Source of the DNA: Nitrospirota bacterium
GTDB lineage: Bacteria > Nitrospirota > UBA9217
Direction of reading: 5' to 3'
Length of the DNA: 64,000 bases
Assembly: GCA_963751455.1 (NCBI GenBank)
Contig: CAVVUN010000002.1
Span: forward strand, 384,001 to 448,000
The position numbers and the translations under genes are program-made. The notes beneath the pieces were generated by a model. It was not told the origin of the DNA and did not search any database. It worked only from the letters and a program-made list of their open reading frames with translations. Of the stretch, positions 1 to 64,000 are shown in pieces; within the stretch, counting starts at the first letter, position 1; the number at the start of each line of letters is the position of its first letter.

Positions 1-2
1 CG

Positions 3-305
3 TTGCTTATGGTGCCTGCGGGTTGTTCATCTGCGCGAACAATCGGCCTTATGTCATTTGGTGATTTAGAAGGCAAGATGATCCCTGAAAAACCCCGGGG
101 CGACATTAGAGTCGGAAAAAGTTGCGGTAGTGTTTATACACTTTCTGATGCTCTGCGGGATGCGGTCAAGGACACTTCATTTGATACAATCATCGATGCT
201 GAAGTTATTCACGAAACTGGCGTATTCGTATTTAACAATTGCATCATCATAAAAGGCCTCGCGCTTAACAGCAAGGAAATCAAAAGGGAAGGAGATTTGA
301 ATTGA
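3..305 (+). CDS. Small lipoprotein, TRL/Bor-like; probably 5'-partial
   Basis: AGC lipobox-like segment, GKSCG ... C spacing; ORF starts at the window edge. Confidence 0.55.
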   Translation: MLMVPAGCSSARTIGLMSFGDLEGKMIPEKPRGDIRVGKSCGSVYTLSDALRDAVKDTSFDTIIDAEVIHETGVFVFNNCIIIKGLALNSKEIKREGDLN

Positions 306-306
306 A

Positions 307-645
307 ATGAAAAGAAACCGCTTACTGCTCATTCTTTTTCTGTTGATTGGCGGCTGCGTGGCCCCCGCCAAGCCTCCCCTTACCTATGTATCCTTGGAGC
401 GGCCAAGGAATATAATAGTAACTGAAAAACGTGCAGATTTCAAAATCGAGAAGACCCGCTTTGGAATCTTGTATCGTGATCCAGTTCCTGTGACAACATA
501 CTTAAGCCAAGCTCAGACCAGATTGGGATCCAAAGTTATGAGAAATGTTGATGCCCAATTTCAAGTCCCTTTTTGTCTTATATTATTTTGTTTTGGGACT
601 GATAGCATCAGTCTAAGTGAAAAGGCAGTCGCATCATCGCAGTAG
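307..645 (+). CDS. Hypothetical lipoprotein
   Basis: MKRNR + hydrophobic core + IGGC lipobox; starts 1 nt after the previous stop. Confidence 0.65.
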   Translation: MKRNRLLLILFLLIGGCVAPAKPPLTYVSLERPRNIIVTEKRADFKIEKTRFGILYRDPVPVTTYLSQAQTRLGSKVMRNVDAQFQVPFCLILFCFGTDSISLSEKAVASSQ

Positions 646-1021
646 AAACCATCTTTCTTCAAATCGAGGAGATGTAAAGGGCATGTGCAGTCATGCGGTA
701 TCCGGCGGCTTCGGCGCTGCATCAATGCTGAAAGGAGCGCCTGTTGTGGAGGCATTCGGAGTCTATAGCGCTCATCGGTCCGGCGGAAGCTATTTTACAA
801 GTGTATTTCAAGGTGGTGTGAGCGGAGCAGCAGTCGCAGGGGCGTTTGGAGGAGTAAATACTTTGACGAAAGGTATGAATACTTTAATTCAGATTGGCAG
901 TAAGAGATTTGCGGCAAATCCTATTCTGGTCATTTGTGTTTTATCCATGTCAATCAGTGTCATCCGTGGCAAAAAGCTTTCATGTTAGGTATATATCTCC
1001 AAAAGGTGAACAGCGGAACCA

Positions 1022-2062
1022 ATGAGAATAAAATGGATTGATGTCGCACGGGGAATCGCAATTATCCTGGTCATAATCGGCCACAGTTGCAGACCCTCAT
1101 CAACTTTAGCAAAGGCAATATTCTCTTTTCATATGCCTTTCTTTTTTATCATTTCCGGTTATTTTTTTCGTCGTGATAATAATTTTTCGAATCTGGTATC
1201 AGGGAAGGCAAAAAGCCTCTTGTTGCCCTATTTGACCACGGCGCTGATCGTGTATGGATACTGGCTGCTTGTGGTGCGGTATCGATTGCATGATCTCACG
1301 CAGCCTTCGACAATGGCGATTACATTCCTGAAATCCTTTGTCTATGGAGCGGGAAATGTGGTAAAACAATATCCGTCGATTGTCCCGATCGGGCCAATCT
1401 GGTTTTTACTCGCTTTGTTTTCGGCAAACATACTCTTCTTCATTATCTTAAAAATTACCAGACAATCGAAAATGTATATTCAGGCAGTGTTATTCTTACT
1501 TATTTCCATCGCCGGATGCATGATTGGGAAGTATCTTTTTTTACCATGGAGCCTCGACATCGCTCTGGCTTCACAGTTTTTCATGTTCTCCGGATACGTT
1601 ATTTCGACACGGATTCAACAATTAAAAGACATATCCGCTCCGCTGATAGCGCCGATATTTCTGTTCTGGATTTACGACATTTACGCCGGGGGTATAAGTC
1701 TTAATAACAGGGAGTACAATAATATCCTGATATCATTTGCCGGCGCAATTGCAGGAAGTCTGGTTTTATTGTACGCATCGTATCAGCTCTCAAAAATCAA
1801 GTCGATGGAGAAGGCCCTTTCATTTATTGGAATGAGTACTCTTGTTATTCTTTGTTTTCATACGATGGACAACTCCTTCGCTCTGTGGGACCTCAGATGG
1901 GACATGAAATGGATCTATAGTAAATGGTATTATCTCTCGATATTCAGATTGATGTATTGCCTGGCAATCGGTCTTCTCTTGAGTACTCTGGTTCCCTGGA
2001 ATATCTATATCAATAAAAAATGGATGCTCAAAAAATCCCCTTTAAGAATCGAAAGCAACTGA
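1022..2062 (+). CDS. Acyltransferase family 3 (membrane O-acetyltransferase)
   Basis: RIKWIDVARGIAIILVIIGH, FHMPFFFIISGY and WFL motifs; multi-TM; AT-rich. Confidence 0.9.
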   Translation: MRIKWIDVARGIAIILVIIGHSCRPSSTLAKAIFSFHMPFFFIISGYFFRRDNNFSNLVSGKAKSLLLPYLTTALIVYGYWLLVVRYRLHDLTQPSTMAITFLKSFVYGAGNVVKQYPSIVPIGPIWFLLALFSANILFFIILKITRQSKMYIQAVLFLLISIAGCMIGKYLFLPWSLDIALASQFFMFSGYVISTRIQQLKDISAPLIAPIFLFWIYDIYAGGISLNNREYNNILISFAGAIAGSLVLLYASYQLSKIKSMEKALSFIGMSTLVILCFHTMDNSFALWDLRWDMKWIYSKWYYLSIFRLMYCLAIGLLLSTLVPWNIYINKKWMLKKSPLRIESN

Positions 2063-2182
2063 TATTGCTGTCTGAGTTAAACGTGAATCGTCAAGTTGAT
2101 GCAATAAATAACCCTCAAGAGGCTCACAACAAACGGGAATGAACCGGCTGGTCAACCTGGCATGTTATAAAAGCAATATCTT

Positions 2183-3103
2183 TTATCTCATGTAGGTCTT
2201 GCCGAGGAGGTAGGTAACGATCCCCATTGCGGCAAAGAGCAGAAAGAAGAAACCTGAAAAGTACTTCCGGGACTTCAGTTCCCGGAATAACTGATCGACT
2301 TTTTTCTGCAACATATCAAGCTGCGACAAGAAGCCGTCAGTCTTCTGCTTGACGAGAGAGACATCCACAGTATGGAATAGCGTCCGGAATTCAGCATGAG
2401 TCCGGAAGAGGGCCTTGGTTTCCTCCTCCGTATAGATTCCCTGGCCCGATAAATTAGCCAAGTCCTTATCGATATCGTGGATTCTCTTTTCAGTAGAGGA
2501 CAGGGCCTGCTTTATTTTTCCTGCTCGATCAAACGAGTGGCATTGGGTGCAGCGCTGCTCGTTGATAATATCAATGCTCGCCTTTTGCACCGCATGAGAT
2601 CCGTGGCAAGTAACGCAGTTTGGCCCGCTGCCGGAGCTCTTCAGCGCTTTCCCGTGCCCGCTTTCCAGGTAGTTCTTCAATATTCCTATGTGGCACTTGC
2701 CGCAGAATTCAGGTACATCCTTATGCCCGGGCTTACCCACGAACCCGCGCTCGGGAGACATGGCCAATGCAGCGTCTACAGGGTCCCCGCCGTGGCAATC
2801 GTGGCAGGCGACACCGTTCTGGTAATGCCAGCTTTGACGCCACTCTCCCGGAATCTTCCGAAGCCCGGGTTTCATCATGTCCGAATCATGGCACTGAATG
2901 CATACGGGTTCCTGGGCTGCCACTACTGACGCCGGGGCCGCGAAGGAGAGAACAAGCAGTAATGAAAAACATATGAGGTATTTTAGTGGACAATGGGGGA
3001 TGAAAATCCCCCTCGTTCCCCCTTTTTCAAAGGGGGATGAATTGACGCCCCCCTTTAGCAAAGGGGGGGTGGAGGGATTTTCGGAGGACAACATGGACCT
3101 CAT
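2183..3103 (-). CDS. Pentaheme cytochrome c with C-terminal membrane anchor
   Basis: Five CxxCH (CIQCH, CHDCH, CGKCH, CVTCH, CTQCH), signal peptide, C-terminal TM; ATG at 3103 overlaps the cytochrome b stop (ATGA). Confidence 0.9.
   Translation of the reverse strand: MRSMLSSENPSTPPLLKGGVNSSPFEKGGTRGIFIPHCPLKYLICFSLLLVLSFAAPASVVAAQEPVCIQCHDSDMMKPGLRKIPGEWRQSWHYQNGVACHDCHGGDPVDAALAMSPERGFVGKPGHKDVPEFCGKCHIGILKNYLESGHGKALKSSGSGPNCVTCHGSHAVQKASIDIINEQRCTQCHSFDRAGKIKQALSSTEKRIHDIDKDLANLSGQGIYTEEETKALFRTHAEFRTLFHTVDVSLVKQKTDGFLSQLDMLQKKVDQLFRELKSRKYFSGFFFLLFAAMGIVTYLLGKTYMR
3002..3082. repeat. 81-bp double-hairpin palindromic element inside the cytochrome c coding region
   Basis: Terminal IR GAAAATCCC/GGGATTTTC enclosing two CCCCCTTT-n-AAAGGGGG hairpins. 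Confidence 0.75.
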
Positions 3104-4194
3104 GAATATTTTCCCCATAGTATAAGAACCACCAAACATGCTAAAGCTGCCACGGAGACCGCGAGCAGCGTCTTTCTTTTTAATATGTTGTCCTCTTCTT
3201 TTACATCAAAAAACGGCCAGAACAGGAAACCAAGAACGATGACGATCTGAAGCGTGATGCCCATAATCTTGCTCGGAACGATCTTCAGCATCTGATACGG
3301 AGCCAGGAAATACCACTCAGGCTTTATGTGGGCCGGTGTTCTGAAGGGATCAGCGGGTATGGCGGCATCTTCAGGCAGAAAGAGCGCGGGAGCGAACGTG
3401 ATGATCAGGAACATGAGCGCAAAGAAGGCCATGACCATGTAGGTTTCTTGAAGCACAAAATGCGGAAAGAACGGATAACCGCCGGGATGGTCTTCATGCC
3501 TGAATGCAGTCCACGGCTGTTTTCCTCCGGCTGCTCTTCCGAAGGGTGAAGATGAAATGCCGATCCTCCTGATGAGAAAGAGGTGAATGGCCAACAACGC
3601 AAGAAGGACCGCGGGAAGGATCCCTACATGAAGGGCGAAGAACCTTCCGAGCGTCGCTCCGGTTACATTCCGGCCTCCGCGGGACATCTCGACCGCGAAG
3701 TCCCCGGCGAACGGGAGCGCTGAGGGAATGCTCGTTACGATCGTTGTGGCCCAGTAGCTCAACTGGCTCCACGGCATAAGATAGCCGCTCAGGCAAAACG
3801 CCAGGGTAATGAGCAGCATGCTTGCGCCGGAGACCCAGGTAAGCTCTCGCGGCTTCTTGTAGCTGTTCATGAAAAAAACCGACAGCATGTGCAATCCTAT
3901 TGCGGCCACAATCAGGTTGCTTCCGATTGTATGCATCAGCCTGAAAAGCCACCCGTACGGCACGTTCATCATGATTTCCCGTACGCTGTTAAAGGCATGG
4001 TCAGGATGGGGCACGTAAAAGATGAGCAGGAAAAAACCGGTAATCACCTGGACAATGAACCCGAAGAGCGCCACGAAGCCCAGGGTGTAAAAAATATTGA
4101 TGTTCCTGGGCACGAAATACGCGGTCAGCTGCGACTTGATCAGCTCATCGATGCCTATCCGTACTTCCAGCCATCTTTTCACGGAATTTGCCAT
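3100..4194 (-). CDS. petB: Cytochrome b of a Rieske/cyt b complex (b6-like domain fused to subunit IV)
   Basis: GWLFRLMH, GYLMPWSQLSYW, RFFALH and PEWY motifs; four heme-ligand His. Confidence 0.92.
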   Translation of the reverse strand: MANSVKRWLEVRIGIDELIKSQLTAYFVPRNINIFYTLGFVALFGFIVQVITGFFLLIFYVPHPDHAFNSVREIMMNVPYGWLFRLMHTIGSNLIVAAIGLHMLSVFFMNSYKKPRELTWVSGASMLLITLAFCLSGYLMPWSQLSYWATTIVTSIPSALPFAGDFAVEMSRGGRNVTGATLGRFFALHVGILPAVLLALLAIHLFLIRRIGISSSPFGRAAGGKQPWTAFRHEDHPGGYPFFPHFVLQETYMVMAFFALMFLIITFAPALFLPEDAAIPADPFRTPAHIKPEWYFLAPYQMLKIVPSKIMGITLQIVIVLGFLFWPFFDVKEEDNILKRKTLLAVSVAALACLVVLILWGKYS

Positions 4195-4197
4195 AGG

Positions 4198-4611
4198 TTA
4201 CCCGATAATGATCGACTCTCCCTCAAGCCTCAAGGGAAATTGAGGCAGCGGCTTCGGCGGAGGTCCCGATAATACGTTGCCTGCCAGATCGTAGACCCCG
4301 GCATGACAGGGACAGAGAAGCCTAGCCTTATCCTTTTGATATTCGACCAGGCACCCCAGATGCGTGCAGACCCGGGAAAGCGCGATAAAGCCCTTGTTCG
4401 GCCTGTTGATCACGAAACAGGGAGTGTTGTGAAAGAGAATCTCCTTCGCGTTTCCCGCGGGAATATCCTTCCTGCTGAGAACGAGCCGTTTTAGCTGCAT
4501 CTCTTCACGTCGAGGAGAAAGATATTTAAAAACGGGGTACAGGAATGAAGCCAGGGTCGTTAAACCCAGGACTGACAGTACCATCTTTAGAAATCGGCGT
4601 CTATTTGTCAT
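4198..4611 (-). CDS. Rieske 2Fe-2S protein
   Basis: Tat-like RRRFLK; CTHLGC and CPCH boxes; GPPPKPL. Confidence 0.93.
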   Translation of the reverse strand: MTNRRRFLKMVLSVLGLTTLASFLYPVFKYLSPRREEMQLKRLVLSRKDIPAGNAKEILFHNTPCFVINRPNKGFIALSRVCTHLGCLVEYQKDKARLLCPCHAGVYDLAGNVLSGPPPKPLPQFPLRLEGESIIIG

Positions 4612-4848
4612 AAAGTCGAGGTTGGAAATATAGTAAGCACGGTCAATAAAGAAACTTATGAGATAGCGGCTTAAAACCAAACATCATTGGCATGACAATA
4701 CGCGATAGGAGCGCGATGAATCTTAACGAAGTAAATATAACAGCGGTAATTCCGTTTGTCAACGAAGGAAGAGACTATTTAAGATGGGAGAATATGCTTG
4801 CGAATCATGAAATCAGCGGTTATACTATCCCGTGCTTTCAGCATAACT

Positions 4849-5370
4849 ATGAAGCGTTTGTTCTCCATAAATCTCTATTTGAGCCTCGTTGCCGGCATTC
4901 AGCTCTTTGCTCCCGTTTCATTCGCAGGGCCGCCCCACATACAAGAAAGAGCGCCGGAATTTCAATTGCCTGACCTGCTTGGCTCCGAACACAAACTCGC
5001 CGATTATCGGGGAAAAGTAGTGGTACTGAATTTCTGGGCCTCGTGGTGCCCTGATTGCGTCCTTGAGATTCCTTCCCTGAACAAGCTGCATGGCCTGATG
5101 AAAAACGAAGACGTCGCGATCATCGGCGTTTCCATTGATAGAAAGCGGAAGGACATCGAGAGCATGCCGAACCCGATACTTTACCCGGTCCTGATCGATG
5201 AAAGAGGAGATGTTTTCGTAAAGAAATACACCATAACCCGTCTGCCGGTTACTGTCATTATCAACCGGGAAGGTGTCATTGTAGAGAAACTGGCAGGGAG
5301 GCACGATTTCGGGTCCGCGGAGTTCGTTGCCAAAATTAAAAAACTGCTGGCAGAAAAGGCGTTGCAATGA
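4849..5370 (+). CDS. TlpA/ResA-like thiol-disulfide oxidoreductase
   Basis: GKVVVLNFWASWCPDC; signal peptide; start codon uncertain. Confidence 0.9.
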   Translation: MKRLFSINLYLSLVAGIQLFAPVSFAGPPHIQERAPEFQLPDLLGSEHKLADYRGKVVVLNFWASWCPDCVLEIPSLNKLHGLMKNEDVAIIGVSIDRKRKDIESMPNPILYPVLIDERGDVFVKKYTITRLPVTVIINREGVIVEKLAGRHDFGSAEFVAKIKKLLAEKALQ

Positions 5371-5714
5371 TGCGCGTTCAGCGGCTTTTCGCTTTGATCC
5401 TGTGTGCAATTTTTGCTGCCGGCTGCAGTCCGGCAACCTTCCTGATTTCTAAAGACGGCGAGAGTGCTTTTTTCGGCCGGGAACGTTCCTCTTTTTACCG
5501 GCTGCTGTGCACCGGGGAGGAACTGAAGACGATTCTTGCGGACGCAGATCTTTCTTCAGACGTGAAAAACGACTTATATCACTATACCTGCTCTGACCAG
5601 CGATCCTACGACAAGGTTGTTTCACTGTATGTTTTTCTGACTCCCGACGAAAAGAAAAAACTAAAAAGCGCCTTCATAAAACACGGGTACGAAGTCAATT
5701 ACCTTAATTGCTGA
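5367..5714 (+). CDS. Hypothetical lipoprotein
   Basis: AAGC lipobox; ATGA overlap with the tlpA-like gene. Confidence 0.65.
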   Translation: MMRVQRLFALILCAIFAAGCSPATFLISKDGESAFFGRERSSFYRLLCTGEELKTILADADLSSDVKNDLYHYTCSDQRSYDKVVSLYVFLTPDEKKKLKSAFIKHGYEVNYLNC

Positions 5715-5823
5715 TGATTGTATCGGTCCCCGGTCGGGGATTGGGAAAAAACGCTGAAACGGCAGAGCGCATAGGGTATAGCGTTAAGAATTTGTGTTTG
5801 GAGATTTCAACGGGGAGGAATTG

Positions 5824-6282
5824 ATGCTCGTAGCAAATCTTGATCATATCGAGCGCCGGGCGGCAATGAGCCCAGGGTTAAAAAAAGCAGTCAGTTTTTT
5901 GAAAAGCAACGGCGTCAGGAATATGGCCGACGGCAGGGTCGATATCGCGGGGGACCGGGTTTTTGCGATTGTACAGCGGTATGAGACGCTGAAACAAGAG
6001 AGCCCGAAGTTCGAATATCACGAAAAGTACATCGATCTTCAGTGCATTATATCCGGCGAGGAGGTCATCGGCTGGGCGCCGACAGCGCTGATGACTGTCA
6101 CGGAAAGCTATAACGACGAGAAGGACATCGCGTTTGGAACGATTGTGCAGGCGAATTGGACGCCTGTGAAGCTGCGGGCCGGTCAAATTGCGATGCTTTG
6201 GCCCGAGGACGCTCACGCACCGAAACTCGCGGCGGGCAACCCTGCTCCAGTAATGAAGATCGTGATAAAGATCGCGGTCTGA
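5824..6282 (+). CDS. YhcH/YjgK/YiaL (DUF386) family protein
   Basis: FEYHEKYIDLQ and PEDAHAP motifs; GGAGG RBS. Confidence 0.9.
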   Translation: MLVANLDHIERRAAMSPGLKKAVSFLKSNGVRNMADGRVDIAGDRVFAIVQRYETLKQESPKFEYHEKYIDLQCIISGEEVIGWAPTALMTVTESYNDEKDIAFGTIVQANWTPVKLRAGQIAMLWPEDAHAPKLAAGNPAPVMKIVIKIAV

Positions 6283-6413
6283 TAGTTTCATTCCGGCATT
6301 TGCAATACAAACCTATCTTTGTCTCGCGCAAAGCCGCAAAGACGCGAAGCGGTACAAGTCGAATCGGATTCCAATTCGCAATCAAAGCGGCAGGATCGAG
6401 CATCTCGTCGAAT

Positions 6414-6441
6414 AAAAAAGCCCCTTTTAAAGGGGCCTTTT
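6414..6441. terminator. Bidirectional intrinsic terminator
   Basis: AAAAAA-GCCCCTTT-T-AAAGGGGC-CTTTT between convergent genes. Confidence 0.8.
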
Positions 6442-6491
6442 ATCTGTGTACTCTGTGGTTAATGCGTTGATTTTATAAAGTCAAATTTCAG

Positions 6492-7700
6492 TCATATCTT
6501 CTCCAGCGCCTGCTTCAGGTCCGCGATCAAATCATTCACATCTTCCAAGCCGAGCGCCAGCCTTACCAGGTTGTCAGACATGCCGATCTTCTTCCGGTAG
6601 TCCTCGGGATAGTCGAAGAATGACATCATCCACATCTGCGTGACCAGGCTTTCGCTTCCGCCGAGGCTGGGCGTGATGAGAAAAAGTTCGAGGTTGTCGA
6701 TGAACTTCCGGGTCGTCGCATCGTCTCCTTTTACCAGGAAGGTCACGATGCTGCCGAAGCCCTTCATCTGCTCCTTCGCGATCTTGAAGTCCGGGTGCGA
6801 TTCCAGACCGGGATACCATACCTTTTCGATCTTGGGATGCGCCTCGAGCATTTTGGCAACGGCCATTCCGGCCTTGTTGTGGTGCTCCATCCGCAAGCCG
6901 AAGGTTTTCAGTCCCCGCTCGAGAAGAAAGCAGGTGAGCGGACCGGGCGTTGCACCGATCATGCGCTGCATGCGGTAAACATCGTTCATCAGCTGATCGC
7001 TTCCCAGAGTCACTCCCGCCAGCAGGTCGTTATGTCCGCCCAGATACTTTGTTGCCGAATGAATGACCACGTCCACGCCCATGTCAAGCGGCCGGACGTT
7101 ATAGCAGGTGGCAAGCGTGGCATCGATGATGGTCCGCACCTTATGCTGTTTCGCAACCTTCACGATGGCAGGCAAATCGAGGCAGCGAAGATAAGGGTTG
7201 GTCGGTGATTCGGTGAAGATGATGTTCGTATTCGGCCGTATCGCCTTTGCGATCGCCTCGGCAGTCGGGTCGACCAGCGAGACCTGGATGCCGAATTCGG
7301 CGAGCAGGTTCGCTGCAAAGTCGCGAGTCTGGCGATAACAGTCGCTTGTAAAGATGATGTGGCCGTCGCGCCGCATGAAGGTCATGATCGTCAGGATAAC
7401 AGCCGCCATGCCGGTGGAGAACAGGACAGCGCGCTGCGCTCCCTCCACTGCCGCGAGTTTCCGCTCGCACTCTTGCTGGGTCGGGTTGCCGTAGCGGCCG
7501 TACTCGTGCTCGCGGATGACCTTTCCCTCGCTCTTCGCTTTCATGAAGTCGTATACTTCCTGCGTATTGTTGAAATAGTAGTTCGAGGTATGGGCTATCG
7601 GCGTGGACACCGCGAAATTGGCATGCTCCACGCGGTCCAGGCCGTGTATCGCCAGGGTGGCGGGGTTCCAATTCTTCGGTTCGGACGGTTTCTTAGACAT
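6492..7700 (-). CDS. metB: Cystathionine gamma-synthase (Cys/Met PLP enzyme, plant-like)
   Basis: [28 protein letters not shown] (PLP Lys), PSLGG. Confidence 0.85.
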
Positions 7701-9039
7701 GCAGGACGCTCCTTTTCTTTAAAGCATGGTTCAACGCTTCCTTCACGGCCTCCACAGTGGGCGGAAGCTCGATAGGTTTGTTGGCGTATTTCACGGGGAA
7801 GTCCAGCTTACCTTCATGGTACTGTACTTTGAAATCCGTAAATTTGAGCCCATGGGCCGTGGATATGACCACTACTTTCTCCGTTTTATCGATCTTGCCG
7901 GATTTGAGCAGCTTGATCAGCGCTGCCAGGGCCACGCCGGTATGCGGGCAGTTGAACATGCCTGTCATATCGCCCAGCATGGCGGCATCGGACAGTTCCT
8001 GCTCGGTAGCATCCATGACGATACCGTCGAATTTTTTGAGCGTCCGAATTGCTTTATCCACACTTACGGGATTGCCGATCTGGATGGCGCTCGCAAGCGT
8101 TTTCTGCGCCTGGATCGGCTCAAAGCTTGAGAAGTTCTTGAGGTATGAGCGGTAGAGGGGATTGGCCCGCTCTGCCTGTGCTACGACTATCCTGGGCAGC
8201 TTCGTAATAAGACCGAGCTCGCGCATCATTAAAAGTCCGCTTCCCAGGGCCGACACGTTGCCCAGGTTCCCACCCGGAATGATGATAACATCAGGCACTT
8301 CCCAGTCGAACTGCTGGACGATCTCGATGCCAACGGTTTTTTGTCCCTCTATCCGGAGCGAGTTCATGGAATTTGCAAGGTAGATGGTCTCATCTTTGGT
8401 GATCTCCTGCACCACGCGCATACACCCGTCGAAGTCCGTGTCGAGCGACAGAACGAGCGCTCCGTTTGCAATAGGCTGAACGAGTTGCGCGATTGAGATC
8501 TTGCCTTTGGGCAGGAGTACTATGGCCTGGATGCCGGCGGCGGCACAGTACGTTGCCAGCGCGGCCGAAGTGTCCCCGGTCGAAGCGCAGGCAACCGCCT
8601 TGATCGGCGCGCCTTCGCTGATCATCTGTTTCACCTGAGAAACGAGTACGGTCATGCCGAGGTCCTTGAACGACCCGCTGTGCGAATTGCCGCAGAGTTT
8701 GATCCAGAGGCTGTCGAGACCGATCAGGCGGCCGAGGCGCTCGGCCCAGAACAGGTTCGTTGCACCTTCGTACAGCGAGACTACGTTGTCATTGTGTATG
8801 TTGGGAAGGACCCATTCCTTTTTGCCCCAGATTCCGGAGCCGTAGGGCCATTCCGTGGATTTGTAGCGCTCCTCGAAAAGCTTCATCCAGGCCGTGGCGC
8901 TTCGGTGCGCGAGGACCTGCATGTCATGCCGCACCTCGAGGAGAGAGTTGCAGGTCTTGCAGCGGTAAATAACTGTATTGAGCGGATACCGTTCATTGCA
9001 CTGCTCGTTGATGCATTGAAACCAGGCTTTATAGGGCAT
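7693..9039 (-). CDS. thrC: Threonine synthase
   Basis: SGSFKD (PLP Lys), [17 protein letters not shown]; stop overlaps the metB start. Confidence 0.93.
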
Positions 9040-9287
9040 AGATACCACCTCTGCTGCTTCTTGCCGCCGGTTCGCGCCCGTCGGCTTGGAAAATTATTAC
9101 AAAATTACTTTGAGAACATCGGAAAATATAGCATACCAGAGTCTCAATAATCAATGCAAATGTTGCGAAGAGCGGTTGAAGCGAAGGCGGGCTTCTGCAG
9201 GTGCGGTTCGGGTCAAAATTGACTTTTTGCTCATGCGGAGAGATACTTAGCCAAAAAACGGTTTCTCACATCGAGGAGGGATCATCC

Positions 9288-9695
9288 ATGAAACGAAACC
9301 CGGCAACAAGGTTGTCCACACTGGCGGCAGTACTGATTTTGAATGTTTTGTTCGTATCCTGCGGGGGCGGGGGAGATAATGACAGTGCAAGCGGCGCGGT
9401 ATCCACGGTCCAGACCGTGACGTGTCCGGCGAGCGGTACAGTGGATGTATCTATCCAGGACTTCTTGTTTAGTCCCTCAACGCTGTCAACTCCGGTAAAC
9501 TCGATTTTAAAATGGACGAATAACGGCATCTCCGTCCACACTGTCACGAGTACCGCTGTACCCGCAAATGGCTCGTTTGATTCTGCCGGCATCGGCCCGG
9601 GCAATTCGATCTGTTTCAGATTTACGGCAGCCGGCATTTTCAATTACTTCTGTTCAATTCATCCCCAAATGACGGGGACTGTGACGATTGAATAG
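9288..9695 (+). CDS. Cupredoxin (plastocyanin/amicyanin-like) lipoprotein
   Basis: VSC lipobox; type 1 Cu ligands HTV ... YFCSIHPQM. Confidence 0.85.
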   Translation: MKRNPATRLSTLAAVLILNVLFVSCGGGGDNDSASGAVSTVQTVTCPASGTVDVSIQDFLFSPSTLSTPVNSILKWTNNGISVHTVTSTAVPANGSFDSAGIGPGNSICFRFTAAGIFNYFCSIHPQMTGTVTIE

Positions 9696-9744
9696 GATGC
9701 TTAAAGGCCAGAGGCGCATAGAGCATAGCGCAAAGGGCAGGCCA

Positions 9745-11121
9745 CTACGACATCATTTCCTTGATGTTTTTGATCAGGTCGTTGACAGCCTGCTGTGCGC
9801 TCCCATAGAGCATCCGGGTATTGTCAGCATAAAAGAGGGCGTTCTCGATGCCTGAATAGCCCGCGCCTTTTCCGCGCTTGATCACGATCGTGTTGTGCGA
9901 ACGGTCCGCATTCAGGATCGGCATCCCGTAAATCGGGCTCGCTTTGTCGGTCCTGGCAGCGGGATTGACAACGTCGTTTGCGCCTATTACGAGCGCAACG
10001 TTCGCCTGGGAAAACTCTTCGTTTATTTCCTCCAGGTCGAAGATCCTGTCGTAGGAAACTCCGGCTTCTGCGAGCAGAACGTTCATGTGCCCCGGCATCC
10101 TGCCTGCCACAGGGTGGATGGCGAATTTAACATGGACCCCGGCTTCCTCCAGCAGGACGCTCATTTCCTTGACCTTGTGCTGGGCCTGCCCTACAGCCAT
10201 CCCATAGCCCGGTACGATGATTACGTTACGGGCAAAGCGAAGAAGCGACGCTGCGTCCAGAGGAGAAATTTCCTTCAGAGCGCCCGTAATGCCCGTACCC
10301 GGAATCCGGGCCTCGCCGGTTATGGGCTTGAACAGGATATTCGTTAGCGGCCGGTTCATTGCCCTGGCCATTAACTGGGTAAGCAGGGTGCCTGCGGATC
10401 CCACAACGATTCCGGCGATGATCAGGGCCGGATTGTTCAGAACATAGCCTTCGAAGCCGACCGCGAGCCCGGTCAAGGCATTAAAGAGCGAGATTACGAC
10501 AGGCATGTCCGCTCCGCCAATCGGCAGCGTGATGACGACGCCGAGGACGAGCGCGAGGACGAAAAAGATGATGATCTGAAGAGGGCTCGCGGCGCCTGCG
10601 ATAAGATTCACAGCTGCAGCAAGGGTCACGGCAGCGAGTATGATATTAACGGCATTTTGCGCGGGGAGCCGGAACGTTTTCTTCATTATGCCCTGCAGCT
10701 TGGCAAAGGCGACGAGAGAGCCGGAGAACGAAATCGCGCCTATCAGCGCGCCGAGGGTCGCAAGCCCGGTAACGAACAGTCCGTCCGGTTCTCCCTTGGA
10801 AAGCTCGATTGCCGCTATTGCCGCTGCCGCCCCGCCGCCCATGCCGTTGTACAGAGCGACCATCTGCGGCATGTCCGTCATCTTGACCACCCTGCCGGAC
10901 CACCAGGAGAGAGAGCCGCCGATAAAAAGCGCCACGATCATCAGCGCGTAATTCTTCATATCGGGCCAGGCGAACGTGACAAGCGTCGCAAGCAGCATGC
11001 CTGCTCCGGCCCAGAGTATGCCTCTCCGGGCTGTTATTGGCGAGGACATGCCCTTCAGGCCGAGAATGAACAGGATCGCCACGACGAAGTAGCTGGCATT
11101 GATGAGGAGTTTCGCAGTCAT
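9745..11121 (-). CDS. pntB: NAD(P) transhydrogenase beta subunit
   Basis: MPQMVALYNGMGG, GGADMPVVIS, VPGYGMA, HPVAGRMPGHMNVLLAEA. Confidence 0.97.
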   Translation of the reverse strand: MTAKLLINASYFVVAILFILGLKGMSSPITARRGILWAGAGMLLATLVTFAWPDMKNYALMIVALFIGGSLSWWSGRVVKMTDMPQMVALYNGMGGGAAAAIAAIELSKGEPDGLFVTGLATLGALIGAISFSGSLVAFAKLQGIMKKTFRLPAQNAVNIILAAVTLAAAVNLIAGAASPLQIIIFFVLALVLGVVITLPIGGADMPVVISLFNALTGLAVGFEGYVLNNPALIIAGIVVGSAGTLLTQLMARAMNRPLTNILFKPITGEARIPGTGITGALKEISPLDAASLLRFARNVIIVPGYGMAVGQAQHKVKEMSVLLEEAGVHVKFAIHPVAGRMPGHMNVLLAEAGVSYDRIFDLEEINEEFSQANVALVIGANDVVNPAARTDKASPIYGMPILNADRSHNTIVIKRGKGAGYSGIENALFYADNTRMLYGSAQQAVNDLIKNIKEMMS

Positions 11122-11158
11122 AGTTTTGAATACAACTTTCAAAAAACCAAGAGCAGTT

Positions 11159-11285
11159 GGGACGCAGAAAAATCGGATAAACGCAGATTTAAAAAATGTC
11201 TGGGCTGAAGGGCCTCGGAATCACGGTACCGCAGGAATCTTAAGATTTTCTGTTTATCCGCGAAAATCCGCTTTTATCTGCGTCC
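11159..11285. repeat. Family A periodic palindrome (CGCAGAT/ATCTGCG units)
   Basis: GGACGCAGAAAAATCGGATAAACGCAGAT ... ATCCGCGAAAATCCGCTTTTATCTGCGTCC inverted arms. Confidence 0.75.
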
Positions 11286-11308
11286 AGATGCTGTTTCCTG
11301 GGTGGTTG

Positions 11309-11602
11309 TTATTTGGGTTTTCCCCCTTCGCCTTTCTTGAACATCGCGAGCATGCGTTCCGTCACTACGTAGCCTCCGGCCGCGTTGGCGGCGCCCAGCA
11401 GTACGGCGACAAAGCCGATCGCCTGCTCAAGCGGGGTCCGCGCTTCGCCGAGCGCAACCATGGCGCCCACCAGCACCACACCGTGGACGAAATTGGAGCC
11501 GGACATCAACGGAGTGTGCAGGATAACGGGTACGCGCGAAATGACTTCGTAGCCGGTGAATGCCGCGAGCATGAAGATATAAAGCGCAGCGAATATTTCC
11601 AT
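11309..11602 (-). CDS. pntAB: NAD(P) transhydrogenase alpha subunit, membrane part
   Basis: ISRVPVILHTPLMSGSN, GGYVVTERMLAMFKK. Confidence 0.95.
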   Translation of the reverse strand: MEIFAALYIFMLAAFTGYEVISRVPVILHTPLMSGSNFVHGVVLVGAMVALGEARTPLEQAIGFVAVLLGAANAAGGYVVTERMLAMFKKGEGGKPK

Positions 11603-11616
11603 GGAAATCTCCGAAA

Positions 11617-11785
11617 GAGTGTCAAAGTATCAAAGTGTCACAGTGTCAAAGCAGTGTCGCATCACAGCAGTGTCAAAGCATCACAGTCAAAGTTCTTGGA
11701 CACTCCGATGCTCTGACTCGATGACACTGCTTCAAAGCAAGTTCTTCTCTGATACTCTAATACTCTGACTCTATGACACTGCTTT
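11617..11785. repeat. Degenerate short-unit (~8 bp, AGTGTCAA/TGACACT) inverted array
   Basis: Repeated GTGTCA/GTCAAAG units followed by complementary TGACAC/TGACTC units. Confidence 0.65.
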
Positions 11786-12913
11786 ACCGACCCCCTCCAG
11801 CACCTTCCTTACTCCCTCGTGCCGTATCGCACCCTCGTGTGTAAAAACGCTTCCGGCCAGGATTTCGTCGTTCCAGTCGAGAACGAGCTCGCCGTCTTTT
11901 ATGAAGGGCGAAAGAAAGTTGAACAGGTTCCTGGCATACATTTCGGAAGCGTGGACCGGCATGCGGGAGGCCAGATTTGACGTGCCGACAATGCTGATAC
12001 CGTCCTTGACCACTGTTTCACCCGGAAGGCTGCCTGCAACGTTGCCGCCGCTGTCAGCCGCCATGTCGACGATGATCGCTCCCTTTTTCATGCGCATGAC
12101 CATGTCTTCGGTAATTATAAGAGGACTTTTTTTGCCGGGAACCGCCGCGGTTGTAATGAGAACATCAGCCTGCGCCACGGCCTTTGAAAGTTTTTCCTTC
12201 TGGGACTTTTTCTCATCAGCAGTCAGCTCGCGGGCGTAACCCCCGGCCCCGACAGCGGCCACACCGGTGTCCACGAAGCGGGCCCCGAGGGATTCAACCT
12301 GCTCCCTGGTCTCGGGCCTCACATCGTAGGCTTCGACAATCGCACCGAGCCTGTGAGCGGTAGCGATTGCCTGCAGCCCTGCGACCCCTGCACCGATGAC
12401 CAGGACGCGGGAGGGACGAAGCGTTCCGGCTGCGTACGTGAGCATAGGAAAAAATTTCGGTGTTATGACGCCGGCGATCAGGGCGCACTGGTAGCCGGCT
12501 ACTGTGGCCTGTGAGGACAGAGCGTCCATGCTCTGGGCGCGCGATATGCGGGGGATGAGCTCCACAGCGAAGCTTGTAATGTTTCTCTCGCAGAACAGCC
12601 TGGCCCTGTCCCCATCAGCGAATGGATGGAGAAAGCCGATCAAAACGGTGCCGGGTTTCATCATGCGTATCTCGTCGAGGTCCGGAGGCTGCACCCTGAG
12701 GATGACCCGCGCCCGTTCTAAAACCTGACGCGAGTCGGACACGATGCCCTGTACGCCGAACTCCTCGTCAAGGATGAAGCTGCCTGCGCCTGCATCGCGT
12801 TCGATGCAGAAATCCGCGCCGAGAGCCTTGAATTTTTTTACCACATCGGGTACGACTGCCACACGCCGCTCGCTCTGCGTAGTTTCCTTTGTCACCCCTA
12901 TTATCAGAGGCAT
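11771..12913 (-). CDS. pntAA: NAD(P) transhydrogenase alpha subunit, NAD-binding part
   Basis: ERRVA, PRISRAQSMDALSSQ, GAGVAGLQAIATA. Confidence 0.96.
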   Translation of the reverse strand: MPLIIGVTKETTQSERRVAVVPDVVKKFKALGADFCIERDAGAGSFILDEEFGVQGIVSDSRQVLERARVILRVQPPDLDEIRMMKPGTVLIGFLHPFADGDRARLFCERNITSFAVELIPRISRAQSMDALSSQATVAGYQCALIAGVITPKFFPMLTYAAGTLRPSRVLVIGAGVAGLQAIATAHRLGAIVEAYDVRPETREQVESLGARFVDTGVAAVGAGGYARELTADEKKSQKEKLSKAVAQADVLITTAAVPGKKSPLIITEDMVMRMKKGAIIVDMAADSGGNVAGSLPGETVVKDGISIVGTSNLASRMPVHASEMYARNLFNFLSPFIKDGELVLDWNDEILAGSVFTHEGAIRHEGVRKVLEGVGKAVS

Positions 12914-13155
12914 AAAAGTCCTCCCAAGCCGGGGCTGTGAAAGCTGTTTTCAATTCATAGCTACTATTAGTATATCATTGTTCACATCAGCCGGAAGTGT
13001 TCAAACAGTTGGTCGTGATTGCCCGGGATCAAGAGAGAGTTACACCGCGAATAGGACACGTGTTTCGCCGGTACTTGAAGCTAGTTATACATCGTGGACA
13101 AATGTTATCCAATTTGTTATAATGTTATAACATAATGCGAAGGAGGTATACCACC

Positions 13156-13392
13156 ATGACCATTTCCAAGACTACTGTTAAGGGCCAGGTAATTATCCCC
13201 GCCCCGCTGAGAAAGAAATATAACATCAAAAAAGGCACCCGCGTCGCCATATCTGAAGGGGAAGGGAACGTGATCGTGATAAAGCCGCTCCCTGATGACC
13301 CGATCGAGGCATCCAGGGGGATGTTGAAAGGCAAAACGTCGTTGATGAAGGCATTGCTCAAGGACCGCAACGAGGAGGCGAAGCGTGGATAG
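13156..13392 (+). CDS. AbrB/MazE/SpoVT-type antitoxin
   Basis: TVKGQVIIPAPLRKKYNIKKG; overlaps the PIN gene; TGTTATAACA palindrome upstream. Confidence 0.9.
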   Translation: MTISKTTVKGQVIIPAPLRKKYNIKKGTRVAISEGEGNVIVIKPLPDDPIEASRGMLKGKTSLMKALLKDRNEEAKRG

Positions 13393-13789
13393 CTCCTATG
13401 TCCTTGACAGCTATGCACTGCTTGCCCATTTTGAAGATGAAGCAGGCGGAGAACAAGTCAGAAAGATTCTCAGGGCTGCCCAGACAGGAAAAACAAAGCT
13501 TTTTCTTTCGGTTATTAACTTCGGAGAGCTTTATTACAATACGCTTCGCGAGCGCGGCCGCGAGAAAGCGGAGGAAGTGAGATTTATTACGGTACAGCTG
13601 CCGGTCACGATCGTCAATGCCGATATGGACATTACCTTGGAAGCGGCGCGGCTCAAGGGGAAGCACCCGCTGGCGTATGCGGACTGCTTTGCTGCCGCCC
13701 TCGGCATCCGTAAAAAGGTAAAGGTGGTAACAGGCGATCCTGAATTTAAAAAATTCGGAGAGCTGGTGGCAGTCGAGTGGATCAAATGA
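13385..13789 (+). CDS. vapC: VapC-type PIN domain toxin
   Basis: YVLDSYALLA, NFGE, YADC, VTGDPEF acidic residues. Confidence 0.9.
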   Translation: MDSSYVLDSYALLAHFEDEAGGEQVRKILRAAQTGKTKLFLSVINFGELYYNTLRERGREKAEEVRFITVQLPVTIVNADMDITLEAARLKGKHPLAYADCFAAALGIRKKVKVVTGDPEFKKFGELVAVEWIK

Positions 13790-13904
13790 AAATCTTGCTG
13801 CCGGTGTCTTAGTCCCTCGCCTGCGGAATGACCTCAGTAGCAGTTACCCCACCCTTGCTTTTTCCTGTTTCCTGGATTATGTTTGACTTAGAAGGAAGTT
13901 TGTC

Positions 13905-16900
13905 ATGTCGGTATCCAGCCTTTCATTCTTTCACCCCCTCATTCAGAAATGGTTTCGGCAAAAAGTCGGCGCCCCGACCGATATCCAGGAAAAATCATGG
14001 CCCGAGATCGCTGCAGGGAGGCACGTGCTCGTGACCGCACCGACCGGATGCGGCAAAACGCTGGCAGCTTTTTTGTGGGCCTTGAACCAGCTGATTACCG
14101 GCTCCTGGCCCCGCGGAAACATCCGGGTTCTCTACGTTTCTCCGCTCAAAGCGCTCAATAACGATGTCCGCCGGAACCTGCTCAAGCCGCTTGCGGAACT
14201 CAAGGAGGTGTTTGCAGGCGCGGGATCTCCATTTCCGGACATCTCCGTGCTCACCCGGAGCGGGGATACGCCGGCTGAAGAACGAAGAAAAATGGTCCGC
14301 AACCCTCCTGAAATACTAATCACCACGCCCGAGTCCCTGAATCTCCTGCTCACATCCGTGAGCGGCCGCAACATGCTTCGCGGCATCCAGACGGTCATTC
14401 TCGACGAAATCCATGCTGTGGCGGCGACCAAGAGGGGGACACACCTTATTACCGGTGTTGAGCGGCTTGTCCTGCTTTCGGGCGAATTCCAGCGCATTGC
14501 ACTCTCCGCTACGGTGAATCCTGTTGAACGCATAGCGGAATTCGCAGGCGGTTATCGCAGGTTCGGAAAGGGAAAGGACAGTCGTTATGAAAAACGGCCG
14601 GTCTCAATCATCCGGTCCATCCAGGCGAAGACGTTCGAGGTCAGGGTTTCTTTTCCCCGCGACGCACGCGAGAATATGGTTGACGGTTCATGGTGGCCGC
14701 CCCTGGTAGCTGCTTTCAAGAACCTGATCGCCGAGCACCGGTCGTCGCTTCTCTTTGCGAACAGCCGGAGAACCGCGGAAAAAGTGACGCGCATGCTGAA
14801 TGAAGGGGAGCAGGAAGAACTGGTTTATGCGCACCACGGGTCTCTTTCACGCGAGATCCGTCTGGCAGTGGAACAGAAGCTGAAAAATGGGGAACTCAGG
14901 GCGATCGTAGCAACCAGTTCCCTTGAGCTCGGCATCGATATCGGCAGCCTCGACCAGGTGATCCTTGTGCAGACTCCGCGTTCGGTTTCCTCCGCTATTC
15001 AGCGTGTAGGCAGGTCAGGCCATGACGTGGGCGAGAAAAGCCGGGGCGTAATCTTCCCGACGCACGGACGCGACTTCATCGATGCCGCGGTGACTGCGCG
15101 CGCAATCCTGGAGCAGGACATCGAAGAAGTCCGGCCGGTCCAGGCCCCGCTGGATATTCTTGCGCAAGTCATCCTTTCCATGACAGCAGCCGAGCGCTGG
15201 GACATTGACGATTTATACGGGTTCCTAAAAGCAACCTACCCATACCGCGACCTGCCCCGAAGGCACTTCGATCTCGTGATCGAGATGATGGCCGGCAGGT
15301 ATGCGGACACGCGCTTGCGGCAGCTGAAGGCCCGTGTCTCTCTCGATCGCATCGACAACACTATCCAGGCCCACAGTGAGGTCCGGTACCTGATTTATAC
15401 ATCGGGCGGGACCATTCCCGAAAGGGGGTATTTCGATCTCAGGCTCAAAGACACACACACTAAGATAGGGGAACTCGACGAAGAATTCGTCTGGGAGCGT
15501 TCCATCGGCGAAACATTCACCCTGGGCACCCAGCTCTGGCGCATAGAGAATTTTACCCATAACGACGTTGAAGTGACGCCGGTCCGTTCCGCGCCGGCGA
15601 TTGTCCCTTTCTGGAAAGCCGAGGAGCAGGACCGGGACTTCCACCTGTCTGAACGAATCGGGCTTTTTCTTGAAAATGCGGAAATGAAAGTGCATTCGGC
15701 GGATTTCAAGCAGGAGTTGATGGGGGCAAACGCCATGGAAGATACGGCAGCCGGCGAGCTGATCGGGTTCCTGAAGCTGCAGAAGGAGGCAACAGGCAGC
15801 AGCCTCCCGCACCGGCATCATCTCCTGATTGAACATATCGAGGAGGGCGCCGGACAAGGCGATCTGAAGCAGGTGGCGCTGCATACGTTCTGGGGCGGCA
15901 GGGTGAACCGGCCGTTCGCGCTTGCCCTTTCGCAGGCCTGGGAAGAGCAGGAGCGAACGCCGCTTGAATTCATAGAGACTGACGATGCTGTTCTGCTCAT
16001 GCTCCCGCGGTCCATCGGGTCCAGGGAACTTTTCAGTCTTCTGTCTCCGGAAAATGTGGAGGCCTTCCTGAGGAAAAAGCTGGAGCAGACGGGCTTTTTC
16101 GGCGCCCGGTTCCGTGAGAACGCGGAGCGGGCGCTCCTGCTTCCAAAACCGGGTTTCAGGCGCCGGATGCCCCTGTGGCTGATCCGGCTCCGGGCCAAGG
16201 AACTGATGGCCGCGGTCCGTTCCTACGAAGACTTCCCGATCCTTCTCGAAACCTGGCGCACCTGTCTCAGCGATGAATTCGACCTCGAGAACCTGAAACG
16301 CGTCCTCGAGGAGGTCCGCGTCGGCCGCATACGGGTGACCGAAACCGTGACGCGATCAGCATCTCCTTTTACCGGGCAACTGGTATGGAAGCGTACGAAC
16401 CGCTACATGTATGAAGACGATACGCCGCTCTCAGCCGGGCAGTCTGCGCTTCGGCCCGATCTCATTCGGGAAATCCTGTTTTCGCCCCATCTGCGTCCCA
16501 AAATTCCTGCTGACCTGATTCGCGTTCTCGATGAAAAGCTCAAGCGTACTGCAGCAGGATACGCGCCGGGCTCAGGTCCGGAGCTGCTTGACTGGATAAA
16601 AGAGCGGCTGCTGGTTCCGCTGCCGGAGTGGAAGGAGCTTGCGGCCGCAATACGCCGCGATTATGACGCTGATGCCGTTGCCCGGCTCGCTGAGAACCGG
16701 ACAAAGCTTGCGTGGGTGTCATGGCCCGGAACCTCCCATCCTCTTTTAACAGCGGTTGAAACGCTCCCGAAGGCGCTTGTTGCCTTCCGGATGCTGTTCG
16801 ATGATGTTACGGTCAAGCCTGTGACGGAAGATGAAACCGTCGAATCCTTGAGAGGCAGGATCAGGCATTATCTCCGGGATGTTCCCGAACCGGTCGTCCC

Positions 16901-18380
16901 GCGGGAGGACTATGACCTCAGCAGTTTCCTATCCGGCTGGCTTTCGTATTACGGCCCGATCGAAAAAGAGGTTGTTACGCGCCTCCTCGGCATCCCGTCC
17001 GAGCGGTTTGACGAGGCAATCGTTCCTCTTCTGGAAGCGCAAAGCCTGATCTGGGACCAGTTCGGGGAAGAAAGCCGAAAGCCCGAAATCTGCGACAGTG
17101 AAAATTTCGAGACCCTTCTTCGCATGGCTCGACGGTATCGACAGCCGTCGTTCGAGCCCCTTCCCGCACGGCAGCTTCCGCTTTTTCTTGCGCTGTTTCA
17201 GGGCGTGGCGCGGCCCGGTGAAACCACCGAAGATCTGCAGCAACGGCTCGAACAGCTCTTCGGGTGGCCAGACCGCGCGACTGCCTGGGAAGAATATCTC
17301 CTGCCTGCCCGTATGCGGCAGTACAGCACTCACCGGCTCGATACCCTGATGGATTCCACTGAATTGATCTGGTTCGGCTGCGGCAATAAAAGGATCAGCC
17401 TGGCATTCTCCGAGGACCTTGAACTGTATAAACAGCCGGCGCGTTCAGACCATGACGGCGACCCGGCGGAACTCGAGCATTTGATACCTGACCGCCGCGG
17501 CAGGTACAGTTTTTTCGATATTGCCGAGTTTTCTCATCTTGATACAGTAGCGGCGGCGGAGCGCCTCTGGAAACAGGCCTGGAAAGGGAACGTTACGACG
17601 GATACCTTCAGGACGATCAGAAAGGGAGCGATAACGAGGTTCAAGCCTCAGCCGTTTGCCGCAGAGACGGCGCGGCTGGCATCCCGAAGGTCCGGTTTCG
17701 ACCGCTGGAAGGTGTCGCGGCCTTTGGAAGGACACTGGCTGCGGATCGACCGAACGGACGGCGAGGCGGACATCCTGGCCGGTGAAGAACTCGTGAAGGA
17801 CAGGGCCAGACAGCTGCTGAAGCGCTACGGCATTCTTTTTCGGGACCTCGTGGCTAACGAACTTCCTCCGCTGCAGTGGCGCGCGGTGTTCAGGTCCTTG
17901 CGTCTCATGGAATTCTCCGGAGAGATCGTATCAGGCTATTTTTTCAAAGGCGTTTCCGGCGTGCAATTCGCATCCCAGGAGGCGTTTCGGCTTCTTCAGG
18001 ACCCTTTGCCTGAGGACTCAGTTTTCTGGATCAACGCCGCGGATACTGCTTCGCTTTGCGGCATTGCCGCGGGAAACGTACAGGGCCTGCCGCCCCGCGT
18101 TCCCTCCACGTACCTGGTCTATCACGGCAGCCGGATGGTCATGATCGCGAAGCGCCAGGGAAAAGTACTCGATATTTTCGTTCCAGCCGACGATCCGCGG
18201 CTTCCGGATTATTTCAACCTCTTCAAACACCTGCTCGGCCGGGAGTTCAACCCTGCGCCCAGGATCTCAATAGAGATGGTAAACAACGAGCCCGCTATGG
18301 GGAGCGCATATGCGGAGCCGCTGAAGCGGTTCGGGTTCCGTACATCAAGGACTGCGTTGGAGCTTTGGAGGGAATATTGA
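13905..18380 (+). CDS. lhr: Lhr family ATP-dependent DEAD/H helicase
   Basis: APTGCGKT, DEIH, SAT, HHGSLS, QRVGRSGH; C-terminal LLKRYGILFR region. Confidence 0.93.
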   Translation: MSVSSLSFFHPLIQKWFRQKVGAPTDIQEKSWPEIAAGRHVLVTAPTGCGKTLAAFLWALNQLITGSWPRGNIRVLYVSPLKALNNDVRRNLLKPLAELKEVFAGAGSPFPDISVLTRSGDTPAEERRKMVRNPPEILITTPESLNLLLTSVSGRNMLRGIQTVILDEIHAVAATKRGTHLITGVERLVLLSGEFQRIALSATVNPVERIAEFAGGYRRFGKGKDSRYEKRPVSIIRSIQAKTFEVRVSFPRDARENMVDGSWWPPLVAAFKNLIAEHRSSLLFANSRRTAEKVTRMLNEGEQEELVYAHHGSLSREIRLAVEQKLKNGELRAIVATSSLELGIDIGSLDQVILVQTPRSVSSAIQRVGRSGHDVGEKSRGVIFPTHGRDFIDAAVTARAILEQDIEEVRPVQAPLDILAQVILSMTAAERWDIDDLYGFLKATYPYRDLPRRHFDLVIEMMAGRYADTRLRQLKARVSLDRIDNTIQAHSEVRYLIYTSGGTIPERGYFDLRLKDTHTKIGELDEEFVWERSIGETFTLGTQLWRIENFTHNDVEVTPVRSAPAIVPFWKAEEQDRDFHLSERIGLFLENAEMKVHSADFKQELMGANAMEDTAAGELIGFLKLQKEATGSSLPHRHHLLIEHIEEGAGQGDLKQVALHTFWGGRVNRPFALALSQAWEEQERTPLEFIETDDAVLLMLPRSIGSRELFSLLSPENVEAFLRKKLEQTGFFGARFRENAERALLLPKPGFRRRMPLWLIRLRAKELMAAVRSYEDFPILLETWRTCLSDEFDLENLKRVLEEVRVGRIRVTETVTRSASPFTGQLVWKRTNRYMYEDDTPLSAGQSALRPDLIREILFSPHLRPKIPADLIRVLDEKLKRTAAGYAPGSGPELLDWIKERLLVPLPEWKELAAAIRRDYDADAVARLAENRTKLAWVSWPGTSHPLLTAVETLPKALVAFRMLFDDVTVKPVTEDETVESLRGRIRHYLRDVPEPVVPREDYDLSSFLSGWLSYYGPIEKEVVTRLLGIPSERFDEAIVPLLEAQSLIWDQFGEESRKPEICDSENFETLLRMARRYRQPSFEPLPARQLPLFLALFQGVARPGETTEDLQQRLEQLFGWPDRATAWEEYLLPARMRQYSTHRLDTLMDSTELIWFGCGNKRISLAFSEDLELYKQPARSDHDGDPAELEHLIPDRRGRYSFFDIAEFSHLDTVAAAERLWKQAWKGNVTTDTFRTIRKGAITRFKPQPFAAETARLASRRSGFDRWKVSRPLEGHWLRIDRTDGEADILAGEELVKDRARQLLKRYGILFRDLVANELPPLQWRAVFRSLRLMEFSGEIVSGYFFKGVSGVQFASQEAFRLLQDPLPEDSVFWINAADTASLCGIAAGNVQGLPPRVPSTYLVYHGSRMVMIAKRQGKVLDIFVPADDPRLPDYFNLFKHLLGREFNPAPRISIEMVNNEPAMGSAYAEPLKRFGFRTSRTALELWREY

Positions 18381-18390
18381 TCTCGAATCA

Positions 18391-18497
18391 GCATAGCGCA
18401 TGGCGCAAAGCGCATGGAAATTCGGATGGAACATAGGACATGGTGCATTGTGAATCCGATCGCTTTTCGCTATGCTCTATGCGCTCTGCCCTATGCG
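18391..18497. repeat. Family C heptamer palindrome (GCATAGC/GCTATGC)
   Basis: GCATAGCGCATGGCGCAAAGCG ... CGCTATGCTCTATGCGCTCTGCCCTATGCG; related copies at 28686-28745, halves near 5762 and 9712. Confidence 0.75.
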
Positions 18498-18579
18498 GGA
18501 ATTTCCAGCATTTTTCTTGATTTAACGCTGCGTTTCCGTATATAATGACCGAATCTCTCGGTATTGGGGCGCAGAATTC

Positions 18580-18810
18580 ATGGCGGAAAAAAAATTTGAA
18601 GCCGCGCTCGGGCGGCTTCAGGAAATAGTGAAAGAGCTTGAAACAGGGGAACTGCCCCTCGAACAGTCGCTGAAGCTCTTTGAAGAAGGGATCAAGCTTT
18701 CCCGCATATGCAACAAGCGTCTTGAGGAGGCCGAGCGCCGGGTGGAAATCCTTCTCAAGGACAAGGCAGGCAACATTGTGGCAAAACCATTTGAGGAAGA
18801 CGAAGGTTGA
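18580..18810 (+). CDS. xseB: Exodeoxyribonuclease VII small subunit
   Basis: FEAALGRLQEIVKELETGELPLEQSLKLFEEG. Confidence 0.96.
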   Translation: MAEKKFEAALGRLQEIVKELETGELPLEQSLKLFEEGIKLSRICNKRLEEAERRVEILLKDKAGNIVAKPFEEDEG

Positions 18811-18893
18811 ATAGTTGATTTGTTGAGTGGTAAGGGTGGAGTAACACGACTGAGCAACGTAACGACTTTACAACTCAACAGCATTTCAAAGAC

Positions 18894-19784
18894 ATGGACA
18901 TCAAAGTCTATCTCGAAAGAAAAAAGGCAGCTGTCGACAAGACCCTCGAAAAGCTTGTGCCGAATCAAAAAACGTTTCCGCCTGCGGTCTATGAGGCAAT
19001 GCGCTATAGCCTGTTCGCGGGCGGCAAGAGGGTGCGGCCCATCCTGGCAGTTGCTGCTGCCGAGGCGCTCGGTGTAAAGACCGCGGAGCTGCTGCCTGCT
19101 GCCTGCTCGCTGGAGTTGATTCACACCTACTCGCTGATTCACGACGACCTTCCGGCAATGGACGATGATGACTTCCGCCGGGGGAAGCCGACCTGCCATA
19201 AGGTTTACGGCGAAGCGATCGCCATCCTTGCCGGGGACGGCCTGCTGAACATGGCCTTCGAGGTGCTTTCCGACCCGGGCAGGACCAAGGAAATTCCCGC
19301 GAACCGGATGATCGCAATCATCAAAGAGATTGCGACGGCATCCGGAGTGCTGGGTATGGTGGGCGGGCAGGTGGTGGACATCCAATCGGAGGGCGTGGAA
19401 ATCGACTTCCCGACTCTTGAGTACATTCACACTCACAAAACTGGCGCATTGATCCGCTCGTCGGTAAGGGTAGGAGCGCTCTATGCGAAAGCGGGAAAAA
19501 GGGAGTTCTCGGCGTTGACGAGATATGGAGAGATGGCGGGACTTGCGTTTCAGATCGCCGACGATATTCTCGACATTACCGGCAAGCAGGAGGATATCGG
19601 AAAAGACGTGGGCAGCGACCTGAAAAAAGGGAAAAAGACGTTTCCCGGTTTCTATGGTCTCGAAGAATCGCGCCGCCGCGCTCACGAGGTCGTTGATCAT
19701 GCCCTGCTGGCCTTGAAGGATTTTGATCGTAAGGCAGATCCGCTCCGGGAGCTGGCGAAGTACATAATAACGAGGGTCAATTAG
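18894..19784 (+). CDS. ispA: Farnesyl diphosphate synthase
   Basis: GGKRVRP, HDDLPAMDDDDFRRGKPT, FQIADDILD. Confidence 0.96.
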   Translation: MDIKVYLERKKAAVDKTLEKLVPNQKTFPPAVYEAMRYSLFAGGKRVRPILAVAAAEALGVKTAELLPAACSLELIHTYSLIHDDLPAMDDDDFRRGKPTCHKVYGEAIAILAGDGLLNMAFEVLSDPGRTKEIPANRMIAIIKEIATASGVLGMVGGQVVDIQSEGVEIDFPTLEYIHTHKTGALIRSSVRVGALYAKAGKREFSALTRYGEMAGLAFQIADDILDITGKQEDIGKDVGSDLKKGKKTFPGFYGLEESRRRAHEVVDHALLALKDFDRKADPLRELAKYIITRVN

Positions 19785-19808
19785 AACAAATCTGAATACG
19801 AAGTGTAT

Positions 19809-19895
19809 TTATCCGCAGATTACGCGGATGGGCGCAGATTTTTAAACCATAAATTCGGCTTTGGCTTAATCTGTGAAATCTGCGGAATCTGCGAA
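19809..19895. repeat. Family A periodic palindrome
   Basis: ATCCGCAGATTACGCGGATGGGCGCAGATT ... AATCTGTGAAATCTGCGGAATCTGCGAAT. Confidence 0.75.
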
Positions 19896-19942
19896 TGAAA
19901 AAGACGTGAAGTTTTAACTTAGAATTTAACGAAGAGGTTTCC

Positions 19943-21862
19943 ATGCTACTGGACAAGATCAACAGCGCGCGTGACCTGAGATCCTTGCCGCAGGCGGAGT
20001 TGCCTGCTCTCGCGGGGGAACTCCGCGAGGAGATCATCGATGTCGTGTCAGAGACCGGCGGTCACCTGGCTTCGAGCCTCGGAGTCGTCGACCTGACGAT
20101 CGCTCTTCACTATGCTTTCGACACCCCGAAAGACCGGATCGTCTGGGACGTGGGACACCAGGCGTATGCCCACAAGATCCTGACGGGGAGGCGCGGCCAG
20201 TTCCCGACGCTCAGGCAGCACGGCGGCATCAGCGGGTTCCCCAAACGGGAAGAAAGCGATTGTGATCACTTCGACGTCGGCCACGCCAGCACCTCGATTT
20301 CGGCGGCACTCGGCATGGTCGCGGCGCGCGATATCAAAGGCGATGACTACCGGGTGATCGCTGTAATCGGGGACGGCTCCATGTCGGCGGGGCTGGCGTT
20401 TGAGGGGTTGAACCAGGCCGGACATTTGAAGAAGAACCTGATCGTGGTCCTGAACGACAATGAGATGTCCATTTCGCCCAATGTCGGCGCGCTTTCGTCC
20501 TACCTCAGCAGGCTCATGACCGGGAACTTCTACACGAAACTCCGGCAGGAAACCAAGAATTTTCTTCAGGGTATTCCCCGGGTCGGCGAGGCCATGTTCA
20601 ATCTCGCGAAAAAGACCGAGGACTCCATCAAGGGACTTATGGTGCCCGGCATGCTGTTCGAGGACCTCGGCTTTCAGTACGTCGGCCCGATAGACGGACA
20701 TAATATCGAGCACCTGCTTCAGACGTTCAACAATATAAAAGGTTTTACGTGGCCGGTGCTTGTTCATATTGTAACGAAGAAGGGCAAAGGTTTCGCGTTC
20801 GCGGAACACAATCCTTCTCAGTTTCACGGCACGCCGCCGTTTGACCGCGAAACGGGCAAGACGAACAGAAAATCTTCGGTGCTGAGCTATACCGAAGTTT
20901 TCGGTCAGACGCTGATCAAACTTGCAGAAGAAAACGACAAGATCGTCGCTATCTCCGCCGCCATGTCGGAAGGGACCGGACTGGACAGGTTTTCCGAACG
21001 GTATCCCGACCGTTTCTTCGATGTGGGGATCGCAGAATCTCACGGAATAACCTTTGCCTGCGGACTTGCCGTCGAGGGCCTCCATCCCGTGGCCGCTATA
21101 TATTCCACGTTCACCCAGCGGGCCTATGACCAGGTGGTCCACGATCTCTGCCTCCAGAACCTGCCGGTAACCCTTGCGCTGGACCGGGCAGGGCTTGTCG
21201 GCGAGGACGGTCCCACCCACCACGGCGTGTTCGATATCGCGTATCTCCGCCACATTCCGAATATGATCATAATGGCCCCCAAGGACGAGAACGAGCTGCA
21301 GCATATGATCAGGACCGCAGTGGAACACCACGGTCCGTCAGCTGTGCGTTATCCCCGCGGCGCCGGATACGGCATACCGATGGACCAGGAGATCAGGAAA
21401 ATCGAGATTGGAAAGGCCGAGTTGCTTCTTGACGGGCACGATGTCGCCATCCTGGCGCTCGGGAACATGGTATATCCCTCGATGGAGGCAGCTAAGCGGC
21501 TTATGGATGAAGGCATTTCAGCCGCGGTTGTGAATGCCCGCTTCGTGAAACCGCTCGATCAGGATTTTATCATACAGATCGCCAAGATGACGGGGAAGTT
21601 GGTGACCGTGGAAGAGCACGCTCTGGCCGGAGGTTTCGGAAGCGCAGTGCTGGAGTGCCTGGATGAGCGGCATGTCACCGGTATTAAATCCCTCCGCATA
21701 GGAATTCCGGACAACTATATCGAACACGGTTCGCAAAAACTTCTCCGGAAGAAATACGGACTTGATACGGACGGCATTTATTCGAAGGTGAAGGAGTTTA
21801 TCAGGAGATCTCCGGTCAAGACGCCGTCATCGGCAGCCGGCTTGAAGGCAAAGGATGCTTGA
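19943..21862 (+). CDS. dxs: 1-deoxy-D-xylulose-5-phosphate synthase
   Basis: [35 protein letters not shown]. Confidence 0.98.
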
Positions 21863-22057
21863 AGAAAACGGCAGACCACGTCCGCATAACCGTACTACCC
21901 GGGGCACTAAAAATAATTTAGTGCCTTTTTTGTTTCTCCATACGTCCTCTTCCAGCCCCTCGCTGTTCCATATCCGTTTACGCAGCTGAAATTTTCTGTT
22001 ATAATCCGTCAATGTTCCGGTTTTTTTAGAACGTATCTTCACTGTTTGGAGGCGCTC

Positions 22058-24061
22058 ATGCCGAGAAAAATCGCTGAATTATTATCCTGCCCCTTTGCAG
22101 AAACAGTCACCGGAGCGTTCATGGCCTTCGCAGTGTTAGCCGGCAGCGCCGGAGCAGCCGACGCAGGACTGATCGCGGGGGACCTTAAGAAGCTCAGCCT
22201 GGAAGAGCTTATGAATATCGAGGTGCAGACGGTTTACTCGGCATCGAAATATGAACAGAAGATAACGGAGGCGCCCTCCTCGGTCACGATCATTACATCG
22301 GCGGACATCAGGAAATACGGCTATCGTACACTCGCGGACATTCTGCGCAGCGTCAGAAGCTTCTTTATCACGTATGACCGCAACTATACCTATGTCGGAG
22401 TACGCGGGTTCGGGCGGCCGGGGGACTATAACGGCCGTATTCTGCTGCTGATCGACGGTCACCGCACCAATGACAACATATACGATCAGGCTTTTGTCGG
22501 GACTGAAGGGATTATCGATGTCGATCTCATTGACCGGGTTGAGGTGGTACACGGGCCGGGTTCGTCCCTTTACGGAAACAATGCATTCTTCGCCGTAGTC
22601 AACATCGTTACCAAGCAAGGGCAGGATTTCCAGGGGACGCAACTGTCCGTGGAGGCCGCCCGGTATGATACCTATAAAGGGCGAATCAGTTATGGCAATC
22701 AATTCTCAAATGGCTTCGAAGCGATCGTGTCAGGCACGGGTTACGACAGCAAGGGACAACAATTGTTTTTTGAGGAGCTGGGCGCCGTCGCCAATCAGAC
22801 CGATTATGACCGATATCAGAGCTTCTTTACGAAGACATCTCTCAGGGATTTTGTCTTCGAAGGCGCGTATAATGCGAGAACAAAAGGCATTCCCACGGGC
22901 GCTTTCGAGACCGACTTTAACGACCCGGGCAACAAAACGATCGACGGACACGCATATGGCGATTTAAAATACAGCGTCAACCTCGGCGGTGAGACGAATC
23001 TTACGGCAAGGGTCTATTACGACTATTACTGGTACGAGGGGGATTATATTGCCGGCGGAGTAACACAAAAAGACCTTGGATACGGCAACTGGTGGGGCAG
23101 CGAGGTGAAAATGTCATCCAGGCTTTTCGATACCCACCGTGTTATTATGGGCGTAGAATTAACGGATAATGTGCGCCAAGATCAGAAAAATTTCGATGTG
23201 GCGCCTTATTCACTCAATCTTGATGACCGGAGGAGATCAAGGATTTGGGCCGCTTATCTTCAGGATGAGTTTGAGATCGGAAGAAATATTATCATGAATG
23301 CCGGCGTACGATATGACCGCTACAGTAATTTTGGAGGCACTACGAATCCCCGCCTGGCGCTAATCCACAATCCGACGGAGCGAAGCACCGTCAAGCTGCT
23401 CTATGGAAGCGCTTTCCGTACTCCGAACGTGTTTGAGCTCTATTACTCGACTCCACCCGTGAATGTGCCGAACCCGGACCTCAAACCGGAAAAGATAAAG
23501 ACTTATGAACTGGCATATGAGTACCATCCCGGCAAAGGATTCCGCGTCGGCGCTTCGGGGTTCTATTACCGTATAAAAGACTTGATCAATCAGGTTGATA
23601 CCGCGGCTGGCACCACGTTTGAAAATGTGGACCAGGTGGTTGCACGGGGCGCGGAATTGTCGCTGGCAGGCAGGCGGCAGAACGGGACTGAAGGCAGGTT
23701 CAGCTACACAATCCAGCATACTGAAGACAAACTGACCGGGGAACCGCTCACGAATTCCCCGAGACACCTGGTAAAAGTAAATATTTCCGCGCCTATAGTA
23801 AAAGAAAACGTGTACGGAAGCGTCGAAGAGCAGTACACGAACACGAGGCGGACCGAGGCCGGCCAATCCACGCAGGGTTTTTACTTGACCAACGTGACAC
23901 TGCTGGCCCGGAATTACATCGATCGGCTTGAAGTGTCCGCCAGTATTTATAATCTTCTCGACACCGAATACCGCGATCCCGTTTCTGCCGACCTGCAGCC
24001 GCTTGACACCGTAAGGCAGGACGGACGCACGTACCGGTTGAAAGTAAGTTATTCTTTCTAG
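22058..24061 (+). CDS. TonB-dependent receptor
   Basis: LSLEELMNIEV-SASK, plug IDRVEVVHGPGSSLYG, C-terminal YSF. Confidence 0.92.
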   Translation: MPRKIAELLSCPFAETVTGAFMAFAVLAGSAGAADAGLIAGDLKKLSLEELMNIEVQTVYSASKYEQKITEAPSSVTIITSADIRKYGYRTLADILRSVRSFFITYDRNYTYVGVRGFGRPGDYNGRILLLIDGHRTNDNIYDQAFVGTEGIIDVDLIDRVEVVHGPGSSLYGNNAFFAVVNIVTKQGQDFQGTQLSVEAARYDTYKGRISYGNQFSNGFEAIVSGTGYDSKGQQLFFEELGAVANQTDYDRYQSFFTKTSLRDFVFEGAYNARTKGIPTGAFETDFNDPGNKTIDGHAYGDLKYSVNLGGETNLTARVYYDYYWYEGDYIAGGVTQKDLGYGNWWGSEVKMSSRLFDTHRVIMGVELTDNVRQDQKNFDVAPYSLNLDDRRRSRIWAAYLQDEFEIGRNIIMNAGVRYDRYSNFGGTTNPRLALIHNPTERSTVKLLYGSAFRTPNVFELYYSTPPVNVPNPDLKPEKIKTYELAYEYHPGKGFRVGASGFYYRIKDLINQVDTAAGTTFENVDQVVARGAELSLAGRRQNGTEGRFSYTIQHTEDKLTGEPLTNSPRHLVKVNISAPIVKENVYGSVEEQYTNTRRTEAGQSTQGFYLTNVTLLARNYIDRLEVSASIYNLLDTEYRDPVSADLQPLDTVRQDGRTYRLKVSYSF

Positions 24062-24153
24062 CGAAGATCGAAGCCCCCGGAGCCAGAGCACGGAACCCTG
24101 ATTTCGCCCGTCTCCGGCCGGGATGGAAAAGTGGCAGTGCTCAACAAAAAATC

Positions 24154-24714
24154 ATGAAAGTGTTTATCCGCATCGCCGCATATCTTGTTTTTGCAGCCGC
24201 CCTTGCAACAACAGCGCGACCGGCTTGCGCACAGTCGCAGCCGGGCGAATATGAGGTGAAGGCCGCATTCCTGTACAATTTTTTGCCCTTCGTCGAATGG
24301 CCCGCTTCCCCCGGGCGCTTAGTACGGTCACTTCGGGTATGCATTCTCGGAGTGAGCCTCGAAGAGGGCCCGTTCGAGGAGTTGGACGGCCAGGAGGTGA
24401 TGGGCAGAAAACTCGAGATCGTTCAACTGGCATCGCTGGCGGATCTCGGCCGCTGCGATGTTCTCTTCATAGGCGCCTCGGAACAAAACAACCTTCCCCG
24501 GATACTTAAAGCCCTTCAGGGGACCAGCATACTCTCCATCGGTGATACCGCCGGCCTTGCCCGCCAGGGCGTCATTATTAATTTTTATGTCGAGCAGAAG
24601 AAGATACGCTTCGAGATCAATGCGGCGGCGGCGCGAAGGGCCGGTCTTACGATCAGTTCCAAGCTCTTGAAACTCGCGGGTTCTGTCTATGGCGCATCGG
24701 GAGCAGGAGAGTAA
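24154..24714 (+). CDS. YfiR (DUF4154) family periplasmic protein
   Basis: EYEVKAAFLYNF..FVEWP, two Cys, FEIN, ISSKLLKLA. Confidence 0.92.
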   Translation: MKVFIRIAAYLVFAAALATTARPACAQSQPGEYEVKAAFLYNFLPFVEWPASPGRLVRSLRVCILGVSLEEGPFEELDGQEVMGRKLEIVQLASLADLGRCDVLFIGASEQNNLPRILKALQGTSILSIGDTAGLARQGVIINFYVEQKKIRFEINAAAARRAGLTISSKLLKLAGSVYGASGAGE

Positions 24715-24715
24715 A

Positions 24716-26209
24716 ATGTCCCGGTTCCACAATCTGTTGCTCAGGCAAAAGCTCATTCTCAGCGGACTGCTCACGGCAGGCATCACCGTTCTGCTGGCCG
24801 GCACAGTCATGTTAGGGACCGAGATCGCGGTTCACCGCGACGAGATGGTAAAGGATCTGACCGTTAAGGCGGAGATCATCGGCAATCAATGCACCGCGGC
24901 GCTGCTGTTCAATGTTCCGAAGGATGCCGAGGAAACGCTGGGCGCTCTTCGGGCCGATCCCGATATAAAGTATGCGGCTGTCTACACCAGGGACGGTACA
25001 TTGTTTGCTTTATACAGCCGTGCGGGAAAAACGGATGCGTGGTTCCCGCAGCGGCCGCTGACCGAGGGGCATCACTTCGGAGTCGATCATATCTCGCTCT
25101 ACCGAGGGATCAAAGTGCGTGACAAGCACATCGGCACGGTCCTCATCTGGGCCGACCTGCGGAAATTTCATTCCCTGCTGTTCATCTACATGGGTGTGGC
25201 CTGTGTTGTCGTTGTTGTTTCGCTCGTCGTAGCCTATATTCTGGTGTCCCGCCTTCAGCGATCCATTACCCGGCCGGTCACAGACCTGGTGGAGATGATG
25301 GGCGACGTATCACGGGACAGGGATTTTTCAGTCCGGGCGCCAGGGACCGGAGAAGATGAACTCGGGTCTCTTGCCCGGGGCTTCAATGAAATGCTTTCCA
25401 CGATCCAGGACCGCGACCGGGAACTCGAAGCCCATCGGCGTAATCTCGAGCGTACCGTCTCCAATTTGGAACGGTCAACGACCGAACTTCAGGAAGCGAA
25501 CAAAAAGCTCCAGGCGCTGGACAGGCTGAAATCGGATTTCATAACCGTGGTGTCCCACGAACTTCGGACGCCGCTCACGGCCATCAAGGCCTTTGTGGAA
25601 ATCATCCTGATTAAGCCGCACATGGCTAATGACCGGAAAACGAAGTTTCTGAACACCATTAACACGGAAAGCGACCGGCTTGCACGTTTGATCAATGATC
25701 TTCTTGATCTTTCGCGGATCGAATCCGGCGAGACGGTCCGTCGTCACGAAAAAGTCAGCCTGAACGATATAATCCGGAATTCCGTCGCGTGCATTGTGCC
25801 GCTCGCGGAAAACAAACAGCACAGCGTTGTCACGGAGATTGAACCGGAGCTTCCCCCCATATGGGGAGACCGGGACGGTCTCGTTCAGGTTATGACGAAC
25901 ATCCTTTCAAATGCCGTGAAATTTACCCCGAACGGCGGCAGCATTCATGTCTCTGTCCGTCGGGATAACGGGCACATCGCAGTTTCCGTTACTGATAACG
26001 GCGCCGGCATTCCTGAAGAGGATATCGAAGTCATTTTCGACAAGTTCCAGCGATCGGGTGACCAACTGACGAGCACGGTCGAAGGTTCAGGGCTCGGTCT
26101 TTCCATCGCCAAAAAAATCATAGAGCTGCATGGCGGGGCAATCTGGGCGCAGAGCAAGTACGGCGCAGGGAGCACGTTCACGTTCAAACTGCCGCTTTTG
26201 GGGGCCTGA
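24716..26209 (+). CDS. Sensor histidine kinase (YfiN-like periplasmic sensor, HAMP, HisKA, HATPase)
   Basis: AALLF..DAEETL sensor, DELGSLARGFN HAMP, SHELRTPL, NAVKFT, GSGLGL. Confidence 0.92.
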   Translation: MSRFHNLLLRQKLILSGLLTAGITVLLAGTVMLGTEIAVHRDEMVKDLTVKAEIIGNQCTAALLFNVPKDAEETLGALRADPDIKYAAVYTRDGTLFALYSRAGKTDAWFPQRPLTEGHHFGVDHISLYRGIKVRDKHIGTVLIWADLRKFHSLLFIYMGVACVVVVVSLVVAYILVSRLQRSITRPVTDLVEMMGDVSRDRDFSVRAPGTGEDELGSLARGFNEMLSTIQDRDRELEAHRRNLERTVSNLERSTTELQEANKKLQALDRLKSDFITVVSHELRTPLTAIKAFVEIILIKPHMANDRKTKFLNTINTESDRLARLINDLLDLSRIESGETVRRHEKVSLNDIIRNSVACIVPLAENKQHSVVTEIEPELPPIWGDRDGLVQVMTNILSNAVKFTPNGGSIHVSVRRDNGHIAVSVTDNGAGIPEEDIEVIFDKFQRSGDQLTSTVEGSGLGLSIAKKIIELHGGAIWAQSKYGAGSTFTFKLPLLGA

Positions 26210-26304
26210 AAAGGCTAGTCAGGGAATTTTGTGATGGCTATCGAAACTTAGAATCAAAACGCTTAATTCAGGCCGAGGACACAGAAAATCATTTTGGCGA
26301 CGTT

Positions 26305-27051
26305 ATGGAAAAGAAAAAGATAAAAAAGCGGCTTGACGTGCTGCTGTTAGAGCGCGGGCTTGCGGAAAGCAGGGAGAGGGCCCAGGCAATAATCTTTACG
26401 GGAAATGTCCTCGTAAATGGCCAAAAAAGGGATAAGGCCGGTGTGCTGGTTCCTGAAGATTCCGAAATCCGTCTGCTCGCCGAGGCACTGCCATATGTGA
26501 GCAGGGGAGGGCTCAAGCTTGAAGCGGCATTAAAAGATTTCCGCATTTCAGTGCACGGTAAAAAAGCGCTCGATGTGGGAGCGTCAACCGGAGGGTTCAC
26601 CGACTGTCTGCTGCAGCACGGCGCGGAAAAAGTGTATGCAATCGATGTTGGTTACGGCCAGCTGGCATGGAAACTCAGGCAGGACCCGCGGGTTGTTGCG
26701 ATCGAACGCGCCAACATCCGGGACCTGCCCCAGACCCTCGTGCCTGAGCCGATAGATATTGCTGTAATCGATGTCTCGTTCATTTCGCTCCAAAAGGTTC
26801 TACCCCCCGTGCTCAAATTCCTGAAGCCCGCTTGCGACGTCATCGCGCTCATTAAACCGCAGTTCGAAGTAGGGAAGGAACGTGTAGGCAAGGGCGGGAT
26901 AGTGCGGGATGAAGCTGCAAGGACTGAGGCGGTTGACACTATCGTCGCCTTTGCAGCCGTCCAAGGGCTTCTCATAAAAGGCGTTATCCCTTCACCGATA
27001 ACCGGCCAGGATGGGAATGTAGAATTCCTCATGTATGCGGTAAGGCAATAA
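26305..27051 (+). CDS. tlyA: TlyA family rRNA methyltransferase
   Basis: RLDVLL S4 domain, YVSRGGLKL, DVGASTGGFTD, DVSFIS, KPQFE. Confidence 0.96.
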   Translation: MEKKKIKKRLDVLLLERGLAESRERAQAIIFTGNVLVNGQKRDKAGVLVPEDSEIRLLAEALPYVSRGGLKLEAALKDFRISVHGKKALDVGASTGGFTDCLLQHGAEKVYAIDVGYGQLAWKLRQDPRVVAIERANIRDLPQTLVPEPIDIAVIDVSFISLQKVLPPVLKFLKPACDVIALIKPQFEVGKERVGKGGIVRDEAARTEAVDTIVAFAAVQGLLIKGVIPSPITGQDGNVEFLMYAVRQ

Positions 27052-27052
27052 C

Positions 27053-27209
27053 GTAACTACTCAGGTCATTTTTTTATCCGCAGATTACGCAGATTTCGCA
27101 GATAAAAACAAAACCAGAATTCCGGTTTTAGAATCTGCGAAATCTGCGGATAGAAGGGCTTTTTCTTAGATTTGTCTTATGCTGTTCTGAAAAGAAGCTG
27201 AATAGTTAC
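27053..27209. mobile_element. MITE with 12-bp TIR and 8-bp target duplication, carrying a family A palindrome
   Basis: GTAACTACTCAG ... CTGAATAGTTAC flanked by GCAATAAC at 27045-27052 and 27210-27217. Confidence 0.85.
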
Positions 27210-27428
27210 GCAATAACAACTGATCGAAGAATATTTATCAGTGAACTGCGAATGGAAAGACTTAAGCTTACATTGGTTTGAAAACCGAGATTCTTCAGGG
27301 CTGCGCCCTTCAGAATGACAATTTACTATTGTCAACGCGCTGCTCCTGCCGATCCCGCCCCGTGCTTACATCCCGTGCTATATTAAGATCAAATCACCGG
27401 TAAATCACTTCATAAGGATTGGAAAACC

Positions 27429-28683
27429 ATGCGTGCACGATCATCCAGGACACGGCTTGCCATACTGCGTTCAACAATGGTATTAGCAGGCGCTTTGGTA
27501 ATGCTGGCTTTTGCCCGCTGCGGTGATAATACTACAGGCTCTCCGGTATCAACAGACACGCCGCCGGGTCCCGATACAACAGTGCCGGACACAACAGGAA
27601 CGGCGGACATACCTCAAATCTCCTTTGTCAAAATTGCGGGGGGCTTCAGTTCGCCGACGGCGATAGCCAGTGCCGGTGACGGCAGCAACCGTCTTTTTAT
27701 CGTCGAGCAGCGGGGGACCATCAAAATCATCAAGAACGGCGTTGTTCTGCAGTCTCCCTTCCTTGACATATCATCGCGAGTACTGTCCGGCGGAGAGCGG
27801 GGGCTCTTCATCATCGTTTTCCCGAACGGGTACCCGGCTCAGAAAAAATATTTCTATGTGAATTATACCGGCAATCAGGGCGACGGCGATACGTTCATAG
27901 CGCGGTATCAGACAACTGCCGATCCCGACGTCGCTGACGCCGCAAGCGAACAGCAGCTTCTGAGGGTAGACCAGCCGTTCGCGAACCACAACGGTGGGCA
28001 AATGACGTTCGGTCCTGACGGATTTCTCTATATCGGAATGGGCGACGGCGGATCAGCCGGGCGATCCCTTCAACAATGCTCAAAATCCCGGCGTTCTGCT
28101 CGGGAAGATGCTCAGAATCGATGTGGAATCGCAGACGGAAGGGTATGCAATTCCTCCTGATAATCCCTTTGTAGGCAAAGCCGGAAATCGTCCCGAAATA
28201 TGGGCATTGGGCCTCCGTAATCCCTGGCGGTTTTCCTTTGATCGCGAGACCCGTGACCTGTATATCGCGGACGTGGGACAGGACAAGTATGAGGAGGTCA
28301 ATTTCCAGCCTGCTTCGAGCAAGGGAGGCGAGAATTACGGATGGGATGTCATGGAAGGTCTGCATTGCTACACCTCGGAATCCTGCAATAAAACAGGACT
28401 CACGCTCCCGATCCTCGAATATTCCCTGACGCAGGGCAACTGCGCGGCTACCGGAGGTTTTGTATATCGAGGAGCGGAATTCCCCTCGCTTCAGGGAGTG
28501 TACATCTATGGCGATTACTGCAGCGGGAGGATCTGGGGCTTAAGAAAAAAGGGAGACACCTGGGAAAATAAACTGATACTGGACACCGATCTCGGGATAT
28601 CCACATTCGGCCAAGATGAAGCCGGGAATATTTATGTTGCAGACCACAGCCGCGGAGATATTTATAAAATCGTTGTGCCGTGA
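27429..28683 (+). pseudogene. Glucose/sorbosone dehydrogenase-like (PQQ-dependent sugar dehydrogenase) gene with a +1 frameshift
   Basis: NHNGG..FGPDG.LYIGMGDGGSAG in one frame; DPFNNAQN..LLGKMLRID, GLRNPWR in the next; extra G at ~28060. Confidence 0.85.
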
Positions 28684-28724
28684 AATGCATAGCGCATGGC
28701 GCAAAGCGTAAGATTCGCTATGCC

Positions 28725-29534
28725 CTATGCGCTCTGCTCTATGCAGCGTTCTACCAACCTCGCCGCAAACTCCTCTCCCAGCACAACCATCGATTCGATA
28801 TCGAGATACCGGGGGGCGGTCCTGTCAAGCAAAAGCTTGCACTGCGCGGGGAAGTTCTCCTCGGGCGCGGCATCGTAAAACAGAAGCAGGACGGGGTAGT
28901 GCGGAAAAAAACGGAATTCGTATCCAGCGTCGTGATTTCCGACTATCAAGGCCGGAATCCCGCCTAAACGTTCGCAAGCGCTCTTGAGTGCTGCTACGTT
29001 CCCGCTGAAATGCCTCGCAATTTCCTCCTCGACGTGGCCTGCCCATGCCTTGTCCTTGGCGTGAGATGCCGGCACTGAGCTGAACGTTATCCATTCTCCG
29101 GCCGGCTCCGGGGGATCAGGCATGCAGAGGTGATTATAGATAAGGATAGAAATCCATGGCCGCGGTTCGTTGCCCTTTGCGTCCGTAATACCGAGCTTTG
29201 TGACCTTGTAAGAGTCACGCAAAAAATGTATTCCAAGGGTGTCGTGATCCAGGAGCTTTAAGCCGAAGAGCGCGGCTGTTTTCTTAAGATTCAAAGCCTG
29301 AATTTTCGGCCGGAGCGATTCGAGAACCTGATCATATACCGTGCCTGATGAAGCAGGATTTCTCTCGTTTAAAGAGGCAAGTTCTGCCCTTGCTGTGCCG
29401 GTCATTTCAGGACAATCTTCTGCGGAAGCCTGGTTCGATGCGAGCTTTGCCGCGAACCCGAAGCAGCTTGACAGGCCGCACTTGCCGCAGTTCGTTTTTG
29501 GAAGGAGTTTGTATATGTCGACCGCAGTTGCCAT
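28725..29534 (-). CDS. Fe-S domain + DUF3786 protein
   Basis: LPKTNCGKCG..SCFGFA...CP N-terminus; DUF3786-like C-terminus (FPAQCKLLLD...LDIES). Confidence 0.85.
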   Translation of the reverse strand: MATAVDIYKLLPKTNCGKCGLSSCFGFAAKLASNQASAEDCPEMTGTARAELASLNERNPASSGTVYDQVLESLRPKIQALNLKKTAALFGLKLLDHDTLGIHFLRDSYKVTKLGITDAKGNEPRPWISILIYNHLCMPDPPEPAGEWITFSSVPASHAKDKAWAGHVEEEIARHFSGNVAALKSACERLGGIPALIVGNHDAGYEFRFFPHYPVLLLFYDAAPEENFPAQCKLLLDRTAPRYLDIESMVVLGEEFAARLVERCIEQSA

Positions 29535-29647
29535 TGCATTAACGTTAACCCTTTTTCTGAATCGAGTCAACCCAATCTGTAAATATCATACTGCATCAAA
29601 GGTTCCATTAAACGCGCCAAGGGCTATTTCAGGTAATGAGATAGTTC

Positions 29648-29676
29648 TTGACAGGTGAACAAATGTTCACTATAAT
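29648..29676 (+). promoter_or_regulatory. Sigma70 promoter with LexA/SOS box in the spacer
   Basis: TTGACA-17bp-TATAAT; spacer holds GTGAAC-AAAT-GTTCAC (GAAC-N4-GTTC). Confidence 0.9.
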
Positions 29677-29691
29677 GGGCTTAAGGTTGAA

Positions 29692-30909
29692 ATGGGACAT
29701 ATACTTCATATCGATATGAACGCTTTTTTCGCCTCTGTTGAGCAGCGGGCAGATCCGTCGCTACGGGACAGGCCCATTGCCGTAGTCGGATCCAAACACC
29801 GCGGCGTTGTCCTTTCTCCTTCATACGAGGCACGGGCCTTCGGGGTAAAGACCGGTATGACGTACGGTGAGGCGAAAAAGGCGTGCCCCGGGATCGTTAT
29901 GGTAACTGCGGATTCCTCAAAATATTCCGAAGCGTGCGGGCAACTGATTAAACTCTGGAGCCAGTTTACTCCGGACGTTGAGCTTTTTTCGATAGACGAA
30001 GCCTTTCTCGATGTGACCGGCTGCGAATCGCTTTTTGGAGATCCGGTCCGGATTGCCGTCCTCATCAAGGAGAGGATCTGGGAAGAAATGGGGCTGACGT
30101 GCTCCATCGGGATCGGCCCCAATAAACTCCTTGCCAAACTGGGGAGCGACATGCAGAAGCCGGACGGGCTGGTGCTCATATCGCCGGACGACGTCGGACA
30201 AGTGCTCGAAAACCTGCCTGTCAAGGAAATCTGCGGCATCGGTCCGAGCCTTACGAGGCAGCTGGCATCTATGGGGGTCAGAACATGCGGCGAACTAGCC
30301 CAGATACCGCTGCGCGAGTTGACGGCCCGGTTCGGCGTGCTCGGGGAACGCCTTCAGGACATGGCACGCGGCATTGATAACGACCCTGTCGCCTCTCCCA
30401 GCGAGCAGGAAGGGGACGCAAGCAAGTCAATGGGCCACAGCATGACGCTCGACGAAGATTGCTCCGACGGAGAGATGATAGAGCGGCATATCCTCCAACT
30501 GTCCGAGAAAGTGGCACAGAGGCTCAGGCGCGGCCAGTACACGGGAAGGACCGTAACCCTTACGCTCCGCTATGCTGATTTCCATACCTTTACCAGGCAG
30601 CGCCGGCTTCAGCATACCGTGAATCATGGGCTCGACATTCATGCTGCCGCTGCAGCTATTCTGCGGGAAACACCGCTGGAGCAGGCAGTACGGCTCGTGG
30701 GAGTCAGCGTATCGGCGCTGGAGCGGAACGTGGTGCAGATGCCGCTTTTTGCGTTTGAACGGAAACGGAAATTTCTTGCGGAAGCGATGGACGATATAAA
30801 CGACCGTTACGGCTCATTCACGGTCACCTGGGGAACGCTGGCGGAGCGTTATCGTCATGAACGGATCATCTCGCCTGCCTGGCGCCCGACAGGGGACAGA
30901 CAGTATTAG
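29692..30909 (+). CDS. dinB: DNA polymerase IV (Y family)
   Basis: HIDMNAFFASVEQ, SYEARAFGV, SIDEAFLD, NKLLAK. Confidence 0.95.
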   Translation: MGHILHIDMNAFFASVEQRADPSLRDRPIAVVGSKHRGVVLSPSYEARAFGVKTGMTYGEAKKACPGIVMVTADSSKYSEACGQLIKLWSQFTPDVELFSIDEAFLDVTGCESLFGDPVRIAVLIKERIWEEMGLTCSIGIGPNKLLAKLGSDMQKPDGLVLISPDDVGQVLENLPVKEICGIGPSLTRQLASMGVRTCGELAQIPLRELTARFGVLGERLQDMARGIDNDPVASPSEQEGDASKSMGHSMTLDEDCSDGEMIERHILQLSEKVAQRLRRGQYTGRTVTLTLRYADFHTFTRQRRLQHTVNHGLDIHAAAAAILRETPLEQAVRLVGVSVSALERNVVQMPLFAFERKRKFLAEAMDDINDRYGSFTVTWGTLAERYRHERIISPAWRPTGDRQY

Positions 30910-31011
30910 AATTGCGGATTGCGACTAAAACCTAATGAGCAATGCCTTGACCTACACCGCTGATTCAAAGGCGTCTCGCGTACCCTGCACTCTCGTAAAC
31001 GCGGGCATAAA

Positions 31012-31090
31012 CAAAGCCGCAAAGGCGCAGAGAGAATCAAAAATAACAATGTCTTCTTTCTTTTCTTTGCGGCTTGGCGTCTTTGCGCGA
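31012..31090. repeat. Family B palindrome (CGCAAAG/CTTTGCG units), empty copy
   Basis: CAAAGCCGCAAAGGCGCAGAG ... CTTTGCGGCTTGGCGTCTTTGCGCGA. Confidence 0.75.
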
Positions 31091-31180
31091 AAATTGATTT
31101 TAGGTTTGATTCAAGTATTTGACTCAAATTCCAAGACGTGACGAAGTAAAGGTACTATAAAGTGAAATCGGGGTAGTGAT

Positions 31181-31798
31181 TTGAAATCCAAAATAGATCT
31201 AACCGAACGTCAACAGGAGATTTATGAATATATCCGGTACGAGATCGACACGAATGGCATTCCGCCGACCATGCGCGAGATAGGGCTGCGGTTCCGCATC
31301 AAGTCCACGAACGGCGTGAACAGGCATCTTCTGGCCCTCGAACGAAACGGATTGCTCAGACGCGAGCCGGGAAAATCCCACGGAATCCGGCTGCAGTCCG
31401 AAGAACGGCCGGTCGGGTCCATACCGCTTCTCGGAAGAGTTGCCGCGGGAACCCCGGTGTTGTCGCCTGAGAACCGGGAAGGAGAGATCAAGGTAGATCT
31501 TTCGTTATTCAAGCTCAAATCACCGCAAGGCCTGTTTGCCCTGACAGTTCGGGGAGACAGCATGGTGGATGCTCATATCCTGGAAGGGGACTCGATTCTG
31601 GTGCGGACCCAGACGCACGTGAAGGACGGTGAAATCGTTGTGGCCATGGTTGACGGAGAAACAACGGTAAAACGGATATACCTCGAGAAAGACCGCGTCC
31701 GTCTTCAACCCGAAAACAGGACAATGCAGCCGATTTATGTAGACCGCGGAGAACTACGGGTGCTGGGCAAGGTAGTGGGAGTGTTTCGAAAGGTGTAG
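31181..31798 (+). CDS. lexA: LexA repressor
   Basis: LTERQ..PPTMREI HTH, VAAG cleavage site, GDSM Ser, TVKR Lys; TTG start. Confidence 0.95.
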   Translation: MKSKIDLTERQQEIYEYIRYEIDTNGIPPTMREIGLRFRIKSTNGVNRHLLALERNGLLRREPGKSHGIRLQSEERPVGSIPLLGRVAAGTPVLSPENREGEIKVDLSLFKLKSPQGLFALTVRGDSMVDAHILEGDSILVRTQTHVKDGEIVVAMVDGETTVKRIYLEKDRVRLQPENRTMQPIYVDRGELRVLGKVVGVFRKV

Positions 31799-31855
31799 TA
31801 CTGGGACCCCGCATTCCGGCCCTCTGTCGCAGCCCCGGTCCGCAATTTCAAAACG

Positions 31856-31925
31856 CGCACCCTAAAGGGTGCGGCTACCAATTCATCAATGCATTATAAT
31901 TGGTAGCCGCAGGCTGTAGCCTGCG
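31856..31925. repeat. GTAG-type REP doublet (REPIN-like)
   Basis: CGCACCCTAAAGGGTGCGGCTAC ... GTAGCCGCAGGCTGTAGCCTGCG in inverted orientation. Confidence 0.75.
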
Positions 31926-32044
31926 TAATTAATAGTTTTCTGGTGAACGCTCGCCGCGCATTTATTCGTCTTCACTCGCAGTTTCTTGACTTCACTCATA
32001 TCGCCTGCTAATATCCTTTAAAAGGCAGCCTAAAGGAGAACAGC

Positions 32045-32479
32045 ATGGAATGGACCGAGAAATTGACGGTCGGGATTGATACGATCGACAGCCAGCACAG
32101 GGAATTATTCAAGAGGATCAATAATCTTGTCCAGGCAATAAAAGAGCACCGCTGCAAGAACGAGATAGACGGCACCATCAAGTTCCTCGATGATTACGCG
32201 CGGGTTCATTTTGCCGAGGAAGAAAAGCGAATGCAGGAGACCGCATATCCCGGCCTGGAGGAACAGCGGCGGGAGCACAACAGGTACCTTCAGGCATTGA
32301 ACGAATTGAAGGAGCAGGCGTCTCTACCCCGTATCCAGGGCAGCTCATACGACCTGTCAGCTACGACGAACCAGGTGGTTGTGGACTGGATCGTGGACCA
32401 TATTATTAAAGTGGATATGAAGTTCGGCGAGTATTTAAAAACAGCGGGGAGCAGAGCAGGACGCAGAAAAATCGGATAA
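32045..32479 (+). CDS. Bacteriohemerythrin
   Basis: W...VG..IDSQHREL, HFAEEE..M, EH, W..DHI..VD. Confidence 0.92.
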   Translation: MEWTEKLTVGIDTIDSQHRELFKRINNLVQAIKEHRCKNEIDGTIKFLDDYARVHFAEEEKRMQETAYPGLEEQRREHNRYLQALNELKEQASLPRIQGSSYDLSATTNQVVVDWIVDHIIKVDMKFGEYLKTAGSRAGRRKIG

Positions 32480-32847
32480 ACGCGGATAAACCTGAAAAAA
32501 GCAGTTGGACACGGATAAAATCTGATCAACACGGATTTATAGGAAGTTACGAACAGTAATGGATTCACCCAAAAGGCGAGATGGCTTTTTGCTCTATCAC
32601 ATTGTTTTGATCCGCTGTTTCCGTGTTCATCCGTGTTCAAATGCCGTTTTTAGGATAAATCTGAACAATAGGTGTTTTGACTTTTAGAAAAAGACCGGCC
32701 GTTACTGGATACGCATTTCAACTAAAGAATTTATTCTATCTGCGTTAATCTGCGTTCGCCCCGTTAGAGATTCATCTCAATCGAGACAAATAAATCGGTT
32801 CAAGTAAATATCTTTGCTCTATCTCTAACGGGGTTCATCTGCGGCCC
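32459..32847. repeat. Nested family A palindromes with an internal MITE
   Basis: Outer CGCAGA/TCTGCG arms, inner CACGGAT/ATCCGTG arms (32509-32640), MITE at 32758-32834. Confidence 0.7.
32758..32834. mobile_element. 77-bp MITE
   Basis: Perfect 13-bp TIR CCCCGTTAGAGAT/ATCTCTAACGGGG; TC duplication; splits TGCGTTC|ATCTGCG. Confidence 0.75.
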
Positions 32848-32867
32848 AACAGCCGTTTCCATGTTGC

Positions 32868-34295
32868 TCATTTCCCTTCCAGGCTGCTCATTTCGCCGAC
32901 GCGATGGATCTTCATCATGTTCGTGCTGCCCGCAACTCCGACCGGGACCCCGGCCGTAATCACGATCAAATCGCCCCTTTTTGCCAGGTTCCGGCGCAGC
33001 AATTCCCGCTCCACACTCCCGATCATGTCGTCGGTCGTGCGCTTGGTTTTCAGCAGGATCGGAGTCACCCCCCAGTACAGAGAAACAAGCCTTCCGATCC
33101 GTTCAAAAGGCGTTGCCGCAATGATGCTCTCCGCGGGCCGGTGTTTTGATACCAGCAGCGCCGTAGAGCCCGACTGGGTAAAGGCGATGATTGCCTTTGC
33201 CTTCTGTTCCTCTGCAGCCCGGCATGCGGCATGCGCAACGCTTTCACCTGCGCCGCTTACGTGCGCGTCGGCCGGGACAGGGCGAAGAGAGGTTTCCGCA
33301 TGCAGGGCTATTCTTGCCATGACTGCCACGGACTGGACCGGATATTTGCCCACGGCGGTTTCACCCGAGAGCATGACGCAGTCAGTCCCATCCAGGATCG
33401 CGTTTGCGACATCGGATGCTTCGGCACGGGTGGGCTGCGGGCTCTCGATCATGCTTTCGAGCATCTGCGTTGCGGTGATGACGGGCTTTTCAGACTGGTT
33501 GCACGCCTCGATGATTTTTTTCTGCAGGAGGGGCACCTGCTCAGGCGAGGTTTCAACACCGAGATCTCCTCTCGCCACCATTATCCCGTCGGACGCTTCG
33601 ATGATCTCATGAAGGTTCATCACGGCCTCGGGTTTCTCGATCTTCGCAATGATCGGTATGTCCCGGCGGAGTGAGCGAATAAAGCGCCTGCTGCGAAGAA
33701 TATCCTCGGCCGAGCGGACGAATGAGAGCGCAATGTAATCCACGCCCTGGGCAACGCCAAAGATGAGGTCTTCCTTGTCCTTCTGCGAAAGAGACGGGAG
33801 TGAAAGATGAGTGCCGGGGAGGTTGATGCCTTTATGGCTCCGAAGAACTCCGCCGCAGACTATTTTACAGACCACGTCCGCATTTTTCTTTTTTGTTACC
33901 TTCAGCTCGAGCCTTCCGTCGTCGAGCAGGACATGGTCGCCTACTCTCAAGTCCCTGGTGAGGCGGGTATAAACGACGCTTATGGCCTCGCTGGTTCCGA
34001 CGATCTTCCGGGGGGTTAGCAGAATCTCGCTGCCCCGTCTCAGTTTGACGCCGCCGTCCTTCATCGCACCAACCCGGAGCTTCGGGCCCTGGAGGTCCTG
34101 GATAATGGCGATGTGTTTCCCGGCCTTCACGGCTTCGCTCCTGATCAGCCGGATCCGCAGCTTGTGGTCCTTACGGTCGCCGTGTGAGAAGTTCAATCTG
34201 GCGGCGTCCATGCCGGCCCGGATCAGTTTTGAAATCATCGCCGGTGAACTTGATGCAGGTCCAATCGTTGCGATTATTTTAGTGCGTTTATTCAT
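32868..34295 (-). CDS. pyk: Pyruvate kinase
   Basis: TKIIATIGPAS, RLNFSHG, AKIEK, MVARGDLG, MLSGETA. Confidence 0.98.
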   Translation of the reverse strand: MNKRTKIIATIGPASSSPAMISKLIRAGMDAARLNFSHGDRKDHKLRIRLIRSEAVKAGKHIAIIQDLQGPKLRVGAMKDGGVKLRRGSEILLTPRKIVGTSEAISVVYTRLTRDLRVGDHVLLDDGRLELKVTKKKNADVVCKIVCGGVLRSHKGINLPGTHLSLPSLSQKDKEDLIFGVAQGVDYIALSFVRSAEDILRSRRFIRSLRRDIPIIAKIEKPEAVMNLHEIIEASDGIMVARGDLGVETSPEQVPLLQKKIIEACNQSEKPVITATQMLESMIESPQPTRAEASDVANAILDGTDCVMLSGETAVGKYPVQSVAVMARIALHAETSLRPVPADAHVSGAGESVAHAACRAAEEQKAKAIIAFTQSGSTALLVSKHRPAESIIAATPFERIGRLVSLYWGVTPILLKTKRTTDDMIGSVERELLRRNLAKRGDLIVITAGVPVGVAGSTNMMKIHRVGEMSSLEGK

Positions 34296-34407
34296 AGTCG
34301 GGATTATACCTGATTAACGCTGAAAAGTTGAGGAAAAATAAACTAAAGTTATTTAATCAGGGGATGAATTGAAGATTAGAAATATAAAAGCTATAGAAGT
34401 GACTTAG

Positions 34408-34582
34408 CCACGGATGAACACAGCCTGCATTCGCGCTTCGCAAAGACTTAGACCCTTTGTCGACCATCAAGACGGGAATCAAGGGCCTCATAATTGCTGG
34501 CCGCAGGCAGATAGGCACGGATTTTAAGAAGTCTTAAAATGTCTCTTCTTTTATCAGTGTTCATCCGTGTCCATCCGTGGTT
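34408..34582. repeat. Family A-related palindrome (CACGGAT/ATCCGTG) with an internal GCCTGC...GCAGGC insert
   Basis: GCCACGGATGAACAC ... GTGTTCATCCGTGTCCATCCGTGG. Confidence 0.7.
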
Positions 34583-34601
34583 ATAAGTCAGATCCGGTTT
34601 T

Positions 34602-35726
34602 TCACGGTTCGATCCTGATCAGTTCGTATTTCCTCGTCCCAAGACCCAGCCTCTCCGCCTCGTCGATCTGGAGCTGCATGGGCCGGGGATTCAGGCGGGA
34701 CATGACGTCCTCACCCGACTTTACGCCTGTTTCATCTGCCGCGGACTGGGGAAGGGGAGGGGCCGCCTTGAGCATGTCGAGGGTGGCCTGCTCTATGGCG
34801 ACGATATCGTCCGAGATCATTATGCCCTGGTCCTGGATCACAGGAACATCCGCGACCGGCATGCAGTCGCATTCCGGCTGGACCTGGTAGAGGAAGTTGA
34901 TGTACACCACTTTTCCCTTTTGAAATGTCGACAGCACAGCTGCAGCAGCCTCCGCTATGCTCTTCTGGAACGTGTTGTCGTCCTGCGGCATGATGAGGGC
35001 GCCTTCCTGGCAGACCCGGCTGCAGCGCCCGCAGTGCCAGCACGAACTCTGGTCAACCACGAACACGCCGTCTTTAAAATCGATCGCGTGAAGCGGACAG
35101 ATGTTTTTACATTGTTCGCAGAAGGTGCAGATTTCCGGGTTCCATTGGAGGGAGAGCTCGCCGTGGCAATGCATGCCGCCCCGTCCTTTTTTCCATCCCT
35201 GATGACGGTGTCGCGAGCTGACGCAGCCCATGGCAAGGTTCTTGAGCGCTCCGGCGTAACCTGCGTTGATATGGCCCTTCGTATGGGTGCAGACGACCAT
35301 GGCTGGAACGTCATGGATAACCGACGCGACGGCGATTTCTCCCAGAATCGGGCCGGCCTTGACCAGGATGCTGTCTTTGCCGTAGAGGCCGTCAGCAAGC
35401 ACAACCGGCGCTCCGCAGGAGAGGTGGTTCAAACCGTTCTGATTCGCGACTTCAAGGTAGTCCAGGCCCATGATCCTTACGGTATCGGTCACGAAGGGCT
35501 GTGCGCCTGTCGTCTTGATTGCTTCCACCACTTTGCGAAGCATTATTGGCGGTATTATCCTGAATGCGCCCTGCGAGCCCCAATGGGTTTTGACAGCGAC
35601 CCACTCGTCTTCCACGAAGCGATCCGTGAAGTTGATCTTTTCCAGGAGCGTTTCAAGCTTTCCGGGAACACTGTGCGTGTAATCCCATCGTAAAGTGCGG
35701 GCTGAAGAGAAAAAGACATCGGACAT
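34602..35726 (-). CDS. DUF362 domain protein with 2x[4Fe-4S] ferredoxin insert
   Basis: VAVKTHWG, HTKGH..AGYAGALKNLAMG, CxxCxxCxxxC twice, ECDC. Confidence 0.9.
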   Translation of the reverse strand: MSDVFFSSARTLRWDYTHSVPGKLETLLEKINFTDRFVEDEWVAVKTHWGSQGAFRIIPPIMLRKVVEAIKTTGAQPFVTDTVRIMGLDYLEVANQNGLNHLSCGAPVVLADGLYGKDSILVKAGPILGEIAVASVIHDVPAMVVCTHTKGHINAGYAGALKNLAMGCVSSRHRHQGWKKGRGGMHCHGELSLQWNPEICTFCEQCKNICPLHAIDFKDGVFVVDQSSCWHCGRCSRVCQEGALIMPQDDNTFQKSIAEAAAAVLSTFQKGKVVYINFLYQVQPECDCMPVADVPVIQDQGIMISDDIVAIEQATLDMLKAAPPLPQSAADETGVKSGEDVMSRLNPRPMQLQIDEAERLGLGTRKYELIRIEP

Positions 35727-35740
35727 CGGGTTCCTCGCTT

Positions 35741-36037
35741 TTAAAAGGCGCCGGGACGAAAGAAAAGAGTAATTTCAAAAGCAACAGTATTTGCAAAGAT
35801 CCCGATGACGGCCAGCAGAAGCGCCCATCGGGTTAGTGGAGACGTGTCCAAAGTCTGGAGGTCCGATCTTGCCAGAACGACCACGGACAAGGCAAACCCG
35901 AATGCATTGGAGGCGAGGAAGGAAGCAGAGAAGGCTCTCCCCGAGACGTTTACCGGGTCCAGAAACAAAAGCGAGGAATAAACCAAAAGCGGTATTCCAA
36001 GAGAGAAAATTCCGTATGCCACATCGATTTTTTTCAT
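35741..36037 (-). CDS. Small membrane protein
   Basis: Three hydrophobic segments; packed between rsmI and the DUF362 gene. Confidence 0.6.
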   Translation of the reverse strand: MKKIDVAYGIFSLGIPLLVYSSLLFLDPVNVSGRAFSASFLASNAFGFALSVVVLARSDLQTLDTSPLTRWALLLAVIGIFANTVAFEITLFFRPGAF

Positions 36038-36039
36038 GG

Positions 36040-36879
36040 CTATTCAGCTTTACCTAGTTTCAAGCTCTCCTTGTACACTTCTTTTTTCGGCAGGCCTAAC
36101 TCTTCTGCGGCTACTGAAACAGCCTCTTTCCTGCTTAAGCCGCGGTGAATCATAAGGTTCTTGAGATACCCTGCTGCATCGACATCCTGCTTTTTGGGTT
36201 CCTGAGATGCGCCATGGACGACAATCGTGAACTCGCCCTTAAGGGAACCTTGGTTCAGCTTTATCAGGATTCCCGAAAGTGTTCCCCGTAATGTTTCTTC
36301 GTGGATTTTTGTCAACTCACGGGTCACGACGGCTCTACGATCACCAAAAACTGCGAGCACGTCTTCGACCGTTTTCAGGATCTTGTGCGGGGCTTCGTAA
36401 AAGATGATTGTTCGCCGTTCATTCTCAAGCTCCCTGAGCCGTTTAAGGCGTGCGCCCTGCTTGGCGGGGAGAAATCCTTCGAAAACGAAACTGTCGGTGG
36501 GCAGCCCGGAAATAGAAAGTGCGGTTATTGCCGCCGTTGCCCCCGGTATCGGGACCACCGGCACGTCCTGAGCCAGAGCGAGATTTATAAGGAAATAACC
36601 GGGGTCCGAGATGCCTGGCGTTCCGGCATCGGACACGAGGGCGATGTTCTTTCCCTCGAGCAGGCGGGCGATAAGGACCGGGCCCTTTTCTTCCTTGTTA
36701 TGATCATGATAGCTGGTGAGCGGTCTGTCGATGCTGTACCGGTCGAGCAGGTGCTTCGTATGGCGTGTGTCCTCGGCCGCGATCAGGTCCACTTCCTTGA
36801 GCACCCTGATTGCCCGAAGGGTGATGTCCTCTAGGTTTCCGATGGGGGTGGCTACTATGTAGAGGGTGCCGGTAGACAT
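36040..36879 (-). CDS. rsmI: 16S rRNA C1402 2'-O-methyltransferase
   Basis: LYIVATPIGNLEDIT, AAEDTR, SDAGTPGISDPG, RELTKIHE. Confidence 0.97.
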   Translation of the reverse strand: MSTGTLYIVATPIGNLEDITLRAIRVLKEVDLIAAEDTRHTKHLLDRYSIDRPLTSYHDHNKEEKGPVLIARLLEGKNIALVSDAGTPGISDPGYFLINLALAQDVPVVPIPGATAAITALSISGLPTDSFVFEGFLPAKQGARLKRLRELENERRTIIFYEAPHKILKTVEDVLAVFGDRRAVVTRELTKIHEETLRGTLSGILIKLNQGSLKGEFTIVVHGASQEPKKQDVDAAGYLKNLMIHRGLSRKEAVSVAAEELGLPKKEVYKESLKLGKAE

Positions 36880-36918
36880 GATTGATTGTTCTCGCAAAGA
36901 AACAAATTAAAAAAATTG

Positions 36919-37058
36919 TCTCTCGCAAAGGCGCAAAGAGCGCTAAGAAAACAGTCCAGAAAAGAAAGGATTTAGAGCTTGTCTTAAAATAGACATTAAG
37001 TCTTTCTTTGCGACCTTTGCTCGACTCGACTGAGCTCGTCGAAGTCCTTTGCGAGAGA
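36919..37058. repeat. Family B palindrome, empty copy with a 26-bp REP-like insert in the right arm
   Basis: TCTCTCGCAAAGGCGCAAAG ... CTTTGCGACCTTTGC[37021-37046]CTTTGCGAGAGA. Confidence 0.8.
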
Positions 37059-37100
37059 TGCGGTTTGCTTTTGTTTTTAATGCTCTCTTAAGAAACTGTA

Positions 37101-38825
37101 TTAATAGCTCTTATACCTGTTCGTTATCGGGAAGCGGCGGTCTTTGCCGAGACCTCGCGGGCTGATTTTTACGCCGGGTGGGGCCTGCCTGCGCTTGTAC
37201 TCGCTGTAATCCACGAGACGAATGACCCGCTCCACGGTCTTCCGGTCGAAGCCCAGCTTAAGAATCTCGTCGAATTCAAGATCATCCTCGACATAGGCCT
37301 TGAGAATAGGATCGAGGATATCGTATAGGGGAAGGGAATCGCTGTCCTTCTGATTCGGCCTGAGCTCGGCAGTAGGCGCCTTGATCAGGACCCGTCTCGG
37401 AATCACGGTCCTTCCGGCAAGACGATTGATGCATTTGCAGACGTCATAGACCATGGTTTTGGGCACGTCCTTGATTACCGCAAAACCACCCGCCATGTCC
37501 CCGTACAAGGTTGCATAACCCGTGGACATTTCGCTTTTGTTGCCGGTCGTCAGAACCAGCCACCCGAACTTGTTCGAAAGCGCCATGATGATGATGCCCC
37601 TGATCCTTGACTGCAGGTTCTCCTCGGTCACGTCCTGTTTTGTGCGGGCAAAAACACCGCGAAGCGTATTCAAAAAAGCGTTGAACGGCTGGTGAATCGG
37701 TATCGTGAGCATCTCAATGCTGAGACTGCGCGCGAGATCCGCAGCATCCTCACGGCTTTCGCGGGAACTGAACTGCGACGGCATGAAGACTCCGCGCACA
37801 TGCTCTTTGCCTATGGCAGCAACGGCCACGGCCGCAACCAGTGACGAGTCAACTCCGCCCGAGAGGCCGATTACCACATCCTTGAACCCTGTTTTATTCA
37901 GGTAATCCCGGGTCCCGAGAACGAGTGCGTGGTACACCTCTTCAATAATGGGATACGGCTTCAGAATGCGCGCGGCAGGCAGCCTTTTTTTCTGAATACG
38001 CGGCCGGTTCCGGATGGTAAATGTTTCTATAAAACCCCTGTTTTCAAGCGGAACCGAACCGGAAAAAGCGTCCACCTCTTGCCGTTCAGGGCCCGTGAGC
38101 TTTATATCATGCGTGATCAGGTCTTCCTCGAATTGTTTTCCGGTTGCAAGCAGTTTTCCCCTGGGATCGAGGATCATGCTGTGTCCGTCGAAGACGAGTT
38201 CGTCCTGTCCTCCAACCGTGTTTGCATACACGATAAAGACCTTGTTATCCTTGGCGCGCAAGGCAAGCATCCGCTCCCGCTCCTTGCCTTTGCCTTTATG
38301 ATACGGAGATGCATTGATGGTTATGATTATCTCGGCCCCGGCCTGTGCCTGGGTCCGGGCCGGCCCGTCCGCGTACCAGATGTCCTCGCATACGTTAACG
38401 CCGATATTTATGCCGTTGATCGTGATTACCGGGAAGTGCCTGCCCGGCTTGAAATACCGGTATTCGTCGAACACTCCGTAATTGGGCAGAAGCATTTTGT
38501 GATAAACATGAACAACTTTCCCATTATGAAGGATCGCAGCCGCATCGTAGATATATTCGTTCGAGTCCACATATCCGACGATAGCGGTGATGCCTTTCGC
38601 GGCTTTTGTGATCTCTCTGAGCGTCCGCAGGTTGTCCTTCACGAATTGCGGCTTCAAAATGAGGTCTTCGGGAGGATACCCCGTTACGGCCAGCTCGGTG
38701 AAGACCACCATATCGCTCCCGAGCTTCCGGGCGCGCTGCATGTAGTCTATGATCTTGTCCTTGTTGCCCTTAAGGTCACCGACCGTAAGGTTTATCTGTG
38801 CCATGGAAATACGGATCGTTCTCAT
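37101..38825 (-). CDS. nadE: Glutamine-dependent NAD+ synthetase
   Basis: Nitrilase domain (E, K, CEDIW) + SGGVDS, ENLQSRIRG, TGNKSE. Confidence 0.97.
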   Translation of the reverse strand: MRTIRISMAQINLTVGDLKGNKDKIIDYMQRARKLGSDMVVFTELAVTGYPPEDLILKPQFVKDNLRTLREITKAAKGITAIVGYVDSNEYIYDAAAILHNGKVVHVYHKMLLPNYGVFDEYRYFKPGRHFPVITINGINIGVNVCEDIWYADGPARTQAQAGAEIIITINASPYHKGKGKERERMLALRAKDNKVFIVYANTVGGQDELVFDGHSMILDPRGKLLATGKQFEEDLITHDIKLTGPERQEVDAFSGSVPLENRGFIETFTIRNRPRIQKKRLPAARILKPYPIIEEVYHALVLGTRDYLNKTGFKDVVIGLSGGVDSSLVAAVAVAAIGKEHVRGVFMPSQFSSRESREDAADLARSLSIEMLTIPIHQPFNAFLNTLRGVFARTKQDVTEENLQSRIRGIIIMALSNKFGWLVLTTGNKSEMSTGYATLYGDMAGGFAVIKDVPKTMVYDVCKCINRLAGRTVIPRRVLIKAPTAELRPNQKDSDSLPLYDILDPILKAYVEDDLEFDEILKLGFDRKTVERVIRLVDYSEYKRRQAPPGVKISPRGLGKDRRFPITNRYKSY

Positions 38826-38930
38826 GAAATTCTCACTAAGAAATTATCAATATAAATAACAAACGCCAAAACAGGTTTCTCGCAAAGGGCGCAAAGGACA
38901 GCATAAGTCATCTCATGATATTGAGGTCAA

Positions 38931-39308
38931 TTACAACCCATTTGCTATACGAGTTATTCCATTTTTCATTAATTCAACATTAAAATTAACGAGCAGGCCC
39001 AGTTTCATTTTTGTCAATTTCTGATAGGTCAATAGCTGTTTCTTATGAACAGGCATCACATTTTCTACGGATTTTATTTCAACGATGACCTTGTTATCTA
39101 CAATAACATCTGGTCTGAAGCCTAAATCCATTTTAATTTCTTCATAGATAACCGGTATGTCGACTTGGCAGCTAACAATGACACCCAGCTTTTTAAGTTC
39201 ATATACAAGGGCCGCTTCATAGACGGATTCTAGTAGACCTGGACCGAGATTTTTATGGATTTTTACGCAAAGATCAACGACAATTTTTGACAACTCGTTT
39301 TCAGTCAT
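38931..39308 (-). CDS. GxxExxY protein (PD-(D/E)XK nuclease family) enclosed by family B inverted repeats
   Basis: GPGLLESVYE, RPD...IVEIKS, QLLTY, GLLVNF; AT-rich; perfect 18-bp IR 38881-38898/39317-39334. Confidence 0.93.
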   Translation of the reverse strand: MTENELSKIVVDLCVKIHKNLGPGLLESVYEAALVYELKKLGVIVSCQVDIPVIYEEIKMDLGFRPDVIVDNKVIVEIKSVENVMPVHKKQLLTYQKLTKMKLGLLVNFNVELMKNGITRIANGL

Positions 39309-39309
39309 T

Positions 39310-40503
39310 TCAGACTTCCTTTGCGCCCTTTGCGTCTTTGCGAGAAAAATGGCTTTTCGCTTCCTCTATCACCTGCTTCAGAGCGATCTGCTTCTCTTCC
39401 GCTATCTTTCTGCAGTCCTCAAACTCCGGAGTGGCAGTCAGGATCTCCTCCCCGCGCCTGCTGATCTTGATCCTGACTTTGCCGTACCTGGTTTCTATTT
39501 CCCGTGTATCGCGCTCAAGTTTGAGCCTTCCCACTTCACTGACCCGGAGGCCGATGCTCGTTGTTTCCCGGAAAATGGTGTTTGCAAGCATACTCTTTTT
39601 ATCTTTATCACAGAGGACCGACAGCAATATCGCCGGTCTTCCCTTCTTCATGATGATCGGCGCAAGATACACATCGTGGGCGCCCTGCTTCATGAGCTTC
39701 TCTATAACATAATCATAAAGCTGCGGGTTCATGTCGTCAATGTTCGTTTCGATTATTATGGACTGGTCCTCTTCATATGATTCAAGCGGCTCTCCAAGGA
39801 TCACTCTCAAAACATTCGGTTGGCCGGAAATATCCTTGCCGCCTGCGCCATATGCCGCGCGGTTTGTTCGCATTGCAGGAACGGGCCCGAAGGAAGAGGC
39901 AAGCGTGCTCAAAATGGCTGCTCCTGTCGGCGTCGTCAACTCGAACGGAATTGTGGACCCGTAGGAGGGCGCGGCCTTCAGCAGTTCTATAGTTGCAGGG
40001 GCGGGGACAGGAAGCATGCCATGCGCTGTCGTGACGGTTCCGGAACCCAGGTTCACCGGCGATCCGACTATCTTTGTTACACCGAGCAGGTCGAGTCCGA
40101 TTACTGAACCGACTATATCGACAATCGCGTCGACCGCTCCCACTTCATGAAAATGGACCTTGTCCGGCGTTGTCCCATGAACATGCGCTTCAGCCTTCGC
40201 CAGCCGTTCGAAGATGGCGATGCTCTGCTGTTTTATCGAGGCCGAAAGCCGCGATTTTTCGATAATCGTGCGGACGACCGAAAGGTGGCGTGCAGGCTGC
40301 TCCTTCGTGTCGATATTTACGTTTACCTTGGTAGCTGCTATACCAGAGCGGCTGACTTTTTCAGCCGTGATCTTGTATCCGGCAAGGTTCAGCCTGGCAA
40401 GCTCCGAGCGCAATGCGTCGATATTCACGCCCGCATCCACGAGTGCTCCCAGGGTCATATCGCCGGATATACCGGAAAAACAGTCGAAGTAGGCTAGAGT
40501 CAT
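39310..40503 (-). CDS. larC: Nickel pincer cofactor biosynthesis protein LarC
   Basis: DCFSGISGDM, HFHEVGAVD, ELTTPTG, ETNIDD, MKKGRP. Confidence 0.95.
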   Translation of the reverse strand: MTLAYFDCFSGISGDMTLGALVDAGVNIDALRSELARLNLAGYKITAEKVSRSGIAATKVNVNIDTKEQPARHLSVVRTIIEKSRLSASIKQQSIAIFERLAKAEAHVHGTTPDKVHFHEVGAVDAIVDIVGSVIGLDLLGVTKIVGSPVNLGSGTVTTAHGMLPVPAPATIELLKAAPSYGSTIPFELTTPTGAAILSTLASSFGPVPAMRTNRAAYGAGGKDISGQPNVLRVILGEPLESYEEDQSIIIETNIDDMNPQLYDYVIEKLMKQGAHDVYLAPIIMKKGRPAILLSVLCDKDKKSMLANTIFRETTSIGLRVSEVGRLKLERDTREIETRYGKVRIKISRRGEEILTATPEFEDCRKIAEEKQIALKQVIEEAKSHFSRKDAKGAKEV

Positions 40504-40668
40504 AGCGAATTATGCCGTCATTGCGAGCCAGAGGCGAAGCAATCTCGTTTTTGTCGTTGTAGCAATCTTAATAAAAGTTCCTGAAAAGCAAGTCATTGCG
40601 TGACGCGGTTTTTTGCGACGCGGCAATCACGTTTTGTTCGCAAATCCCGGCAGTTTTTGAATTTCCTA

Positions 40669-41101
40669 CTACTGCAATAATGCATCAAACAAGTCCTTCC
40701 ATTCGGGGTTCATGCTATTTACCAGTTCGATCTTTTTCTTGCGAGAACCGCCTTTAATCTGCTTCTCTCTGGCAATTGCCGAGTGCGCATTCTGTCCAAC
40801 TTCATAATAAACAAGTTTGATGATCTCGTAAAAAGTCGTCTCCCCGGTGAAAACCGGGGTCCAGTGGTTATCGAACTTATTGAAAAGACTGGATACCGGC
40901 GTTCGCCGGTATGACGAAATTGGGTGTTTTCTGACTTCTTACGAATGCATCAAGTTTAGAGATATTATATTTTTGGTAAAACCATCTGCTGTTTTTTGTT
41001 TATGCTGATGAACGCGTTCTAATCAGATTATTAGTCACTCCTGTATAGAGAACCGAGTGAATTTTGTTCGTCATAATGTAAACGTAATACTGTTTCTCCA
41101 T
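40669..41101 (-). pseudogene. GIY-YIG nuclease pseudogene (frameshift + MITE insertion)
   Basis: MEKQYYVYIMTNK..VLYTGVTNNL, +1 shift at ~41017, RVHQHK..GFTKKYNISKL|MITE|VYYE..AIAREKQIKGGSRKKK..NPEWKDL; not in the ORF track. Confidence 0.88.
40819..40951. mobile_element. 133-bp MITE with 6-bp target duplication
   Basis: Imperfect 19-bp TIR GATGATCTCGTAAAAAGTC/GACTTCTTACGAATGCATC; AAGTTT on both sides; two internal REP hairpins. Confidence 0.85.
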
Positions 41102-41184
41102 ATCTGTTTAAATGCGAGATTGCTTCGTCGCGATGCTCCTCGCAATGACGACTCAGAATGGGGTTAGCTTAAGAAGAATGGCAG

Positions 41185-41940
41185 CTACTTTTCCCCCAGC
41201 AGGTTTATCCGGTGTGCGAGCACGCCGGCGCCGAAGCCGTTGTCGATGTTCATGACGGCCACTCCCGACGCGCAGGAATTGAGCATGGTCAGGAGCGGGG
41301 CAAGACCCTGGAACCCTGCGCCGTATCCGATGCTGGTTGGTACGGCTATAACCGGCTTGTCCACAAGTCCGCCTACAACTGAGGGAAGAGCGCCGTCCAT
41401 GCCGGCAACGACGATGATTACCCTGGCCCCGTCGAGAATGTCATGCTTGCTCAGCACACGGTGAATGCCTGCTACTCCCACGTCATAAACGGTTTGAATA
41501 GTGCTGCCGAGTGCGGCGGCCGTAACCGCGGCTTCCTCAGCCACCGGGATGTCGGACGTGCCGGCGGTAACTATGATGACCACGCCTTCAGTCGTCTTTT
41601 TCTCTTTGTGTTGAATGACTATTGCCCGTGAAGCCTGGTGATAGACCGCCCTCCGGTCAAGCTTTTTTACGGCTTTGAACACCGGTTCGCTCGCTCTTGT
41701 TGCGAGAATATCGCTCTTGTTCGCAAGCATGCGCTTTGTTATGCCGAGAATCTGCTCGAGTGATTTCCCTTCGCAATAGATGACCTCGGGCATGCCGTGC
41801 CGTAGATGGCGATGGTGGTCGATATGCGCGTACTGCAGGTCCTCAAACGGCAGCCGTTTGAGACGGTTGAGCGCGGTCTCGATATCGGTCTTGCCGCTGC
41901 GGACGTTTTGCAGCAGTTTTACGAGGTCAGCTGTGTTCAT
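41185..41940 (-). CDS. larB: Nickel pincer cofactor biosynthesis protein LarB
   Basis: DHHRHLRHGMPEVIY, AGTSDIPVAEEA, DVGVAGIHR, NIDNGFGA. Confidence 0.95.
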   Translation of the reverse strand: MNTADLVKLLQNVRSGKTDIETALNRLKRLPFEDLQYAHIDHHRHLRHGMPEVIYCEGKSLEQILGITKRMLANKSDILATRASEPVFKAVKKLDRRAVYHQASRAIVIQHKEKKTTEGVVIIVTAGTSDIPVAEEAAVTAAALGSTIQTVYDVGVAGIHRVLSKHDILDGARVIIVVAGMDGALPSVVGGLVDKPVIAVPTSIGYGAGFQGLAPLLTMLNSCASGVAVMNIDNGFGAGVLAHRINLLGEK

Positions 41941-41988
41941 AAAACGATTAATTGTCCTTATTAATAAAATGCCAAACGAGTCAACATA

Positions 41989-42083
41989 TTATCCGCAGAT
42001 TAACGCAGATTTCGATGATTAAAACCAGATATGATTTATTCTTTCTTAAAAATCTGCGCACTTCTGCGAAATCTGCGGATTAA
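41989..42083. repeat. Family A periodic palindrome
   Basis: ATCCGCAGATTAACGCAGATT ... AATCTGCGCACTTCTGCGAAATCTGCGGAT. Confidence 0.8.
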
Positions 42084-42155
42084 TGCTTTTGAAGATTTCC
42101 GGCATTTTTGAGGGGCTTCCTCGTTAATTCCGTGTTTGCGTAATCCGCATTCGAA

Positions 42156-43157
42156 TTATTCGCCCCTGAGTTCACGGCTCATCAGGTCCTTTGCCGCCTG
42201 CTTCGGGCTCTTATTCTCGTACAGAAGCTGGTAAACCTCGTCAACGATCGGCATATCAACGTGGTATTTCTTGGCAAGTTCACGAGCTGCCTTCGCGGTC
42301 TTTACGCCTTCCGCGACGGTCTTCATTCCGGCCATGATATCGTGCAGCTTTTCTCCCTTGCCGAGCCGCGTGCCAAGGGTCCTGTTTCTCGATAATCCGC
42401 CTGTACAGGTGAGCACCAGGTCGCCCATGCCGGCCAGCCCCGCGAAAGTCTGCATGCTTCCTCCCATGGCAATGCCTAGACGGGCCATTTCAACCAGCCC
42501 TCGCGTAAGAAGCGCTGCCATGGTGTTATAGCCGAAACCCATGCCTTCCAGAACGCCGGCTGCGATCGCTACCACGTTTTTGAGCGAACCGGCCAGTTCC
42601 ACGCCGGTGACGTCTTGATTTGTATACACGCGGAAGTAAGCGTTGCTGAACACCTCCTGCACTTTTTTACCGACAGCGGGATTATATGATGCAAGCGCGA
42701 CGGCTGTGGGCATCTTCTGGGCCACTTCCTTGGCGAAGCTTGGTCCTGAAAGAAAGCAGAGACGTTCATGGAACTTCTTAGGCAGCACGTCCTTGAAAAC
42801 TTCCGAGAGCGGCATGAGCGTTTCGATCTCGATGCCCTTTGAAGCGCTCGCAAGCATGACGTCATGCCGAAGAAAAGGCGCCAGCTGTTTCGTTACTGCG
42901 CGCACCGTGTGGGAGGGGACCACTGAAAGCACAATCTGCATGTCCTTTACAGCGTCCTCGATAGAAGATGTCACCTTAATAGATTCAGGAAGCGTGAACC
43001 CGGGCAGGTAGACCTTGTTTTCGCGTGTTCGAGATGTTTCATCGGCCAAATCTGTTTCGTACATCCACAGAGTGACCTGATGTCCTTTGTCAGCAAGAAG
43101 CATGGACAGAGCCGTGCCCCATGCGCCTGCCCCGATAACCCCAATTTTGTCAGCCAT
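42156..43157 (-). CDS. gpsA: NAD(P)H-dependent glycerol-3-phosphate dehydrogenase
   Basis: GAGAWGTAL, SKGIE, SGPSFAKEV, KNVVAIA, GDLVLTC, SRN. Confidence 0.97.
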   Translation of the reverse strand: MADKIGVIGAGAWGTALSMLLADKGHQVTLWMYETDLADETSRTRENKVYLPGFTLPESIKVTSSIEDAVKDMQIVLSVVPSHTVRAVTKQLAPFLRHDVMLASASKGIEIETLMPLSEVFKDVLPKKFHERLCFLSGPSFAKEVAQKMPTAVALASYNPAVGKKVQEVFSNAYFRVYTNQDVTGVELAGSLKNVVAIAAGVLEGMGFGYNTMAALLTRGLVEMARLGIAMGGSMQTFAGLAGMGDLVLTCTGGLSRNRTLGTRLGKGEKLHDIMAGMKTVAEGVKTAKAARELAKKYHVDMPIVDEVYQLLYENKSPKQAAKDLMSRELRGE

Positions 43158-43237
43158 AGTCCCCATTGTCGTGCCGTCTCCCAGAGCAACGTTAACGCTT
43201 AGACCCATTATCGTACCCTTTCGCTGGAATACGCGAA

Positions 43238-43373
43238 AGGGGAATCAAGGGTAATCTAAGGAGAATCATAAACTCGTTATTGTACCCTCTCCCTGAGGAA
43301 CGGGAGTAAATCTTACCCCTTTGTTTACCCTCTTTCTTGGAAACGAAATAGGGGAATCAAGGGTAATCAAGGG
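43238..43373. repeat. GGGAATCAAGGGTAATC periodic repeat cluster
   Basis: Two direct copies (43239, 43352) with complementary TTACCC units between. Confidence 0.6.
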
Positions 43374-43467
43374 CCATTATAAGGGTTGTCGGATTGGCTG
43401 TCAAAAGATTTGTGGATGCTTTACGCCCATCCAAATACAGGCGTAGGGCATATCCTCACAGGGAAGG

Positions 43468-43944
43468 TCACTCCATAAATTCATCTTCATAGAACACGTC
43501 GCGAGCCGGTAATGGTTCGCGGGAATGCACCATAAAGTGAGCTCCTTCCGGATCAAAAGCGCATTTCTGGGTCTTGTCTATTCGAAAACCTGTCCTTTTA
43601 TAATATTCCGGATCCCCGAGTATATAAACGGGTAGAGAAGTCCCGGCGATTTTAAGAGATTCTTTAATGATCTGCTGGCCCAAACCCTGTCGTTGTTTCT
43701 CAGGCAGAACAGCGATAGGTGCCAGATGATACCCTATCTTGATTTTACGGTCGTCATATGCTGTTGAATAGCAGATATAAGCTACCACCTTGCCTTTTTT
43801 CTCGATAATGAAATCAAAGGAAATCTTTTGGTGGTCTCTCAGCTTTTTTACCAGATTCGATTCCAGGATACTTGCGGCAAAAGCCCTGTCGAGAAGATAA
43901 AATATCTGGAGGTAATCGTTATCAGCGGGTCTCTTAATAATCAT
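43468..43944 (-). CDS. GNAT N-acetyltransferase (YhbS-like)
   Basis: LAPIAVLPEKQRQGLG, LGDPEYYKRTGF. Confidence 0.88.
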   Translation of the reverse strand: MIIKRPADNDYLQIFYLLDRAFAASILESNLVKKLRDHQKISFDFIIEKKGKVVAYICYSTAYDDRKIKIGYHLAPIAVLPEKQRQGLGQQIIKESLKIAGTSLPVYILGDPEYYKRTGFRIDKTQKCAFDPEGAHFMVHSREPLPARDVFYEDEFME

Positions 43945-43994
43945 GGTTTGTAAAATAGAAATGCCGCGAAGGCCGGTAATTAAGGCCGTCATTC

Positions 43995-44384
43995 TTAGCC
44001 CACTGCGAACCGGGCGAATCCGGCGTGGAGTTCATGCACGTACACCATCTCACTGCCCAACATACGAGCTTTTTGCCAAAGCCGCTCCAGCAGCTCCGGA
44101 GTCGGCTCGCCGTAGATATCGGTCCTCAAAAGCTTGATCAAAGCGGCAAACTTGCGAAAAACAGGACCTGCCACCTTCATATGAAACTCTGCCGATGCCG
44201 AGTCAGGATGGACCTGGAAAACGGTCACTTGGGTGCGGTCCATATTGAAGAATACCTCGTAGGCAATCGTCTTCGGCTCGTTTGCCTCCACGAACCCGGC
44301 CAGTTCATTCATGGCCGTCTTGAGCTCCTCGATCTTTCCCTCATGGATCCTGGAGCTGTCTATAATAACGATAGATCGGGACAT
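43995..44384 (-). CDS. ABM/dimeric alpha-beta barrel-like protein
   Basis: VEANEPKTIAYE, QVHPDSASAEFH, GFAR pattern. Confidence 0.7.
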   Translation of the reverse strand: MSRSIVIIDSSRIHEGKIEELKTAMNELAGFVEANEPKTIAYEVFFNMDRTQVTVFQVHPDSASAEFHMKVAGPVFRKFAALIKLLRTDIYGEPTPELLERLWQKARMLGSEMVYVHELHAGFARFAVG

Positions 44385-44596
44385 TCTGGGCTCCCCAGTT
44401 AACCTGATTAAAATTTCGTTTGCTTGATCTAACTAATAGTACCACGAATCAATGCGGACGATAAATGTTCTCGAACAGTGTGTGAGAATGAAATTCCTAC
44501 GAAGAACACTTCATGAAGACTAAAGAAGTATTAAAGCGGGGAGGAGTCAAATGCGGTGCCACGTCGAGGACGAGGCTGTTCAGTGAGCGGTTCGCT

Positions 44597-45931
44597 CTAC
44601 CCGGCCTGACGACTGCTTTGCACAGCCTGGTACAAGCGCTGAACCAGGGCCTGATTGTAGCCATGGGATGTCATGTTGGCAGTAACCCTTCCTCTGATGT
44701 GAAGGCCGAGGAGGTAGAGGTCGCCGATTATGTCCAGTATTTTATGGCGCACGAATTCGTCGGGGTAACGGAGTTCGGTGTTGATGACCTTGCCATCGTA
44801 CATGATGATGTGAGAATGGAGGTAACCACCTCCGACCTTTCCAAGCTTCTGGGCCATTTCGATATTTTCAAACGTGTTAAAGGAGCGGGCAGGGGCTATC
44901 TCCTTTGCAAAAGAACTTTTTTCGGGATTGAATGTAAGGGTCTGTTCGCCTATGGGTGCAGGGTAATCGACCCTCATTGATACCTTGAACCCTTCAAAGG
45001 GCTCGGCATACAGATGCTTTTCATGCCTGTCCTCGTTTCCAACCGCTATCTTCTGGCGGATGACAGCAACCCTGGCGTAGGCGGACTGTTTCTCAACCCC
45101 TGCTTCTTCGATGAGATCGCAAAAATCCTTGGCGGAGCCGTCTATGTTCGGGATCTCTTCATCGACTTTTATAAGAGCGTTCGTTATGCCGTACATGGAA
45201 AGAACCGCCATCAGGTGTTCAATGGTGCGCACGCGCCGCCTGCCGTTGTCCAGCGTGGTGGAGTTCGCAGAGAAGGTCTTTGACGAGGCAGTCTGGGAAT
45301 AGTCCTCAACAGAGGTGATAAGTCCACGGATGGTTTGACCGTCAAGAGTCTGAAAGACAATCCCTTCATTGGTCCCGAGGGGGCTCAGGATGACACCTGT
45401 ATTTCGGCCGCTCAAAAGACCAATGCCGTTAAGGACCACATTCCCTCTGAGGGTGCGCTGACGTTGTGGGGAATCCACTACTTCAACGAGGCCGGGAGGT
45501 ATCGAAAGATCGGTGTTGACTATCTCAAGCCGCGTATCCGAGGGCAGGGTGCCCGCGCCGGTCCCTGAAGGCCGGTGCTTCAGGGCAGACTTCACCTTGT
45601 CGAGTAAAACCTCCAGGTGCAGCGGTTTTTCCAAAAAATCATAGGCGCCGGCCTTGATGGCGGCAACCGCCGCATCGATGCCGGCATGTCCGCTCATCAT
45701 GATGATAGGGAGTGCGGGAAATCGGTCATGCAGACGTTTCAGGAGCTGCATGCCGTCTATGCCGGGAAGCCAGATATCCAGCAGGACAAGAGAAGGCTCC
45801 AGTGTATCGAGCTTCTGCCAAAGGCTCTCCGCATCCGGAAATGAGACGGCCTCATACCCCTCGTCCTTTAGAATGCTCTCTACTGTGGAACAGATGGAAG
45901 CCTCGTCGTCTACAATACAGATAGGTTTCAT
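44597..45931 (-). CDS. lpxC: Receiver domain fused to UDP-3-O-acyl-GlcNAc deacetylase LpxC
   Basis: REC: VDDE, LLDIWLPG, SGH, AYDFLEKP; LpxC: QRTL, TIEHLMA, EIAPARSF, HKILDIIGDL, SH. Confidence 0.9.
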   Translation of the reverse strand: MKPICIVDDEASICSTVESILKDEGYEAVSFPDAESLWQKLDTLEPSLVLLDIWLPGIDGMQLLKRLHDRFPALPIIMMSGHAGIDAAVAAIKAGAYDFLEKPLHLEVLLDKVKSALKHRPSGTGAGTLPSDTRLEIVNTDLSIPPGLVEVVDSPQRQRTLRGNVVLNGIGLLSGRNTGVILSPLGTNEGIVFQTLDGQTIRGLITSVEDYSQTASSKTFSANSTTLDNGRRRVRTIEHLMAVLSMYGITNALIKVDEEIPNIDGSAKDFCDLIEEAGVEKQSAYARVAVIRQKIAVGNEDRHEKHLYAEPFEGFKVSMRVDYPAPIGEQTLTFNPEKSSFAKEIAPARSFNTFENIEMAQKLGKVGGGYLHSHIIMYDGKVINTELRYPDEFVRHKILDIIGDLYLLGLHIRGRVTANMTSHGYNQALVQRLYQAVQSSRQAG

Positions 45932-45964
45932 ATCAGGTTTGTGTGATGTTCTCCGCGCTTAAAG

Positions 45965-46189
45965 TTAATTAGGGTAATATAGGGTAGGACAATGCAGGGC
46001 GTTTGTCAAGAACATGCTGTGCGGTTGTCTCGAACGGATAACAGCTCCTGATATTTCTTCATTAGTGAACCGGGCATGATTGATATAGTCTCCGGCATCA
46101 ATAATTGCATCGATCTGAGCTATTTTTTGATTTCCTTGAGCATAATTAGCCAGCAAGAACCAGGCATCGCTAAATTTGTAGACAGCCAT
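45965..46189 (-). CDS. Hypothetical protein, probably a truncated cassette ORF
   Basis: ATG 12 nt after a degenerate attC core; no recognisable family. Confidence 0.45.
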   Translation of the reverse strand: MAVYKFSDAWFLLANYAQGNQKIAQIDAIIDAGDYINHARFTNEEISGAVIRSRQPHSMFLTNALHCPTLYYPN

Positions 46190-46201
46190 AATGTGTCTTC
46201 T

Positions 46202-46255
46202 CTTTTACGTGCGGGTGTAGGGCGCGGTTCATAGCGTCCCACCCGCATGTTAAAA
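46202..46255 (-). other. attC site, degenerate R'
   Basis: Minus strand TTTTAAC-ATGCGGGTGGGACGC..GCGCCCTACACCCGCAC-GTAAAAG. Confidence 0.65.
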
Positions 46256-46262
46256 TTTTGAA

Positions 46263-46562
46263 TTAGCCGTGCGATGCTTCGGCATGTAACTTCAAACCGA
46301 GAGCGCCAACGACTTTCAGAATGGTATCGAAGCCGGGACTGCGGTCACCCGAAAGCGCCTTGTAGAGACTCTCGCGGGAAAGGCCAGCATCCCGCGCAAC
46401 TTGCGCCATACCCTTGGCACGGGCTATATCGCCAAGCGCTTTTGCTATGAACGCTGCGTCACCATTGGCCTCTTCAAGACATGCTTCAAGGTATGCTGCC
46501 ATTTCCTCCGGAGTACGGAGATGTTCGGCAACATCGTATCGAGTAGTTTTGGTTTTTCTCAT
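46263..46562 (-). CDS. Addiction module antidote (HTH antitoxin)
   Basis: YDVAEHLRTPEEMAAYLEA, ALGDIARAKGM, GLSRESLYKALS. Confidence 0.93.
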   Translation of the reverse strand: MRKTKTTRYDVAEHLRTPEEMAAYLEACLEEANGDAAFIAKALGDIARAKGMAQVARDAGLSRESLYKALSGDRSPGFDTILKVVGALGLKLHAEASHG

Positions 46563-46571
46563 TGTTCCCTC

Positions 46572-46862
46572 CTACAGATTTCGTGCGAGGCTCAATGCCT
46601 TTTTGATATCGGCAGCTTGCGTGCGCTTGTCGCCACCAGCCAACAAAATGATCAATTCGCGTCCGCGCATCGTGTAGTGGATACGGTAACCAGGACCGTA
46701 ATCAATACGCAATTCAGATACGCCCTCGCCGACCGGACTGACATCCCCAGGATTTCCCGCCGCAAGACGTTCGACCCTGGCCAACACTTTCGCACGTGCT
46801 CGAATGTCGCGCAGACCATCGAGCCACCGGACATACGTTTCTGTTTTACGAATCTCGTACAG
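46572..46862 (-). CDS. Addiction module killer (RelE/ParE-like toxin), apparent CTG start
   Basis: Frame extends to (L)YEIRKTETYVRWLDGLRD; GNPGD, GVSELRIDYGPGYR, GGDKRTQ. Confidence 0.88.
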   Translation of the reverse strand: MYEIRKTETYVRWLDGLRDIRARAKVLARVERLAAGNPGDVSPVGEGVSELRIDYGPGYRIHYTMRGRELIILLAGGDKRTQAADIKKALSLARNL

Positions 46863-46867
46863 GGCAT

Positions 46868-46896
46868 ATTGTAGCCAGAAGGCTACACATTGTCAA
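46868..46896 (-). promoter_or_regulatory. TA promoter with operator palindrome
   Basis: TTGACA-17bp-TACAAT on minus; TGTAGCC-AGAA-GGCTACA palindrome over the spacer and -10. Confidence 0.85.
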
Positions 46897-46920
46897 TTAA
46901 TATTCAAATTGAAATCAGAA

Positions 46921-47283
46921 CGGACCACGCTAAAGTTCTGGTTTTCAAATGATATCGTTCCAATAATAGGCATTTTCAAGGCTTAAATCCATCTTTTCAT
47001 GCCCCAAAATCGTACGCACAGGCCATAGCGTTTTTTAGCTTCAAAAAGCCATTGCAGCCAAAGCCGGCGATCCTTGTCAAACTTCAGCAAAAATTCCTTC
47101 TTATGACAGCGGTGCGTGATATGCCAAACATTACCGGGAATGTAATGCCGATTTGCCCGTGGCATCTTGCTTCTCTCATTAAAGCGTTCATTTTCCATCA
47201 AAAACAGCTTTCTAAGGTTAAAAATCAATCCGTTTTTTTTCAAGATTACTTTAGTTATAAGATATTTAGCTTGGTCCGACCCC
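46921..47283 (-). mobile_element. Internally deleted Y1/HUH (RAYT-like) transposase element
   Basis: MPRANRHYIPGNVWHITHRCH.. (47165) joined to a 3' end repeated at 51037-51126; end TGGTCCGACCCC. Confidence 0.8.
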
Positions 47284-47315
47284 TGACACCTGCCGATGAT
47301 TTGTGTTCGATAATT

Positions 47316-47981
47316 TTATCGTTCGCCTCGAGTGCGGAAGAGAAATTCCAGGTTCAGGTACGTGAACCATTCATCTACATCGTAATAGTTCGAGGAATAG
47401 GTATTGTTTATGTATCCTGCGCCGTCAAGCGAATAGCGCGTTATGCTGTAACCCGCTTTCAGCATGATGGTCAAGCCGGAAGAAAGATTGACGTTCATAC
47501 CGAGGGAAGGGCCCACTCCGAGCCCGGATCCGTCAAGATCAAAATCGGCCGCTTTTGAGGGTGCACCCTTGACCCTGTAAAAACGGATCTCGGGTCCCAA
47601 CCACATCCTGACATTATCGGAAACTTGCCCTCCAAAACCGAATGCATGGGACATGATCATGCCTGCCAGGTCGATATCGCTTGTAACCAGAGGAGTGCCG
47701 GTTTGGTTTCTGGCGATGAAATTCTTGGTGGTGAATTTATCTCTGCCGATTTCGAGATGGTAGTTGAAGATACGATCGCTTGAGAGGTTGGAGTCGAATG
47801 TTATTCCGAACGCCTTGTGTTGTGTATCAGTTGAAAATTTAGAAAAGGTATATTCGTCCTTCCAGTCCGCGGATCCCCTGCCAAACGATCCATATAAGCC
47901 CAAGCCGGCGGCGTCTGAACGGGACGCAGAGAATATAAGGATCATGGTGCACAGAAACAGCCATCCCGAATTTTTATTCAT
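47316..47981 (-). CDS. Outer-membrane beta-barrel-like exported protein
   Basis: Signal peptide; amphipathic Gly/aromatic strands; GGAGG RBS. Confidence 0.7.
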   Translation of the reverse strand: MNKNSGWLFLCTMILIFSASRSDAAGLGLYGSFGRGSADWKDEYTFSKFSTDTQHKAFGITFDSNLSSDRIFNYHLEIGRDKFTTKNFIARNQTGTPLVTSDIDLAGMIMSHAFGFGGQVSDNVRMWLGPEIRFYRVKGAPSKAADFDLDGSGLGVGPSLGMNVNLSSGLTIMLKAGYSITRYSLDGAGYINNTYSSNYYDVDEWFTYLNLEFLFRTRGER

Positions 47982-48061
47982 TTACCCTCCTTTTGAAATA
48001 AGAGCTTTGAATTTTTAAGTCAAGTGCAGATTCCGGTCAACCTTCGAGGAGAATGAAAATT

Positions 48062-49219
48062 TTACCAGGTGTAGCCGGCCGATACACCGAGGTTCAAATG
48101 AAATCCAGGGGTCTTATATCCTTCAAGGTTTCCATGACAATCGATTATTCCCGCCTGGACCTGGGGAAAGAGAATAAAATTCCGGTCCAGAGGCAGTTTA
48201 TACCCGAGATGCAAATTGTAGTCGGAAAAAACGCCTCGTTCCGTTCCAGACTGCTGATTTGAATCGGCTTTCCAGTTTCCGCGGATGCTCCATCTGCCCA
48301 GTCCCATCCCGTAATAGAGCCCTTTGAAGGGGAAATGGGTCGCGTAGAAATTAACACCCAGTTCCACTGCCGTTCCCCGTCCGTTTTCTTCGTACGTTGC
48401 TTTATGATATGTGTATCCTTGATAGCCTGCTTTCCCGTAAATAGTCGTGCGTTCAAATATTTTCCTTTCGAAAGAAACGTGTTGCGACCAACCATCAGTA
48501 CGTCGCCCCCCGTCAAAGGCAGCACCGATTATCAGTCCATTCTCGCGGCTGCTTGTGATCGAATCTTTGGGTGTGATCAGCTCCATGCCTTTTCTTTCTT
48601 CCCTAAGACGCTCGGCATTGCCGCCCGTGATCTGGAAGCTCGCTGCAGTATTGTTTTCCGGCAACTTGCGTTCAGCCTTCTCAGGAGTAAGAGTTGTTCT
48701 CCGGCCCTCCTCTGACAACACCTCTGCCGCTTCATCGGCAATTAAACGCGCTGCTTTCCTGGCCGCCGCCCGTCCGGAAACGCGCTTTACACGAGAATCG
48801 AAAACCTGGTCACCGCTTTTTTTGAAAAGGCGGAAACTGACCGCAATTTTTATCCTGGCGGTTCTCTCGACTTTTTTCAGATTGTATGCAAGAACATAGT
48901 CCGCGTCATCACTTCCTGACGCGAGGAATATCTTCCGGCCCGTAAGATATTCCTCGATTGATTCTTTGAGCTGCTTGTCGATCTCGAGTTCGCGATCGAT
49001 CCGGTCGTTATTCTCTGTCCTGATTGTCGTTTCGGAAACAACCAGAACTTTATCCTGTGCTCTTGCTTCATCGCCGTACGCTGACGAGTTCAGAACGATG
49101 AGACAGGTGGACAACAATAAACACCAGCTTGATGTACGCACAGTTTGCCTCCCTCTGCTTTTTATCGTGAAACAACGCGCTGGGGCCGCTATTCGTCGGG
49201 CCACCTCATTCGGCTCCAT
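48062..49219 (-). CDS. Exported protein with C-terminal beta-barrel
   Basis: Signal-like segment; ends LNLGVSAGYTW (BAM beta-signal-like). Confidence 0.7.
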   Translation of the reverse strand: MEPNEVARRIAAPARCFTIKSRGRQTVRTSSWCLLLSTCLIVLNSSAYGDEARAQDKVLVVSETTIRTENNDRIDRELEIDKQLKESIEEYLTGRKIFLASGSDDADYVLAYNLKKVERTARIKIAVSFRLFKKSGDQVFDSRVKRVSGRAAARKAARLIADEAAEVLSEEGRRTTLTPEKAERKLPENNTAASFQITGGNAERLREERKGMELITPKDSITSSRENGLIIGAAFDGGRRTDGWSQHVSFERKIFERTTIYGKAGYQGYTYHKATYEENGRGTAVELGVNFYATHFPFKGLYYGMGLGRWSIRGNWKADSNQQSGTERGVFSDYNLHLGYKLPLDRNFILFPQVQAGIIDCHGNLEGYKTPGFHLNLGVSAGYTW

Positions 49220-49399
49220 TTATCATCCTTAGCGCTGGTTTGTTGCAGAAAAACCACAGGACAGTCACTTTGCAACACACAGTAGATACAAGCTTAGCGT
49301 ACTTTTTATTGATTTTTTAGGTGTTACCCACTCTATGGAATGATACTGATACTTTAGTAATGCAACTGATATGCCAATTGGAGATGGTTTATTTGGTGG

Positions 49400-49458
49400 G
49401 ATAAGCACGCGCCTGACGCGCCGCCTTTGACGCGTCGCGGTCGAGGCGCTGGTTGGAA
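49400..49458 (-). other. attC site, degenerate R'
   Basis: TTCCAAC-CAGCGC-CTCGAC..GTCAG-GCGCGT-GCTTATC. Confidence 0.7.
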
Positions 49459-49470
49459 TCATTGGCCGTT

Positions 49471-49671
49471 TTACATTTGTCTTTTGTTGCTTTTGAACTG
49501 CTCTATTTGGTGTAAGTATTTCTTTGGTAATTCTTGACCTCTCATCCTGCGGGGGAGCAGCTTTTTCGGATTCCACCAAAGTTTATTCTTGATATGAAGT
49601 GTACTGCTGCAGACTATGCAATTTATTGGCATTCCAGGTCGAATAGGTATATTGATCACTGTTTTTTTCAT
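49471..49671 (-). CDS. Small basic hypothetical cassette protein
   Basis: 66-aa ORF between two attC sites; CxxC. Confidence 0.4.
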   Translation of the reverse strand: MKKTVINIPIRPGMPINCIVCSSTLHIKNKLWWNPKKLLPRRMRGQELPKKYLHQIEQFKSNKRQM

Positions 49672-49710
49672 GGTATACCAATAATGGTCATGGGGGTTGA
49701 TCCCAACAGT

Positions 49711-49762
49711 GGCAAACATCGAGCGAGGGGCGCGGTTAGCGCCCCTCCCGCGCATGTTGGAT
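49711..49762 (-). other. attC site (short, 52 bp)
   Basis: ATCCAAC-ATGCGC-GGGAGGGGCGC-TAACC-GCGCCCCTCG-CTCGAT-GTTTGCC. Confidence 0.75.
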
Positions 49763-49963
49763 TAGGTGGGGTTCCATTTGTAGGTAGGAAACTTCTGAAA
49801 TGTTTGCTTTCTCTTTAGCATGTTCAATCGTCATGCTGACAAGGTTGCCTTTTGCATCCAAGTCAATGTAGAGATTTTCTGAGATTTCCTTTGTTTCTAC
49901 CGCTGGGGTATCCGAAAAGTCGATAAGCGCCGTATCCGTATCTGAAAAATATCGTATTCTCAT
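49736..49963 (-). CDS. DUF2283 protein (putative antitoxin)
   Basis: MRIRYFSDTDTALI, YIDLDAKGNLVSMTIEHA. Confidence 0.88.
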   Translation of the reverse strand: MRIRYFSDTDTALIDFSDTPAVETKEISENLYIDLDAKGNLVSMTIEHAKEKANISEVSYLQMEPHLIQHAREGR

Positions 49964-49966
49964 GTT

Positions 49967-50167
49967 TAATCCTCCTTAAAACTGCGGTCAAAAAAAGCGT
50001 TATGTACCGTTTCACCGTCCTCCAAGAGGATAACGCGAAGATATTTGCCTGTCTCTTCGATGAATCGCCATTTCTTTATTCTGCCGTCTGATTGAACCAC
50101 CGTTTTGACGGGTTCCTTAATCGTTTTCTCTATCCAGGGATCCGTGATGATTGCCCGGTCTGGAGGA
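49967..50167 (-). pseudogene. 5'-truncated putative toxin partner of DUF2283
   Basis: PDRAIITDPWIEKTIKEP..QSDGRIKKW..YLRVILLEDGETVHNAFFDRSF; no in-frame start before the element end at 50175. Confidence 0.7.
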
Positions 50168-50174
50168 GGTCATT

Positions 50175-51018
50175 GGGGTCAAATCTTTCATGTTGACAGA
50201 TTTCCCTCTAATCTAGCCAATAGCGCTCGAACCTTTATGTCTTTATTCACTTTTTCATATAATCGCTTTCGCTCCTGGCTGACCGTGACATAGTCAACTG
50301 CAAATATCTGCCCGATCTGCGGACCTTTTAGTCCTCCTGCCCGGTACAGCAATTCCATTACGATTCGACGTAAGTCACCTTTTTCGATCTTGATGGCTTC
50401 GATATCCTTACCTGTTTCTTTTTTGACTTCTTTAAAAACCTCTTCTGTTGACCTATGACGATATATCTCACCTACTGCCGGCCGCTCCCGGTCATTGGCT
50501 GCCTCTATGTAATTCTCCTTCACCCATGCAATAAACCCCTCTCCCCCCAGAATGCTTTGCCCAATCATGCTTTCTTTAAGCTCTGACTCTTGGGTCATCT
50601 CTGCATAGATCCGCTTCTTATATTCTTTTCGACCCCGATACGTATCTCCACCGTATTCTCCTAGCACCATGGAGTAATCAACGTACCATTCCTTCTTTCT
50701 CGTACTTAAAAAGCCTGGAAGGCTGCTCCACCGATAACGAATAAGATATTTGATTTTCTCCGGTTCCGAAAGTTTTTTCATGGCTTTTATTTTAACCGGA
50801 TTCAAGTGAATGTAGCGGGACAGAACGGAAAGATATTCGTTTCTCTCAACAAGAACGCTCTTGTACCTGCCTTGGTACAGGTGTCCTACGCGGTCGTGGC
50901 GTCGATTGTAATAACCAGTATAGGTTATATTGAACTTGCGCATGAATTCGGAAAGGTTGGCTTTTGGTGTTTCGAGAAGCAGATGGAAATGGTTGGACAT
51001 AAAAACGTAACTGTAAGG
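50175..51018 (-). mobile_element. 5'-truncated Y1/HUH (RAYT-like) transposase with C-terminal HTH
   Basis: YVFMSNHFHLLL HUH, GHLYQGRYKS, RYIHLNPV, YRWSS; end GGGGTCAAATCTT. Confidence 0.85.
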
Positions 51019-51031
51019 CGCGGCTCCTTCC

Positions 51032-51264
51032 GGGGTCGGACCACGCTAAAGTCCTGGTTTTCAAATGATATCGTTCCAATAATAGGCATTTTCGAGGCTT
51101 AAAGCCGCCTTTTCAGGCCCGAAAAGCGGTTTGTAAGACGCAGCATCCTCTCGTAGCGCATAACTGCCATCTGTTCCGTACACATCACGGCCCTTGGCCT
51201 TGATTCCAAGCTTCTCTCTTGTAAAGTTTACGAATAACTCGCTGCCTACGGCAATACTCTCGGA
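51032..51264 (-). mobile_element. 3' fragment of the Y1 transposase element also seen at 46921-47283
   Basis: SESIAVGSELFV..LREDAASY..LSLENAYYWND; end GGGGTCGGACCA. Confidence 0.75.
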
Positions 51265-51572
51265 TGTGCTACTGGAAACAGTGGCGCAGAACAAGGAAGC
51301 GGGTCAGAGAGCTGCTGAAACTCGGCGTGAGCAAGGATAACGCGATATCGGTGGGAATGAGCAGGAAGGGGTACTGGCATCTTGCGAAGACCGAGGCCAT
51401 GAACGTCGGCCTGTCAAATGCATATCTCAAAAGACAAGGGCTTACATCAATCAGAACACTGTGGATCAAGATTTACTATCCGGCTACGGCCCGATAATTT
51501 TCCGCGAATCGCCCGGTGCGGACCCGCACGCCGGGTGGTGTGTGGGGAGGGGCGGCTAAAGACCGCCCCTTA
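51260..51572 (+). pseudogene. 3' remnant of a class C (attC-type) group II intron; last 6 nt displaced to 53407-53412
   Basis: 77-aa maturase tail 62/77 identical to the 59251-60516 protein; short class C DV and DVI. Confidence 0.9.
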
Positions 51573-53406
51573 GTGCGCCTGAAAGTGCGCAAAGTCAGAG
51601 GGGTGCAAGTCCCCTTCAGGTAGACGTTCACCTGCCTGTAACCGACCGTAACTGCGTCGTCGTGAGACGGGGTGGAGAGCAACGGAAGGTGAACCGTCAG
51701 TCCGTAGGATAACGAAATCGATTCGGCCGGTTGTAACGGCGAGCCTGCTGAGGAATGGCGAAGCCCGGACTCTTCGGAAGAAGAGAAGCCTGTCACGCTG
51801 ATGAGCGTGTTAAAGCGATGACAGGGAGCAACAGGTGGTTGGATACGGAACGATGGGAAGTCATTGCACATGAATCAGGGATATCTGTTCCGGCGAGTGA
51901 CCGTGAACAGAAGTCAGAACCTCCATACGAGCGATGAAGCGCTTGTAATGAGCGTGGAGCAAAGGGAGGCAGGAAGGTAGATGAGCAAAGACCATACAGA
52001 GGGAAAGAAACCGACTTCAGTGGAGAATACGCCTAAACCAGTCGGAGAAACAAAAGCCCAACAATGGGCATGGGTGGAACCCACGGTATGGACGGAGCGC
52101 ATGCTGACGGCCCTCGGCAACGGGGTGAAAGGAGGCAGATGGTATAGTTTGATGGATAAGGTACACTCCCCAGGCAATCTCCAAGCCGCGTGGGCGCGAG
52201 TGCGCGCCAACGGTGGAGCAGCAGGAGTGGACCGCCAAAGCATCTCGGCATTTCAAACCAACGCAGAGAAGCATCTGGACGAACTCGAAGAACGCTTAAA
52301 AGGGAACAGGTACCAAACCCAAGCAGTCAAGCGAGTATGGATACCCAAGCCCGGCAGCACCGAAAAGCGTCCGCTCGGCATTCCGGTCGTCAAAGACCGG
52401 ATCGTCCAGACAGCGCTCAGAAACGTCATCGAACCGATATACGAGAACATCTTCGCTGAACAGAGCTACGGCTTTCGACCGGGGCGCGGCTGCAAAGATG
52501 CGCTCCGGCGCGTAGACGAACTTTTGAAGACAGGCTCCACGTGGGTTGTGGACGCTGACATCAAGAGCTACTTTGACAGCATACCCCATGACAAACTCAT
52601 GCGGGAAGTCGAAGAACAGGTGGCGGATGGAAAGGTGCTGGAACTGATAGCCGGATACCTGAAACAGGGGATCATGGACGGACTCACCGAGTGGGAGCCG
52701 GACAAGGGAACTCCGCAGGGCGCGGTCATCAGTCCTCTCCTGGCCAACATATACCTGAATAAAATCGATCATGCGATGCGGGCCAAAGGTTACGAGATGG
52801 TCAGATACGCCGACGATTTCGTCATCCTTTGTCGCGGTGAAGCCGAAGCGCAGCAGGCGCTCGCCACAGTCAGGGACCTTATCGAAGAACGAGGTCTTAC
52901 GCTTCATCCGGAGAAAACCCGGATAGCCGATGCCAAAGAGCGAGGAGGTTTCGACTTTCTCGGATATCACTTCGAGCGCGGCATGCGGTGGCCGCGTAAG
53001 AAGAGTCTCAACAAGCTTAAAGACACTCTTCGCAAGAAGACGATGCGGAAATCGGGCGTGGATATGGCGACCATCATTAAGGACGTTAACAAAAGCCTAC
53101 GAGGTTGGTTTGAATACTTCAAGCAAAGTCACAGGACGACGTTTCCACGAATAGACAGTTGGCTGCGCATGAGATTGCGGAGCATTCTACGGAAGCGTCA
53201 GAAGCGAAGAGGAAGAGGCCGGGGCGCAGATCATCAACGATGGCCGAATGCCTACTTTAGCACTCAAGGACTGTTCACTCTTACAACAGCCCATGAGATA
53301 GCTCGTCAGTCCCGTTGAGGGGCACTGCCGACTGGAGAGCCGGATGCGGGAGATCCGCACGTCCGGTTCGGAGGGAGGGGAGGCCGCAAGCCTTCCCTAC
53401 CCCTAT
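51573..53406 (+). mobile_element. Group II intron (non-C class, AGC triad), inner member of a twintron
   Basis: 5' GTGCG; DV GAGAGCCGGATGCGGGAGATCCGCACGTCCGGTTCGG; 3' CCCTACCCCTAT. Confidence 0.9.
51981..53318 (+). CDS. ltrA: Group II intron reverse transcriptase/maturase, no endonuclease domain
   Basis: GAAGVD, RPLGIP, SYGFRPGR, GTPQG, YADD, FDFLG. Confidence 0.95.
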   Translation: MSKDHTEGKKPTSVENTPKPVGETKAQQWAWVEPTVWTERMLTALGNGVKGGRWYSLMDKVHSPGNLQAAWARVRANGGAAGVDRQSISAFQTNAEKHLDELEERLKGNRYQTQAVKRVWIPKPGSTEKRPLGIPVVKDRIVQTALRNVIEPIYENIFAEQSYGFRPGRGCKDALRRVDELLKTGSTWVVDADIKSYFDSIPHDKLMREVEEQVADGKVLELIAGYLKQGIMDGLTEWEPDKGTPQGAVISPLLANIYLNKIDHAMRAKGYEMVRYADDFVILCRGEAEAQQALATVRDLIEERGLTLHPEKTRIADAKERGGFDFLGYHFERGMRWPRKKSLNKLKDTLRKKTMRKSGVDMATIIKDVNKSLRGWFEYFKQSHRTTFPRIDSWLRMRLRSILRKRQKRRGRGRGADHQRWPNAYFSTQGLFTLTTAHEIARQSR

Positions 53407-53437
53407 CCCGATTGGAAGTACGGTATTCCCAATTTTA

Positions 53438-56400
53438 CTACTCTTTGTGAGATCCTGTAGGATCGCTCTTCTTCATGATGTCCTTCAGGAACCCCTCTGC
53501 TTCTGCGGACCTGCCGTTCTTCATCATGACCAGCGCCTTGATCGAGTTCCTTGCCATGTAATCGCGGATCATAAGGATCGGCACCATGGGCGGATGCTTC
53601 CCCATATCTCCTTCGGGCGTTGCATCGTACTTTCCGTTGATGATCTCCTCGCGGGTCCTGTCCAGCTGCTCGTACCACGCCCTCTTGTCAGCCGGCAGCG
53701 CCTTGAACCAGGCGCTTTTCGAACGCGGATAATTGCGATAGTGGTCCCTGATCGCCGTGAAGGTGACGATGGCGCGCTTCCTCTGCTCGGCTGAATACTT
53801 CGGCATTGAGAACTCTCCCATCTCGGCAAGGATCTCGTCGAGGATGAATTCCTGCAACTGCACCGCGTCATCGGTCTTCTTGTCGCCAAGGAACTTGACC
53901 GTCTTGCCGGTAGTTTCGAGCAAATACCCCCGATAGGCTATCATCGCCTGGCTGGCCGTCTCGTTCTGGAGCAGTGTTTGAGGGATGCCTTCCGGCGTCT
54001 TTTCCTCGTTCCCGATGAAGTTGAATTCCCGAGCGCCCGCCTTCTGTAGAATGTCAATTATCTCCGCATTATTGATGTAGCGTGCGCGGCCGAGCGGCGT
54101 TCTATTCTCGCCCTTGATCAGTCGGTTGAGATCGACACCCTTGGTCCCCGCCAACAGCCGGACCATCTCCGGCCTGTTCTGGTTGATATTATGGACCAGC
54201 GGTGTTTCGCCGTACTCGTCCTCCCGGTTAAGGTCTGGACGACGCGACAGGATCTTCTGCGCCAGATCGAGCCCGTATTTGCCCATCCCGGAGTTGTACC
54301 AGCCCATATGCACCAGTGTCTCGCCCTTGTAGTAGGGAACGTTGACGTCGATCTCCTCGCGGTCCAGAAGCATCATGGCGATCTCATACCCGTAGCGCAA
54401 TCGGGAGTGGCGAATGGCCCTATTCAGGTAGTCCCCCGCCGCTGTCCGCTTGTTCACGTCCAGATCGGACCGCGCAAGGAAGAGCTTGACGATTTCAGGC
54501 TGGTCTTGTTCGATCGCCAGGACCATGGGCGTTATCCCCTCCCCGTCCTCCTTGTTGATGTCGATGTCCTTACGCGCGGCCAGGAGCTTCACGAGCTCGA
54601 TATTGGCCGGGTCCGAGGACAGGCGTCCGGGCTTTGGCTCGAACGCGGCATGCAGCAGCGTCTTTCCGTCCTTTGTGACCGTATCCGTCCGCGCCTTCCG
54701 CTCCAGCAGCACCGCGACGCTCTTCTGATCGCCGAGAGCGACAGCGTGGTACAGGGCCGTCCTGCCGTGCTCGTCAACCGCATCCAGGTTCAGGCCCGGA
54801 GCGCCGAACAGCTCAGCCGCGATGTCTACCCGGTGGTTCTGAAGCGCGCGCATGAGCGGTGTCGCTCTCTCCTTGCCCGGCAGGTTCACGTCGATCGCGG
54901 GACCCGCCAATTTATGAGACCTCTGAAGATGATCGTAAAGCGCCTCTTCACCTATGGCCCAGAAGCGTGACAGCGCCTTCACAAAAAGATAATTGTTATC
55001 CTTGTGCAATATCTTTGGCTTGAAGTAGTTATCGTATTTAAGCTTATCCTGCCAGACAGCAGTGGGAAACACCTGATTCTCCCCGGAAAGATCGGGCGCC
55101 AGTTCATAATTCGATAATTTTTTATGCTCGATATATTTCCCGGAGAGAAGGTCGATCATGTCGCAGCCGTTGGTTTTCACAAAGCAGATCTTGTCGTCCA
55201 GAAACTCGACAAAGCGGTATCTGCCGTTCCTGTCGTAGTCCCCTGAATGCGTCTGCACATGCCGGTGGTAATTCCACAATACAGTACCTTTGGAATCGAA
55301 TGCAAGCAGATAGACTTCCTCGCCCTCTGATTCGTAAAAATTCTTGCCGAAAAAGACCATATTGTTGTAGGACAATACGCCTGTTGTCGAGTAATTGAAT
55401 TGCCTGGCTATCGGTATATTGAGCTTCTTTTCCAGATCCTCCATGGCTACGGTCTTGATCAGGCGGCCCGTATCGATCTGCAGGAAAGAGAGGACATTAT
55501 TTTCCCCAACCACAAGCGTGTCATCCGTCACCGTGTAGCCGTTATAATTGATAAACTGGTCCGTAGTGGTCTTTCCCGGTATTTTATAGGAAAGTATCTC
55601 TCTGCCTGTCCACTTGTCAATGGCGCTGAAAACATCCGGGGCGTCTTTCATACGTTTTAGAAAATAGAGGCGGTCCCGGCCAAAGATCGGCTCTCCCCGG
55701 TCAATTTCCCTGTTCCACAGGACCTCGGGATTCTTGACAGGGGCAAACGGACCTTTCTTCTTCGAGGATTTAATTTCGGTATTTTCCGGCTCTCGCCACG
55801 TAAACTGATCCTTCACCTGCGGCATGAACGGCAGATCGCTTTTCAGGAACAGGACAGATTGCGTGTGCTTTTCGTTGTAGCGGTTCTTCGCTACCATGTA
55901 GATCATGTCGGGAGATAACTGCACGATGTGATGAAGCTCCGATTCGACAGTCTCGTAGGGCTCCTCGATGCTTACGACAGGGGCTGCCGATCTGTCAAGG
56001 ATGACGATCCGGTCATTTGCCTTGCTTACCTGGGAAATGGTCGAATCCTTTATCTCGCCCGTGACCAGGGCGATGAGCACGTTTCCCCAGAGTGGCCTGA
56101 CATACTGGACATCTCCCTGGGCCACCATTTCCGAACCGAAGGACACGAAGAAGCCCGAACCGTTTCTTCCTCTGACCGAGGAAGTTCCTTCCATAACGCC
56201 TCAGCATCCCGTATAATTTCTCGTTATGCTGATTCCCATGTCAGGCAGGCTGACCGGTCCTTCTCCTTCATTCGGAAACTGGATCTGCTCGCCCAGTTGC
56301 TCGTGGTTGTGGTACTTGACGAATTCAACGCGCCCAAGGGCTTCAATATTTCCTTTTTCAACTGCGGTGAGGCTCGCCTCCGTGAATCCCGGATCAGGTT

Positions 56401-56800
56401 TGTACCAGGACTGCGACGTAAAATAAGAGAACAGGTCTGCGGAAGAGAATGTCCTGCCGTGCTGCGCATAGATCTCGTTGCGTAGCAGTCTCAGGCGCGG
56501 GTAATCAAGCAGGATCAGTCGCCATAGCTCGAGCCGACGCTGCAGTTGTCCCCGGAGATATTGATAAACCGCCTCTTGTTCCTGTTCTTCCAAGCCGCCT
56601 ATTTTTACATAAACAGGTCCCCTCGCCTCAAGGGCTTTCAGGGCTTCCTGGACATACGTGTGCAGTTTTTGATTCGAATCAATAGGTTCAGACTGAGAAG
56701 CAAAAGCAGGGGAAGGATAAGTAAGGAAGGAAAACATTGCCGGCACACATATGATCAAGCACAACCAGATATGCAACACACTAAGCGATCTAGATAACAT
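53438..56800 (-). CDS. Secreted YARHG + beta-propeller-like + ankyrin protein with one in-frame TGA (candidate selenoprotein, or two ORFs 56201-56800 and 53438-56194)
   Basis: Signal peptide, LRNEIYAQHG..SWY, GC*G junction in frame, G..LW repeats, GRTAL/G.TPL ankyrin repeats. Confidence 0.7.
56166..56184 (-). promoter_or_regulatory. Candidate bacterial SECIS hairpin
   Basis: CUUCCUC-GGUCA-GAGGAAG starting 16 nt after the in-frame UGA (56201-56203). Confidence 0.45.
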
Positions 56801-56853
56801 GACACCTCCGTAAGTTTGAGTGTGGAGATCTTAGGATATCATACTTATGCCTC

Positions 56854-56912
56854 TACGAACGACGAGCTGAGCCCCGCGCCGTAGAGCGCGGGACTCGAAC
56901 GACTTGTTAAGT
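56854..56912 (-). other. attC site
   Basis: ACTTAAC-AAGTC-GTTCGAG..CCCGCGC..GCGCGGG..CTCAGC-TCGTC-GTTCGTA; upstream stop TAA lies in R''. Confidence 0.85.
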
Positions 56913-57635
56913 TTCGAGCATCTTATAGGCAGTTTTCACAAAATAAACTGGATTTCGTTCCCAGAGGCCTTTTTTATTTACCTTGTCGATTGATATTATC
57001 TGGGGTTGTGTAAAATGAAAGTGCATTACATATTTCTTTTGAAAATACTTCCCGATGGGGTATCGCATGAGAAAGTAAAATGTTGCGTTTGCGAGTAATA
57101 CCCAAAAAATAGTAAGCGCCACTAGATCTACTAAAACAAATATGACAAGGGTAATCGATAACAATATAAAGGAGACGCCTCCGAGTATATGGGTGTTTGA
57201 ACCGCAATATTTCGAAAGAACTGCAGCGGATTCTCCTCGTTCAAGATATGAAGATAGTTCGTCAAGGGCACTTTTAATTTCTTTTTGTGATTGTATATCA
57301 CCATATATTCGAAAGCCATTGTCGAAAGATCGACCTCCAATTCTGCATTTGTTTTCCGCGCGCTCTTTCAAGAAATGAATCGTGCCATGCTCCAGAACAT
57401 GATTAATTTTCGTCATCAGGCTCATTTCCGAAACTCTAAATAAAAAGGTGAGAAAAGGCAAATAGAAGAATAAGAGGAATATGAAGAGTAAGGGTAATGT
57501 CATCGCATAAAGCAGGAAGGCTTGATTTTTCATTAATCCAAACACGGCAACTATTAAAAAATAAAGGAAATAGACGATAGATGGGTTAAAAACATATTTG
57601 CTAAGGAATCTTCTAATTTTTTTCTCATCCATCAT
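56907..57635 (-). CDS. Membrane protein with NHxLEH motif (DUF6391-like)
   Basis: NHVLEHGTIH, GFRIYG, CGSN, TM segments; AT-rich cassette. Confidence 0.7.
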   Translation of the reverse strand: MMDEKKIRRFLSKYVFNPSIVYFLYFLIVAVFGLMKNQAFLLYAMTLPLLFIFLLFFYLPFLTFLFRVSEMSLMTKINHVLEHGTIHFLKERAENKCRIGGRSFDNGFRIYGDIQSQKEIKSALDELSSYLERGESAAVLSKYCGSNTHILGGVSFILLSITLVIFVLVDLVALTIFWVLLANATFYFLMRYPIGKYFQKKYVMHFHFTQPQIISIDKVNKKGLWERNPVYFVKTAYKMLET

Positions 57636-57646
57636 ATGTTTTCCTA

Positions 57647-57730
57647 GATTAATGGGGCGGTAAGTCGCGGCCCCGAAGGGGCGACGATCTTGACTGCCTG
57701 GATCTCCCCGAGCGTAGCGAGGGGTTAGGC
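57647..57730 (-). other. attC site damaged by a hairpin insertion and R' mutation
   Basis: GCCTAAC-[CCCTCGCTACGCTCGGGGAGATC]-CAGGCA-GTCAAG..CTTAC-CGCCCC-ATTAATC. Confidence 0.7.
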
Positions 57731-57836
57731 AGTCTCGTGAGTTACCGCCGCAATAGTCTTTATTCCCCGGTTTCTATTACGGCGTTATTTGCGCTAGTTA
57801 TTGCTTGTTTACTTTATATAATTTCAGAGATCGTAC

Positions 57837-58412
57837 TTATTTTTTATCTCCGCCAAAAAGAGAATCGCCCCAGGTTGCATGGTCTGACCAATTCGTACCC
57901 ACAGGATCCACTTCGAGTCTTAACCGCTTCGCGCCTTTGGGAATGGGGATTCGGGGTGTTGTTAACGCCTGCGGACCCGAGACAGTACCTTCCCAAACCA
58001 GGCTGCTGTCTATGAAGATGCGTCCGGTGACATTACCATAGCTAGTTGGATAGGTGTCCTGTCGAGCAAGACCGAACACCGTCTGGAAATACTTGGCTCC
58101 CGGCGGGACCTTGAATTCCGCATAGGCAATTTCTTTTTCAGGAGGATGCATACCCACAGCATGTTCATAGCGAATGTTGTCGATCCACACTTCCGGCTGC
58201 CAGTACACTCTGCCCCATTGAATGTTGCCGTGGATATTCGCCTGAGCGAGCAGCGTGTTCTGATTCGCGTCCAGATAGAATGGGTCAGGGTCAAGCCGGG
58301 TAGCGCAACCTGGCAACATGACTAAGACGATTATGATCATAGCTGCAACGGTGCTTGTTCGGGTCGCGACACAGGTATAATTCGAGAACATTGACAAGCA
58401 TGATCCATTCAT
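57837..58412 (-). CDS. NPCBM/NEW2-like carbohydrate-binding lipoprotein
   Basis: LPGC lipobox; HAVGMH, GAKRLRLEV, DHATWGD; start uncertain. Confidence 0.75.
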   Translation of the reverse strand: MNGSCLSMFSNYTCVATRTSTVAAMIIIVLVMLPGCATRLDPDPFYLDANQNTLLAQANIHGNIQWGRVYWQPEVWIDNIRYEHAVGMHPPEKEIAYAEFKVPPGAKYFQTVFGLARQDTYPTSYGNVTGRIFIDSSLVWEGTVSGPQALTTPRIPIPKGAKRLRLEVDPVGTNWSDHATWGDSLFGGDKK

Positions 58413-58423
58413 ATGAGCAACTC

Positions 58424-58484
58424 CTAGAACACGCGAGTGACCTGCCGGGCAGCTTCATCGCCCGGCCTGTGTCGAATCGCTGGT
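58424..58484 (-). other. attC site split by a group II intron (remaining R'' bases at 60595-60599)
   Basis: + strand CTAGAAC..GCCGGGC/GCCCGGC stem..TGGT|intron|TAGAA rebuilds GTTAGAA. Confidence 0.85.
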
Positions 58485-60594
58485 GTACGCCCGGCACGAA
58501 CGTGAACTTATGGGGTGCAAGTCCTCTGTACGAGAACCAGAAGTAGAGTAGCACAAGTACTAGCCCATGGCAAGGGCGGAAGGGTGAACAGGGCGGAAGG
58601 GTGACCGACCGTCTGGAGGAAGCCTAAGGCAATGGTTCGACAAGCTCACCACGCGAGCCAGAGCCTGTCCTGAGCGGAGTCGAAGGAAACAGAAACCGCA
58701 TACAAGGCTTAGCCCTCGGGCGAGTTGGCACCACATGACGAAGCCCATTGGTTCAGGGGGTAGGGTAAATGCGGCGCAATACAATTATCCTTGTCCTCCT
58801 GACCCTCGCCCTCAGGGAGAGGGACCGGGTGAGGGAGGGCCGCTTAACGGAAATTCTTATCCGGGGAGATCTGCACGCCGTGCGATAGGATCGTCATGAG
58901 AAGAATCCGGGACGGGTCAACCCGGCAAACAAGGCCCAGGCATATCCGTTTGCTGTTAACGGATATGAGTTCCCCTTTCAGGGAAAACACGAATACTACA
59001 GCATCTCACGACGAACCCCTGTAGCGCCTTCTCTGGAAACAGAGACGGTGAGCGCGTACCCTGCACTCGCGATTCCACTCGTAAGCGCTGGGCACAAGCA
59101 GAAGTCAGCAGATGGCATAGTAGTCCCGTTTTATAGGGACGAAGGCCGGAACGCGGAAAGGAGAAAGGGCATTCCATAAGCTTCGGGAGGTGATGAGTCC
59201 GACAAGGATGAGCCGTATCCGGGCGCGTTATGGAGAAATAGCCCACTCGAATGACCACAGTAGAAGAAGTTGTAAGCAGTGAGAACATGCAGCAGGCATG
59301 GCAGCGGGTCAAGGCGAACAAGGGAGCGCCCGGCATCGACAATATGTCGATAAAGGACTATCCCGAGTTTGCAAGGGCCAACTGGCCGAGGATCAAGGCC
59401 TCCTTGCTGGACGGGACGTATAATCCCACTCCGGTCAAGAGGGTCGAGATTCCAAAAGACAACGGAGGTGTCCGGCTTTTGGGCATCCCCACGGTTTCCG
59501 ATCGCGTAGTACAGCAAGCGATCACCCAAGTGCTCGTCCCCGTCTTCGATCCCCATTTTTCCGAATCGAGCTACGGGTACAGACCGGGTCGTTCGGCGCA
59601 TCAGGCCGTAAAGAAGGTGGTTGAGCTGATCAACAAAGGATACCGCTACGCAGTTGACATCGATCTTGCAAAATTCTTCGACAACGTCAATTGGGACGTC
59701 CTTATGAGCCGGGTAGCCCGGCGCGTCAGGGACAAAGGCATCCTCCAACTGATCGGCAGATACCTTCGGGCGGGAGTCGTCGTAAACGGCAGGCTTACCC
59801 GTACCACCAAAGGCGTTCCGCAGGGCGGTCCACTTTCGCCGCTCCTGTCGAACATCCTTCTGGACGATCTCGATAAGGAACTAGAGAAACGTGGGCATCA
59901 GTTCTGCCGGTACGCAGATGATCTAATCATTCTGGTAAAGTCAAAGCGGGCCGGAGAACGAGTGATGCAGAGCGTCACCAGTTTCCTTGAAAAGAACCTC
60001 AAGGTGCAGGTGAACAGGGACAAGAGCAAGGTGGGAAGCGCGGAGTCCAGTATATTCCTGAGCTTTACGTTCCATCTCAAGAGGCCCACCGTCTCCCGGA
60101 AGGCGTTTGTAAACTTCAAGAATGAACTCAAGCGTCTTACCGGCCGCAGTTGGGGTGTATCCATGAAGCATCGCTACGGAAAAATCCAGACCTACTTACA
60201 GGGCTGGATGAATTATTTCGGTATCGGCATGAGATACAATGATGCGGTCGAGCTGGATCATCGTCTCCGCCGTCGGATTCGGATGTGCTACTGGAAACAG
60301 TGGCGCCGGACGAGGAAACGGGTCGGAGAACTGATGAAACTCGGTGTTGGTGAGCGACCTGCGGTAACAGCGGGACTGAGCAGGAAGAGCTATTGGCATC
60401 TTGCAAAGACCGAAGCCATCAATGTCGGCCTGTCCAATGCCTATCTCAAAGAGCAAGGGCTTACATCAATCAGAACACTGTGGATCAAGATTCACCATCC
60501 GGCCACGGCCCGATGATTTCCGCGAACCGCCTGGTGCGGACCCGCATGCCAGGTGGTGTGGGGGCTGGGGGAGAAAATCCCCCGGCTACCCGAT
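58485..60594 (+). mobile_element. Class C attC-targeting group II intron
   Basis: 5' GTACGCCCGGCA; DV GAACCGCCTGGTGCGGACCCGCATGCCAGGTGGTGT; 3' CTACCCGAT; antisense to cassettes. Confidence 0.92.
59251..60516 (+). CDS. ltrA: Group IIC intron reverse transcriptase/maturase
   Basis: NKGAPGID, RLLGIPT, GVPQGGPLSPLL, YADD, WKQW. Confidence 0.96.
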   Translation: MTTVEEVVSSENMQQAWQRVKANKGAPGIDNMSIKDYPEFARANWPRIKASLLDGTYNPTPVKRVEIPKDNGGVRLLGIPTVSDRVVQQAITQVLVPVFDPHFSESSYGYRPGRSAHQAVKKVVELINKGYRYAVDIDLAKFFDNVNWDVLMSRVARRVRDKGILQLIGRYLRAGVVVNGRLTRTTKGVPQGGPLSPLLSNILLDDLDKELEKRGHQFCRYADDLIILVKSKRAGERVMQSVTSFLEKNLKVQVNRDKSKVGSAESSIFLSFTFHLKRPTVSRKAFVNFKNELKRLTGRSWGVSMKHRYGKIQTYLQGWMNYFGIGMRYNDAVELDHRLRRRIRMCYWKQWRRTRKRVGELMKLGVGERPAVTAGLSRKSYWHLAKTEAINVGLSNAYLKEQGLTSIRTLWIKIHHPATAR

Positions 60595-60603
60595 TAGAAA
60601 TCT

Positions 60604-60813
60604 TTATTGACACTTATTCCTTGATTTCTCTTCCATTGATATGCAGTTATCGCAAACCCATCTTGTTTCGAGCTCCATTTTCTTTCTGATTTGATGGAGA
60701 TGCTGGCGACAAGTAGCTTGATTACAACTTGAGCATATCCCGCCGCGTGGAGTATCGAACTCTCCGCGGCAAATATGGCATTTCCATGGCATGATTTCTT
60801 TCGATAATTCCAT
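60604..60813 (-). CDS. Small Cys/His-rich zinc-binding protein
   Basis: CHIC..CSSC...CRQH..CDNC in 69 aa. Confidence 0.6.
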   Translation of the reverse strand: MELSKEIMPWKCHICRGEFDTPRGGICSSCNQATCRQHLHQIRKKMELETRWVCDNCISMEEKSRNKCQ

Positions 60814-60824
60814 AGTCCACTGTG

Positions 60825-61205
60825 CTATTTTGGTTGAGGAAATGTCATCGACAAAACTCCTAATGTTGTGAACATTACAACAAAATAGAACACATAAAAT
60901 ATTTGTATTTTGATCAGTCTGCGTTTAGTTGCGCCGATGGCTTCGAATTTTACTTTTTTATTAATAGATAGGAACGTAAGAGAGTATATAACGAATGCCA
61001 ACAGAAACGGGAATAATGGAACTTGAAGCATTATTAACATGCTGGGGATAATTTCCAAAATTGGTATTTTAATTTTAATTTGCAGCGCGCTGAACAACAT
61101 GACCAAGAAGTTGATGAAAATGATGAATCCCTCAAGGATAGCCATAACAACGTGGTAATTAAGGTCGTCCACACCGGAAGATTTTAAGTTGTTCGTTGTG
61201 TCCAT
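60825..61205 (-). CDS. Membrane protein (cassette ORF)
   Basis: Three hydrophobic segments; ATG 23 nt after the attC core; AT-rich. Confidence 0.6.
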   Translation of the reverse strand: MDTTNNLKSSGVDDLNYHVVMAILEGFIIFINFLVMLFSALQIKIKIPILEIIPSMLIMLQVPLFPFLLAFVIYSLTFLSINKKVKFEAIGATKRRLIKIQIFYVFYFVVMFTTLGVLSMTFPQPK

Positions 61206-61228
61206 TTTATGACCGTCATTATTTTCTG

Positions 61229-61285
61229 GACTAACACGCGCGTGAGGAGCGAGCTTTTCGCGACTCACTGACGCGCTCGTTGGAA
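61229..61285 (-). other. attC site
   Basis: TTCCAAC-GAGCGC-GTCAGTGAG..CTCAC-GCGCGT-GTTAGTC. Confidence 0.85.
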
Positions 61286-61326
61286 CGATCTGAACCATAG
61301 GGGTTAAGAAAATGCATAATCGATAT

Positions 61327-62610
61327 CTACAGATCGGCAACCGTTAAGGGCTCAATCGTTTTCATCTCAAAGGTCTTAGTTATATCAAGAATGTGTCTGA
61401 AGTTCGATACCGCCGCCAATGGTTCTATATGTTTGATTGACAATTCGGCAAATTTTGATCGATCGAAAGCTACCGAATAGATATATTGATCTTCAAGTGC
61501 GCCTGATTTATTATCAATGCGCTGTGTGTACCCAGACACCAATATCTTAGTGATGTTTGTACTGATGTTGAAAAAGGACCCAGCGAAGAAGAAGGCTAAT
61601 CCTACAACGCAACGAACGTAATCTTCCTTGAGTTCTTTTTGAGTCTTCGACTTGATCGATAATTTGCCGCTTAAAAGTAGATTGGCCTTATCTTTTGGGA
61701 GATCTTCTATTTCTGGCACATCAAGATCGACCATAAGAATTCCCTTTTCTTGTTCGTAATCATAATTGAGAGAGAAATCAACAGGTAAGGACAACGACTT
61801 GAGAAAGGAATCTATTTGGCTGTGAACATAATATTCCGCGCCTGATAGAAAATTTTTCAATTCGTTTTTTCGTGATTCAAAAGCTGCAAGCAAGCGCCCG
61901 TCCTCTTGCTCTTTTTTCCCTGCTTCGGCCTTTTCAAAAGTCTCCTTATCTGAAAGCCACCGATTTAAGGCCGCATCGTACTCGAACTGAATATTTTGAT
62001 CGACATATTCGGCTCTTTTCTTCTTCAAAGTCCAAAAGAACACACTCTTAATTTCTTGCTTTGCTTTTTTAGCAAGTTCACTTCGCACACCATCTATTTC
62101 AGGACGTGGAGTGGAAAAAGGTTTAACTTCATAAGTTTCGATTTTAATCTCTTTTAGTTCTTGTTCTATTGTTTTTATCTCGAGTAAGACAGGTGTAAAT
62201 TTAAAGATATGGATAAAGGCGCTTGTATTGTTTTCCACCTCTCTTTTCTTACCACTGACAAGCTCTTCAAGTTTCTGCTTGTATTCGGGCGTTTTTTTAA
62301 TTTTTCTCAGTAACGCCTCATCGAGGATTGGATCTCCATAATGGTCTTTTATTATCGGCTGACCAGTATCATCAATTTTGATATTTACATCTATGTATAT
62401 TTTCTCTTTGGCTGGTTTAGAGCGCGGTAAACCGCTATCGATCCGTTTTCGATTATATAGTCCTGTCCCTGGAATCCCGGTGTTCATGTACGTACCCCGA
62501 GGCCCGAAATTTAAAGATGCCCCACGAACACCAGCAGTTAAGCTGAGTCCTGACTTCGAGAGATTTAATCTTAAGCCTTTCGCGAGCCGAATGCTTTTCC
62601 TGAATCGCAT
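61327..62610 (-). CDS. DUF4236 domain protein (first cassette)
   Basis: RFRKSIRLAKGLRLNLSKSG..GIPGTGLY N-terminus, then coiled coil. Confidence 0.88.
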   Translation of the reverse strand: MRFRKSIRLAKGLRLNLSKSGLSLTAGVRGASLNFGPRGTYMNTGIPGTGLYNRKRIDSGLPRSKPAKEKIYIDVNIKIDDTGQPIIKDHYGDPILDEALLRKIKKTPEYKQKLEELVSGKKREVENNTSAFIHIFKFTPVLLEIKTIEQELKEIKIETYEVKPFSTPRPEIDGVRSELAKKAKQEIKSVFFWTLKKKRAEYVDQNIQFEYDAALNRWLSDKETFEKAEAGKKEQEDGRLLAAFESRKNELKNFLSGAEYYVHSQIDSFLKSLSLPVDFSLNYDYEQEKGILMVDLDVPEIEDLPKDKANLLLSGKLSIKSKTQKELKEDYVRCVVGLAFFFAGSFFNISTNITKILVSGYTQRIDNKSGALEDQYIYSVAFDRSKFAELSIKHIEPLAAVSNFRHILDITKTFEMKTIEPLTVADL

Positions 62611-62630
62611 ATGATCCTCTTATTTTCTGT

Positions 62631-62637
62631 TTACAAC
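62631..62637 (-). other. Putative attI recombination core
   Basis: GTTGTAA 20 nt before the first cassette ATG; 6/7 complementary to that cassette's R'' TTCCAAC; no attC stem upstream. Confidence 0.65.
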
Positions 62638-62813
62638 CAGTGTTTGAAGGGCCGCAAACCGTCCCGTGATTTACGAAAATCCGGTATTAGTCTTCGGAAA
62701 AATGCACATTCGATCAATAATGAGGCACCTTTTTGCTGCCGTGGATGCGCCCAGTCTAATACCGGCATTCCGGTATTAGTTTGATGCATTTCTGCAACTT
62801 TTCATTAATCGCG

Positions 62814-62842
62814 AGTATATTTTATGCTTTCCGGCATGTCAA
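62814..62842 (-). promoter_or_regulatory. Cassette promoter Pc
   Basis: TTGACA-17bp-TATACT facing attI. Confidence 0.8.
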
Positions 62843-62851
62843 GATAAAGTG

Positions 62852-62881
62852 TTGACTATTCAGGTTACTCGCAGCGATAAT
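62852..62881 (+). promoter_or_regulatory. Putative intI promoter
   Basis: TTGACT-18bp-GATAAT, back-to-back with Pc. Confidence 0.55.
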
Positions 62882-63004
62882 TCTCTCGAATAAGAAATCT
62901 GGATTGCCGCGTCGCTTTGCTCCTCGCAATGACGAATAAAAAACAGAAACATTTGTCACCTCGTAAGGTTGAGATTTCATGAGCATTATGGAGGGCCGGC
63001 GGCC

Positions 63005-64000
63005 ATGCAACCTATACCCAAAGATATTCAGGTTAAATTTGATGACATGCTGAAACAGCGGAATGTCCCTCTGTTCTCCCGGGCCGATTACCGTAAGTGG
63101 CTTCTATACTTTCTTGACTTTCGTGCCAAATATCCGCTTCCTGATGCCAAACCGGATCAAGTGAAGCTGTTCGCCGACAAGCTGCGGTCGAAGAATCAAA
63201 CCATCGTGCAAGTAGAGCAGGCTGCGGATGCGATTTCGCTGTTCTTCGCGTCTCAATCGACAAAAAGCACCGGAAGTGCAGGTCTTAAACCCATCCCCCT
63301 CTCCGTCTTCCCCTTGAAGGGGGAGATGAGTGAGCGGACAGCCTTCCACTTGAAGGGGGCGATGAATGAGAGGCTAGTGTCTCCCCCAAAAAGAGAGGCG
63401 AATAAGAGGGAGGTCTACCTGGCCACCGGGCAAAGGGTGTCCACAGCGCCTTTGCCTCCGGTAAAATACGATCGAGCCCGGGAAGCAGAATTGAAGAAGG
63501 AATCCGGCATGGTCTGCGAACCGCCGGCCTCTTCCATGCCCTTCGCACCGCGGCTCAGAAGCGGTAAGCAATACGATGAATGGCGTTGTCTTCGAAAGAC
63601 CGCGTCTCCGGCATGGGACAATGTAATAGCGCTGCTTGCTGACGAGATCAAGATCCGGCATTACTCCCGGAAGACGCTTAAGCACTACGCTGACTGGATC
63701 CGCAAGTTTCAGAGCTACTTGAGACATAAAGACCCTGCGGAGCTGTCGTCAAAAGATGTTAAGGCGTATCTCACCTTTCTCGCGGTGGATTGCAAAGTGT
63801 CTTCATCGACGCAGAATCAGGCTTTCAACGCCTTGTTGTTTCTGTACCGGCACGTTCTCAAAAAAGATTTCGGAATCCATAACGACATCCCGCGCGCGAA
63901 GAAATCAAATTACATCCCTGTGGTTCTTTCCCGGCAGGAAATCGATGCAGTTTTGCAAAATCTCCACCATCCGTTCCGGCTCGTTGCTCAACTCCAGTAC
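63005..64000 (+). CDS. intI: Integron integrase with long N-terminal extension (3'-partial)
   Basis: Open 332 codons to the edge; RHYSRKTLKHY..WIRKF, FLAV..KVSSSTQNQAFNALLFLYRHVL, PVVLSRQEI; divergent from the attC array; catalytic part lies outside the window. Confidence 0.9.
   Translation, partial: MQPIPKDIQVKFDDMLKQRNVPLFSRADYRKWLLYFLDFRAKYPLPDAKPDQVKLFADKLRSKNQTIVQVEQAADAISLFFASQSTKSTGSAGLKPIPLSVFPLKGEMSERTAFHLKGAMNERLVSPPKREANKREVYLATGQRVSTAPLPPVKYDRAREAELKKESGMVCEPPASSMPFAPRLRSGKQYDEWRCLRKTASPAWDNVIALLADEIKIRHYSRKTLKHYADWIRKFQSYLRHKDPAELSSKDVKAYLTFLAVDCKVSSSTQNQAFNALLFLYRHVLKKDFGIHNDIPRAKKSNYIPVVLSRQEIDAVLQNLHHPFRLVAQLQY

Follow-up and report, generated by a model that had tools for sequence, protein, structure and literature searches.

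LpxC commits the cell to making outer-membrane lipid A, and in E. coli it is controlled by proteolysis and by binding partners. In response regulators such as CheB, PleD/WspR, and RpfG the receiver is joined to a catalytic domain and a DNA-binding part is absent, and NtrY is a membrane sensor kinase whose signal is debated. For alphaproteobacteria, two articles (PMC7240162, PMC12444477) report an effect of NtrYX on lpxC and LPS levels, described for R. sphaeroides as indirect and transcriptional. In Desulfovibrio, DVU2931/DVU2934 (Dde_3000/Dde_3003) form a two-component system in which lpxC is the single target of DVU2934, and the kinase mutant up-regulates lpxC from a sigma-54 promoter whose upstream site lies at -101 (PMC3333781, PMC4045070). 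For other organisms, section 10 of a 2025 review of lipid A regulation (PMC12444477) gives only proteolysis, transcription, and localization as modes of LpxC control, and the words "fusion" and "fused" are absent from that review. No LpxC serving as the output of a response regulator was found in the literature searched, and a full-text search of mostly open-access papers, without their supplements, brought up no title or abstract on a REC-LpxC fusion; response-regulator census tables could list such a protein.

The gene described here lies in a window of 64,000 nucleotides (the whole stretch of DNA analyzed) from a Nitrospirota genome. With canonical LpxC (PF03331/TIGR00325; P. aeruginosa, E. 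coli, A. aeolicus) its product has in common the fold and the zinc and catalytic residues, but it adds an N-terminal receiver, a 7-residue insertion, and nine clade-specific substitutions. It resembles the NtrY/NtrX system of R. sphaeroides, C. crescentus, and Brucella in that its receiver is most NtrX-like and related fusions follow ntrY, whereas its output, in contrast to that of NtrX, is an enzyme without an AAA+ or HTH domain. The likeness to the Desulfovibrio system is that canonical lpxC genes here also carry a sigma-54 box and a similar palindrome, but DVU2931/DVU2934 acts on transcription, with regulator and enzyme separate (a comparison by description). Unlike CheB, PleD/WspR, and RpfG, whose outputs are signaling enzymes, the fusion has a core envelope biosynthetic enzyme as its output. 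Judging from sequence, we hold it moderately probable that the protein is an active LpxC with a receiver, that it was acquired horizontally, and that it is switched at Asp52 by an NtrY encoded elsewhere in the genome. If this is true, a receiver on LpxC itself would represent a different control mode for the committed step of outer-membrane synthesis, NtrY would gain a direct enzymatic read-out, and genomes with either or both lpxC copies would provide a natural comparison of transcriptional with post-translational control.

Domains and active site of the fused protein

The REC-LpxC fusion gene (44597..45931, minus strand) is an open reading frame of 444 codons without internal stop, and its 444-aa product was analyzed by profiles, an AlphaFold2 model, and Foldseek. 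An earlier note on this DNA had read it as a single ORF with an NtrC/NtrX-like receiver and a whole LpxC, and this is borne out by translation, Pfam, and NCBIfam. Pfam Response_reg matches residues 4-113 (E 1.6e-29) and Pfam LpxC (PF03331) residues 158-434, over profile positions 1-267 of 268 (E 3.2e-74), and the protein passes the TIGR00325 lpxC equivalog threshold with 212 bits (cut-off 187). The receiver domain, residues 1-120 (45572..45931, minus strand), is taken to be of the NtrX type from Pfam and NCBIfam, residue conservation, and, with modest support, a receiver tree; NtrX is the best-scoring NCBIfam receiver model, at 109.5 bits against an equivalog cut-off of 600, and the match is confined to the receiver. 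By its architecture the protein is not an NtrX, as the REC-AAA+-HTH arrangement is missing. Pfam places a receiver and a catalytic domain in one chain and finds no DNA-binding domain in it; in build it resembles a response regulator with an enzyme output, and its profile match, fold, and catalytic residues mark it as an LpxC.

The AlphaFold2 model, built from a 34-row alignment, has a mean pLDDT of 87.6 and a pTM of 0.69, with low confidence at residues 122-141 (pLDDT <50) and 216-219. Foldseek against the PDB listed 41 matches, all of them LpxC (41/41; TM by target 0.79-0.92). The linker, residues 121-156 (45464..45571, minus strand), was delimited by column conservation and pLDDT and is about 36 aa long, close to the 35 or so given in the earlier note; its first part is variable, residues 129-140 are partly conserved, and its end is a predicted strand entering LpxC. 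Column conservation across these three parts is 0.54, 0.72, and 0.66 (68 rows), compared with 0.81 for REC and 0.85 for LpxC in the same rows. A complex prediction between REC plus linker (1-142) and the LpxC domain (146-444), made without control runs, scored 0.00 and gave no verdict, and it counts neither for nor against a contact.

The phospho-site residues are intact, as had been claimed: in the 120 listed homologue rows, query included, D8, D9, D52, W54, K102, and P103 are kept in 120/120 and S80 in 119/120; D52 (codon 45776-45778, minus strand) is the predicted phospho-acceptor. For the LpxC deacetylase domain, residues 157-436 (44624..45463, minus strand; profiles and conserved residues), we counted 198 clade rows, made up of 119 homologues and 79 GTDB rows including the query, two sets that overlap. 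E238 and H239 (45215-45220), H396, K397, and D400 (within the H396-D400 stretch at 44732-44746), D404, and H423 (44663-44665), all on the minus strand, are kept in 198/198. The zinc ligands and catalytic His noted earlier are thus present, with the correction that the Glu of the EH pair (E238) is, as we take it, at the catalytic Glu position of LpxC and not a zinc ligand.

Around these residues the active site appears remodeled. In P. aeruginosa LpxC numbering, the substitutions H19L, M62N, G192N, F193T, S210Y, N213S, A214H, and G263S occur in 198/198 clade rows and T190S in 197/198, so that the canonical tunnel/substrate residues H19, T190, G192, F193, S210, and A214 are replaced by L, S, N, T, Y, and H. 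We take these six to be typical rather than strictly defining LpxC positions, and H19, T190, and K261 to have functional-site roles. Alignment to P. aeruginosa LpxC places six of the clade-specific residues (S350, N352, T353, Y370, S373, H374) in a substrate/acyl-tunnel segment, residues 349-376 (44804..44887, minus strand), and L173, N223, and S422 elsewhere in the LpxC domain; the 7-residue insertion lies ahead of the M62 position. Canonical copies of the same genomes keep H19, T190, G192, and G263 (26/26 each) and N213 (25/26), and the other 35 fusions mostly have the usual residues at H19, T190, G192, N213, and G263. In E. coli, S211 and A215 are LpxC contacts of inhibitor tails in docking work (PMC6968633). 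The fixed polar, bulkier residues suggest an altered acyl tunnel in the clade, which may change acyl preference, lower basal activity, or couple to the receiver. Much of the remodeled site is also common to two receiver-less LpxC proteins, P0122 (290 aa) and P0166 (283 aa); the contig of P0122 is only 925 nt long, and this protein may be cut.

Descent of the receiver and the candidate kinase

Within the same genome the best receiver match to the fusion REC is NtrX (41% identity), and the receiver tree joins 3 NtrX receivers and 44 receivers of fusions in one group of modest support (SH-aLRT 80), which also takes in one unrelated long branch. The nearest LpxC relatives outside the clade are REC-AAA+-(HTH)-LpxC proteins of 650-736 aa and other short fusions, and the GAFTGA loop and Walker-B DE are lost in 19/19 of the long fusions. 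Among 80 metagenome loci, the full-length long fusions lie directly after ntrY in 4/4 cases, the remaining 76 loci being partial matches of which 9 were viewed. In G337 a presumably DUF4390-like gene and ntrY precede a 429-aa REC-LpxC that overlaps the ntrY stop by 4 nt, and in G103 ntrY, pyrG, an LptA/C-like gene, FKBP, the fusion, and nusB are all on the same strand; the order lpxC-DUF4390-ntrY-ntrX is found in G081, and lpxC lies upstream of ntrY-ntrX in G058. The DUF4390 profile has no match in the fusion's own genome, but the controls are silent as well. No NtrX-like receiver other than the fusion turned up in the SAR324-type genomes: an NtrY N-terminal match is present in 13/14 (completeness not given), the gene after ntrY, visible in 9/10 fetched regions, is never ntrX, no match reaches NtrX level (best E 1e-103 to 2e-109; controls 4e-145 and 6e-149), and the 25 top enhancer-binding receivers that entered the tree all fall outside its NtrX and fusion group. 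The fusion receiver likely descends from NtrX, with the long fusions as intermediates.

Of 44 fusion-bearing genomes, one (G071) has no ntrY match and another (G102) a weak match only. In the family of this genome ntrY occurs in 51/54 genomes, with or without the fusion, so co-occurrence there is uninformative, and ntrY adjoins this clade in none of the Nitrospirota or Desulfobacterota loci among the 80 best GTDB loci. The present genome has one whole NtrY match, an orphan ntrY (G000:C15:1192653-1194821) on a different contig from the fusion, and an orphan ntrX (G000:C2:107825-109210) unlinked from it. The two genes are also unlinked in six relatives whose ntrY region was fetched (L267-L272), where the gene usually following ntrY is, as named by eye, presumably rhodanese-like and the next one glycosylase-like. 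The genome's own NtrX has Ala two residues past the phospho-Asp, where most receivers of the group have Trp.

As a speculative partner the earlier note had put forward an envelope kinase of the window, a proposal that is not supported. This ORF (24689-26209) scores 210 bits with NCBIfam HK_near_YfiR_like (cut-off 194) and ends a plus-strand run (22046-26209) of a TonB-dependent receptor, a YfiR/HmsC-like DUF4154 protein, and the kinase, beside which no response regulator was seen. Its H-box region is unlike that of the NtrY kinases beside related fusions, and on this evidence it was rejected as the lead partner. When 68 receivers were scored, crudely, over positions that set kinase specificity, the NtrX of this genome did not stand out: it came 5th-6th with 10 positions and 2nd with 5. 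The likely kinase, on sequence evidence, is this genome's unlinked NtrY and not the YfiR-associated kinase of the window.

Distribution, promoters, and origin of the fused gene

A fusion unique to this assembly, which the earlier note had named as the case against it, is not what the searches returned: the 119 best homologues listed (of 6958 matches) are all REC+LpxC, at 83-90% identity, and GTDB contigs hold 331 related stretches, of which the best 80 were taken as loci. These 80 are titled Nitrospirota, Desulfobulbaceae/Desulfocapsaceae, Syntrophobacteraceae, SAR324, and unclassified deltaproteobacteria. Two cultured strains bear the fused clade, Desulfopila sp. IMCC35006 with both copies and Desulfoprunum benzoelyticum DSM 28570, in which the fusion alone was found, and automated annotation already names these fused proteins LpxC. 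A stand-alone second lpxC, which the note had suggested looking for, is present in this genome (G000:C8:109956-110861), encoding a canonical protein of 301 aa with 33% identity to the fused domain. Divergent from its promoter lies a gene for a soluble 238-aa TPR protein (G000:C8:111118-111834, plus strand; L196:3118-3831), which could be a LapB-like partner.

Among 54 family genomes at least 85% complete, both types are whole in 17, only canonical lpxC is whole in 19 and only the fused type in 14, with just partial matches in 2 and none in 2. Eight of the 14 fused-only genomes are 97-100% complete, and the receiver is in frame in each of the three inspected; frame breaks in the fused gene of G010 and G002 may be assembly errors. 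Tracing 50 of the 80 loci to their genomes gave 50 that bear the fusion (completeness not given, with some overlap with the family survey); in these, canonical lpxC is whole in 25, fragmented in 3, and not found in 22. The pieces lie in L343 (G058:C48), G062:C43, and G087:C16 and may reflect either assembly error or decay of the canonical gene once the fusion had been gained. On the SAR324-type branch the fusion is the sole LpxC found in 14/14 genomes (completeness not given), and lpxA is present in 32/33 genomes tested, including 14/14 of the SAR324 type. Where no other LpxC was found, we infer that the lipid A step is carried out by the fused enzyme, and as the sole LpxC found in genomes with lpxA it would be expected to use the usual product of LpxA.

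In 25 other two-copy genomes, spanning Nitrospirota and Desulfobacterota, the fused domain is 75-88% identical to this one, and the canonical copies are 41-68% identical to the canonical copy of this genome. In LpxC trees the fused domains of both phyla form one tight group (100/100) beside the SAR324-type proteins, and every short and long fusion falls on one side of a 100/99 branch; the trees are unrooted, and the tool flagged a meeting of long branches there. Duplication of the resident lpxC was rejected, grouping of the family's fused and canonical copies having a p-AU of 2e-5. A survey of 301 genomes from the phylum finds the clade in 26/38 of this family and in 1/263 others. The 80 fusion loci have no conserved neighborhood except nusB, which recurs in 12 while every other family recurs in at most 9, and a synteny specific to SAR324. 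Composition gives no sign of transfer, the GC3 of the fused gene (0.62) being typical of the genome, and by this measure the transfer was not recent. Taken together, these data make horizontal acquisition of the fused gene likely; a strongly constrained, slowly evolving protein could also show inflated identities, but this would leave the patchy distribution unexplained. In the sole phylum genome outside the family that carries the clade (G345:C3, L342), the gene immediately upstream of the fusion encodes a histidine kinase other than NtrY.

The two kinds of lpxC also have different upstream regions. A putative sigma-70-type promoter of the fusion, TTGACA-17 nt-TACCCT (45981..46009, minus strand), is common to Nitrospirota copies: the pattern TTGACA-17-TAnnnT, picked after inspection, occurs in 24/76 fused upstream regions (shuffle mean 0.1) and in 22/30 loci titled Nitrospirae/Nitrospirota. 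The predictions of a generic promoter scanner did not include the 45981-46009 site. A sigma-54 box (at least 6 of 9 positions, within 110 nt) precedes 22/26 canonical genes (shuffle mean 0.1) and 0/76 fused ones, and an exact GTGK-N8-MCAC palindrome is found in 18/26 canonical (shuffle mean 0.2) and 0/76 fused upstream regions. This genome's canonical lpxC has a 9/9 sigma-54 box and one-mismatch palindromes upstream; one-mismatch palindromes upstream of fusions, this one included, are at chance level. The palindrome upstream of canonical lpxC is a putative NtrX binding site.

Readings of the fusion and its surroundings in the window

Direct two-component control of LpxC, as the earlier note proposed, stays the best reading, on the basis of conservation, ancestry, and gene context. 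Under this reading, the ancestral locus would have been lpxC-DUF4390-ntrY-ntrX, with NtrX controlling lpxC transcription, and an NtrX-LpxC fusion may have arisen from such a locus; its ATPase and HTH would then have decayed as control shifted from promoter to enzyme. The compact REC-LpxC clade would have spread as a one-gene cassette carrying its own promoter, and the NtrY of this genome would have two points of action, transcription of the resident lpxC by way of NtrX and, directly, the fused enzyme. As to the sign, we lean slightly, and as a guess, toward phosphorylation raising activity by lifting a brake imposed by the receiver, the upward direction being carried over from the ancestral sigma-54 activator and from what the kinase mutant of Desulfovibrio shows. 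A wider proposal, in which the fusion plugs into the host NtrY and is displacing sigma-54-driven lpxC in Nitrospirota and Desulfobacterota, with the tunnel being part of the switch or altering lipid A, is tentative and seems to us rather doubtful.

Against direct control, nine normally conserved active-site positions are, by alignment, changed in the clade. It is unlikely, though conceivable, that binding or phosphorylation of the receiver by NtrY sets the location or stability of the enzyme, whether by tethering it to the membrane kinase, by dimerization, or by a handle for proteolysis, or lets it compete with NtrX for NtrY, and leaves catalysis ungated. The low-confidence residues 122-141 and the whole-model pTM of 0.69 would fit this, as would the proteolysis and membrane localization described for LpxC in other bacteria (same section of PMC12444477) and the presence of both NtrX and the fusion in a genome with one whole NtrY match; on the other hand, the linker is near-fixed in length and partly conserved at 129-140 in the clade, which fits a defined geometry, and there is no direct evidence of a degron or tether. 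The remodeled site itself invites the reading that the clade prefers another acyl chain or sugar and that a second copy would, in response to a signal, modify the structure of lipid A and not just its quantity. The tunnel is polar and bulkier (Y370, H374, T353, N352, L173, N223), eight of the substitutions are in 198/198 clade rows and S350 in 197 while canonical copies keep the usual residues, and both copies are kept in 17/54 family and 25/50 fusion-bearing genomes. We nevertheless regard an altered substrate as improbable, since some genomes with lpxA have the fusion as the sole LpxC found, while their close relatives rely on the canonical enzyme.

The receiver might also be a leftover of an ntrX-lpxC fusion on a constitutive LpxC that spreads through its own promoter. 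The ATPase and HTH of the ancestral fusion did decay, and receiver-less P0122 (possibly cut) and P0166 have much of the remodeled site, but all phospho-transfer residues are conserved and receiver conservation (0.81) is about that of the enzyme (0.85), while the adjoining ATPase was lost; a mere passenger is in our estimate very improbable. We give hardly any credence to service by another kinase, for instance the YfiR-associated one at 24689-26209: this kinase has no cognate regulator seen beside it and the specificity-position score did not single out NtrX, yet neighbors other than nusB (12) recur in at most 9/80 fusion loci, and the repeated gene-context links that were found point to ntrY.

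In the window, as the earlier note had stated, neither a kinase nor an lpx gene adjoins the fusion, and its neighbors are unrelated: a toxin-antitoxin-like pair upstream, and downstream a GNAT gene and an unassigned ORF of 129 aa. At 46263-46787 (minus strand), next to the promoter of the fusion on its upstream side, an addiction-module antidote gene (PF21716) is preceded by a 71-aa ORF that we take to be RelE/HigB-like. The fragments at 46983-47243 and 50188-51000 are presumably REP-associated-transposase-like and suggest that this region is rearrangement-prone. Further along, a group II intron (51981-53406, plus strand) is marked by an Rfam Intron_gpII match at 53335-53406 and contains a 445-aa ORF (51981-53318, plus strand) that, named from its motifs, is presumably reverse-transcriptase-like.

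Follow-up and report, generated by a model that had tools for sequence, protein, structure and literature searches.

We confirmed that the twintron in the window, by which we mean the whole 64,000-nt stretch of Nitrospirota DNA analysed here, is real: an intact group II intron splits the DVI of a 5′-truncated class C attC intron. The inner intron belongs to a large lineage outside class C whose sites lie just behind short hairpins, most often REP ends. The host DVI was probably entered because its hairpin resembles such an end. Judged by sequence, the lineage appears to lie outside the one class (IIC) that is usually credited with seeking hairpins.

Structure of the nested introns

Re-reading of the sequence showed the coordinates and both junctions of the twintron in the original prediction to be correct (Table 1). 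The inner intron carries the group II hallmarks, namely a GUGYG start, an AY end, a DV catalytic triad and a bulged A in DVI (53399, by position). It opens with GTGCG at 51573 and closes with CCCCTAT at 53406; A51572 precedes it, and CCCGAT and then TGGAAG come after it. Its RT has a YADD motif at residue 276, is 34% identical to the RT of the sister class C intron, and matched only the Pfam families RVT_1 and GIIM, with no endonuclease domain detected. The RF00029 match, the open RT and a position outside class C agree with the earlier description of an inner intron that has an AGC-triad DV and an intact RT and is of a class other than its host.

Table 1. Features of the nest and its surroundings, by position in the window
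Feature	Position	Strand	Description
Transposase gene 3′ fragment	51016..51264	-	IS200/RAYT-like tyrosine transposase; adjoins truncated host; C-terminus NAYYWNDII-stop; related copies at several other genome sites
Host class C (IIC-attC, assigned by sequence) remnant	51260..51572	+	Last RT codons, DV and most of DVI
Host DVI upper stem-loop	51548..51570	+	8-bp perfect stem, 7-nt loop; fold z -3.55
IBS1 CCTTA of inner intron	51568..51572	+	Pairs 5/5 with EBS1 (one G-T wobble); last base is the host branch A
Inner group II intron	51573..53406	+	1,834 nt, intact, non-class-C; ends fit family 5′ profile and 3′ consensus
delta (C51748) and EBS1 (UGAGG, 51749-51753)	51748..51753	+	Conserved 11-nt domain I hairpin loop; top covariation
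delta′ (G51837) and EBS3 (G51838)	51837..51838	+	Watson-Crick pairing with partners across family
RT/maturase gene of inner intron	51981..53318	+	445 aa, open; TIGR04416 402 bits (cutoff 300)
DV (AGC triad) and DVI of inner intron	53335..53406	+	Rfam RF00029 56.4 bits; fold
Displaced last 6 bases of host intron, CCCGAT	53407..53412	+	Also the final 6 bases of the sister and of most related class C introns
attC R'' box remainder, TGGAAG on bottom strand	53413..53418	+	Insertion target of host intron
Intact sister class C intron	58485..60594	+	attC site in same integron array; junction TGGT/TAGA; reference for host

The host remnant keeps an RT stop codon at 51495-51497 and a CGC-triad DV beginning at 51507; the sister DV is likewise CGC. 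Over 293 nt, 51260-51572 shares 84% identity with the sister's 3′ end, and over 285 nt it shares 90% with a further class C fragment, on contig C3; the RTs of host and sister are 72% identical over 90 aa. The sister RT groups with the class C reference with support of 99-100. Downstream, the TGGAAG remainder comes after the stop of a cassette gene (53438-56194, minus strand), R'' of another attC in the same array reads TTCCAAC, and two class C relatives (L191 and L204) have TGGAA directly downstream. The setting is an integron array of minus-strand cassette genes with an integron-integrase-like gene that runs off the window end, and a scan detected two attC-like folds in the window (49711-49762 and 61229-61285). 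With a class C RT and bottom-strand insertion at an attC R'', the host is assigned by sequence as a IIC-attC intron; its own 5′ exon is lost, and the attC assignment rests on the sister site, TGGAAG, the attC sites and the integrase gene. The three tiers originally proposed were therefore recovered as an attC remainder, a class C intron remnant and an inner intron of another class.

A search with the host 3′ end gave 30 loci including the window, 27 of them parseable and 26 of those outside the window. The uninterrupted end CCTTA/CCCGAT (a slash marks the junction) is present in 8 of the 26 parsed class C loci outside the window, and one of these 8 (L205) has the same CTAAAGA loop as the host. 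Since relatives have such uninterrupted ends, the break lies just 3′ of the host branch A, which was placed by position against the sister and the relatives. The break position first proposed is thus borne out, and interruption at this point of the DVI is unique to the window copy among the 30 host-like loci. The host keeps only ~320 nt and is predicted to be dead, unable to splice or move; since nearly all of its 5′ part is lost, the nest would serve no splicing role for it. Once the inner intron splices out, the host DVI is predicted to be restored exactly.

The host remnant is fused to the transposase fragment at 51260-51264. The TCGGA microhomology that had been suggested for this truncation is possible, but the single transposase homologue aligned there reads CCAAT. 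We also observed a second IS200/RAYT-like transposase gene (50188-51015, minus strand) that is cut at its 5′ end and abuts the end of the first fragment; the region around this join seems to have undergone more than one rearrangement. Between DV and DVI the host has two additional bases (51540-51543; TGTGTG vs TGTG in the sister and most relatives), possibly a sign of decay. The RNA domains of the sister hold three short palindromes (58630-58690, 58779-58843 and 59054-59106), which recur elsewhere in the genome as 6, 6 and 13 BLAST pieces, respectively, and are genomic repeats inserted into a ribozyme.

Support for the assembly is internal consistency rather than independent reads, because no public sequencing run spans the nest junctions (best share of words 0.09; no piece covers the whole stretch). 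No other copy of the inner intron was found in the source genome, in which the nearest element is one 66% paralogue on contig C9, and across 151 related genomes its best relative outside the source genome reaches 65%. The inner-intron RT was found at E <= 1e-110 in 4 of 401 phylum genomes. Viral contigs gave no relatives of either RT (inner or class C) that were kept and no junction match, and a plasmid search with the host fragment gave short DV/DVI matches only.

Target sites and guide pairing of the inner-intron family

The sites used by relatives of the inner intron were drawn from 157 loci, comprising 67 from genomes, the best 80 of 178 metagenome loci and 10 others (the window, the contig C9 paralogue, five phylum-genome loci and three plasmid loci). 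Removal of 37 loci without a callable 5′ end, 9 with <40 nt of flank, 1 duplicate and 3 others (two mis-called, one with a 39% RT) left 107 unique sites from 82 distinct introns. We scored a hairpin wherever a perfect stem of 5 bp or more placed the middle of its loop 12-14.5 nt upstream of the site. Such a hairpin is present at 96 of the 107 sites vs 36 of 1,805 control flank windows; counting every distinct intron once gives 72 of 82. Read on the other strand, the junction is GTAG at 57 of 103 family sites and GYRG at 61 of 103. GTAG is the tag of a REP superfamily in the available text of PMC3733652, and family sites lie mostly at the CTA/C end of GTAG-type REP repeats. Target hairpins are multi-copy in the genome of L025 (18 matches vs 0 control) and in three anammox genomes (42, 59 and 131 matches vs 5, 4 and 4), with no clear excess in two other genomes (2 and 6 matches vs 1 and 8). 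Not every site is a REP, as only 12 of the 68 sites with 1 kb of flank have a second copy of the target nearby, vs 3 of 68 in the control.

The guide was located by aligning domain I and testing every column against the exon by mutual information. Bases -1 to -5 of the exon covary with five consecutive domain I columns, with weighted Watson-Crick fractions of 0.97, 0.88, 0.93, 0.93 and 0.81. The resulting EBS1-IBS1 pairing is complete (5/5) at 86 of the 107 sites and at least 4/5 at 105; when EBS1 was permuted among sites, the mean number fully paired was 11.9 and the maximum 22. Position -6 is unpaired at 99 of the 107 sites. The EBS1 columns hold 37 different strings, and unusual strings match their own exons, related sites not being independent. 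Additionally, delta-delta′ is Watson-Crick at 107 of 107 family sites and EBS3-IBS3 at 98 of 103. Across the family alignment we observed no covariation of domain I with exon positions -6 to -20, and there is thus no EBS2 signal. UGAGCG (51802-51807) had originally been suggested as a possible EBS1, but that loop is without exon covariation; EBS1 lies instead in the loop given in Table 1.

Another intron's DV or DVI is a rare neighbour of these sites. Pattern and profile searches for a DV upstream, which recover the window's own host DV, found a DV/DVI of another intron at 1 of the 100 family sites with at least 80 nt of flank, namely the window. None of 29 related class C DVIs was interrupted at 3′ ends outside the window, and no intron start at the branch A after AGC-type DV ends was seen in family loci (0 of 144). 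The DVI is therefore not the target of the inner-intron family. The original prediction had inferred a preference of the inner intron for the conserved DVI of its fellow introns and had proposed tabulating the flanks of homologues; the tabulation speaks against it, since relatives use other sites. A window-type DVI-junction pattern, the junction half of which matches 57 of the 107 known family sites, gave 1 match in 301 genomes of another phylum, which is not an intron, and 0 matches in viral contigs. A short junction pattern gave 10 matches outside the window in 301 phylum genomes, all of which are chance by profile score.

Several members of the family illustrate the range of sites. The GTAG-type REP of the source genome itself has ~57 copies with CCCTA/C ends, which fit the commonest family EBS1, UAGGG. 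The contig C9 paralogue, a second lineage member in that genome (C9:73228-75132, minus strand), with an RT 53-56% identical and a frameshift near residue 154, sits behind a CGTC-type palindrome, and its EBS1 GAUUC matches GAATC/C. Two introns (L002:3058 and L044:3085) interrupt a hairpin just 5′ of an ORF starting MPNYRR, a start that we take to be typical of REP-associated tyrosine transposases. Sites outside REP also exist: a divergent sub-group on pBN3 and Cupriavidus plasmids (L148-L150, L152 and L153; RT 51%, start GTACG) sits behind one hairpin beside an IS91-family transposase and an integrase, and pBN3 carries two intron copies exactly head to tail. One complete Chthoniobacteraceae genome holds nine copies (L046-L054), and the 8 with a called 5′ end have EBS1 UCCCG and one repeated non-GTAG hairpin, CCGGGA/CTT. 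At another locus (L042:2940-2991) the intron's own target end and about its first 46 bases are copied just before it, and this intron appears to follow its own domain I hairpin.

Origin of the insertion in the host DVI

Family sites are non-random in having a hairpin, a 5-nt IBS1 and an IBS3 in common, and the host DVI satisfies all three. The insertion point lies 13.5 nt downstream of its loop centre, a spacing shared with family target sites, and IBS3 is C53407, the first displaced host base, which pairs with G51838. One anammox REP resembles the host DVI in having a GGGGCGG...CCGCCCC stem and a 7-nt loop. The same geometry is present in 22 of the 26 other parsed class C DVIs, so that such a DVI is a standing look-alike of a REP end. 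With both the family geometry and an EBS1 match in the host DVI, the insertion is most likely a decoy hit, and the nest is probably a dead, one-off arrangement. We infer that the branch A was hit because it is the last base of YYTA/C and not for its chemistry.

However, three observations count against a decoy hit. The nearest relative (L078, 86% identical) has EBS1 UGGGG and the site CCCTA/C, and the window EBS1 differs from it at exactly the position where the site differs, a concerted difference that looks like adaptation to CCTTA. The GTAG REP of the source genome (CCCTA/C) would mismatch the window EBS1 at -3. In addition, no repeated CCTTA or CCTCA hairpin family was found in the source genome. 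The compensatory EBS1 change, the lack of a REP in this genome that matches the window EBS1, and the frequency of CCTTA/CCCGAT DVIs among host relatives (8 of 26 parsed) would all favour a retargeted sub-lineage, in which a single EBS1 change moved the intron off REP ends and onto the CCTTA-type DVI found in class C attC introns. We consider such retargeting unlikely, as the window intron is a single copy, none of the 29 related DVIs is interrupted, and the junction-pattern searches of 301 genomes and of viral contigs gave no second case. Moreover, 58 other places in the genome pair with UGAGG, allowing one wobble, and carry a correctly spaced hairpin of 6 bp or more, and close relatives in four sequencing runs align from 51571-51572 onward, with a different sequence upstream. 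It is likewise unlikely that, with the class C attC DVI acting as an inherent REP-end mimic (hairpin centre 13.5 nt before YYTA/C at the branch A), this copy marks a host switch in which one compensatory EBS1 change made a REP-homing intron into a parasite of attC introns. If that were true, the parasite would insert at the branch nucleophile and block host splicing until it leaves, and the inner intron would ride attC-homing introns into integron arrays as a hyper-parasite.

The A/GUGCG junction could also stem from branch chemistry (2′-5′ lariat read-through or trans-branching of two intron RNAs) or from an assembly chimera, given that it links the branch A with intron G1, as a lariat does, and that no independent reads span it. 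This origin is very improbable, because what follows the 3′ junction is precisely the six bases that the host lacks and then the rest of the attC, and because EBS1-IBS1, EBS3-IBS3 and the hairpin geometry all fit ordinary reverse splicing. We give almost no credence to the proposal that the family as a whole homes to the branch A in the conserved DVI of other group II introns: the window junction itself and the CCCTA/C ends of the family's own DVI speak for it, and the site counts above (1/100 sites, 0/144 AGC-type DV ends) together with 0 self-DVI matches in five genomes holding family copies, by a pattern that itself misses the window's junction, speak against it. The family's own DVI ends in CCCTA/C in 52 of 83 distinct ends and has target-like geometry in 38 of 83, and no self-insertion into the family's own DVIs was seen across the loci L001-L159.

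Class placement and significance of the family

In RT trees, the family RTs form one clade (support 88 and 94) that includes the pBN3 intron and excludes class C, the class C reference pair being separate with support of 99-100. These were quick searches with few references, two for class C and one each for A, D, E, CL1, ML, g1, g2 and g3, and none for g6. RTs of A, D, E, CL1, ML, g1 and F (g2, g3) are 30-39% identical and none falls inside the family clade; the ML reference reaches 43% over a 203-aa piece. Class C introns are defined by a short DV with a CGC triad, as seen in the host and sister; the inner intron instead has an AGC triad and matches RF00029. Like IIC introns, it follows an upstream stem-loop (96/107 family sites) and gives no EBS2 signal. 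From sequence comparison, the inner intron appears to work like a IIC intron without being one. Class labels were taken from Table S3 of PMC8919778 and from the main text and Table S2 of PMC3552965, the parts of these papers used here, and the pBN3 intron is listed as Unclassified in the former. The RT phylogeny proposed with the original prediction therefore places the inner intron outside class C, with the Unclassified pBN3 intron of Miura et al.

The likeness to IIC introns extends to several features described in the available text on E. rectale (PMC10190682) and in that of PMC4424553, namely an upstream DNA stem-loop, a short EBS1-IBS1, EBS3-IBS3, and the lack of both EBS2 and an endonuclease domain. 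Unlike IIC introns, the inner intron has a full-length AGC-triad DV and an RT outside their clade at 34% identity, and its family has five contiguous covarying EBS1 pairs and a hairpin that abuts or overlaps IBS1 with no spacer. Sites also differ, as IIC introns use terminators or attC whereas the family uses mostly REP ends. In the passages available, Chung et al. (PMC10190682) term DNA stem-loop targeting exclusive to IIC, and Monachello et al. (PMC8643678) credit stem-loop recognition to IIC. Miura et al. 2022 (PMC8919778) report that g6, U1 and U2 introns frequently lie immediately behind predicted terminators (L- or I-shaped), which partly anticipates our hairpin-site result; the accessible part of that paper gives no EBS1 rule, hairpin geometry or REP link of the kind found here. 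Available portions of two other papers hold a speculation on hairpins preceding IIB introns in integrons (Sonbol and Siam) and the finding that EBS2 is dispensable for splicing of E and F introns (Nagy et al.).

As in the twintrons of Methanosarcina (PMC4424553) and Trichodesmium T.e.I7/I8 (PMC4649490), as far as the accessible text describes them, the nest is a clean intron within an intron whose inner member must leave first. The insertions described there lie in intron ORFs or domain I, whereas here it is in DVI right after the branch A. In addition, the host here is predicted to be dead, unlike those of known twintrons, and homing into introns is not the habit of the inner family. Across the literature covered, which takes in few subscription journals, we found no paper in which group II introns home to REPs or insert behind the branch A of a DVI.

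Insertion sequences that target REP were reportedly described by Tobes and Pareja in 2006. For such elements, and in the GTAG/CGTC REP families as presented in the available text of PMC3733652, multi-copy intergenic REP hairpins serve as harmless landing sites, much as they do for the present family. Unlike those insertion sequences, the element here is an RNA-guided retroelement, with an EBS1 that follows the REP tag and no transposase.

By comparison across sites, the target rule consists of a hairpin with its loop centred 12-14.5 nt upstream, a 5-nt IBS1/EBS1 pairing and one IBS3 base, without EBS2. By analogy with class C, as described in the accessible parts of PMC10190682 and PMC4424553, the hairpin would fold in single-stranded DNA, probably at a replication fork, and would be read by shape by the RNP. 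EBS1 and EBS3 would then pair with the folded target, the RNP would reverse-splice into the single-stranded DNA, and the inserted intron would be copied without an endonuclease from a replication primer.

The lineage behind the nest matters more than the nest itself. Of 7,998 protein clusters scored against the RT, 7,399 reach E <= 1e-150, a count by score and not by clade membership; the nearest RTs among the clusters stand at 89% (P0002 and P0003) and 85% (P0004). This large clade outside IIC combines a hairpin shape, which by analogy would be what is read, with a guide of five bases that can be reprogrammed and that tracks the REP tag of its host. The family offers a minimal-guide retroelement and a natural intermediate in which to examine the passage from structure-based targeting to EBS2 pairing. 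To this the window adds that the branch hairpin of another intron obeys the same target rule, so that avoidance or exploitation of intron DVIs by such introns, including their own DVIs, can be tested directly.

Follow-up and report, generated by a model that had tools for sequence, protein, structure and literature searches.

Several bacterial selenoproteins are known in which a cysteine immediately precedes the selenocysteine (Sec). The CU-motif families SaoC (NF040734), SaoL (NF040728) and HgcA (NF040863) have this adjacent Cys-Sec pair in common with the gene described here (PMC13188914), and Table 1 of the same work adds KCU-star (NF033934), MbdU (NF045648) and the Csac_0668 family to the group. 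These families also share with it an in-frame UGA, a hairpin downstream and homologs carrying Cys-Cys, but its product differs from theirs in being 1120 aa long and built of YARHG, all-beta and ankyrin domains. Sec has in addition been assigned to two probably exported proteins of non-thioredoxin fold, one for binding and one for transport: the ABC substrate-binding protein SaoB (CUxxT, NF040727) and a TonB-dependent receptor (FCYXU, NF049945) (PMC13188914). Neither is related in sequence to the present protein, whose gene lies in an integron array without a transporter operon. From the names of their families, we take SaoB and the receptor to be located outside the cytoplasm. As for the YARHG domain, it has been described as extracellular, with peptidoglycan binding put forward as a hypothesis (PMC3355149). 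YARHG proteins (PF13308; PMC3355149), among them WP_183360858.1, combine the domain with a signal peptide and are extracellular; in the proteins treated in that article the domain is usually C-terminal, whereas here it is N-terminal.

The locus considered here lies on the minus strand of the 64,000-nt stretch that we analysed (the window). Taken together, our data make it likely that the UGA at codon 200 of this gene is read mainly as Sec, and the selenoprotein proposed in a first-pass annotation of this DNA is supported by the Sec machinery of the host, by Cys at the corresponding position of homologs and by the conservation of both TGA and hairpin.

Gene layout and the TGA column in relatives

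The gene appears as two open reading frames, 56201-56800 (199 aa) and 53438-56194 (918 aa), which share one frame and have only TGA-GGC-GTT between them. The TGA, at 56203-56201, is codon 200 and the sole TGA among 1120 codons, in the context G-C-TGA-G-V-M. Joined across it, with the TGA taken as U, the product has 1120 residues and a single U at position 200 within G-C-U-G. Coordinates and translation bear out the initial description of two ORFs in one frame, and the layout is that of the 1120-aa joined protein then proposed, with its Cys-Sec pair at residues 199-200. The features of the gene are as follows.

53438..56800, minus strand: proposed read-through gene, 1120 aa, UGA at codon 200 (from the frame and a same-length ortholog with TGA at the same column)
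56806..56810, minus strand: Shine-Dalgarno-like GGAGG directly 5' of the first ATG (GAGGAGG in the ortholog of the relative G030)
56699..56800, minus strand: likely signal peptide, about residues 1-34, a hydrophobic stretch followed by A-F-A (hydropathy; the same in the homologs tested)
56327..56497, minus strand: YARHG domain, residues 102-158 (PF13308, E 2e-14)
56198..56209, minus strand: Gly-Cys-UGA-Gly motif, residues 198-201 (sequence and homolog alignment; predicted tip loop of a beta-hairpin)
56166..56184, minus strand: SECIS-like hairpin with 7-bp stem and GGUCA loop (fold; identical in G030 and in the contigs of runs X1 and X2)
54920..56197, minus strand: all-beta region, residues ~202-627 (low-confidence model; C-terminal part BamB/PQQ-propeller-like; PQQ_2 matches in homologs)
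54047..54904, minus strand: ankyrin repeats, residues ~633-918 (Pfam; TGA clade only)
53438..54046, minus strand: C-terminal region that matches no known family (conserved within the TGA clade, 74% identical in G030)

A promoter scan gave a signal at chance level only.

One ortholog comes from G030, a genome from another genus of the same family (71% complete; the host genome is G000). Its ortholog carries TGA at the same column, followed by the same 19-nt hairpin. The two proteins are identical at 816 of 1123 columns (73%) and the genes at 78% of bases. Both halves of the gene are under purifying selection, since dN/dS between the two copies is 0.24 upstream of the TGA and 0.10-0.26 downstream of it (dS 0.4-2.2). 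The two codons between the TGA and the following ATG vary at one silent site only (in G030 and in a contig of run X2). That contig spans both TGA and hairpin and has six differences, none of which falls in either. Both elements are also the same in a contig of run X1, which has no more than 29 flanking letters on one side. A contig of run X3 covers the hairpin, the TGA lying outside it, and runs X5 and X6 yielded nothing.

It had been cautioned that nonsense mutation of a GCCG motif would be an equally simple explanation, and that the TGA might be a read error. A change from TGC to TGA is indeed a single step, and this assembly and that of G030 both hold other split genes that resemble indel errors. 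However, the same TGA occurs in an independent contig and in a gene 78% identical at the DNA level, purifying selection acts on the downstream half, and seven proteins share the end point of the upstream part, so we regard a pseudogene or sequencing artefact as extremely unlikely. The seven (our own and that of G030 included) are the YARHG proteins recovered with the upstream ORF; they are 59-87% identical, and all seven end in ITRNYTGC. The codon that follows GC is known as DNA in the two genomes and in the contigs of two runs, and is presumed for the other five upstream proteins.

Homologs without the TGA report on what the column holds elsewhere. A first search returned six proteins, our own included; three are single ORFs across the column and read GCCG, and P0003 and P0005 begin at exactly the Met of the downstream ORF. 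A profile searched against 1.84 billion representatives returned 10 proteins. With cluster members added, 10 non-TGA clusters cover the column, and every one of them is a single ORF. Cys-Cys (GCCG) stands there in 6/10, including WP_183360858.1 from Geomonas limicola, and Trp or Arg in none. The remaining four lack the Cys pair (GGGG, GMAG, GAGG and GCF), so to judge by these sequences the pair is dispensable within the family. Homologs with Cys or a conserved TGA at the column, which the first-pass annotation had asked for, are therefore at hand (Cys in 6/10, TGA in G030), and of the outcomes named there as damaging, Trp or Arg at the column and homologs occurring as two separate genes were not seen. 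A new selenoprotein family is recognised in PMC1088965 by an in-frame TGA aligned with Cys and by conservation of that TGA. Here the TGA faces Cys in at least two homologs (the 6/10 clusters) and is kept in at least two different sequences (G000, G030 and the run X2 contig).

These alignments also bear on whether the two ORFs might be translationally coupled genes, the first for an exported YARHG protein of 199 aa with Gly-Cys at its end, the second for a cytoplasmic protein of 918 aa whose start is Met203. They are annotated in this way in at least three database records. Met203 is kept in 3/3 sequences of the TGA clade, so that internal re-initiation is conceivable, and 4 nt upstream of it there is a GAGG. 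Yet this GAGG consists of the UGA-GGC codons themselves, and the stop, in the cases seen, is always TGA and always on the Cys column. The non-TGA homologs are fused in 10/10, and a break at this point would cut a predicted beta-hairpin. Furthermore, the second ORF, although it lacks a signal peptide, has a Cys pair in common with the exported homologs. Two separate genes are, in our view, very unlikely, and we hold with high confidence that the two apparent genes are one read-through gene.

The gene is present in 2/64 genomes of the family and in the same two of 401 genomes drawn from the phylum. A match in G043 was rejected as an ortholog as it reflects ankyrin similarity only. A search for related loci in genome, metagenome and viral collections found no relatives, and 65 metagenome loci picked up with a degenerate DNA pattern included none that was homologous by tblastn. 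The TGA clade has support of 100/100 in a tree that is unrooted and without resolution in its deeper branches. According to the alignments the ankyrin tail is confined to this clade, the non-TGA homologs being without it.

The hairpin and the decoding machinery of the host

The hairpin, which begins 16 nt past the TGA, consists of a stem arm at 56184-56178, the GGUCA loop at 56177-56173 and a second arm at 56172-56166. The perfect 7-bp hairpin first noticed at this distance is part of the minimum-energy fold and dominates the fold ensemble, with pair probabilities of 0.98-1.0. Because of these values, a competing hairpin formed by GGAAG, raised as a possible objection, is negligible in the folding model. 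The loop lies 23 nt after the UGA, which had been thought rather far; the host's own FdhA, SelD, rhodanese and TsoC-like genes carry GGUCN loops 18-32 nt past their UGA, and 23 nt falls inside that range. The bSECIS consensus set out in PMC13188914 asks for a loop of 3-9 nt starting with GG or GU, a stem of 4-16 bp and a position 16-37 nt after the UGA, with an energy limit of MFE <= -7.5 kcal/mol. The present hairpin lies within these limits, with a 5-nt GGUCA loop, 7 bp, a distance of 23 nt and -17 kcal/mol. The worry that it might not be conserved where the TGA is can be set aside, given that the same hairpin is present in G030 and the contigs.

How much weight the hairpin can bear depends on how often such structures follow a TGA. 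A loose SECIS rule matches 54,200 of the genome's 199,132 TGAs (27%), so the mere presence of a hairpin says little. In a genome-wide scan the loose rule let through 492 of 3,060 coding-like TGAs and was of no use for telling them apart. A mid rule (a loop that begins with GG or GU on >=6 Watson-Crick pairs) matches 1,073/199,132 TGAs and 7/637 of those that end long ORFs. The strict rule (GGUCN pentaloop, >=6 Watson-Crick pairs), which was chosen post hoc after the data had been seen and does not describe other selenoprotein candidates of the host, as these carry different loops, matches 14/199,132 and 0/637. The 14 comprise this gene, FdhA, SelD, the rhodanese, the TsoC-like gene, a copy of the rhodanese site that is out of frame, and eight others, which we judged to be chance matches. 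When codons were redrawn with the peptide held fixed, a hairpin satisfying the strict rule arose in 9 of 50,000 synonymous recodings and one satisfying the mid rule in 540 of 50,000. Codon identity with G030 across the hairpin is 8/8, to which we give little weight because the ankyrin part holds longer identical runs. A search of Rfam gave no family covering the hairpin. The host set comprises 13 selenoprotein candidates, L027-L030 being left out for want of an NCBIfam family. Candidate L026 is likewise without an NCBIfam match and is a selenoprotein candidate only.

All four of the Sec genes for which a check had been recommended, selA, selB, selC and selD, are present in the host. The matches to selA and selB are above cut-off, and there is a canonical tRNA-Sec (G73), so that a host with selA, selB and selC is in place. 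The selD gene is also above cut-off and contains an in-frame TGA of its own, but is split over two frames in this assembly. It is whole in 5/5 well-assembled relatives, and its frameshift is likely an assembly error. G030 has selA, selD and tRNA-Sec, with selA and selD spread over several frames, and selA was found in 55/64 genomes of the family. Elsewhere in the host TGA is an ordinary stop, ending 637 of 1,697 long ORFs. This speaks against an alternative code with TGA as Trp or Gly, as does the fact that no homolog has Trp at the column; having found nothing in its favour, we consider such a code so improbable as to be negligible.

A second tRNA with a UCA anticodon needs closer consideration. 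It lies at G000:C13:3947-4041, has U before CCA and has an 8-bp acceptor stem. These traits fit the selC* tRNA-Cys, which has U73 and a UCA anticodon and was shown in E. coli to insert Cys at a Sec codon (PMC5389517). Given this resemblance, UGA-200 could at times be read as Cys. One might go further and suppose that read-through takes place but that this tRNA mostly inserts Cys at UGA-200, giving a GCCG loop. Similar tRNA matches occur in 21/63 relatives, with UCA and U kept in 5/5 of those inspected, and the frameshifted selD of this assembly would agree with such a view. On the other hand, the canonical G73 tRNA-Sec is also in the host, and G030 combines the TGA gene with a tRNA-Sec while a search of that genome (71% complete) for a selC*-like tRNA returned no match. 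The conserved hairpin, moreover, is of the host's own type, as SelB would require. Cys as the main residue at UGA-200 is, on balance, unlikely, and Sec remains our preferred assignment.

Protein architecture and integron setting

The read-through protein begins as an exported protein would. Hydropathy indicates that the first ORF is the only one with a hydrophobic N-terminus, as the first-pass annotation had stated for the signal peptide. The YARHG assignment is well above threshold (53.7 bits against a gathering score of 27), and with the ankyrin repeats recognised by Pfam two parts of the YARHG, propeller and ankyrin architecture originally proposed stand. The propeller is a similarity at low model confidence: the Foldseek matches to BamB come from a model with pLDDT 58 and have a TM of ~0.18. 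For the domain that carries the motif the best structural match has Z 6.4, and Foldseek gave no match at E <= 0.001. Solved structures searched by sequence gave no match, and matches in an Atlas search were under 0.9 or absent. For the C-terminal region (53438..54046) neither Pfam nor the Atlas gave a match. A Legionella Dot/Icm ankyrin effector was considered and rejected, the best score being 53 bits against a cut-off of 600, which reflects generic ankyrin similarity. A second Cys pair, at 539/546, is common to the nearest homologs.

A model built for this motif-bearing domain with C for U (mean pLDDT 74) has strands at residues 190-197 and 204-211, and the motif is predicted to form the loop between these two strands of one continuous beta domain. 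Gly-Cys-Sec-Gly is also the tail of mammalian thioredoxin reductase. The four residues are the same, and a vicinal Se-S bond is plausible here. In thioredoxin reductase, however, the motif is a C-terminal tail, whereas here it is internal (residues 198-201 of 1120) in a protein without FAD/NADPH domains. We therefore regard the likeness to thioredoxin reductase, which had been drawn in the first-pass annotation, as a coincidence of motif, given that it sits in an internal hairpin loop and that the Cys pair is missing from 4/10 homologs.

The gene lies in an integron cassette array, beside an integrase and downstream of an attC site. The elements around it are listed below.

56854..56912, minus strand: attC of the preceding cassette, at whose right end the gene's own cassette begins (attC scan)
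53413..53417, minus strand: putative first bases of the cassette's own attC, cut by intron insertion (read from the sequence)
51260..53412, plus strand: 3' remnant of a group II intron (51260-51572 + 53407-53412), with an intron nested in its last domain
51573-53406, plus strand: complete second group II intron nested in the remnant
63629..64000, plus strand: integron integrase, divergent from the array and continuing past the window end (TIGR02249, above cut-off once two same-frame integrase pieces are summed)

About 25 nt past the stop of the gene, the opposite strand carries group II intron DNA. We presume that the intron was inserted into the cassette's attC by analogy with the intron at ~58440-60595. 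An attC scan found no site within 53438-56800, which agrees with the original reading that none separates the two ORFs, and the rest of the cassette's own attC was not found. A cassette gene divided from its attC by an intron in opposite orientation has been described before, as the group IIC-attC intron cassette (PMC3001079). Here, unlike in the cassettes of that account, the outer intron survives as a 3' remnant within which a second intron is nested. In G030 the gene has different neighbours and an attC-like site upstream; no attC was detected after it and no integrase above cut-off was found in this 71% complete genome. The claim that the gene is cassette-borne holds for its position in the array (integrase and upstream attC) but not for its own attC, which is broken by group II introns. 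A mobile origin fits the cassette because of its spread (2/64 and 2/401 genomes) and the different neighbours in G030, and since its own attC is interrupted it has probably been immobilised in this genome.

Proposed function and place among selenoproteins

Following what is known of bacterial Sec decoding, SelB carrying Sec-tRNA would bind the GGUCA loop and suppress termination at UGA-200. Where SelB-driven decoding does not occur, the product would be the 199-aa YARHG fragment. The full chain would be exported by way of its signal peptide, and in the periplasm Cys199 and Sec200, in a loop that is flanked by Gly and predicted to be exposed, may close to a vicinal Se-S ring. The change from Cys to Sec would have taken place in one branch of the GCCG family, the branch with the ankyrin tail; we favour this direction because Cys forms are spread more widely and because it follows the trend described in PMC13188914. 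As to function, we tentatively suggest that this surface loop is redox-responsive or a binding site for a soft metal, on a protein with a binding or scaffold role in the envelope, an idea that may well prove wrong. To judge from the homologs, a catalytic role is less likely than binding or scaffolding, because 4/10 of them have no Cys pair and no redox fold is present.

A bolder reading, which we think rather doubtful, is that UGA-200 acts as a selenium-gated switch on a mobile envelope scaffold, the first selenoprotein built in this way. Selenium would then give the full exported Cys-Sec protein, the selC*-like tRNA a Cys-Cys form, and neither of them the short YARHG piece. If this were true, a Cys-to-Sec conversion and a new SECIS would have arisen inside the integron cassette pool.

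Comparison with described selenoproteins gave no counterpart. The NCBIfam selenoprotein models have no match to the protein at E up to 0.1. Among the 119 families of Table 1 of PMC13188914 there is no YARHG, ankyrin or propeller entry, and a search for these domains in the body of PMC13188914, PMC13326102 and PMC12013277 likewise found none. A literature search for a selenoprotein with YARHG, integron or ankyrin found no such protein in the articles covered, the BSepDB table and the deep-Sep supplements lying outside this comparison, nor did a Sec-containing YARHG protein appear in the literature searched. What we describe is probably a new selenoprotein family, which relies on decoding machinery already known, has the unusual architecture of an exported scaffold and comes from an integron.

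The 119-family catalogue (Table 1 of PMC13188914) would thereby gain a selenoprotein family that it lacks and whose gene is annotated as two. The families listed there are mostly redox enzymes or thioredoxin-like proteins, and this protein resembles a large exported scaffold for interactions. One and the same loop occurs naturally in Sec, Cys-Cys and Cys-free forms, the Cys form being found in Geomonas limicola, and these natural forms make the benefit of Sec over Cys outside classic catalysis directly testable. With a Sec gene and its SECIS placed together in an integron array, the product that is made depends on the decoding machinery of the host.

Candidate decoders of UGA in the host

Besides the integron cassette, the host carries a second tRNA with a UCA anticodon, and its selD is interrupted in the assembly:

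C13:3947-4041, minus strand, UCA-anticodon tRNA (locus L031), with U preceding CCA
C2:129959-130880, selD, split over two reading frames

The tRNA resembles selC*, the U73-bearing tRNA-Cys of PMC5389517, and could instead decode UGA-200 as Cys; its neighbours encode YedF, a Cys-type rhodanese, a double-cubane reductase and a selenium-associated LysR regulator. A match to it was found in 21 of the 63 relatives. In contrast to the two-frame version assembled for the host, selD is whole in all five relatives examined.

Further host genes with an in-frame TGA

Eight loci of the host (L018-L023, L025 and L026) contain an in-frame TGA and are additional selenoprotein candidates: a multi-domain rhodanese, a TsoC-like protein, FdhA, three DsbA-like proteins, one OS_HP2-like and, by eye, one DsrE-like protein. 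Another locus encodes a flavoprotein:

C15:1643823-1645295, minus strand, dihydrolipoyl-dehydrogenase-like flavoprotein (L024)

Here, TGA occupies the second position of a CxxxxC-type centre, with a 7-bp hairpin 26 nt 3' of it. Two relatives align over the full length, one (G018) with a single TGA, counted per gene rather than by column, and the other (G062) with none. Neither 'dihydrolipo' nor 'CxxxxU' occurs in the review behind the 119-family catalogue (PMC13188914), and this is possibly another selenoprotein outside it.

Possible rearrangement and expression of the cassette

Besides the main gene (53438..56800), the window holds several repeated or mobile elements:

50188-51000, IS200-like transposase gene, adjoining the twintron
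51260-53412, plus strand, twintron, a truncated group II intron with a complete one inside its last domain
about 58440-60595, plus strand, group II intron whose flanks, when joined, restore an attC-like hairpin
63307-63378, two tandem 36-nt repeats directly upstream of the integrase match

The ankyrin gene of one relative (G043, L012:511-2112) has repeats 49% identical to the tail of the main protein, joined to a membrane-type C-terminus, unlike the main protein; this difference suggests that the ankyrin block moves between genes by shuffling. A promoter scan did no better than chance and demonstrated no promoter for the intron at about 58440-60595. Group II introns in attC sites can carry outward promoters (PMC3001079), and such a promoter in this intron could drive expression of downstream cassettes, the main gene included.
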